From Sedimentisphaera cyanobacteriorum (GTDB lineage Bacteria; Planctomycetota; Phycisphaerae; Sedimentisphaerales; Sedimentisphaeraceae): a stretch of 32,000 nucleotides of DNA. The translations under genes were made by a program, and so were the position numbers. Positions 1 to 32,000 of this stretch are shown here, piece after piece (position 1 is the stretch's first letter; each line of letters starts with the position of its first letter). Below the pieces are notes generated by a model that saw nothing but the letters and a program-made list of their open reading frames with translations, was not told the origin of the DNA and did no database searches. The stretch is taken from the NCBI RefSeq assembly GCF_001997385.1, contig NZ_CP019633.1, forward strand, positions 1,890,001 through 1,922,000, given 5' to 3'.

Positions 1-2060
1 CCTCTGAGCTTAAACTGCGAATTCAAAGGCACATCCGCCATATAGTAGAAGGCCGATATCTGCTGGTCTGCAATGAAATCTATATCAACGCCGGAAACCT
101 TCAGCGGCTCATCAAAATAATCGCTCCAGTAGTCATCCCAGCTGAGACCCGGGTCGCTGTCAACGAAGGTGCTGTCGTTGGTGAAAGAATTCTGCTGGTA
201 GTCCCTTGTAACATCATCATTGAATATTCCAAACTTGAAATATCCCTCGTCTTCAGTCCACTGCTCAAAGGGCAGCTTAATGTTTGCAGAATACTGATCG
301 CTTTCTTCGATGATATCTTTCCATGTTCTCTGGAAGTTTCCCATATTCATATTTGCAGCAGGATTGAGCTGTTCGTACCTGCCCGGTTCGGTGTGTGCAG
401 GCACTTCAGGCGAGGGACTCGGCCAAAACGTAGGGGGCTGATAGGGAACGTAATATGGAGCTGTCCACCTTGCTGAAAACATCCTCTTGTCCGGCTGATG
501 CATAGCAGCGGTATTTCTTGAAAGAACCCAATCGAGCTCTACCGGCTTGAAACTGAACCAGTCGGTAAGCTCCCAGCTGAGATCTTCGAATTTATGATCG
601 CCTGAAAACTGAATAGTCTCAGTAGTTCTCTCGGTATATTCGAGGGTCTGGTGTCTTTGGTAAGCAGCGTGGTCCTGATATTCCTTATCATTTGCTGGAT
701 GGTGCTCGTCGTATGGATCGTAATTATCAAATTCGGGGCCGTAAGCATCCGGCCAAAACTGATGCAGTCCGGCTCGGCCGCGGGTATCTTCTGAGACAGT
801 GGCTGAGTCCTCAGCAGTTTTAGTGTACATATAAAGTGCATTGAATTTATGGGTTCCGATCTCGAGGCCTAATGTTGCCAGCGTGCTCCACTGAACCTGC
901 TGGGAGGCTTGCTTAACATCGAAAAGGGAAGTTTCAAAGCGTCCCGTGCCCGGGCCGCCTCCGCCTCCGCCTCGTTTGTCGTTGTATCTGGGAGTTACAC
1001 CTTCCCCGGGCTCTTCTACCCAGTACTTGTCATCAATCATATCATGTTTGTAGCTTGCGCTTCGTTTGTAGTTTGCGCTCAAGAAGCCGCCAATCTTCAC
1101 ATCCTCAGCGAAGGCGTGCTTGCCCCCGCCGGAGAGTGAAAAGCTGTATTCCTGCGGGGCATCCTCAGTGGCAGTTCCCACAGTATCATCCATCGAATCG
1201 ATGGAAGGCACAGAAATGCTTCGATTGCCCAAGCTGTCCAGTCCGCCGCCGTCGTAGCTGAGGAAATCATCTTCGTTAAATACGTTTGAGTTGTAGTCGT
1301 AGCCTATGCCAAACTTGAAAGATGTTTCTTCAGGGATGCCTTTGAGCACCACATTAACCGCCCCTCCAGAGGCATCTCCCTGCTGGTCGGGGGTGAATGT
1401 TTTGCTTACCTGTATGCTCTCAATCACAGCCGAGGGGAACTGGTCTAACTGAACTGCACGCTTATCGGCATCAGCCGTGGGAAGACGCACGCCGTTCATC
1501 TGGGAATTTACGTATCTGTCCGGCAGGCCGCGAACAACGGCATACTTGCCGTCCTGAACAGTTGTACCTGAAACAAGCTTCAGCGCGCTTGCTGCATCGC
1601 TAGCTCCTGCCTGGCTCATCAGCTCAGAGCTGACCGAATCCATAAGAGCAGGTGCTTCCATACGCAGATCAAGCAGGGCAAGCTCTGTACCTGCACCGAA
1701 GCTTAAATCCTGAACGACGAATTCTTCCATCTCGGTAAAATCGCCGCTAAGGGAAACATTAACCTCGCTCATTCTTCCCGGCGAAACAGCAACATCAGTT
1801 TTTACCTGACGTGTATATCCCTGCTTCGAGAATATAAGTGTGTATGTTCCCGGCTTGAGCTCGCTGAAAACATAGTTGCCTTCTTCCGCGGTTTTGGTTT
1901 TCTCCCCGGTTTCTGCAATCAGAACCTGCGCCTCAGCTACGGGCGCGTCAAAATCTTTGTCCTCAACGTAACCTCTAATGCCGCCTGCCTGCTCCGCCGA
2001 GCAGATGCAGCAGGATACGCCCAATATGACCAGCAAAACTGCAAATTTGTTTATTACCAT
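1..2060 (-). CDS. TonB-dependent receptor-like outer-membrane protein (signal peptide, carboxypeptidase-regulatory-like domain, plug, start of barrel). The 3' end runs off the window.
   Basis: It is missing from the ORF track because it is open at the window edge. My reverse-strand translation from ATG 2060-2058 has no stop down to base 3. It begins MVINKFAVLLVILGVSCCICSAEQAGGIRGYVEDKDFDAPVAEAQVLIAETGEKTKTAEEGNYVFSELKPGTYTLIFSKQGYTRQVK. Further on it reads VQDGKYAVVRGLPDRYVNSQMNGVRLPTADADKRAVQLDQFPSAVIESIQV, which is a plug-domain type motif. The start overlaps the stop of the upstream gene (ccATGGTAAta). Confidence 0.8.
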   Translation of the reverse strand, partial: MVINKFAVLLVILGVSCCICSAEQAGGIRGYVEDKDFDAPVAEAQVLIAETGEKTKTAEEGNYVFSELKPGTYTLIFSKQGYTRQVKTDVAVSPGRMSEVNVSLSGDFTEMEEFVVQDLSFGAGTELALLDLRMEAPALMDSVSSELMSQAGASDAASALKLVSGTTVQDGKYAVVRGLPDRYVNSQMNGVRLPTADADKRAVQLDQFPSAVIESIQVSKTFTPDQQGDASGGAVNVVLKGIPEETSFKFGIGYDYNSNVFNEDDFLSYDGGGLDSLGNRSISVPSIDSMDDTVGTATEDAPQEYSFSLSGGGKHAFAEDVKIGGFLSANYKRSASYKHDMIDDKYWVEEPGEGVTPRYNDKRGGGGGGPGTGRFETSLFDVKQASQQVQWSTLATLGLEIGTHKFNALYMYTKTAEDSATVSEDTRGRAGLHQFWPDAYGPEFDNYDPYDEHHPANDKEYQDHAAYQRHQTLEYTERTTETIQFSGDHKFEDLSWELTDWFSFKPVELDWVLSRNTAAMHQPDKRMFSARWTAPYYVPYQPPTFWPSPSPEVPAHTEPGRYEQLNPAANMNMGNFQRTWKDIIEESDQYSANIKLPFEQWTEDEGYFKFGIFNDDVTRDYQQNSFTNDSTFVDSDPGLSWDDYWSDYFDEPLKVSGVDIDFIADQQISAFYYMADVPLNSQFKLR

Positions 2061-3352
2061 GGAACGCTCAGGCTCCCTTTAACTTCCTTAATTTCAGCAA
2101 GCAGTTTCTCGCTTGGATTAACCTTATGTTTTGCCATAGAGCAGCACACATCGCAGAGATCTATAGCAGTAGGACGGGAATTGGGATTTTCCGCCCCTTC
2201 CTTCACAGCCATGGCATAAATTTCAGCCGCTTTTTCCCGGCGATCCATAGAAACGCAGGCCTCTGCAATGGACGTAAGCGCTTCGGAGCGGTAAATATCT
2301 ACTATTTTCTCTTTCTGCTCTTTGAAAAGCTCAATTTCTTCGTCGGCTTCCTTAACGGCCTTTTCTTTCTGTCCGGCTTTGAATCGCGCAGCTGCCACTT
2401 TCGCTGTAAGAGGCATTCTATTCTCAAGACGCCACTTGCCTGAAGTTATCATCTGCCTTGCCTTGTCTATCAGCTCAACTGCCTTTGCGGTGTTTCCTCC
2501 GTCAATATTTGCCTCAGCCATCTTCACAAGCAGATCAATCCTGATAAAGTACGGTATGGTCTTCCAAGAGGAGGTAATCTTATCTTCCAGCATCTGCCTT
2601 CTTGAACTGTTCTCGTAAAACCTTTCGTACAGTTCAAAGCATGCATAAAGGGCATTTTTCACAATATCATAAACGCCTGTTTTTATCATTTCGTCGATAG
2701 AGGCAAGCTGAGAATCAAACTCTTGCTCACTGCAAATCTCCGCCTTTGTCGCAGCAACTTTGCCTGTTTCGGCCTCAACGAGATTCTCTTCAAACTGCTC
2801 GCTATGACTATCATTCCCGAGAAGGGTTTCCGCCTGAGCAATTCGCACTTTAACCCTGTCTCTTCGCCAGTCTTCAAGATTCGGTTCTTCTATTACTTCT
2901 TCAGCCAAGGCAATAAACTCGTTTGCTCTGCCTTTCTGGTTATTTTCTGCAAAATAGTAAGCCAGCTCCCCGAAGCATACGCCCTTGCGCCAGTTTAGAA
3001 TTTTTTTGGTCTGCTCTGCTGCAGTTTTTATCTGACCGAGCTCAATATAAGCTTTTACAACCTTCTGCTGTGATTTGCTTCGGTCTTTAATATGCGGCTT
3101 TACAGGAATCATAGATGCCGTTTGGAAGGCAATTTCCATAAGCTGGTTCTGATAATCCTCAATTTGAGAATTTTCAAGAGCAGCTTTCGTTTCAGCTTTT
3201 CTCGTAATCTCAGCAGAGCTTCTTTCAGCCGCTTGATTTTCTGCCTGATTATCAGCCGTTTGTTTATCGCAGCCTGCAAAAAAAACAGCTAAAGCCATAA
3301 CGCCGGCCGCTGCGAGCATTGAAAGTTTTTTATTCGCTTTTCTTACTGTCAT
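2054..3352 (-). CDS. Predicted lipoprotein, largely alpha-helical (TPR-like repeats possible), function unknown
   Basis: 432-aa ORF. The N-terminus MTVRKANKKLSMLAAAGVMALAVFFAGCDKQ has a signal peptide plus a lipobox (FFAG|C). The rest is rich in helix-forming A/E/K/L stretches. The stop overlaps the start of the downstream receptor gene by 7 nt. Confidence 0.7.
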   Translation of the reverse strand: MTVRKANKKLSMLAAAGVMALAVFFAGCDKQTADNQAENQAAERSSAEITRKAETKAALENSQIEDYQNQLMEIAFQTASMIPVKPHIKDRSKSQQKVVKAYIELGQIKTAAEQTKKILNWRKGVCFGELAYYFAENNQKGRANEFIALAEEVIEEPNLEDWRRDRVKVRIAQAETLLGNDSHSEQFEENLVEAETGKVAATKAEICSEQEFDSQLASIDEMIKTGVYDIVKNALYACFELYERFYENSSRRQMLEDKITSSWKTIPYFIRIDLLVKMAEANIDGGNTAKAVELIDKARQMITSGKWRLENRMPLTAKVAAARFKAGQKEKAVKEADEEIELFKEQKEKIVDIYRSEALTSIAEACVSMDRREKAAEIYAMAVKEGAENPNSRPTAIDLCDVCCSMAKHKVNPSEKLLAEIKEVKGSLSVPW

Positions 3353-3376
3353 ACCTTTTCCGTAAAAGAATCTGAT

Positions 3377-3398
3377 GACAGGGCATTAAAGCCCTGCC
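3377..3398 (-). terminator. Short GC hairpin between the secreted-protein gene and the lipoprotein gene (possible attenuator or weak terminator)
   Basis: CAGGGC (3379-3384) and GCCCTG (3391-3396) flank a 6-nt loop. On the minus strand only a weak T-rich tail follows (tcatcagattctttt). Confidence 0.3.
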
Positions 3399-3439
3399 AC
3401 CAGATATTGATTATTTGTTGTCAGTCATTGAAAGGTTAA

Positions 3440-5077
3440 TTACTTAACCTGAAGCCATCCTGCACCAACAGCAGAGAGGTCTTCAACGTCAACGATACCG
3501 TCATTGTTGATATCGCCGCTTGGCTGATTCATTGAAGTATCTGTCATACCGTACTGATCGATTGCAGACCAGTTGGCAAGCCAGTTGTTGTCTTCGCTGA
3601 ATCCGCCGCGGAACTGAGCAGGAACAAAGAAGCCGTCTGCCGGAGCTGTACCAGCGCTTGCTGCGGCATCGTTAGCTGCACATGGGTTGATAAACTCTAC
3701 AGGATAAACGTCTTTGCCGCCTTTAACAACTTTGCCGCCGCGAACGAGCTTCTGGATCGGCATATTCTGATCCGGGTTAGAAGGTACGTAAGCAGCAGTT
3801 ACGTTGTTGTTTGAGCCGTCGCGTACGCCGCGTGCATCTGCTTCTGTGTAAGCATCAGAGTGCATATTGCGGAAGAACACTGAATCTGAGATCTCAGCGA
3901 GCTTGCCGTCAACCTGTGCGGTGTACATTACGGAAGGATCGTTGAATCCGCCTGCTGACCAGCTGCCTGCGTTAGGCATAGCAGTTGAAGTTGAGTAGTC
4001 GTAGTCTGTTGTCCATGTGTCTGCCCAGGAGAGCGTGCCGTTGTAGCCGTAGCCGTTAGCACCGTCGCCGTCGTCGTCATCGAATCTTACGAGCTTTTCG
4101 CCGAGATCCATGAAGATGCAGTTGCGATACTGCATACGGGCGTTATCACGCCAGGTGGTACCGCCGTCGCCGTCGCCCGGGTTGCCCACTACTGTAAAAT
4201 TGTAGATTGAAGCAGTTGTTACAGGCTGAGCATCTGAGTCTTCAGCACCGTCTGTCTCGAAGCAGTTGTCGCCAACGCCTGAGCCCTGGCTTGCATCGAT
4301 TGAGTGTCCCTGAACGATAAGACCGAACTGAGCCTTGCCTCTCCAGCCCTGGTCGATATCGAAGCTGTCGTCGCCGATGTTCCAGATGTTTACGTACTTG
4401 AGGCAAACAGTTCCGCCCCAAATTTCGATACCGTCATCAACGTTGTTGATAACTTCAACGTGGCTGATGTCTGTTTCACGTCCGATACCGCCGAGTGAAA
4501 GACCGTTAAGCTCATTTGCAAGACCGATCACTTTACCGCCGTAACGCAGTGAGAGATAGCTTATTGAACCTGAGTTGTCGTTGTCGTCGTTGCCGCCGTA
4601 CATACCGTAGGTGTTGTCTGTAAGACCTTCCATCAGCTTCTCGTTGTCGCCGGTTGGGGTCTTGGTATTGTCGCCTACGGGATTTCCGCCGTAGTGCGAA
4701 GCAGAGATAAGAGCATTACCCATCAGAGTAAGGTTGCCCCATTCATTACAGCCTTCGCGGTAGGTCTTGAGGTCGTCATCAGTAGAGGTCATAATAACTG
4801 GAGCATCTTCTGTACCGTTTACATAGATTTTAGCTCCGCGTGATACAGCAAGGCTTCCGCCCAAACCTGATGTGCTCTGTACGAGCGTGCCCGGTTCGAT
4901 TGTGAGAGTTGCACCCGGCTCAACGAAAACCTGATCCTGAAGATTATAGACGTTATCCGACGTCCATGTAGTAGAGGTTGAGATATTGGAACTTACCAAC
5001 ACCTCAGCAGCATTTGCAGTTCCTGCCGCAGCAAAAACCGCAACTGCAAGTGCTAATGAGATTTTTTTAAGATTCAT
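3440..5077 (-). CDS. Secreted protein, probably a right-handed beta-helix fold, with a C-terminal dockerin-like Ca-binding repeat
   Basis: The track ORF (3440..5158) is trimmed to the internal Met at 5077, which gives a classic signal peptide MNLKKISLALAVAVFAAAGTANA|AEV. The body is G/D/N/T-rich with repeated turn motifs. The C-terminus GDINNDGIVDVEDLSAVGAGWLQ resembles a single dockerin/EF-hand-like repeat. Confidence 0.65.
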   Translation of the reverse strand: MNLKKISLALAVAVFAAAGTANAAEVLVSSNISTSTTWTSDNVYNLQDQVFVEPGATLTIEPGTLVQSTSGLGGSLAVSRGAKIYVNGTEDAPVIMTSTDDDLKTYREGCNEWGNLTLMGNALISASHYGGNPVGDNTKTPTGDNEKLMEGLTDNTYGMYGGNDDNDNSGSISYLSLRYGGKVIGLANELNGLSLGGIGRETDISHVEVINNVDDGIEIWGGTVCLKYVNIWNIGDDSFDIDQGWRGKAQFGLIVQGHSIDASQGSGVGDNCFETDGAEDSDAQPVTTASIYNFTVVGNPGDGDGGTTWRDNARMQYRNCIFMDLGEKLVRFDDDDGDGANGYGYNGTLSWADTWTTDYDYSTSTAMPNAGSWSAGGFNDPSVMYTAQVDGKLAEISDSVFFRNMHSDAYTEADARGVRDGSNNNVTAAYVPSNPDQNMPIQKLVRGGKVVKGGKDVYPVEFINPCAANDAAASAGTAPADGFFVPAQFRGGFSEDNNWLANWSAIDQYGMTDTSMNQPSGDINNDGIVDVEDLSAVGAGWLQVK

Positions 5078-5400
5078 AGGAACCCTTTCAAAAAAAAATT
5101 GAGTAAAGTAAAAAAGTTTTAATACGCTTAACAACTTTCGCCTTTTATCCAGCACCAACGCAGCGCTGGGCTAAAGACTATTGGTGAGTGTAGAATCATA
5201 ATGTTTGCAAACTATTAGCGATAAATTCAAAAAAAGTTAGGCCTGCAATAAGGGGGGATTAAAACCGAATAAACACCCGAACAGGGATTTTGTTTGCATT
5301 TTTGCTTGAAAGAAAATTTATTGCCTGCAAAATAAGTGCTTATTTATTTTCGGACAAAATCCGCTCAGGACTAGTCTATTACATTAAAATGGAGCATAAT

Positions 5401-5694
5401 ATGCCTGATATGATTAATGAGAAACAGGTACGAGAGGTTGCGGCGCTTGCAAGGCTCGAACTCACAGATGAGGAAGTAAGCCGGTTTGCAACGCAGCTGA
5501 GTGATATCCTTGCATATATAGAAAAGCTGGGAGAGCTTGATACTGAAGCGGTTGAACCGCTCGCGCACAGCCTTCCTGTGAAAAATGTTTTCAGGGCAGA
5601 TGAGCCCGGCCAGACGCTGGATAGAGACCAAGCCCTGAAAAACGCCCCCGACAGCGACGGGGAGCATTTCTGCGTACCGAAGGTTTTAGAGTAG
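5401..5694 (+). CDS. gatC: Asp-tRNA(Asn)/Glu-tRNA(Gln) amidotransferase subunit C
   Basis: MPDMINEKQVREVAALARLELTDEEVSRFATQLSDILAYIEKLGELDTEAVEPLAH... is a typical GatC sequence. GGAG at 5391-5394 lies 6 nt upstream of ATG 5401. ATGs at 5389 and 5410 are alternative starts. The track's upstream extension from 5290 was rejected. Confidence 0.9.
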   Translation: MPDMINEKQVREVAALARLELTDEEVSRFATQLSDILAYIEKLGELDTEAVEPLAHSLPVKNVFRADEPGQTLDRDQALKNAPDSDGEHFCVPKVLE

Positions 5695-5806
5695 CAAGTG
5701 GCGAGTGGCGAGTGGCAAGTGGCGAGTGGCGAGTGGCGAGTGGCAAGTGGCGAGTGGCGAGTGGCGAGTGGCGAGTGGCAAGTGGCGAGTGGCAAGTGGC
5801 GGCCGC
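5694..5806 (+). repeat. Tandem array of 15 heptamers (GCGAGTG/GCAAGTG) ending in GCGGCCGC
   Basis: I counted these directly. There are 15 consecutive 7-nt units from 5694 to 5798: GCAAGTG at units 1, 4, 8, 13 and 15, and GCGAGTG elsewhere. GCGGCCGC follows at 5799-5806. The array starts on the last base of the gatC stop codon. Confidence 0.95.
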
Positions 5807-5939
5807 TGCTCAAGCTGAAATAGCCAACGAGCTGGGTTACATAAATAATAATACTTTTGAAAGTTTTATTTCGGAATCTAATGCAATAGGTAAAATGATA
5901 AGCAGTTTAATAAAGAAAATACTAAACGACAACCGTTAG
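5799..5939 (+). pseudogene. Truncated remnant (C-terminal ~45 aa) of a four-helix-bundle protein (23S rRNA intervening-sequence protein family)
   Basis: The translation AAAQAEIANELGYINNNTFESFISESNAIGKMISSLIKKILNDNR* matches the last-helix pattern of this family as I recall it (...L.KDLGYI....FE.......EIGKML..LIKSL). The ~80 N-terminal residues expected for the family are missing and are replaced by the heptamer array. Confidence 0.6.
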
Positions 5940-5946
5940 CAATGGC

Positions 5947-6009
5947 CACTTACTGCTCGCCACTTGCTGCTTGCCGCTTGCCACTTGCTGCTTGCCACTT
6001 GCGGCCGGC
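5947..6009 (+). repeat. Eight heptamers that are the imperfect reverse complement of the 5694-5798 array, ending in GCGGCCGGC
   Basis: The units are CACTTAC, TGCTCGC, CACTTGC, TGCTTGC, CGCTTGC, CACTTGC, TGCTTGC, CACTTGC (5947-6002). CACTTGC is the exact reverse complement of GCAAGTG. The arm ends 16 nt before the gatA ATG, directly in front of its AAGGA ribosome-binding site. Confidence 0.9.
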
Positions 6010-6025
6010 ACAATAAGGAAAATTT

Positions 6026-7501
6026 ATGGACTTAACAAAAAAAACACTAACTGAGATTCGTGATAAAATAGCGGCTCAAGAGCTAACCAGCCTTGAGGTT
6101 ACCAAAGCTTTGCTTGCCGAAATAGAAGCCAAGAACGATAAGTTAGGGGCGTATTTAGAGCTGTTCGCAGAGCATTGCCTTGCAAAAGCGGAAAAAATAG
6201 ACAAGCGAATAAAGGCCGGCGAGAAATGCGGAGCATTGGCAGGCGTTCCGATAGCAATCAAAGACAATATGACCACGGTCTGGGGCAAAACCACCTGCTC
6301 TTCCAAGATACTCGAAAATTTCGAAGCGCCGTACAACGCCACAGTGGTTGAAAAGCTCCTCGCAGAGGATGCAGTTATAATAGGCAAGCTCAATCTCGAT
6401 GAATTCGCAATGGGCTCAAGCACGGAAAATGCAGGCCTCGGTAAAACCGCCAACCCGTGGGACAGCAGCCGCGTTCCGGGCGGAAGCAGCGGAGGCAGCG
6501 CAGCGGCCGTTTCAGCGGGGCTGTGCTACGGGGCTCTGGGCTCGGATACCGGCGGTTCAATCCGCCAGCCGGCAAGCTTCTGCGGGGTGGTAGGCCTCAA
6601 GCCAACCTACGGCCGGGTTTCTCGTTATGGACTTGTAGCGTTCGGCTCAAGCCTCGATCAGATCGGCCCTCTTGCAAGAAACACTCAAGACGCCGCCCTG
6701 CTTATGAACGTAATCACAGGCCACGACCCCAAAGACAGTACAAGCCTCAGCGAAGAACTCGCACCGAAAACCGATTTCACGAAGGATATAGACAAGCCGC
6801 TTGAAGGGCTCAAGATTGCTGTTGTGCCGGAGTTTATCGAAAAGGCCGGAGAGGCAGTGAAAGAGGCGATTGGGAAGGCTGTGGAATTTTACCGCTCTAA
6901 AGGCGCAGAAATTCGGGAAGTGAAGATGCCGCATTCGGATTATGCCGTTGCCACGTATTACATCGTTGCTACGGCTGAGGCCTCGGCAAACCTCGCCCGC
7001 TTCGACGGCGTTCGCTACGGATACCGCAGCGAAAAGCCCGAAAACTATATGGATGTGTACACGAAATCCAGAGATGAGGGCTTCGGGGCGGAGGTTAAAA
7101 GGCGGATTATGCTCGGAACATACGCCCTCTCCAGCGGCTACTACGACGCATACTACCTCAAAGCTCTAAAGGTGCGAAATCTCATCCGGCAGGACTTCAA
7201 ATACATATTCAAAGACTGCGACTGCCTGCTCACGCCCACCTCGCCGTCGGGGGCGTTCAAATTCGGCGAAAAATCAGACGACCCCATCCAGATGTACCTC
7301 GAGGATATCTATACAATCTCGGCTAATCTTGCTGGCGTGCCGGGAGTGAGCATTCCGTGCGGATTCGACGAAAACAATATGCCTCTCGGCATGCAGATTA
7401 TCACAGATACTTTCCAAGAGGCTAAGATGCTGAGAATCGCAAGGATGTTCGAAAAGGAACATTCATACGAAAATCAGATACCGGAAGATAGCAGAGAATA
7501 A
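6026..7501 (+). CDS. gatA: Asp-tRNA(Asn)/Glu-tRNA(Gln) amidotransferase subunit A
   Basis: 491 aa. It carries the amidase signature GGSSGGSAAAVSAG...GSDTGGSIRQPA, and the sequence is GatA-like over its full length. It lies directly downstream of gatC. Confidence 0.95.
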   Translation: MDLTKKTLTEIRDKIAAQELTSLEVTKALLAEIEAKNDKLGAYLELFAEHCLAKAEKIDKRIKAGEKCGALAGVPIAIKDNMTTVWGKTTCSSKILENFEAPYNATVVEKLLAEDAVIIGKLNLDEFAMGSSTENAGLGKTANPWDSSRVPGGSSGGSAAAVSAGLCYGALGSDTGGSIRQPASFCGVVGLKPTYGRVSRYGLVAFGSSLDQIGPLARNTQDAALLMNVITGHDPKDSTSLSEELAPKTDFTKDIDKPLEGLKIAVVPEFIEKAGEAVKEAIGKAVEFYRSKGAEIREVKMPHSDYAVATYYIVATAEASANLARFDGVRYGYRSEKPENYMDVYTKSRDEGFGAEVKRRIMLGTYALSSGYYDAYYLKALKVRNLIRQDFKYIFKDCDCLLTPTSPSGAFKFGEKSDDPIQMYLEDIYTISANLAGVPGVSIPCGFDENNMPLGMQIITDTFQEAKMLRIARMFEKEHSYENQIPEDSRE

Positions 7502-7564
7502 AAAGCCAGCGACTAACGCATAGCTTCGCCCCGATTTCCGCTAACTGCCAAATAGTCTTTCAAA

Positions 7565-7612
7565 CCCTTCGTGTGATTTGCGGTGAATGAAACACGTAAC
7601 ATCCACGAAGGG
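7565..7612. terminator. Hairpin between convergent gatA and the zntB-like gene (possible bidirectional terminator)
   Basis: CCCTTCGTG (7565-7573) pairs with CACGAAGGG (7604-7612), a 9-bp stem. On the minus strand TTTGAAAG follows. There is no strong T-run on the plus strand. Confidence 0.3.
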
Positions 7613-7701
7613 CAGAATATACTCCCCGCCGGCTCGCATCGCTTACGAATGCTGATGTTATTTTTCTAAACCGTCGTAAGTTTTTAGCGAAGCTCCCAAA
7701 C

Positions 7702-8675
7702 CTATAACCACTTTTTATTCTTGAAGATTATTATTTGTATAATCACAGCGGCGGCCAATATCAATAAAAAAAACCAAAAAGCGGATTCATCTTCAGCGCC
7801 TGGGATACCGCCTACGTTTATACCTAACAGCCCCGTAAGAAAACTTAACGGCAGAAAAATAGCTGCAGCAAGTGAAAGAACATACATTCTGGAATTCAGC
7901 TGTTCTGAGAGTTTGCCCGAGAGCTGTTCCTGGGCTACTGCTGCACGGTCTCTGATGGAATCGAGGTCTTCATTATATCTGATAAGTTTGTCGTTAGTTT
8001 CTCTAAGCTGCCTACTGTCCTCATCGCTCAGCCAGCTGAAGCGGTCTGTCTGAAGCTTAAACATTGCCTCTCTTTGGGGGGGGGCAGATATCTTTTTAGC
8101 AATATCGCCTCTCTTCTTATTTCTGAAAGCTGAGTTCGCAAGTCATAACTTCCCTCGGAAATAAGCAGCTCTTCAAGCTCATCCAGGCGGTCTTCTATGT
8201 TTTGCACAGTGTCTTCAATTCTTTCAATCAGCCGCTCTGCCAGATCGCTTATGAATTCTCCTGTAGTTTTCGGGCCGTTTTTATCATTGAAAGATTGTAT
8301 GATATCATTCTCAGAGAGCAGTTTTCTTTTTCGCGTGCTGATAATTCGATTCTCATCTGCCCAAAGCCTGATCGCTACCATATCTTCGGGCTCAGAGTTT
8401 GGGCTCAAATTAACGCCTCTCAGGGCAATCAGTGCTGCGTTATCTATCATCGAAACCCTCGGCCGGCTCTCTTCAGACAATAACGCTGATACTGTTGTTT
8501 CATCAAGGCCGCTCTTTTCAGCGAGCCACCTTGCAGAATCAGCTTCTGTATAGTCAAGATGTATCCAGCAGGGACCTTGTTCGGGGAGCCAATTATCCAT
8601 GTCCTGCCGGCTGCCTTGCCGGGCCGAGCCCTTCCCGTCCATAATATAGAAATACAGCAAACCGTTTTCAGACAT
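7702..8675 (-). pseudogene. zntB: ZntB-like CorA-family divalent-cation transporter, interrupted by a frameshift in a G9 (coding-strand C9) homopolymer
   Basis: Two track ORFs, 8028..8675 and 7702..8064, together make one CorA/ZntB protein. The first is the N-terminal cytoplasmic domain, ending ...AILLKRYLPPPKERQCLSFRQTASAG*. The second holds the C-terminal TM helices with FLPLSFLTGLLGINVGGIPG, a ZntB-type GxN motif. The frames switch at the G-run 8076-8084. With 7 or 10 C the product reads RYLPP(P)QREAMFKLQTDRFSWL, an intact ~324-aa protein. Confidence 0.8.
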
Positions 8676-8819
8676 CTCATCCGCTCCTTTAAACGTAAAA
8701 AACTTTCAGCTTTAAGACTCACCGAAAATATTCTAAGCTCATTTTATGAAGCGGCAAGATTAAAAGTTTATGATTCGGGCAGGATGAAACGCATAAACAG
8801 TTTTTATACTGAAAAACCC

Positions 8820-8851
8820 AAAAAAAAGCCGGCAAGCTTCTGCCTGCCGGC
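8820..8851 (-). terminator. Rho-independent terminator after rubredoxin (end of the oxidative-stress operon)
   Basis: On the minus strand the sequence is GCCGGCA-ggcagaagct-TGCCGGC followed by TTTTTTTT. On the plus strand this is the stem at 8828-8834/8845-8851 and the A-run at 8820-8827. Confidence 0.75.
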
Positions 8852-8858
8852 GTGAATG

Positions 8859-9020
8859 TTATTCTACAGGGCTGAATTCATCTTTGCCCACCCCGCATTC
8901 CGGGCAAACCCAGTCGTCGGGGAGATTGTCGAATGATGTTCCCGGCTCAATACCGCTGTCGGGGTCGCCTACAGCTGGGTCGTAAATGTAGCCGCATACA
9001 TCGCATTCATACTTTTGCAT
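8859..9020 (-). CDS. rub: Rubredoxin (53 aa)
   Basis: It is too short for the ORF track. My translation is [53 protein letters not shown]. It has both CxxCG knuckles and the canonical YIYDP and DDWVCP motifs. Confidence 0.92.
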
Positions 9021-9030
9021 AGCATTTCTC

Positions 9031-9492
9031 CTAAACCTTGCTCAATTCTTCGCTGAGAATCGTTATATGACTCATCTCTTCGTTGATAATCTCTTCTACA
9101 GTTTCCTTTGCCTGCTCTGTTTTCAGCGATGCCTTCACGCCGAGATAGTAGCAGACTGAATCCTTCTCCATCCCTATAGCATAGCTCAAAACCCCGCTCG
9201 TATCAAGGGAACGTGCCTTTCGTGCGAGATCCTTATCAGGGGAGAATACCGCATACTTTACGAAATAGTCAAGATACTTCATTGCCTCGTTGTCGGGATT
9301 GAAGGTGTCTGCCTGCTTAACTGCTTCCTGGAGCTTTTCGAAATGCTCGAAATGGTTCTTTTCCCAGCCGGCAAGTTCCTCAAGCAGCTTAGCAGCAGTC
9401 TTGCTGTCGGCGGATTCAGCGGCTCTTGAGTAAAACTCAATCCCGTCTGTTTCCATCGTCTTGGCTACTTCCAATACTTCTAAAGCGTTCAT
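9031..9492 (-). CDS. Rubrerythrin-like / ferritin-like diiron protein (no rubredoxin domain)
   Basis: Trimmed to the Met at 9492, which has GGAG upstream. The sequence [21 protein letters not shown]...LAGWEKNH...[10 protein letters not shown]...INEEMSH shows paired E / ExxH diiron ligand motifs. Confidence 0.75.
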
Positions 9493-9514
9493 AGGCTTTT
9501 CTCCCGAAAGGTTA

Positions 9515-10024
9515 TTATTCTGAAGGTGCTGGATTAAACACCCTCTGGCCAAGCTCTTTGTCTATCATAAAAAGCCCGCCCTTTGTTTCGCAGGCCATTT
9601 TGGCTTTGTCTATGATATCCTGAACGCTCGCCTCTTCTTCAACCTGCTCTTCAACAAACCAGTTGAGGAATATCTTAGAGGCATGGTCGTTTTCGCTTAT
9701 AGCAACATCCATCAGATCATTGATCAAAGACGTTACCTTCTGCTCATGGGCAAGTACTGCCTCGAAAACCTCTATAGGGCTGTCCCAGCTTCCTTCGGGC
9801 TTGTCAATTTGATCAAGCTCAATCTTTCCGCCCCTCTCAAGCACGTATTCAAAGAACTTGTCCGCGTGGGTAAGCTCTTCCTGCGCCTGAATCTTTGTCC
9901 AGTTGGCGGCGCCGGGCATACCGTTATCAGCAAACCAAGCGCTCATAGCCAGATACAGGTAGGAAGAATAGAGCTCGGCGTTAATCTGAGAGTTAATCGC
10001 CTTGTTTACCTTGTCTTTTATCAT
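9515..10024 (-). CDS. ftn: Non-heme ferritin
   Basis: [42 protein letters not shown]...[13 protein letters not shown]... is a typical Ftn sequence. The start ATG (10024-10022) overlaps the dfx stop as ATGA. Confidence 0.88.
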
Positions 10025-10401
10025 TGCTCTGCCTTCCAAAGTCCGTGTTTGTTGCAGTATTCGCGTGCTGTTATCTTTTCAGCGTCAACTTTGAATTCTG
10101 CAATCGGTTCATCGCCCGGGTTGAGGAATTTTACGTAGCTGAAGCCGTCTGCAACAAGCTCAATCCACATTATATAATGCTCCTGCGCCATTGGATGAAG
10201 TACGCTGCCCACGGATACCTTGTAGCCGTCTGTGGTCTTTTCAATTACTGGAACATGCTTTTCTGTTGCAGCATCGGTTGTGTTTCCTTCAAGAAGTCTC
10301 ATAGGAGCGCCGCAGCAGTAAAGCTCGCCGTCGGCTCCGCAGTAAACCTCTACTACATTGCTGCATACAGGGCAAAAATAAATCTGTTGTCTCTTAGCCA
10401 T
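10021..10401 (-). CDS. dfx: Desulfoferrodoxin (2Fe superoxide reductase)
   Basis: 126 aa. It has an N-terminal desulforedoxin-type [10 protein letters not shown]...CCG motif and a C-terminal SOR domain (EKHVPVIE...[14 protein letters not shown]...CNKHGLW). Confidence 0.92.
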
Positions 10402-10451
10402 TTTTGTTACTCCTAAAATAAAGTTACAGCTCTGATTAGAGCCGGCTTAAC

Positions 10452-11630
10452 TTAAACCAGCCCTTCTGATCTGTGTTTTTCAAGTATTTTGTCTGCAAAT
10501 TCGTTTATAAGCCGCAAATCATCTTCTCGCGGCATACCTTTTATCATCAATGGTTCGATTAGTTCAGCCTTTATGTTCGGAATCATTGCCTGAAGCTTTT
10601 CAACCATCTTGCCGCCCCACCCGTAGCTGCCCATAATTGAAACGTATTTCGTTTTAGGCTTGAGCATATTTGAAAGAAAGGCAGCGTTGGCAAGGGCAGG
10701 ATGCGGGCCAGCGAGAATCTGAGGCCCTGCAAGCACTACTGTTGCGCTGTCAACAAGAGATGAGGCAAGCTGGCTTATATCACAGCCGACCAGATTGTAA
10801 GGCGTTGCGAGGATATTTCTTTCGGTAAGCTCATCAAGCAGATGCTCCACCATAATCCGAGTGCTGTGGTGCATTGATATATACGGAATCACCACGTGAT
10901 TTGTAACCTTATCGCTCACCCAGTCCTTATATGCGTTTATCGGAAACTGGGGGTCGTCGTATATCGGTCCGTGGCTTGCGGCTATCATATCGATATCGAG
11001 CTGGTCGATCTTTTCGAGATTCTTAACGATCACCTTCTTGTAGGGCATCATAATCTCAGCGTAGTAGCTTTTGATAAGCTCAAGCTGATAGGCATCTGAT
11101 TTGGCAAACATCTCGCTCGTGGCATAATGAGACCCGAACATATCGCACGGGAAGAGAACTTTGTCTTCCTGCAGGTATGCAGCCATAGTCTCAGGCCAGT
11201 GCACCCACGGGATAAAGAAAAACTGAAGCGTCTTGTCCCCAAGGCTCAGAGTGTCCCATTCCTCTACAACTTTTATCTGTTCGGGGCTGATGTGGAGGTG
11301 TTCCTGAAGCAGCTTAAAGTTCTTTTCATTCGTAACCACCCTGCATTCGGGAAATTCCTGAAGTATCACAGGAATGCAGCCGGAATGGTCCTGCTCGCAA
11401 TGCAGGCTTACAAGGTAATCGATCTTTTCAACGCCCAGCCGCTCCAGATTGGATAAAAGCGTATCAAATTTTTCCGGGTCAACGCTGTCTATAAGTGCAT
11501 TCTTTTCGCTGCCTTTGATGAAGTAGGAGTTGTAAGTAGTCCCTTCGGTGAGAGGAACAAGTTCATCAAAGAATTTCCTGTCCCAGTCTTTTGCTCCCAC
11601 GTAATATATGTTGTTTTTTATTTCCGTCAT
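10452..11630 (-). CDS. fprA: Flavodiiron protein (FprA / rubredoxin:oxygen oxidoreductase type)
   Basis: 392 aa. It has an N-terminal metallo-beta-lactamase-like diiron domain (IYYVGAKDWDRKFFDEL...GTTYNSYFI...SLHCEQDHSG) and a C-terminal flavodoxin-like domain. Confidence 0.88.
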   Translation of the reverse strand: MTEIKNNIYYVGAKDWDRKFFDELVPLTEGTTYNSYFIKGSEKNALIDSVDPEKFDTLLSNLERLGVEKIDYLVSLHCEQDHSGCIPVILQEFPECRVVTNEKNFKLLQEHLHISPEQIKVVEEWDTLSLGDKTLQFFFIPWVHWPETMAAYLQEDKVLFPCDMFGSHYATSEMFAKSDAYQLELIKSYYAEIMMPYKKVIVKNLEKIDQLDIDMIAASHGPIYDDPQFPINAYKDWVSDKVTNHVVIPYISMHHSTRIMVEHLLDELTERNILATPYNLVGCDISQLASSLVDSATVVLAGPQILAGPHPALANAAFLSNMLKPKTKYVSIMGSYGWGGKMVEKLQAMIPNIKAELIEPLMIKGMPREDDLRLINEFADKILEKHRSEGLV

Positions 11631-11675
11631 ATACTCTCCAATCCCTGTGTTTTAATACTTCGCTGTTAATAACTG

Positions 11676-11703
11676 ATTTTACAGTCTTGGCGGCATAATT
11701 CAA
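11676..11703 (-). promoter_or_regulatory. Candidate sigma70-type promoter for fprA-dfx-ftn-rbr-like-rub
   Basis: On the minus strand the sequence reads TTGAAT-16 nt-TAAAAT (plus-strand attcaa 11698-11703 and atttta 11676-11681). It lies just downstream of the rbr hairpin and ~45 nt upstream of the fprA ATG. Confidence 0.35.
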
Positions 11704-11713
11704 AGTTTATTAG

Positions 11714-11743
11714 AAGCGCCGAAGTGCAAAGTCTTCGGCGCTT
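11714..11743 (-). terminator. Strong hairpin after rbr (probable terminator or processing site)
   Basis: An 11-bp perfect stem, AAGCGCCGAAG (11714-11724) / CTTCGGCGCTT (11733-11743), with an 8-nt loop. The downstream U-tract on the minus strand is weak (CTAATAAACTTTG). Confidence 0.5.
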
Positions 11744-11758
11744 AATACTGTGCAGATT

Positions 11759-12331
11759 TTAGTAATTTTCAGGCTTTAGCTGGAAGTATGCCTTTGGATA
11801 CCTGCAAGTGGGGCAGATGCTGGGTGCTTCTTTGCCCTCGTGAAGGTATCCGCAGTTAATGCACATCCAGATGCAGCTGCCTTCTCTCGAAAAAACTTTA
11901 CCTTCTTCAAGGTTTTTCTTGAGGTTGGTGTATCTCTGGCGGTGGTGCATCTCAGCCTTTGCGATGTTCCTGAAAAGCCTTGCAATATCCTTAAAGCCTT
12001 CTTTGTCGGCTTCATCTGCAAAATTCGGATACATCGTTGTTACTTCGTAGTTCTCCCCCTCGAAGCCTTCCTGAAGATTCTCTACAGTAGTGCCAACTTT
12101 GCCTGCCGGGTAAGCGGCGGTAATCTCTACTTCTCTTCCTTCCATAAATCTGAACAGCCTCTTGGCATGCTCTTTTTCATGGTTTGCTGTTTGCTCGAAA
12201 ATATCTGCAATCTGTTCATAGCCTTCTTCTCTTGCCTTCTCGGCAAAATATGTGTAGCGGTTTCTTGCCTGTGATTCACCTGCAAACGCCTTTAGAAGAT
12301 TAGCTTCGGTTTTACTTCCCTTAAGTTCCAT
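11759..12331 (-). CDS. rbr: Rubrerythrin
   Basis: 190 aa. MELKGSKTEANLLKAFAGESQARNRYTYFAEKAREEGYEQIADIFEQTANHEKEHAKR is the diiron four-helix domain. The C-terminal rubredoxin-like motif is CINCGY...CPTC. Confidence 0.93.
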   Translation of the reverse strand: MELKGSKTEANLLKAFAGESQARNRYTYFAEKAREEGYEQIADIFEQTANHEKEHAKRLFRFMEGREVEITAAYPAGKVGTTVENLQEGFEGENYEVTTMYPNFADEADKEGFKDIARLFRNIAKAEMHHRQRYTNLKKNLEEGKVFSREGSCIWMCINCGYLHEGKEAPSICPTCRYPKAYFQLKPENY

Positions 12332-12382
12332 ATAATTCTCCTATGTAAGTTTAGTTATGCTAAAATAGTCTGATTACCCATT

Positions 12383-12829
12383 TTATTCTTTTTCAATTTT
12401 TTTTAAACATTCTTTGCAGCAGCCTTCAATATATACCGATTTTTTCAGTATTTTAAAGCCTTCCGGCATATTTTCAGGCGTCTCTATATCATCAAACGGC
12501 TCATAATGATAATCGAATATCTTTTTGCATATAACGCATTTCATGTGCTGGTGCTTATCGAGCCCAGCATCAAACCTGCGAACATCGCCGCTGCCTTCAA
12601 CTATGAACGCCGCTCCAATCTCTTTGAAAGTGAGCAGAGTTCTGTTTACCGTATCCAGTGAAATCCCCGGGTGCTCTTTTCTTACTTCCCTGTGCACCAT
12701 TTCAGCTGAAGGGTGGGAATTTGTTTCAGCAAGCACCTTGTAAACTGCAACACGCTGCGGGGTTACCCTAAGCCCGTTTTTCCTGCACAAATCTATAAAT
12801 TTTTGGACTTTTTCTTCAGTAGATTTCAT
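12383..12829 (-). CDS. perR: Fur-family transcriptional regulator, PerR-like by context
   Basis: 148 aa. It has a winged-helix N-terminus (RVTPQRVAVYKVLAE...HPSAEMVH) and two CxxC pairs (CVICKK, CCKEC). It is the first gene of a peroxide/superoxide detoxification cluster. Assigning it as PerR rather than Fur or Zur is inference. Confidence 0.7.
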   Translation of the reverse strand: MKSTEEKVQKFIDLCRKNGLRVTPQRVAVYKVLAETNSHPSAEMVHREVRKEHPGISLDTVNRTLLTFKEIGAAFIVEGSGDVRRFDAGLDKHQHMKCVICKKIFDYHYEPFDDIETPENMPEGFKILKKSVYIEGCCKECLKKIEKE

Positions 12830-12861
12830 AAGTTTTTCTGCTGACCTTAATCTTAGTAAGA

Positions 12862-12890
12862 ACTATATAGGAGAAACTCCTATCTGTCAA
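12862..12890 (-). promoter_or_regulatory. Promoter of perR with a palindromic candidate operator in the spacer
   Basis: On the minus strand the sequence reads TTGACA-gATAGGAGtttCTCCTAT-ATAGT. This places the -35 TTGACA at 12890-12885, a 17-nt spacer, and the -10 TATAGT at 12867-12862. The perfect 7-3-7 palindrome ATAGGAG/CTCCTAT occupies 12867-12883. Confidence 0.55.
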
Positions 12891-13076
12891 TGTTTTTTTT
12901 GTGTTTTTTAAAACTTTTCATTTTTTTTCGTAATATCCCGCCTTGCAGGTATAGAATAATATGTAAAGCAAATAAAAATCAATTCCTGCCGCTAAGATTG
13001 CAGCACAGAAATGATTTAGCAGAAGCGGTTTCAGTAAAAAAACATATTTATTATTAAAAAATTGAGGTATTTTCAG

Positions 13077-15188
13077 ATGAGAACAGGTAAATGCAGAGTA
13101 TGGATACTATTTTTAATTCTTTTTTCCTCATGCTCTGGTGCGTTTGCAGAAAAGATTGATGCATCACATCTTAAATACAGCGGACTGCGGGTCCTGGAAG
13201 ATTTTTCGGGAGCCCCGAAGGATGGTGTTTTAAAGAGCTGGGAAATTGAATTGCCGGAGTATAAATCTGTAGTTTATTTCAGCAAAGACGGCAGAAACGG
13301 CCTTTTAAGCGCTGCAAACAGGATTTTTCCCTGGGCAGCCAAAAGTCTTGAAGAGATAATCAGCAGCGATTTCAACCCCGACCCTACAACCCGAGAACCA
13401 TCAAGAAACGGCCTGCTTGCCCTTTTTAAGCTTAAAAACGAAAAGTTCCTTCTGCTTCACGGTTTGGCCTCGGGTAAAGCTATGAGCTATTTCCAGATTC
13501 ACGACAGCGGCAAATTCACCGTAAATCTTGCAACTTTCGGAAAAGAGCGGGTTTCAGGGGATATTCCCCTTATAGCTTGGGCAGAGGGGAAAGATGTTTA
13601 CAAGGTTTTCGATGATGCTTGGGAGCATATTTTTGCCCAGCGGACAATCTCCAAGACCGCAGCAGCGCGCTGCAGGAAAAGATATCCCGAACCGTTCAAA
13701 TATCTGGGCTGGTGCAGCTGGGAGCAGTATCGCAGGGACATCAGCTCCGATCTGCTCGTTGACGCTGCAGGCAGGATTGAATCCAGCTCTGTTCCGGTAC
13801 GCTGGATTCTTGTTGACGACGGCCATCAGCACCAAACCGGCTCCAAAATGGGCGACAGCCGAATGCTTTCTTTCAAGGCCAACCCGAAAACCTTCCCGAA
13901 CGGCTTCAAACCGCTTATGGAGCAGCGTTCTGAGAAAATTAAATGGATGGGCATCTGGCATACTATGAATGCCCATTGGCAGGGGATGCACCCAAACCAC
14001 CAAGTGCAGCAGCTGGATTCCCATCTGATCTCTATCAGCAAGAAAAGAAACGGCGAAGAATTTGAGCTGATGATGCCGAAGGACGACCCTGTTTCTTCAC
14101 GCAAGTTTTACGATGAACTTATCGGTTCTGCTGAAAGGCACGGTTTTGATTTCGTAAAAATTGACAACCAAAACCGTCAGGTATCTTTTTACACCGACAG
14201 GAGCAACGCTGTAGAAGCTGCTGCCCAGAATGCACAGTCGCTCGAAGAGGCAGCTGAAGAGTTTACCGATGGGTTGATCAACTGCTTCGCCCTGGATTTG
14301 ATCAGTGTTATGAATACCAAATACAGCTCAGTTTCGAGGGTTAGTGTTGATTACCTGCTTGGCAATGAAAATAAGGCAAAATCGCACCTTCTTCAGTCTT
14401 ATCAAAATACGCTCTGGATGGGGCAGGCAGTTTGGCCGGACCACGATATGTTCCATTCCTGCGACCCTGTAAGCGGGAGGATGATGGCTGTGAGCAAAGC
14501 TGTTGCCGGTGCACCGATATACCTCTCTGATGCCCCGAAAGATTTTGTGCCCAAGCTTATAAATCCGCTCTGCTGGGACGACGGAGAGCTCCTTCGCCCC
14601 CTTGCCCCAGCTGTACCTCTCCCGGATTCGGTTATGCTCTCGGCATTGTCTCAAGCCCGCCCGTACAGAGTTGCGGCGCCGCTGCCGAACGGCTCAGCGG
14701 CCGTTATTGCATATAATTTGGCAATACCCACACCTGATAAGCCCTTGGAGGCTTCTGTAAAAGAAGCTGACTACACCAAAGCAGGCTCATTTATCCAGCC
14801 TGCCGGGCAGTCTTGGCAGATTCCTGAAGAAGGGCTCGTTTATTACGACTGGTATCAAAAAGCCGGCGGAAAACTGAATTCTGAATATAAATTTGAGCTT
14901 AAAGGGTTTTCAGACCGGTTTGTCCAGCTCTCGCCGATCAAAAAGGGCTGGGCAGTTATCGGAAGGCCGGATAAATACCTTAGCGCTTCCGCTGTTGAGT
15001 CGATTAAATATGCCCCTGAAAAACTTACAGTTGAATTCGTTCAGTCCGGGCCGTTGGTGGTTTACAATAAAAGACCTGTTCAATGCAGCGAGGCTGAGAA
15101 AATAGATAATTTGGGCAATGGCCTATGGAAGCTTAAACTGCCCCAAAATAAAGAGGGGCTGGAAATACAAATTAAAGCCGGCAATTAA
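13077..15188 (+). CDS. GH36-clan glycosidase of the raffinose-synthase / Sip1 (alkaline alpha-galactosidase) type, secreted
   Basis: Trimmed to ATG 13077, giving the signal peptide MRTGKCRVWILFLILFSSCSGAFA. Family-type motifs are present: YLGWCSWEQY, VRWILVDDGHQ, FDFVKIDNQ and VWPDHDMFHS. Confidence 0.7.
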   Translation: MRTGKCRVWILFLILFSSCSGAFAEKIDASHLKYSGLRVLEDFSGAPKDGVLKSWEIELPEYKSVVYFSKDGRNGLLSAANRIFPWAAKSLEEIISSDFNPDPTTREPSRNGLLALFKLKNEKFLLLHGLASGKAMSYFQIHDSGKFTVNLATFGKERVSGDIPLIAWAEGKDVYKVFDDAWEHIFAQRTISKTAAARCRKRYPEPFKYLGWCSWEQYRRDISSDLLVDAAGRIESSSVPVRWILVDDGHQHQTGSKMGDSRMLSFKANPKTFPNGFKPLMEQRSEKIKWMGIWHTMNAHWQGMHPNHQVQQLDSHLISISKKRNGEEFELMMPKDDPVSSRKFYDELIGSAERHGFDFVKIDNQNRQVSFYTDRSNAVEAAAQNAQSLEEAAEEFTDGLINCFALDLISVMNTKYSSVSRVSVDYLLGNENKAKSHLLQSYQNTLWMGQAVWPDHDMFHSCDPVSGRMMAVSKAVAGAPIYLSDAPKDFVPKLINPLCWDDGELLRPLAPAVPLPDSVMLSALSQARPYRVAAPLPNGSAAVIAYNLAIPTPDKPLEASVKEADYTKAGSFIQPAGQSWQIPEEGLVYYDWYQKAGGKLNSEYKFELKGFSDRFVQLSPIKKGWAVIGRPDKYLSASAVESIKYAPEKLTVEFVQSGPLVVYNKRPVQCSEAEKIDNLGNGLWKLKLPQNKEGLEIQIKAGN

Positions 15189-15336
15189 AATCAGTCAGAA
15201 ACTCAATAATTTCTGATTTCTCAAGAAAATTTTGAAAGTTTATTGAAATAAAGCATTTTTTTTGTAAAAATTTTTGGCGTTCGTTGATAAATAGATGAGC
15301 GAAAAATTTTTAACTAATATATGGAGAAACCGATTT

Positions 15337-17181
15337 ATGAAAAAATGCGTTTTAATGATCCTGCTGGCCGCAGCGGCCGTATCTTTTGCAGAATGGAAAC
15401 CTGCGGGCGATAAGATTAAAACCAGATGGGCAGACAAAATAAACCCTGAAACTGTCTGGGATGAATATCCGAGGCCTCAATTCGAAAGAAGCAGCTGGAA
15501 ATCCCTCAACGGGCTTTGGGAGCTCAGAGTTGCGGGAAGCTCATCTGAAAAGCCCAATTATTTCGACAAAGAAATTCTCGTGCCATTCGGTGTTGAATCA
15601 TCACTGTCAGGCGTTGGAGAGCTCGTTGAACCGGACGACAAGATCTGGTATCACAGGACTTTTGAATGCCCAAATGATTTCAGCGGCAAGAAAGTTCTGC
15701 TGAACTTTGAAGCGGTGGACTGGAAAACAGCGGTATGGGTAAACGATTCGTACTTAGGCGGACACAAAGGCGGCTACGACCGCTTCACCTTCGATATCAC
15801 CGACTATCTCAAATCAGAAGGCCAGCAGAGCATTACAGTTATGGTAACCGATCCATCCAGCTACGGCTCACAGGCCAGGGGCAAGCAGAAGAATTCCCAG
15901 CACGGGATATGGTACACCCCTGTATCAGGTATCTGGCAGACAGTATGGCTTGAAGCGGTGGATAAGAAGGCGCATCTGGCCGATGTTGAAATCACTCCCG
16001 ATATCGACAGCAGCAGCGTTACCGTAATTCCGATTATGGACAGTCCTGAGCTGGGCAATTATTCCGTTCGCTGCAGCGTTTACGAGAGCGGGAGCCGAAT
16101 TGCTCAGAAAACCGTCAATGTGTACAAGCCTCTGGAAATAAAGATAGACAATCAGAAGCTATGGTCTCCGGACAACCCCTTCCTCTACGACTTAAAACTC
16201 GAGCTTTATGAAGGGAAAAACCCCGGCTCAGGCAAGCTTCTCGACACTGTAAAGAGCTATTTTGGTATGCGTAAGATCAGCCTTGGACAAGGCGAGCATA
16301 CCAAGGTGCTTATGCTCAACAACAAGCCGCTCTTCCATTACGGCACTCTCGACCAAGGATGGTGGCCGGACGGACTGCATACGCCGCCGTCTGATGAGGC
16401 GATGAAGTATGACATTGAAATGACCAAGAAGATGGGCTTCAATATGATCCGCAAGCACATCAAGATCGAGCCGGACAGATGGTTCTATTGGTGCGACAAG
16501 ATGGGGATTATGGTATGGCAGGATATGCCTTCTGGTATGATTGTCCCGAATCCTGAGAAAAGGGGAAGCCCTGAACACGTGGGCGGAAATGAGCCCGACC
16601 AGTACAAAAACTCCGAAGACGAAGCTCAGTTTGAGCTGGAGCTCAGGAAGATGATAAGCCAGCACTACAACAGCCCGAGTGTTGTGGTTTGGGTGCCGTT
16701 TAACGAAGGCTGGGGACAGTATGACACTTGCAGAATCAGCCGGATGGTGAAAGATCTAGACCCGACAAGGCTCGTTGATGCTGTGAGCGGATGGGCTCTG
16801 AGAGACTGCGGCGATATTCTCGATATTCACACATACCACAAAGACCTCCGCAAGCCCGATATCAACGAAAAAGACAGGGCAACCGCTGTTGGAGAATTCG
16901 GCGGGATCGGATATGCAATCAAAGGATACCTCTGGGACCCGAACAGAAGGAACTGGGGATATCAGTCTTACGATTCAAAGCAAGAGCTCTTCCAGAACTA
17001 CAAGCATAAATTCGATCAGATCGTGGAGATGAAGAAAAGCCAAGACCTCTCTGCTGCTGTTTACACGCAGACAACAGACGTTGAAGGCGAGGTTAACGGA
17101 CTTATGACGTATGACAGGGATGTGGTTAAATTTGACGAGGCCAAGCTTCGCAAACTGCACTCTGTGCTCTACGAAGAATAA
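15337..17181 (+). CDS. Glycoside hydrolase family 2 protein (beta-galactosidase / beta-glucuronidase-like), secreted
   Basis: Trimmed to ATG 15337, giving the signal peptide MKKCVLMILLAAAAVSFA. It has a GH2 sugar-binding region (LNFEAVDWKTAVWVNDSYLGGHKGGYDRFTFDITDYL) and a TIM-barrel with FNMIRKH and VVVWVPFNEGWGQ (acid/base NE). Confidence 0.8.
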   Translation: MKKCVLMILLAAAAVSFAEWKPAGDKIKTRWADKINPETVWDEYPRPQFERSSWKSLNGLWELRVAGSSSEKPNYFDKEILVPFGVESSLSGVGELVEPDDKIWYHRTFECPNDFSGKKVLLNFEAVDWKTAVWVNDSYLGGHKGGYDRFTFDITDYLKSEGQQSITVMVTDPSSYGSQARGKQKNSQHGIWYTPVSGIWQTVWLEAVDKKAHLADVEITPDIDSSSVTVIPIMDSPELGNYSVRCSVYESGSRIAQKTVNVYKPLEIKIDNQKLWSPDNPFLYDLKLELYEGKNPGSGKLLDTVKSYFGMRKISLGQGEHTKVLMLNNKPLFHYGTLDQGWWPDGLHTPPSDEAMKYDIEMTKKMGFNMIRKHIKIEPDRWFYWCDKMGIMVWQDMPSGMIVPNPEKRGSPEHVGGNEPDQYKNSEDEAQFELELRKMISQHYNSPSVVVWVPFNEGWGQYDTCRISRMVKDLDPTRLVDAVSGWALRDCGDILDIHTYHKDLRKPDINEKDRATAVGEFGGIGYAIKGYLWDPNRRNWGYQSYDSKQELFQNYKHKFDQIVEMKKSQDLSAAVYTQTTDVEGEVNGLMTYDRDVVKFDEAKLRKLHSVLYEE

Positions 17182-17212
17182 AATAGGACGTAAATGCTTT
17201 CATTGTGATCTC

Positions 17213-17250
17213 GGGGGGTGGTTTCTCCGGACGCCTCCCGTATTTTTTTT
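17213..17250 (+). terminator. Rho-independent terminator of the GH2 gene
   Basis: GGGGGGTG (17213-17220) pairs with CGCCTCCC (17232-17239), including two G:U pairs. T8 follows at 17243-17250. Confidence 0.7.
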
Positions 17251-17398
17251 GCGCAAAATTATGGACACAGCCTTTCTTTCAAACAGCAGCTGGGCGAGCC
17301 TATGTTCGGGCATTTGCGAATCTCCCGGAAAGTTTTAGCACCAAAGAGGAGCCTGAGCTGATTTTTCAGCAGTGCGAATGTCCTCCGGATGTAAATTC

Positions 17399-17427
17399 TT
17401 GCGGTAAACCTGCAAAGCAATTATAAT
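17399..17427 (+). promoter_or_regulatory. Near-consensus sigma70 promoter for tRNA-Thr
   Basis: TTGCGG (17399-17404), a 17-nt spacer, then TATAAT (17422-17427). The -10 element ends 10 nt before the mature tRNA 5' end. Confidence 0.6.
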
Positions 17428-17437
17428 TCTCCACGCC

Positions 17438-17510
17438 GCCAATGTAGCTCAGTCGGCAGAGCACTGCTTTCGTAAAGCAGGGGTCGTGAGTTCGAGTCTC
17501 ACCATTGGCA
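17438..17510 (+). tRNA. tRNA-Thr (anticodon CGT)
   Basis: I folded the cloverleaf manually. The parts are: acceptor GCCAATG/CATTGGC, D arm GCTC-AGTCGGCA-GAGC, anticodon arm CTGCT-TTCGTAA-AGCAG (anticodon CGT), variable loop GGGTC, T arm GTGAG-TTCGAGT-CTCAC, and discriminator A. CCA is not encoded. Confidence 0.93.
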
Positions 17511-17562
17511 TTTTACACATCATTTTCAGCTTGCAGGGCGAGTTTTTTAATTGAACACTGAT

Positions 17563-17591
17563 ATTGCTTTTTTTCCGCTGTTGGTTTATAT
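17563..17591 (+). promoter_or_regulatory. Candidate promoter for the ATPase / TOPRIM-like pair
   Basis: TTGCTT (17563-17568), a 17-nt spacer, then TATATT (17586-17591). It lies ~45 nt upstream of ATG 17637, which has a GGAAGGGA ribosome-binding site. Confidence 0.3.
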
Positions 17592-17636
17592 TTACCTCGC
17601 TGCTGAAATCCGGAATGTGTCTCGGAAGGGAATATT

Positions 17637-18788
17637 ATGCAGATAAAAAGCTTTTCATATTCAGATACCATTAACAAATGGGAGCTTGCAGAGTCTAATT
17701 TCAACGATCTGAACCTGCTTGTGGGCATATCAGGCGTTGGGAAAACGCAGATCCTAAACTCGCTTCGTGTGGTGTCTCGGATTGCTGCTGGAGAAACCTA
17801 CAACGGCATAAGCTTTTCGCTGGTATTCCAAACCTCCCGTAAAGATGAATACCGCTGGGAAGCCAGCTTTGAAATGCTCGAACACATTGCCGAACAGAGC
17901 ATTTCTCTGCCCGATTTTGTGAGCCAGGGGGCGGAAAAGCCGAAGATAGAGCATGAATTCCTCAGCCTGAACGGCAAAACTATTCTGGAAAGAGATGCCG
18001 AATCGATAATCTTAAGCGGGGCAAAAACCCCAAAGCTCGATGCAAGCCAGAGCGCACTCAGCCTCCTGAAATTCGAAGACCTCATAGCCCCTGCCAGCAG
18101 GGAGATGAATAAAATCGTAAGCAGTTCAATGGCCTACAACGAGGCTCCCGAGATGTCTATGCTGAACCTCAGCGAATTCGAGCTTGCAGTCTCGAGGCTT
18201 GATTCACTGAAGAAAATCCGCGAGAGCGAGCTTTCAATCGGCATTAAGCTGAGCCTTATATTCTCCAACTGCTTCGATACCTTCGAAGAGATACGCGATG
18301 AATTTATCGATGTATTCCCGCAGGTAGAGGATGTAGTGGTAAACAGCAACGAGCAGTTCATCAACGGGCGGTTTGTGGTATGTCCCACAGTGCTTGTAAA
18401 GGAGAAGGGAGTTCCCGGATGGGTGAATCAGAAGCGACTCTCAGCGGGTATGCACAAGACATTCTACCAGATCACCCAGTCACATTTGTGGCCTGAAGGG
18501 TCTGTGATTCTAATCGACGAATTCGAAAACAGCCTCGGGATAAACTGCATCAACATCCTTACAGACATAATTCTCGGCCAGTCAAGAAGGCTTCAGTTTA
18601 TCATAACCAGCCATCACCCGTACATAATAAACAACATCGACCAGCGTTTCTGGCGTGTAGTAGTCCGCAATAAGGGCATGGTACGGATAAAAGATGCCGA
18701 AAGCCTCGGGCTCGGCAAATCCAACCATGAGGCGTTTATACAGCTGATCAACAATCAGGATTACATCGACGGAATAAGCTCGCAATGA
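17637..18788 (+). CDS. ABC-type (AAA_15/AAA_21-like, SMC/OLD-family) ATPase, 383 aa
   Basis: The motifs seen are: Walker A LLVGISGVGKTQ, signature-like LSAGMHKTF, Walker B plus D-loop VILIDEFENSLG, and H-loop FIITSHHP. The N-terminus MQIKSFSYSD...WELAESNF..LNLLVG is typical of OLD/AbiL/PARIS-type ATPases. The stop overlaps the next start (ATGA). Confidence 0.8.
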   Translation: MQIKSFSYSDTINKWELAESNFNDLNLLVGISGVGKTQILNSLRVVSRIAAGETYNGISFSLVFQTSRKDEYRWEASFEMLEHIAEQSISLPDFVSQGAEKPKIEHEFLSLNGKTILERDAESIILSGAKTPKLDASQSALSLLKFEDLIAPASREMNKIVSSSMAYNEAPEMSMLNLSEFELAVSRLDSLKKIRESELSIGIKLSLIFSNCFDTFEEIRDEFIDVFPQVEDVVVNSNEQFINGRFVVCPTVLVKEKGVPGWVNQKRLSAGMHKTFYQITQSHLWPEGSVILIDEFENSLGINCINILTDIILGQSRRLQFIITSHHPYIINNIDQRFWRVVVRNKGMVRIKDAESLGLGKSNHEAFIQLINNQDYIDGISSQ

Positions 18789-19498
18789 ATCTTTACATAT
18801 TAGTAGAAGGTAAATGTACGGAGTTTAAGCTCTATCCGGCATGGCTTTCGGTGCTGCTGCCGAAATTTGAGCGGGTTTACAGCTTCGATGAAGTCGAGCA
18901 GAACAATTACTACATTGTCAGCGGCTACGGCATCCCTTCGCTGATAAAGAATCACCTGCCCAATGCTATTCTGGATGTGGCAAAATTAAAAGAAAAATAC
19001 GATTACCTTGTAGTAGTTGTGGATGCTGAGGAGCTCAGCGTAGAGCAGAGAAAGAGCGAGGTTGCAGAGGTTCAAAGGCGCTACAAGCAGCAGCTCGGCG
19101 ATGTGAAGGTGCAGGTAGTGGTGCAGAACAGGTGCATTGAAACGTGGCTCTTGGGCAATCGTGAGATGATTCCGCCCTCGCCAAAGCGGGAAAAGCTCAA
19201 AAGATACATAGACTACTACGACATCAACTTCAACAACCCTGAAAATATGCCCAATTACGTTGACGATACTGATGCCCGCGAGGAAGGCCCGCATTTTTCT
19301 ACTACCGCAAGATTCCACACCGACTACCTTCAGGAGGTATTCAAGGAGCAGAATATGGTTTATACCAAACGCAACCCGAGATACGCCTCCAATGAGCAGT
19401 TTTTGAAAGGGCTTATGCGTCGGGTAATGTACGACCCTGCCGATTTAGTTACATTTCAGGAATTTTTAAGCTTCTGCGAGACTGTATCAGAGAATTGA
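18785..19498 (+). CDS. Small TOPRIM-like protein (DUF4276 / RloB-like), 237 aa
   Basis: The N-terminus MNLYILVEGKCTE carries the TOPRIM-type hhhhEG..E motif. An acidic strand YLVVVVDAEE follows, then CIETWLLGN, an E-x-W-L-L motif I associate with the DUF4276/RloB families. The gene is translationally coupled to the ATPase. The family assignment comes from my recollection of motifs, not from an HMM search. Confidence 0.55.
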   Translation: MNLYILVEGKCTEFKLYPAWLSVLLPKFERVYSFDEVEQNNYYIVSGYGIPSLIKNHLPNAILDVAKLKEKYDYLVVVVDAEELSVEQRKSEVAEVQRRYKQQLGDVKVQVVVQNRCIETWLLGNREMIPPSPKREKLKRYIDYYDINFNNPENMPNYVDDTDAREEGPHFSTTARFHTDYLQEVFKEQNMVYTKRNPRYASNEQFLKGLMRRVMYDPADLVTFQEFLSFCETVSEN

Positions 19499-19622
19499 TC
19501 TATTTGAAGGCAGGGGTTAGTCTGGTTTTTCGATATGAAAATCCTCCTTGGCTGCCTGCCCTGCTTGCCAAAACTTTTTCATTAAATATAATCCCTTAAA
19601 CTATTTGCTAACAGGAATAAAT

Positions 19623-20363
19623 GTGTCAGATAAACTGCTTGAAACAAGAGGACTGGTGAAAAAATTCTCCGGCAGAGCCGTGGTAAACCACGTATCGCTT
19701 TCTGTAAGGAAGAAAGAGATAGTAGGCCTGCTGGGCAGGAACGGCGCCGGGAAAACTACATCATTCAGGATGTGCATCGGTATGATAATACCGGATGAAG
19801 GGCAGGTATTTTTCGACGGCCATCAGGTCGGCCGGATGCCTATGTACAAGCGTGCGCGCAAGGGGATGGGGTATTTATCTCAAGAACCGAGCGTATTCCA
19901 GAGGCTCTCGGTACGTGATAATCTGCTCGCAATACTCGAGACCCTCAAAATCACAAAAGCCCAGCGGATTCTCAAGGCAGAAGAGCTCTGCGAAACCTTC
20001 GGGCTAACCGAGGTTTACCATTCTCAGGCAAGGCTTCTCTCCGGCGGTGAAAGACGCAAGCTCGAAATAGCAAGGGCAATGGCCACAAATCCGTCTCTGA
20101 TATTTCTCGATGAGCCTTTCAGCGGAGTAGATCCGATAGCGGTCGAAGAGCTGCAAAGGGAGATTGAAAACCTCCATAATTCCGGCGTCAGCATACTTAT
20201 CACAGACCATAACGTTGAAAGGACGCTGGAGATTGTAGATAAGGCGTATATTATGGATCACGGAAGCGTGATTGCCTCAGGCCGGCCTTCAGAGATTATT
20301 AAGGATGAGCTTGTTAGAAAGAGCTATCTGGGCAAGACTTTCAAAGGCGATGAGTTTGATTAA
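19623..20363 (+). CDS. lptB: LPS export ABC transporter ATP-binding protein
   Basis: The start is GTG at 19623, with AGGA 7 nt upstream. This gives 246 aa beginning (M)SDKLLETRGLVKKFSGRAVVNHVSLSVRKKEIVGLLGRNGAGKTTSF...YLSQEPSVFQRLSVRDNL...LSGGERRKLEIARA...IFLDEPFSGVDP. The track's upstream extension from 19548 was rejected. Confidence 0.88.
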   Translation: MSDKLLETRGLVKKFSGRAVVNHVSLSVRKKEIVGLLGRNGAGKTTSFRMCIGMIIPDEGQVFFDGHQVGRMPMYKRARKGMGYLSQEPSVFQRLSVRDNLLAILETLKITKAQRILKAEELCETFGLTEVYHSQARLLSGGERRKLEIARAMATNPSLIFLDEPFSGVDPIAVEELQREIENLHNSGVSILITDHNVERTLEIVDKAYIMDHGSVIASGRPSEIIKDELVRKSYLGKTFKGDEFD

Positions 20364-20385
20364 TCCCTATACTGCGGAAAACTAT

Positions 20386-20685
20386 ATGACTGAAAAATTT
20401 GAGACAGTTGAACCGATCGGCAGGAGAGTGCTGATCAGGAAAGATGAAGATAAAAAACAGACAAAAGGCGGGATTCAGCTTCCGGACAATATGGAGATAC
20501 CGAACATAACCGGACGGATTGTTGAAGTGTCAGCGGAAGTTGCTAATCTGCCTGAAGTGCCGCTGAGCCAGTACGATAAAGTGCTTTTTAATCCCAAGGG
20601 CGCAATACCCGTGGATTTTGAGGGCGATAACAGGCTTTTTGTGGTGGATGTGGAGAATATCGTTGCTGTATTCAGGAAGTCCTGA
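20386..20685 (+). CDS. GroES (Cpn10)-family protein, divergent, with no adjacent groEL
   Basis: Trimmed to ATG 20386. The sequence MTEKFETVEPIGRRVLIRKDEDKKQTKGGIQLPDNMEIPNITGRIVEVS...YDKVLFNPKGAIPVDFEGDNRLFVVDVENIVAVF follows the GroES pattern (PLGDRVLV..E...KT.GGI.LP......G.VVAVG...GD.VLF......V......L....DILAV). Confidence 0.7.
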   Translation: MTEKFETVEPIGRRVLIRKDEDKKQTKGGIQLPDNMEIPNITGRIVEVSAEVANLPEVPLSQYDKVLFNPKGAIPVDFEGDNRLFVVDVENIVAVFRKS

Positions 20686-20701
20686 GCAGTATTTGGAAGT
20701 T

Positions 20702-20790
20702 TTCAAGGCCGGTTGTTCAGGGTAAAACCTCTATTTTATCGCTTCGCAGACCGGAAATGGAAGATACGCCGCCTTGAAGATTGTTTTTTT
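20702..20790 (+). terminator. Possible structured terminator after the GroES-like gene
   Basis: TTCAAGGC (20702-20709) pairs with GCCTTGAA (20771-20778) across a 61-nt interior. An inner CGGT/ACCG pairing is possible. T7 at 20784-20790 follows. Confidence 0.35.
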
Positions 20791-20884
20791 GTTGACGAAA
20801 AGGTAATTTTATAAGATACTCTTAGGCTGTATTTTCAGTTTATAATGTATCGAAACATAATGCGGATATTCAAGGAGAATTGGT

Positions 20885-22300
20885 ATGCCGGCAGGTAAAC
20901 AGAGTCAGGGAAGTGCCACGACCATAGCATTGGTCGTATTTGTGGTTCTTTTTCTGCTCTCAACAGTTGCAGCAGTGTTTTTCTATGTCAAGTGGGACGA
21001 GAAAACAACTATAGCTGAACGAGAGGTTGCAAACAGAAGAGAAGCTGCTACAGATCAGCAGGTAAGCGAGTTTGAATCGCTGGTAGGCGAGAAAACAGCC
21101 CAGAGCTATTTGGGAACTGTAATAGAAAGATTTGATGAAGTCTATCAAGAGATAACAGGAAGCTCAAGAGATAAAAACATCCAGTCTGCAGCAGAGAATA
21201 TCTCGCTGGAAGTAAAGGCTTTGAGGAACAGATTCCCGAATATGTTTTCTCAGGATGCGGGGCTTCTGCCAATAGCTGGAACTCTTGCGGGCGAGTACGT
21301 GCGTTCTGCTCAGACAGTAAGCTCGCTTCAGGACAAGATTGCCCAGATGGAAGAAGACTGGCAGAGAGATGTTGAAGGATTTAAGGTTGCCGAAGAAAAG
21401 CTTATCGAACAGAAGCAAAAGCTTATCGAACAGGCAGACCAGATTCAGGCCAAGTTCGACCAGATGAAATCTGAAGCACAGCAGAATGCTCAGGAAAATA
21501 TAGATGCACTTCAGGAAAAGCTTGCTGAGAAAAACAGCCAGCTTGAAGATGTGAAAAATGAGCTTGCAGACCTTCAGGCATCATTCAAAGAGCAGAAGCA
21601 GTATCGCGAGAAGCTCGAAAAGCAGCTCGAACAGATCAAGCCAAGCCCTGATATGGATGTTGCAGCATACAAACCTGACGGCAGAATCGTTTCGGTTAAT
21701 GCTCAGCAGGGAATTGTTTATTTAGACCTCGGAAGCGATGCAAATATCTACCGCGGGCTTACTTTCGCAGTTTACGACAGGGCAAACCCCGTGCCTAAAG
21801 ACGGCAAGGGCAAAGCGGAGATCAAGATTTATGATGTTCGCTCGAAGGTTTCTGTGGCTAAGATTATCTCTCAGGAACAGAACAACCCTGTCCTGCCGGA
21901 GGATATAATAGTTAATCTTATCTGGGATGAGGAAAAGCCGAATACATTCTATGTAGCGGGCAATTTCGATCTCGACGGCAACGGCACAATCGACGAATAC
22001 GGCGGAGATAAAGTTCGCCACCTCATAAAGCAGTGGGGCGGAATTGTGGCTGATAAGATAGACATCAACACTGATTTTGTAGTAGCTGGGCAGCCTCCGG
22101 AGGTTTACCAGCAGCCGCAGGAGAATGAGCTTGATGCTGATCTCGCCGAGCAGAAGTATCAGGAATCGCTTGATAAATACGAAACTTACAACTCTGCTAT
22201 CGAAAGGGCTCAGTCGCTTTCAATACCGGTATTCAATACCGAACGCTTCAAGAGCCTTATCGGCTATAATCAGGAAATCAAAAACAATATGACCAAATAG
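20885..22300 (+). CDS. Membrane-anchored coiled-coil protein with a C-terminal BRCT-like domain, function unknown
   Basis: It has an AGGAG ribosome-binding site. It has one N-terminal TM helix (TTIALVVFVVLFLLSTVAAVFFYV) and a long E/K/Q-rich coiled-coil of about 200 aa. A beta-rich middle domain follows. The C-terminus TFYVAGNF...GGDKVRHLIKQWGGIVADKIDINTDFVVAGQPP resembles BRCT (TFV.TG...GGKV...TDYLVAG). Confidence 0.6.
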   Translation: MPAGKQSQGSATTIALVVFVVLFLLSTVAAVFFYVKWDEKTTIAEREVANRREAATDQQVSEFESLVGEKTAQSYLGTVIERFDEVYQEITGSSRDKNIQSAAENISLEVKALRNRFPNMFSQDAGLLPIAGTLAGEYVRSAQTVSSLQDKIAQMEEDWQRDVEGFKVAEEKLIEQKQKLIEQADQIQAKFDQMKSEAQQNAQENIDALQEKLAEKNSQLEDVKNELADLQASFKEQKQYREKLEKQLEQIKPSPDMDVAAYKPDGRIVSVNAQQGIVYLDLGSDANIYRGLTFAVYDRANPVPKDGKGKAEIKIYDVRSKVSVAKIISQEQNNPVLPEDIIVNLIWDEEKPNTFYVAGNFDLDGNGTIDEYGGDKVRHLIKQWGGIVADKIDINTDFVVAGQPPEVYQQPQENELDADLAEQKYQESLDKYETYNSAIERAQSLSIPVFNTERFKSLIGYNQEIKNNMTK

Positions 22301-22322
22301 ATTGTTTCAGAAATGAATTTTT

Positions 22323-22356
22323 AGGCCGGTTGTTTTTCTGCTTCCGGCCTTTTTTT
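22323..22356 (+). terminator. Rho-independent terminator
   Basis: AGGCCGG (22323-22329) pairs with CCGGCCT (22344-22350) around a 14-nt loop. A T-run follows through 22356. Confidence 0.75.
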
Positions 22357-22384
22357 ATTCAGTCTCCCGAGGGCTGGAGATAAT

Positions 22385-24442
22385 ATGGCTGTCAACCTCA
22401 ATACTGAAATCCAGATGCTGAAGGGAGTTGGGCCGGGCAAGGCGCCTGCTCTTCAGGAATTAGGCGTGCATAACGGCGCAGACCTGCTTGAGTATTTCCC
22501 AAGAGACTGGGAATTCCTCCCGGAAACCGCACAGATTTCAGAGCTCACGCCAAACGCAAACGTGTGTGTATGCGGGGTGATTGAAAGCACCGATTACCAC
22601 AAATTCAAGCGAAAGCCTATATTCGAGATTTATCTGATAGACACAAGCGCTGCTTTGCGCATAATTTGGTTCAACGGGGGCTACCTCGCAAATCAGCTCC
22701 ATCCGGGGATGAGGCTCGCAGCTTACGGAAAGGTTGCAAAATACAAACATCAGCTTCAGATGACAAACCCCCGCTTTAAGATTCTCAGAGAAGATATCCC
22801 CGAGCACGACCCCAAGCAGCTTGGAGGGGCGGTGTATCCCGCTAGCGCATCGATTTCAAGCGGGATGCTCAAATACATTGTTCGAAAGAATATTGATGAG
22901 CTTTCTGACTGCGTAAGCGAATATTTCTCCGAATCCTTCAGAGAGGAGAAAAACCTTCTCTCCAGAAAAGAAGCTTTCAGGCAGATACATTCACCGCAGG
23001 ATGAGAAACATCTCTCAGCAGCAAAAAGAACGCTCAAGTATGAAGAGCTGTTCCTTATGCAGCTCGGGCTTGCCGTTCGCAGATACAGAATGCGGAGTTT
23101 TGCTCCGTCTATAGCGATGAAATTCTCCCCGCAGCTGGACAGAAGAATTAGGCAGCGATTCCCCTTCTTCCTAACAGAAGATCAGGACAAAGCGATTGAG
23201 GAAATCGTTCACGATATGGGCGAGCCAAAGCAGATGAACCGTCTGCTTCAGGGTGATGTGGGCTCGGGCAAAACGGTTGTGGCGGTTTATGCGGCATTAA
23301 TGGCCATAGCAAACAAGACGCAGGTGGCGATTATGGCGCCCACGGAGATACTCTCCCGCCAGCATTACCATAGCATATCCCGTTTTCTCGAGGGGAGCAA
23401 AGTTCGAACCGAGCTGGTTACAGGCAAGATGTCTGTCTCTGAGAAAAACCGGCTCACAGAGCAGATCAGCGAAGGCGAAGTGGATATTGTAATCGGTACA
23501 ACCGCCCTGATTCAAGGGGGCATAGATTTCCAAAATCTCGGGCTTGCTGTTATAGATGAGCAGCACAAATTCGGCGTAGAGCAAAGGGCAAAGCTCCGCA
23601 AGGACAAGGCCCCGCACTGCCTCGTAATGACAGCCACCCCAATCCCCCGCACTATGACAATGACTGTATTCGGCGATTTGGACGTTTCTGTTATCAAAAC
23701 CTTACCTCCCGGGAGGGGCAGGGTTACTACAAAGCTCGTTTCACCGGAGAACCGAAACAAGGCAATGGAATATATCAGAGGCCTTGTTAAGGCAGGAAGA
23801 CAGGCATTTTTTGTGTATCCGCGCATTGAATCGGGCGAGTCCGACAGGAATCTCAAGAGCGCAGAGGAAGAATTCGAACTGCTGGAAACCTGCGTTTACC
23901 CGGAATTCAGCGTGGCTCTGCTTCACGGCCAGATGCCTCAGGAGCAGAAGAAAAATGTTATGGAGCAGTTCCGCAGGGGTGAGATAAATATTCTCGTTTC
24001 CACAGTTGTGATTGAGGTGGGAGTGGATGTACCTAACGCTACGGTTATGGTAATAGAAAATGCAAACAATTTCGGCCTCGCCCAGCTCCATCAGCTAAGA
24101 GGAAGAATAGGAAGAGGGGCGAGCGATTCATTCTGCTTCCTTTTCTCCGAATCTGATAATGAAACGGCAATCAAGCGTCTTGAGGTTATGCAGAAAAGCA
24201 CCGATGGATTCTACATAGCAGAGAAAGACCTCGAAATCAGAGGCCCGGGAGAGCTTTTCAGCACAAGACAGCACGGCCTGCCAGACCTGAAGCTTGCAAA
24301 TATCGTAGAAGATTTTGAGATGCTCAGAATGGCAAAGAAAGACGCAGAACAAACGCTAAAGGAAGACCCGTTCCTCGATACTCAGGAAAATCAGAATGTA
24401 AAGAAGGCGATTATCAAAAATTCGGCACCCGCTTGGGGCTGA
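22385..24442 (+). CDS. recG: ATP-dependent DNA helicase RecG
   Basis: 685 aa. It has an N-terminal wedge/OB region and the helicase motifs GDVGSGKTVVA, DEQHKFG, TATPIPRT and QLHQLRGRIGRG. Confidence 0.93.
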   Translation: MAVNLNTEIQMLKGVGPGKAPALQELGVHNGADLLEYFPRDWEFLPETAQISELTPNANVCVCGVIESTDYHKFKRKPIFEIYLIDTSAALRIIWFNGGYLANQLHPGMRLAAYGKVAKYKHQLQMTNPRFKILREDIPEHDPKQLGGAVYPASASISSGMLKYIVRKNIDELSDCVSEYFSESFREEKNLLSRKEAFRQIHSPQDEKHLSAAKRTLKYEELFLMQLGLAVRRYRMRSFAPSIAMKFSPQLDRRIRQRFPFFLTEDQDKAIEEIVHDMGEPKQMNRLLQGDVGSGKTVVAVYAALMAIANKTQVAIMAPTEILSRQHYHSISRFLEGSKVRTELVTGKMSVSEKNRLTEQISEGEVDIVIGTTALIQGGIDFQNLGLAVIDEQHKFGVEQRAKLRKDKAPHCLVMTATPIPRTMTMTVFGDLDVSVIKTLPPGRGRVTTKLVSPENRNKAMEYIRGLVKAGRQAFFVYPRIESGESDRNLKSAEEEFELLETCVYPEFSVALLHGQMPQEQKKNVMEQFRRGEINILVSTVVIEVGVDVPNATVMVIENANNFGLAQLHQLRGRIGRGASDSFCFLFSESDNETAIKRLEVMQKSTDGFYIAEKDLEIRGPGELFSTRQHGLPDLKLANIVEDFEMLRMAKKDAEQTLKEDPFLDTQENQNVKKAIIKNSAPAWG

Positions 24443-24590
24443 CAGATATAGCTTAAGGCAGCTGAGCTCATTTGGGATTTTTTCAAGGCCAGTAAAACGC
24501 CATGATAAATGCAAAAAGCGAAGCGTTCGGGAATTAAAGCAGACAGCTGGCCGCTGTATATTTTCGGCGGTTTTTGAGGAGTTTCAAGGG

Positions 24591-24621
24591 TTGTTAATTG
24601 AAATCTGATTTTTCGTATAAT
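24591..24621 (+). promoter_or_regulatory. Candidate cimA promoter (perfect -10, weak -35)
   Basis: TATAAT lies at 24616-24621. The best -35 is TTGTTA at 24591-24596, with a long 19-nt spacer. Confidence 0.3.
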
Positions 24622-24718
24622 AACTGCAATATGGGGGTATATTCTGTTTGCTGGTTTTTGTTTTTATATTACAATAAAGCTTTAACTTGTAATAAAGTTT
24701 ACAGATAAAGAGTGCAAA

Positions 24719-26290
24719 ATGAGTAGAGTTAAAATATATGACACAACCTTAAGAGACGGTATGCAGGCTGAAGGGGTTAGTTTCTCGCTTCAGGATAAGC
24801 TGCTTATAGCAAAACGGCTCGACCAGCTCGGCGTAGATTACATCGAGGGCGGATATGCAGCGAGCAATCAGAAGGAGAAGGCCTTTTTCGAGAAGATTAG
24901 CGAAATCAAGCTTGAAAACTCTAAAATCTGTGCATTCGGCAGCACAAGACGTGCGGATGTGAAGGTAGAGGATGATGTTTCGATAAATGCGATTTTATCC
25001 AGCGGTGCCTCCGCTGCCACGATTGTCGGGAAGTGCTGGGATATGCACGTTGATCAGGTTTTGCGTTGCAGCAGGCAGGCGAATCTTGATTTATGCGCAG
25101 ATTCGGTTCGCTATCTCAAGGAAAAGGGTCTTGAGGTTCTCTTTGATGCAGAGCACTTCTTCGACGGCTACAAAAACAATCCCGAATACGCCCTTGAGGT
25201 TCTTCGAGCAGCTGCTGAGGCAGGAGCGGATGCCCTTGTTCTCTGCGAAACAAACGGAGGCTGCCTTCCCGAAGAGGTTTACGAGATCACCAAAACTGTA
25301 TGTTACGACCTTGCAGGCACTGAAATCGGGATCCATACACATAACGATTCAGACTGCGCAGTTGCGAATTCTTTGGCGGCTGTAAGGGCAGGTGCGAGGG
25401 AAGTTCAGGGAACGATCAACGGGATAGGCGAGAGAACGGGAAACGCAAACCTGTGCTCCATAATCCCGAATTTGAAGTTTAAGATGGGACATGATGTTCT
25501 CAGCGAAGAAAAGCTTTCAAAGCTCACTGAGACCTCTCTTTTCGTATTTGAAATAGCCAACATCAGCCCTGTAACCTCTCTTCCCTTTGTTGGGGAGAGC
25601 GCTTTTGCCCATAAGGCCGGTCTGCATGTAAATGCACTGCGAAAAAACAAAGCCACTTACGAGCATATCACCCCTGAGCTGGTGGGCAATTCACGAAGAT
25701 TTCTTGTTTCGGAGCTCTCGGGAATGTCTAACGTGCTTGCAAAGCTGGAAAAGCACGGCCAGAGCGTTGACAGAGAGACAGCCAAGAAAATCCTCAACAA
25801 GGTGCAAACCCTCGAGAATGAGGGGTATCAGTTTGAGGCCGCAGACGGAAGCTTTGATTTACTCATAAAGCGGATAAAGGGCGAATACACCGAGGCGTTC
25901 GAGCTGGAAAGATTCCATATCAGCGTAAGCAGAGACAGCCACGGCGATGAGCTTTGCGAGGCTACAATCAAACTCAGCGTAGGCGGGGATGATGAGCATG
26001 TGGTTAGCGAGGGAGACGGGCCTGTAAATGCAATGGACAAAGCCCTGCGAAAATCGCTTGAAAGGTTCTATCCTCAGCTCAAGGATATGCACCTGATAGA
26101 CTACAAGGTTCGTGTAGTAAATGCCAAAGCCGCTACAGCAGCGAAAGTTCGCGTTATAATCGAATCAAGAGATTTGGATTCAGTATGGGGAACTGTGGGC
26201 GTGAGCGAAAATGTAGTAAATGCCTCGTGGATAGCCCTTAAAGACAGTATTGAATACAAGTTACTGAAAGATAATGCCTTGAAGAAATAG
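24719..26290 (+). CDS. cimA: (R)-citramalate synthase (LeuA/CimA family, CimA type)
   Basis: 523 aa. MSRVKIYDTTLRDGMQAEGVSFSLQDKLLIAKRLDQLGVDYIEGGYAASNQKEKAFF...HTHNDSDCAVANSLAAV... plus a C-terminal LeuA-dimer regulatory domain. The N-terminus and the length match bacterial CimA better than LeuA. Confidence 0.8.
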   Translation: MSRVKIYDTTLRDGMQAEGVSFSLQDKLLIAKRLDQLGVDYIEGGYAASNQKEKAFFEKISEIKLENSKICAFGSTRRADVKVEDDVSINAILSSGASAATIVGKCWDMHVDQVLRCSRQANLDLCADSVRYLKEKGLEVLFDAEHFFDGYKNNPEYALEVLRAAAEAGADALVLCETNGGCLPEEVYEITKTVCYDLAGTEIGIHTHNDSDCAVANSLAAVRAGAREVQGTINGIGERTGNANLCSIIPNLKFKMGHDVLSEEKLSKLTETSLFVFEIANISPVTSLPFVGESAFAHKAGLHVNALRKNKATYEHITPELVGNSRRFLVSELSGMSNVLAKLEKHGQSVDRETAKKILNKVQTLENEGYQFEAADGSFDLLIKRIKGEYTEAFELERFHISVSRDSHGDELCEATIKLSVGGDDEHVVSEGDGPVNAMDKALRKSLERFYPQLKDMHLIDYKVRVVNAKAATAAKVRVIIESRDLDSVWGTVGVSENVVNASWIALKDSIEYKLLKDNALKK

Positions 26291-26348
26291 CTTAAAAGTG
26301 TCTGAGGAAAGCAGAAAGCCTTTTTTCAGGTATATCTTCCGGCATATT

Positions 26349-26390
26349 CAACGGAAAATCCGTTGCAAAAAATGCAAATTTTGGTAAATT
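26349..26390 (+). promoter_or_regulatory. Perfect 7-3-7 palindrome overlapping a candidate dnaN promoter
   Basis: The palindrome CAACGGA-aaa-TCCGTTG spans 26349-26365. The -35 TTGCAA (26363-26368) is followed by a 16-nt spacer and TAAATT (26385-26390). TGCAAA occurs twice, at 26364-26369 and 26373-26378. Confidence 0.35.
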
Positions 26391-26452
26391 ATAGCGCACA
26401 TTTTAGTAGAATAAGCCTTACAGTGTAAGTCCTAAAGTTTAAGAGGTTAGGT

Positions 26453-27556
26453 ATGAAGATAAGATTCAATCGTTTAGCCCTTCAAGAGGCTCTCAGCTTT
26501 GTAGCAGGAATTATTCCTGCACGCGCTGCAAAGCCGGTGCTTCAGTGCATCAAGATAAGCGCTGATGAACAGGGAGTCAGTATCAGCGGCACCGATTTGG
26601 AGATAGGTATCAGGCATATAGTAAGTCAGGCTCAGACAGACCGCCCGGGCAGCAGTGTAGTACCTGCGAGCAAGGTAAGCGCTATTGTCAGGGAAAGTAT
26701 AGATGAGGTGCTTGAATTTGAGGCTGATGAATCAGAACTGCATATAAGAGGCAGCGACAGCCATTTCAATATATACACCCACGATGTGGAGCAGTATCCC
26801 GATGCTATTGAAGACGAAGGCGACTCGGATATGGCCGTTTCGCTGTCGATTCTTCAGCAGGGCATAAGCCAGACACTCTTCGCAACGGCAAAAGAGAACA
26901 CCAAATATGCCCTTCACGGCGTGCTTTGGGAGATTTCAGAGGAATATATAAACCTCGTCGGTACAGACGGAAGGCGTCTTGCAAGGAAAATTGTAGAGCT
27001 TGATACCCCGATGCCTGAGAATCACATAGGAAAGCGGCTTATTCTTCCTGTTAAGGCTGTCTCGCTTGTTCAAAAGATTGTTACCGAGCAGAATTCTCTG
27101 ATCGGCGTTTCCTATAATGAGAAAAAAGTTACATTCAGCTGCGGCGATGTACTTATAACCTCGAATCTTGTAGAGGGCAATTTCCCCCGTTATCAGGATA
27201 TTATCCCCAAAGACAACGACAAGATGATCAAGGTAAACACCGACGCAACTCTAAGCGCTGTAAAGAGGGCTTCTCTTCTTACTACAGACGAAAGCAGGGG
27301 AATTAAGGTTTCCATCGGCGATGGAGTGATGGTGTTTTCAAGCCGAGCACCGGAGATGGGCGATGCGCAGGTTGATATGCCTGTGGATTATTCAGGCGAG
27401 CCGCTGGCGGTAGGATTCGATCCGGACTTTATACTTGATGCCCTTAAAGTGGTTAAGCAGGCGCAGATACAGATTGAACTGGGCAAGCCGGACAGGGCAG
27501 TGCTTTTCCGCTGCAGTGATACTTTTATTTATATTGTTATGCCTGTTGAGGTGTAG
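26453..27556 (+). CDS. dnaN: DNA polymerase III beta sliding clamp
   Basis: 367 aa. MKIRFNRLALQEALSFVAGIIPARAAKPVLQCIKISADEQGVSISGTDLEIGI is a typical DnaN N-terminus. The length fits the three-domain clamp. Confidence 0.92.
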   Translation: MKIRFNRLALQEALSFVAGIIPARAAKPVLQCIKISADEQGVSISGTDLEIGIRHIVSQAQTDRPGSSVVPASKVSAIVRESIDEVLEFEADESELHIRGSDSHFNIYTHDVEQYPDAIEDEGDSDMAVSLSILQQGISQTLFATAKENTKYALHGVLWEISEEYINLVGTDGRRLARKIVELDTPMPENHIGKRLILPVKAVSLVQKIVTEQNSLIGVSYNEKKVTFSCGDVLITSNLVEGNFPRYQDIIPKDNDKMIKVNTDATLSAVKRASLLTTDESRGIKVSIGDGVMVFSSRAPEMGDAQVDMPVDYSGEPLAVGFDPDFILDALKVVKQAQIQIELGKPDRAVLFRCSDTFIYIVMPVEV

Positions 27557-27567
27557 GCTGGCCGATT

Positions 27568-27912
27568 TTGAAAAACAAAGATGCACAAGAATCTGATCTG
27601 CTTTTAAGCACCTACTGGAAAAGACCCAGGCCTGTAAAGGCCGCTTCGTTGGGTCAGCTGCTTGAAGGTTTTGTTAAAAGCAAGAAGAAAACTTCTGGGA
27701 AAAGCCCCGAAGCCATTAAGGCATGGAAATCCGTTGTGCCTGAGCAGATGAGGCAGTTTTGCCGTGTGGCGGGGTTTCGAAACGGGATACTGAAAATTGA
27801 GATCAAAGACCCTGCACTTAAATTCGAGTTTCAAACGTCTAAAAATGATCTGCTCAGCTCAATGCTGAAGGAATATCCGAGAGCGAAAATTAAAGATATT
27901 AAATTTATATAG
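27568..27912 (+). CDS. DUF721-family protein (DciA-like, helicase-loader family)
   Basis: 114 aa with a TTG start, so the start is uncertain. The pattern ...AIKAWKSVVPEQMRQFCRVAGFRNGILKIEIKDPALKFEFQTSKNDLLSSM fits DUF721. It sits in the conserved position between dnaN and gyrB. Confidence 0.65.
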   Translation: MKNKDAQESDLLLSTYWKRPRPVKAASLGQLLEGFVKSKKKTSGKSPEAIKAWKSVVPEQMRQFCRVAGFRNGILKIEIKDPALKFEFQTSKNDLLSSMLKEYPRAKIKDIKFI

Positions 27913-30444
<2,532 letters not shown>

Positions 30445-30499
30445 GTTTGCGTATAGTGATTAGTTGAAAGATTGTTTAATTGAAAGTGCAGGTTTACAA

Positions 30500-31210
30500 A
30501 TGAGGATTGCAGCTTATACATTACTGATAGCTTTGGTTTCTGTTTCGCTTACCGGCTGTGCAATGTTTGACGGCTCCGATAAGGATAAGCAGGATAAGTC
30601 TCAGCAGATTAGCAAAACGCCAAAACAGCTAAGATACGAAGAGCTGAATGAAGAGATTGACCGTGATTTTGATGACGCTGAAGCTCATTACCAGCTTGCT
30701 AAGCTGTATATGACAGACCGCAGGTTTTCAAAAGCCGATTACCATCTGGAAATCGCATTGAATTTCAAACCGATGCTCAGAGAAGCCCAGGCTTCTCAGG
30801 TGAAGGTGAACCAGCTTCTCGGAAACGACAGCAAGGCTGCCCAGCTTGCCGAGATATACATAAACCAGACAAAATCAAAGGCAGAAGAAGCCCTTCTGCT
30901 CGGGCAGGGATTCCAGAATGAAGGGCTTGATGAATACGCCTTCGACTGCTACCAGAACGCCCTTGCACTCGCTCCGGATTCTGCTGTTCTCAATAAGCAG
31001 GTGGGATACTACTACCTCGACCAGGGCGACAGATCACGTGCTGAGGTTTATCTCAAAAAGAGTATTCAGTTAGACCCTTACCAGCCGGATGTGTCTAATG
31101 AACTCGGGAAGATGGGCGTTAGCGTGGAAGTTCCGAAGACAAAAAAATCAAGCGGATTCAGCCTCGACAGGCTTTTTAAGAAAAATGAGGAAAAAAGCGG
31201 CCAGAACTGA
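30500..31210 (+). CDS. TPR-repeat lipoprotein
   Basis: Trimmed to ATG 30500, giving MRIAAYTLLIALVSVSLTGC with a lipobox (LTG|C). TPR-like repeats are present (AEAHYQLAKLYMTDRRFSKADYHLEIALNFKP..., YAFDCYQNALALAPD, RAEVYLKKSIQLDP). Confidence 0.7.
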   Translation: MRIAAYTLLIALVSVSLTGCAMFDGSDKDKQDKSQQISKTPKQLRYEELNEEIDRDFDDAEAHYQLAKLYMTDRRFSKADYHLEIALNFKPMLREAQASQVKVNQLLGNDSKAAQLAEIYINQTKSKAEEALLLGQGFQNEGLDEYAFDCYQNALALAPDSAVLNKQVGYYYLDQGDRSRAEVYLKKSIQLDPYQPDVSNELGKMGVSVEVPKTKKSSGFSLDRLFKKNEEKSGQN

Positions 31211-31269
31211 TGGCTCTGGCCTGAGATTAGCCGGAAGGCGCCGGCGGAATAGTTCGTGAAGGATGTACG

Positions 31270-32000
31270 ATGACAGGTCGTGAGCTGTTAAAAATAGCTG
31301 CAGAGCTCTTAATTATAGTTCTGCTTTTTCTCGCAGCCGCCAGCTGCGTAAGTTTTGATATATATGACCCTCCCGGGGGGTATTCATACCCTCTCAACGA
31401 CCCCCCTGCAAACTGGCTTAATTTGCCCGGGGCTTATTTCTCGCATTATGCCCTGTATTATATCGGGCCGGGGATTTATGTGATTCTCGGCACTCTTATC
31501 TTTCTGCTTGCCTCGGATATGTTCGGCCGTCCGGCAGGTCAGATTCCTTTTAGAATAGCTGGTATGCTTTTGCTTTGTGCGGCTGTTTCTGCTGCAGCGG
31601 GCTGTTATTCAAAGTTCAACTTTTCCCCGGATGCATTCCCCGTAGGCCGTGCGGGCGTTTTAGGAACATTCCTGGCAGAATGGCTCGGAAGAACTATAGG
31701 CCAGCTCGGCAGGTTTGCAATTATGCTTGCTGCAACGCTTATCGGGCTCATTTTCATTGCAGACAGCCTTGTTGCTGCATTTTTCAAGGGGCTTTGGGGC
31801 TTTTTGTTCTCGTCTTCGAAAAAGCCTGCCAAAAACGGCAAAACGAAAAAGGCTGCTCGTAAACTCGCTAAGGAAGAAACGCAAACAGAGAAGGCTAAAG
31901 AAAAGAAGGCTGGATTTTTTGCCAAAATAAAAGAGAAGAAGAAAGCAAAACAGCAAGAAGCCCCCCAAGCAGCAGAGGATGAAATTCCCATCCGGCAAGA
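31270..32000 (+). CDS. ftsK: FtsK/SpoIIIE-like DNA translocase: N-terminal membrane domain and start of the linker. The 3' end is beyond the window.
   Basis: It is missing from the track because it is open at the window end. My translation from ATG 31270 is stop-free to 32000. It reads MTGRELLKIAAELLIIVLLFLAAA...YIGPGIYVILGTLIFLLASDMF...FRIAGMLLLCAAVSAAA...VGRAGVLGTFLAEWLGRTIGQLGRFAIMLAATLIGLIFI..., which gives four TM helices and the G-rich motif typical of the FtsK N-terminus. A K/E/A-rich linker follows. Confidence 0.6.
   Translation, partial: MTGRELLKIAAELLIIVLLFLAAASCVSFDIYDPPGGYSYPLNDPPANWLNLPGAYFSHYALYYIGPGIYVILGTLIFLLASDMFGRPAGQIPFRIAGMLLLCAAVSAAAGCYSKFNFSPDAFPVGRAGVLGTFLAEWLGRTIGQLGRFAIMLAATLIGLIFIADSLVAAFFKGLWGFLFSSSKKPAKNGKTKKAARKLAKEETQTEKAKEKKAGFFAKIKEKKKAKQQEAPQAAEDEIPIRQ

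Follow-up and report, generated by a model that had tools for sequence, protein, structure and literature searches.

In Sedimentisphaera cyanobacteriorum, the gatC-gatA spacer holds a decayed copy of a cassette in which a promoterless gene for a four-helix-bundle (4HB) protein of about 120 amino acids (family TIGR02436) is enclosed in a hairpin by inverted heptamer arms. The explanation that best accounts for the observations as a whole, to which we assign a probability of roughly 0.7, is that this decayed cassette is co-transcribed with gatCA, that its stem can be cleaved by RNase III, and that the remnant is carried along as a passenger. By analogy with known systems, the transcript most likely forms a hairpin that RNase III could cleave. 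The remnant itself is most likely carried along as something that the host tolerates, not as a regulator that it needs. Because the element lies outside rRNA, it is like the intervening sequences (IVSs) of 23S rRNA in design and is not a strict member of the IVS class.

The window, that is, the whole stretch of DNA that was analysed, comprises 32,000 nt of contig NZ_CP019633.1. The gatC-gatA spacer within it is 331 nt long, and its features and neighbours are as follows.

5401-5694, plus strand: gatC (Pfam GatC, E 1e-24)
5692-5694, plus strand: gatC stop codon TAG, overlapping unit 1 of the array and lying inside the degenerate heptamer GAGTAGC (5689-5695)
5694-5798, plus strand: 5' arm, 15 tandem heptamers GCRAGTG (10 GCGAGTG and 5 GCAAGTG)
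5712-5939, plus strand: annotated open reading frame, hypothetical protein L21SP3_01527, 75 aa, with a GTG start inside the array
5799-5814, plus strand: GC-rich junction beginning with GCGGCCGC (itself 5799-5806), where the 5' arm meets the truncated ORF
5815-5939, plus strand: remnant of a 4HB (TIGR02436 / PF05635 'S23p') gene, end of helix 3 and helix 4, stop codon TAG at 5937-5939; pseudogene
5940-6002, plus strand: 3' arm, the degenerate unit CAATGGC and 8 heptamers of inverted polarity (CACTTGC and its variants) that complement the 5' arm
6003-6025, plus strand: GGCCGGCAC and then the conserved spacer CACAATAAGGAAAA, holding the gatA ribosome-binding site AAGGA (6015-6019)
6026-7501, plus strand: gatA, start codon ATG at 6026 (Pfam Amidase, E 2e-154)

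The coordinates, the arrays with their polarity, and the C-terminal 4HB remnant described in the first-pass annotation all proved correct on recheck. TRF delimited the left array at 5689-5801 (period 7, 16.1 copies, 89% matches); 15 matches to a two-unit pattern were found where 0.01 would be expected by chance, and the array is the sole GCRAGTG array of its kind within the 32-kb window. On the right, the eight units at 5947-6002 read, in order, CACTTAC, TGCTCGC, CACTTGC, TGCTTGC, CGCTTGC, CACTTGC, TGCTTGC and CACTTGC, and 16-23 nt separate the end of this arm at 6002 from the gatA ATG at 6026. The interior between the arms measures about 140 nt. The heptamer GAGTAGC, in which gatC terminates, is also present as a unit variant within the arrays of Sedimentisphaera salicampi, and GatC is 97 aa long in both Sedimentisphaera species and 99-102 aa in relatives that lack this cassette.

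Orthologous loci were found via GatC, and the comparison of gatC-gatA spacers among relatives, which had been proposed as a check, uncovered filled sites, an empty site and a site with a different gene. The complete S. salicampi genome CP021023 (locus L202) has an intact 125-aa TIGR02436 gene (E 7e-40) in the same spacer, flanked by arms of GCGAGTG-type heptamers as in S. cyanobacteriorum. Homology between the two loci starts at window position 5815, which corresponds to position 3738 of L202; the comparison identifies the junction at 5799-5814 as a deletion breakpoint at which about 80 N-terminal codons have gone, and the motif GCGGCC closes the 5' arm in L202 too. The remnant (window 5815-5946) is 94.7% identical at the nucleotide level to the 3' end of the S. 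salicampi gene and is thus far more alike between the species than the flanking genes, which reach 79-84% overall (gatA 84%) and 53-64% at third codon positions. Its seven differences are scattered and mostly non-synonymous, with four codons changed and two silent. This high identity fits either recent exchange or constraint at the nucleotide level; the latter, if it applies, counts against a tolerated passenger. Gene conversion from paralogues was considered as a source of the similarity and found no support, as a search of 5.8 billion proteins turned up no relative of the S. salicampi one above 61% identity.

A second S. salicampi assembly, NHPQ01 (locus L201), has an empty site, with a 25-nt spacer TAGCGAGTGGCCACAATAAGG that consists of one heptamer and the stem base, while its gatA is identical to that of CP021023 at 1475 of 1476 positions. 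The cassette was removed by a clean strain-level deletion at the stem base, between 2-nt repeats, and the empty site in L201 is made up of the spacer CACAATAAGGAAAA, which lies 3' of the cassette in L202. In more distant relatives, the gatC-gatA spacers are unrelated and 18-23 nt long, and another relative carries at this site a GxxExxY gene with inverted octamer arms; no further GxxExxY gene was found among the fetched loci. The Sedimentisphaera site thus provides a natural series of four states (intact gene, truncated gene, ORF-less hairpin and footprint), with the empty and the filled site within one species and in cultivable organisms.

Profile searches bore out the assignment of the interior to the four-helix-bundle family. 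The translation of 5799-5939 matched TIGR02436 over positions 70-108 of 109 (E 6.7e-6, 26.3 bits, cut-off 24) and PF05635 over positions 74-105 of 106 (E 3.7e-4), the latter with 21.1 bits, which is below the gathering score of 33.8. Because only a third of the profile is covered and not its full length, this is a pseudogene fragment of the TIGR02436 / PF05635 family. Of an S23p ORF in sense orientation in the loop, only the C-terminal 40 or so residues are left here, while S. salicampi retains the orthologous copy in full. The remnant was also placed in a family alignment of eight sequences (A1), and a protein database search with the 46-aa fragment returned only the fragment's own entry, the query being too short for the word index. 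The S23p/four-helix-bundle family has thousands of members and, to our knowledge, no known function. The intact S. salicampi protein shows weak similarity to Avd, the DGR accessory protein (NF033474, E 1e-6), and has 2GSC and 2RLD as relatives in the PDB. A role as a defence system was rejected, as the PADLOC models matched neither this protein nor the GxxExxY protein.

An inverted-repeat search recovered 63 nt that are 73-79% complementary in several registers. In any register the stem of 56-63 nt contains 44-49 Watson-Crick pairs, 11-13 plus-strand G:U pairs and 1-3 A·C pairs; as in an IVS, complementary termini form a long stem, here of 56-63 bp. RNase III needs roughly 20 bp, which this stem far exceeds. 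The two strands of 5680-6030 do not fold equally well as RNA, as had been anticipated: the plus strand reached -162.8 kcal/mol (z -10.4) and the minus strand -114.4 (z -7.3), and with arms of equal length the values were -114 vs -80 kcal/mol. The conserved spacer in front of gatA is mostly unpaired in the minimum-energy fold. Folds with DNA parameters gave the same asymmetry, at -75.5 vs -52.1 kcal/mol, and the wobble excess amounts to no more than some 3-4 kinds of substitution, repeated from unit to unit by copying. Across the family, arms-only folds favoured the sense strand in 28 loci vs 11, with near-equal total G:U on the two strands (about 84 vs 85), and a register-based count gave 48 G:U vs 40 A·C. 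The first-pass annotation had taken the G:U pairs as a sign of selection on the RNA; the excess on the plus strand is real, but selection at the RNA level is not established by it in view of the DNA folds, and G:U bias as a general proof of such selection was rejected on the family count. Since the asymmetry recurs with DNA parameters and the family shows no G:U bias, the hairpin may act either as RNA or as single-stranded DNA.

No promoter or terminator signal above chance was found in the window cassette, and no terminator-like site on the plus strand from 5150 to 6150, where GGCCGGCACAATAAGG follows the stem and has no U-tract; a search of the spacer against Rfam gave only a chance-level match to CrcZ (12.5 bits vs 95). 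As the cassette has neither a promoter nor a terminator of its own, we infer that it would be transcribed within the gatCA mRNA. Its arms would then pair into a stem of about 56-63 bp worth about -115 to -160 kcal/mol, and this stem would be a substrate of RNase III by the precedent of heptamer-stemmed 23S IVSs and of a Haemophilus 5'-UTR hairpin. Cleavage would remove the cassette RNA and leave gatC and gatA on separate RNAs, and the copy in S. cyanobacteriorum would make no 4HB protein.

This type of cassette is widespread among many bacterial phyla and typically wedged between the stop codon of a co-oriented gene and the start of the next. Using an alignment of three sequences (A2) as query, 68 4HB genes were chosen from metagenomes by protein similarity alone. 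Arrays of period 7 lay on both sides of 37 of these genes, as inverted complements in 35, while the background chance of such an array is about 0.04 per flank. More than 20 different heptamers occur among the sampled cassettes; the same layout was found for four of five distinct genes on viral contigs and for bystander genes in the genome loci, and no rRNA was present at any of the 20 cassette loci tested. In 27 of the 31 heptamer types, the G-rich arm is the 5' one. Of 31 cassettes, 26 have an upstream neighbour in the same orientation; the upstream stop codon lies -19 to +25 nt from the array in 28 of 31, and the next gene mostly starts 3-31 nt past the 3' array. The element in the window agrees with this pattern in that inverted arrays of one heptamer surround a 4HB ORF, the G-rich arm is 5', the gatC stop lies in unit 1 and the gatA start is just downstream. 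A canonical arm, however, has about 4.3 units (about 30 nt), vs 15 and 8 units in the window, which makes the slippage-type expansion suggested earlier plausible.

The arms and the ORF descend as one unit: related 4HB proteins have related heptamers, and in two orthologous sets the 4HB proteins diverged in step with the flanking host proteins. The idea that the heptamers are copied from the target site was rejected, as they track the relatedness of the 4HB proteins and the empty spacers of distant relatives lack GCGAGTG. Some 4HB clades are without any arrays, and ORF-less copies with 4.3-4.6 units per arm are dispersed several times per contig. Unit variants with multi-nucleotide changes are mirrored in opposite arms, as in TCGGCAT/ATGCCGA (L144) and GCGAGTA/TACTCGC (L149), and such exact mirroring points to the copying of one arm from its partner. 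Once in place, the cassette is either stably inherited or lost by a deletion across the base of the hairpin.

The passenger interpretation has to be weighed against two others that take the same hairpin as functional. The element may act at the DNA level, as a mobile palindrome of the REP or MITE kind whose folding takes place in single-stranded DNA, during replication or under a recombinase, so that the RNA structure is incidental. The exact mirroring of unit variants in many cassettes, the dispersed ORF-less copies, the clean deletion at the stem base, the strand asymmetry of the single-stranded DNA folds and the missing G:U bias of the family all argue for this; we nevertheless regard it as unlikely, because the cassettes neither contain nor adjoin a gene for a transposase, an integrase or an HUH (Y1 tyrosine transposase) protein, their strong co-orientation with upstream genes and their stop-to-start position are what one would expect if transcription matters, and cleavage of such stems by RNase III has been demonstrated in rRNA (PMC4990558). 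Alternatively, the hairpin may have been domesticated as a selected RNA element that sets the gatC:gatA ratio through RNase III cleavage, stabilisation of mRNA ends or abolished translational coupling. The plus-strand wobble excess (11-13 G:U vs 1-3 A·C), the advantage of the sense strand by 34-48 kcal/mol, the strong conservation of the remnant relative to flanking third codon positions, and the position of the stem, flush with the gatC stop and leaving the gatA ribosome-binding site free, are consistent with such a role. However, a near-identical S. salicampi assembly does without the cassette, other Phycisphaerae have spacers of just 18-25 nt, the seven differences in the remnant look like those of a young neutral copy, and the wobble excess stems from few independent events and could equally be produced by strand-biased C-to-T mutation of the coding strand; we therefore consider domestication rather improbable.

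Heptamer repeats are prone to slippage, and the arms are unequal in length, which could point to a contingency locus where unit number tunes gatA expression by phase variation, as the (ATCTTTC)n repeat in the 5'-UTR of the Haemophilus influenzae hmw genes does together with RNase III (PMC12721329). This is very unlikely for a housekeeping operon such as gatCA, given that the arrays derive from a cassette with the same layout beside unrelated genes and that the unit number is known from a single S. cyanobacteriorum genome. It is even harder to accept the reading frame at 5712-5939 as a real small repeat-containing protein of the 4HB family, although it is open for 75 codons, is annotated in GenBank and falls in a UniRef cluster named four-helix-bundle protein. 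The frame reads (ASGEWRV)n before it enters the 4HB remnant, so that its N-terminus is the heptamer array read in frame; it retains only profile positions 70-108 of 109, lacks a ribosome-binding site, sits within a very stable stem and has only itself as a database relative. L21SP3_01527 is thus most likely not a functional gene. Finally, tandem and inverted repeats are difficult to assemble, and one S. salicampi draft is without the cassette, but an assembly artefact is extremely improbable: the window comes from a 2.95-Mb contig, a complete genome obtained independently from the sister species shows this architecture at the orthologous site, and dozens of unrelated assemblies contain the same design. 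The refutation by artefact for which the first-pass annotation had allowed did not materialise, and we retain the interpretation of a decayed cassette carried as a passenger.

For more than 30 years, the IVSs of rRNA genes have remained an unexplained curiosity. The gene-in-heptamer-hairpin design stands beside ordinary genes in many phyla, for about half of the sampled 4HB genes, and IVSs accordingly seem to represent one niche of a more general cassette. The cassette offers a concrete candidate origin for the heptamer repeats and inverted pairs that are over-represented in bacterial genomes, and ORFs that read through heptamer arrays, such as L21SP3_01527, are probably spurious annotations. 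In the open full text of the literature, to which the search was confined, no paper linked 4HB genes to heptamer hairpins outside rRNA. More speculatively, heptamer-stem cassettes may constitute an unrecognised selfish or mobile class that spans phyla, colonises the stop-to-start junctions of operons, is cut from the transcript by RNase III and leaves behind ORF-less heptamer hairpins in Xanthomonas, Geobacter, cyanobacteria and others; the 23S IVSs would then be its rRNA minority, and the 4HB protein (an Avd homologue) or a GxxExxY protein of the PD-(D/E)XK type would serve to maintain or spread the hairpin by acting on it. We consider this broader proposal possible, albeit doubtful. The cassettes raise the questions of whether RNase III cuts such stems in operon mRNAs, whether the 4HB protein binds its own stem, and how arms and unit numbers are kept matched.

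Several known systems resemble the cassette in part. Integron cassettes with attC sites are likewise small promoterless ORFs, co-oriented with upstream transcription and equipped with imperfect inverted repeats that fold on one strand. They differ in having one 3' attC instead of inverted arrays on both sides, and the heptamer cassettes are solitary, not arrayed; no integron integrase or attI was found near them, the neighbouring ORFs including CorA, ferritin/rubrerythrin, FUR and a metallo-beta-lactamase-fold protein, with two lacking a Pfam match. REP/REPIN sequences with their RAYT (TnpA-REP) gene are similar in that many ORF-less intergenic hairpins accompany few copies that flank a small gene in inverted orientation, which resembles an autonomous/non-autonomous pair. 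The REP/RAYT gene is a Y1 HUH transposase, whereas the gene here is a TIGR02436 four-helix bundle, an Avd homologue with weak similarity; moreover, REPs are single palindromes with a GTAG/CGTC tag instead of tandem heptamers, and transposition of the cassette is putative.

Heptamer repeats as such have been reported repeatedly. Xanthomonas has 70-75 convergent pairs of GGGAATC heptamers able to form stem-loops (PMC4692102), Geobacter metallireducens has paired sites of MTYCTGA/GGACCGG heptamers (PMC2700814), and heptanucleotide repeats in P6b of the Nostoc tRNA-Leu intron fold into a hairpin whose length varies with unit number (PMC3488679). Like the cassette arms, the heptamers of Xanthomonas, Geobacter and the cyanobacterial short tandemly repeated repetitive (STRR) sequences are intergenic, transcribed and often arranged as convergent pairs; the reports on these and on P6b treat them as simple sequence repeats, G-quadruplex motifs or regulator sites, and none ties them to 4HB genes or IVSs. 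In the hmw1A 5'-UTR of H. influenzae, (ATCTTTC)n forms one arm of a hairpin that is processed by RNase III, and the repeat number affects downstream expression (PMC12721329). There, and presumably in the window too, transcribed heptamer arrays lie in a long mRNA hairpin; the other arm of the hmw1A hairpin, however, is G-rich and non-repeat, its loop holds no gene, and it is a dedicated device for phase variation of an adhesin and not a dispersed cassette.

The 23S IVSs with an S23p ORF (Coxiella burnetii, Leptospira, Xanthomonas, Brucella) share the protein family with the cassette and carry its gene in sense orientation in a stem-bracketed loop. These IVSs occupy helix 9, 25 or 45 of 23S rRNA, whereas the window cassette lies in the gatC-gatA mRNA spacer, has much longer, wobble-rich arms and has lost two thirds of its ORF. 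In Coxiella, the stem of the IVS is 28 bp long and built from 3-4 GACAGAT heptamers, in a copy number that differs among strains; RNase III cleaves it at the first repeat, the stem-loop is excised without religation, and the ORF of one strain has lost 176 bp to a deletion (PMC4990558). A stem of tandem heptamers and decay of the ORF are thus common to the Coxiella IVS and the window cassette. Together with the intact TIGR02436 gene of S. salicampi and its 94.7% identity to the remnant, the Coxiella heptamer stem (PMC4990558) strongly supports the earlier proposal that an IVS-type element, or its decayed remnant, is lodged in a protein-coding operon.

The 331-nt spacer between gatC and gatA of Sedimentisphaera cyanobacteriorum (Phycisphaerae) is occupied by a decayed IVS-type cassette, namely the remnant of a four-helix-bundle (4HB) ORF in the loop of a hairpin whose arms are inverted tandem heptamer arrays. 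The first-pass annotation had identified it as such, and its factual statements on coordinates, arrays and interior ORF all proved correct when rechecked; the family match, the truncated orthologue and the design of the Coxiella IVS bear the identification out. The features, in window positions, are as follows.

5401-5694, plus strand: gatC (Pfam GatC, E 1e-24)
5689-5801: left (5') array, period 7, 16.1 copies (Tandem Repeats Finder, TRF)
5689-5695: degenerate unit GAGTAGC preceding the 15-unit array, holding the gatC stop codon
5694-5798: left array in the phase of the first-pass annotation, 15 GCRAGTG units
5712-5939: ORF identical to hypothetical protein L21SP3_01527 (2.95-Mb contig)
5947-6002: right (3') arm, 8 inverted heptamer units
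6026-7501, plus strand: gatA (Pfam Amidase, E 2e-154)

A two-unit heptamer pattern gave 15 matches (0.01 expected), with none elsewhere in the 32 kb. As proposed from the sequence, the interior translation belongs with the 4HB family. Its matches fall in the C-terminal third of two models, TIGR02436 'four helix bundle protein' (E 6.7e-6, profile positions 70-108 of 109) and PF05635 '23S_rRNA_IVP' (E 3.7e-4). The predicted stem is very stable, and the two strands of 5680-6030 fold unequally, as had also been anticipated (-162.8 kcal/mol, z -10.4, for the plus strand vs -114.4 kcal/mol for the minus strand).

The gatC-gatA junctions of relatives, fetched via GatC homologues, reveal what the cassette once was. 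In S. salicampi CP021023 (L202), gatC and gatA are separated by an intact 125-aa gene with GCGAGTG-type heptamers on either side. TIGR02436 (E 7e-40) and PF05635/bAvd both match its product, as do two pentameric proteins of solved structure, 2GSC and 2RLD. Because the 3' end of this gene (3738-3869) is 94.7% identical to window positions 5815-5946, the window holds its 5'-truncated orthologue. The L202 locus additionally contains an ORF-less hairpin and an ORF copy that has lost an internal segment between two 10-nt direct repeats (AAAATGATAA); the composite at 3289-3935 runs from a short G-rich arm through the ORF-less partner arm, the internally deleted ORF copy, a short C-rich array and the full ORF to a 9-unit C-rich arm, and therefore has three C-rich arrays per one G-rich array. 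A second S. salicampi assembly, NHPQ01000027, whose gatA differs from that of CP021023 at 1 of 1476 positions, is a cassette-free relative at conspecific level. Its spacer of only 25 nt (TAG-CGAGTG-GC-CAC-AATAAGGAAAAACT) lacks 630 nt and retains one heptamer and the stem base (GTGGCCAC). We read this empty site as a deletion footprint, not a virgin target, because GatC is shorter in Sedimentisphaera (97 aa vs 99-102 aa in the other homologues compared), its stop lies in the unit variant GAGTAGC that recurs within arrays, and the 18-23-nt spacers of more distant relatives are unrelated in sequence. The footprint fits a deletion promoted by the hairpin, with 2-nt repeats at the stem base as endpoints. 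The genus presents a series of decay stages, from the intact gene through internally deleted or truncated copies and an ORF-less hairpin to the footprint.

The spacer comparison proposed in the first-pass annotation yielded intact, footprint and unrelated states, and one further state. In a relative's contig, NODE_15185, whose GatC is 80% identical to that of the window, the same spacer encodes a 127-aa GxxExxY / PDDEXK_3 protein (2038-2541; TIGR04256, E 1e-40), between the arms of a 25-bp inverted repeat made up of 8-nt units (NRAGACGC x2.5 / GCGTCTYN). This suggests that a second protein family, GxxExxY, uses the same cassette design and that the junction is a recurrent landing site.

Between the two Sedimentisphaera species, the remnant is far more similar than gatC (78.6%), gatA (84.1%), the third codon positions of these flanking genes (53-64%) or the upstream non-coding DNA (70%). 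Identity is also high beside the cassette, in the last 54 nt of gatC (5641-5694, 50/54) and the first 30 nt of gatA (6026-6055, 28/30). The simplest reading is a recent inter-species exchange of the cassette region; no close paralogue was found as a conversion donor, the next best protein being 57-61% identical. Nucleotide-level constraint could also account for the identity of the remnant. The region immediately upstream of gatC differs between the two species, since the S. salicampi counterpart is a 1040-aa Beta_helix_4 protein and the two large minus-strand ORFs of the window (3440-5158 and 2054-3352) have no Pfam match at E<=1e-5. Elsewhere in the window, a CorA-like Mg2+ transporter is split into overlapping minus-strand ORFs in different frames (7702-8064 and 8028-8675; Pfam CorA positions 2-171 and 179-291), by frameshift in a pseudogene, sequencing error or programmed frameshifting.

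The main value of the locus is that it exposes a widespread gene-in-heptamer-hairpin architecture, which links IVSs to the 4HB family, itself uncharacterised, and to bacterial heptamer repeats. It is apparently new to the literature: a full-text search, with most subscription journals outside its coverage, found no paper that connects 4HB genes with heptamer hairpins beyond rRNA. Both GCRAGTG arrays and intact 4HB ORFs, whose occurrence in other genomes the first-pass annotation had raised, were found. A scan of one genome per species for three GCRAGTG units gave more than 120 loci among the matches listed, from Acidobacteriota, Chloroflexota, Planctomycetota, Bacteroidota, Cyanobacteria, Verrucomicrobiota, Gemmatimonadota, Brevundimonas, Vibrio and others. 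TRF found many further heptamers in these loci, typically as pairs of inverted arrays around a 2-125-nt loop; in a second class, the interior measures about 360-440 nt and contains a full-length 4HB gene. In an unbiased sample of metagenome 4HB genes picked by protein similarity alone (68 loci with at least 260 nt on either side), period-7 arrays flank both sides in 37, against a background in the same sample of 0.134 arrays per kb, or about 0.04 per flank. The consensus units are inverted complements (at most one mismatch) in 35 of these 37 loci, and more than 20 different heptamers occur in the sample. The same layout was present at 4 of 5 distinct 4HB genes on viral contigs. Canonical arms measure about 4.3 units (30 nt) with near-perfect complementarity, and unit variants in one arm recur, mirrored, at the matching position of its partner.

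The arm with more G than C lies 5' of the ORF in 27 of 31 distinct heptamer types (counted in L121-L214, L011, L036, L037 and L070). As an inverted repeat reads alike on both strands, this is a bias in palindrome type, not in ORF orientation. Many units contain AGT. A greatly expanded arm (14-21 units vs 3-8) was the 5' G-rich one in every case seen (L159 381-528, L171 2809-2937, L191 346-447 and window 5694-5798), and that of L171 also has interspersed non-repeat AT-rich segments. A Thermomicrobiales MAG contig (L003, DATBFX010000377.1) carries at least eight separate inverted heptamer-array hairpins within 8 kb, with about seven different heptamers (including AGTGGCA, AGCCGGT twice, GGCGGGA, AGTGACA, AGTCTCA and CGAGCTT), so one sequence-specific factor cannot account for all of them; L082 and L099 are similarly dense. 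ORF-less GAGTGGC hairpins (4.3-4.6 units per arm, as is canonical, and loops of 15-20 nt) are found many times over on single predicted viral contigs (L216, L220, L226, L252, L256 and L257, on IMGVR_UViG_3300032160_000019, 40.6 kb; also L235 and L242), and these dispersed elements resemble a REPIN/MITE-like family.

Placement is also biased. In 26/31 loci the closest gene upstream points the same way as the 4HB ORF, its stop codon lies -19 to +25 nt from the first heptamer in 28/31, and the distance from the end of the 3' array to the next start codon is 3-31 nt in most; the gatC/gatA arrangement shows the same stop-to-start placement. No rRNA was found in 20 cassette loci. Across two orthologous locus sets, divergence of the 4HB protein keeps pace with that of flanking host proteins (e.g., 68% vs 70% and 61%), which indicates that a cassette can stay in place over long periods while purifying selection acts on its ORF. 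Heptamers follow the relatedness of the 4HB proteins, which on clustering show an AGTGGNN group and an xAGTTxx group, and arms and ORF thus descend as one unit; copying of the heptamer from the target site was rejected on the same grounds. The hairpin is not obligatory for the family, since whole clades of close 4HB genes have no flanking arrays (L139, L141, L145, L146, L148, L151, L155-L158, L161-L164, L172, L174, L180, L182, L189, L192, L195, L199 and L200). In L106 (2600-3373, minus strand), a single 258-aa ORF joins two 4HB domains in tandem and has no flanking heptamer arrays.

The cassette is probably transcribed together with gatCA, because no promoter or terminator signal above chance was found in it and it sits stop-to-start within the operon. 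The arms would then pair into a 56-63-bp duplex, and RNase III may cut this duplex, which would free the cassette RNA and leave gatC and gatA on separate messages. Translation of gatA should not depend on stem opening, as its ribosome-binding site lies outside the predicted stem. With about 80 codons lost, no 4HB protein would be made from the window copy, and since a conspecific-level relative also manages without the cassette, the host most likely tolerates the remnant and does not need it.

The first-pass annotation took the G:U asymmetry of the stem as a sign of RNA-level selection. The asymmetry itself is real: among about 14 non-Watson-Crick positions, 11-13 are G:U on the plus strand vs 1-3 A·C, and the sense strand is still favoured with equal-length arms (-114 vs -80 kcal/mol), part of the raw strand difference being due to self-pairing of the surplus G/U-rich left arm (-42.6 vs -9.0 kcal/mol). 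It is not proof of such selection, because the wobbles derive from few independent events, DNA parameters give the same asymmetry (-75.5 vs -52.1 kcal/mol), and the family has no such bias (48 G:U vs 40 A·C in a register-based count, loci split 17 vs 13). The substitution types are few (G against T at unit position 3; CA to TG or CG in the right arm) and were then copied between units; TRF detects a 21-nt super-repeat in the array. The same pattern would also arise from C-to-T change biased towards the coding strand.

Inverted or hairpin-forming heptamers are known from Xanthomonas (PMC4692102), Geobacter (PMC2700814) and Nostoc introns (PMC3488679), in reports that make no connection to 4HB genes, and in Haemophilus influenzae a heptamer array in the hmw1A 5'-UTR forms a long hairpin processed by RNase III (PMC12721329). 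The 23S IVS of Coxiella burnetii encodes S23p and carries a 28-bp terminal stem, whose 5' side consists of three to four tandem GACAGAT heptamers, the number being strain-dependent; RNase III cuts at the first repeat, and the ORF shows decay, one strain having lost 176 bp of it (PMC4990558). Because this stem is built of tandem heptamers around an S23p ORF, the classical IVS shares the design of the gatC-gatA cassette, but the host of the latter is an mRNA.
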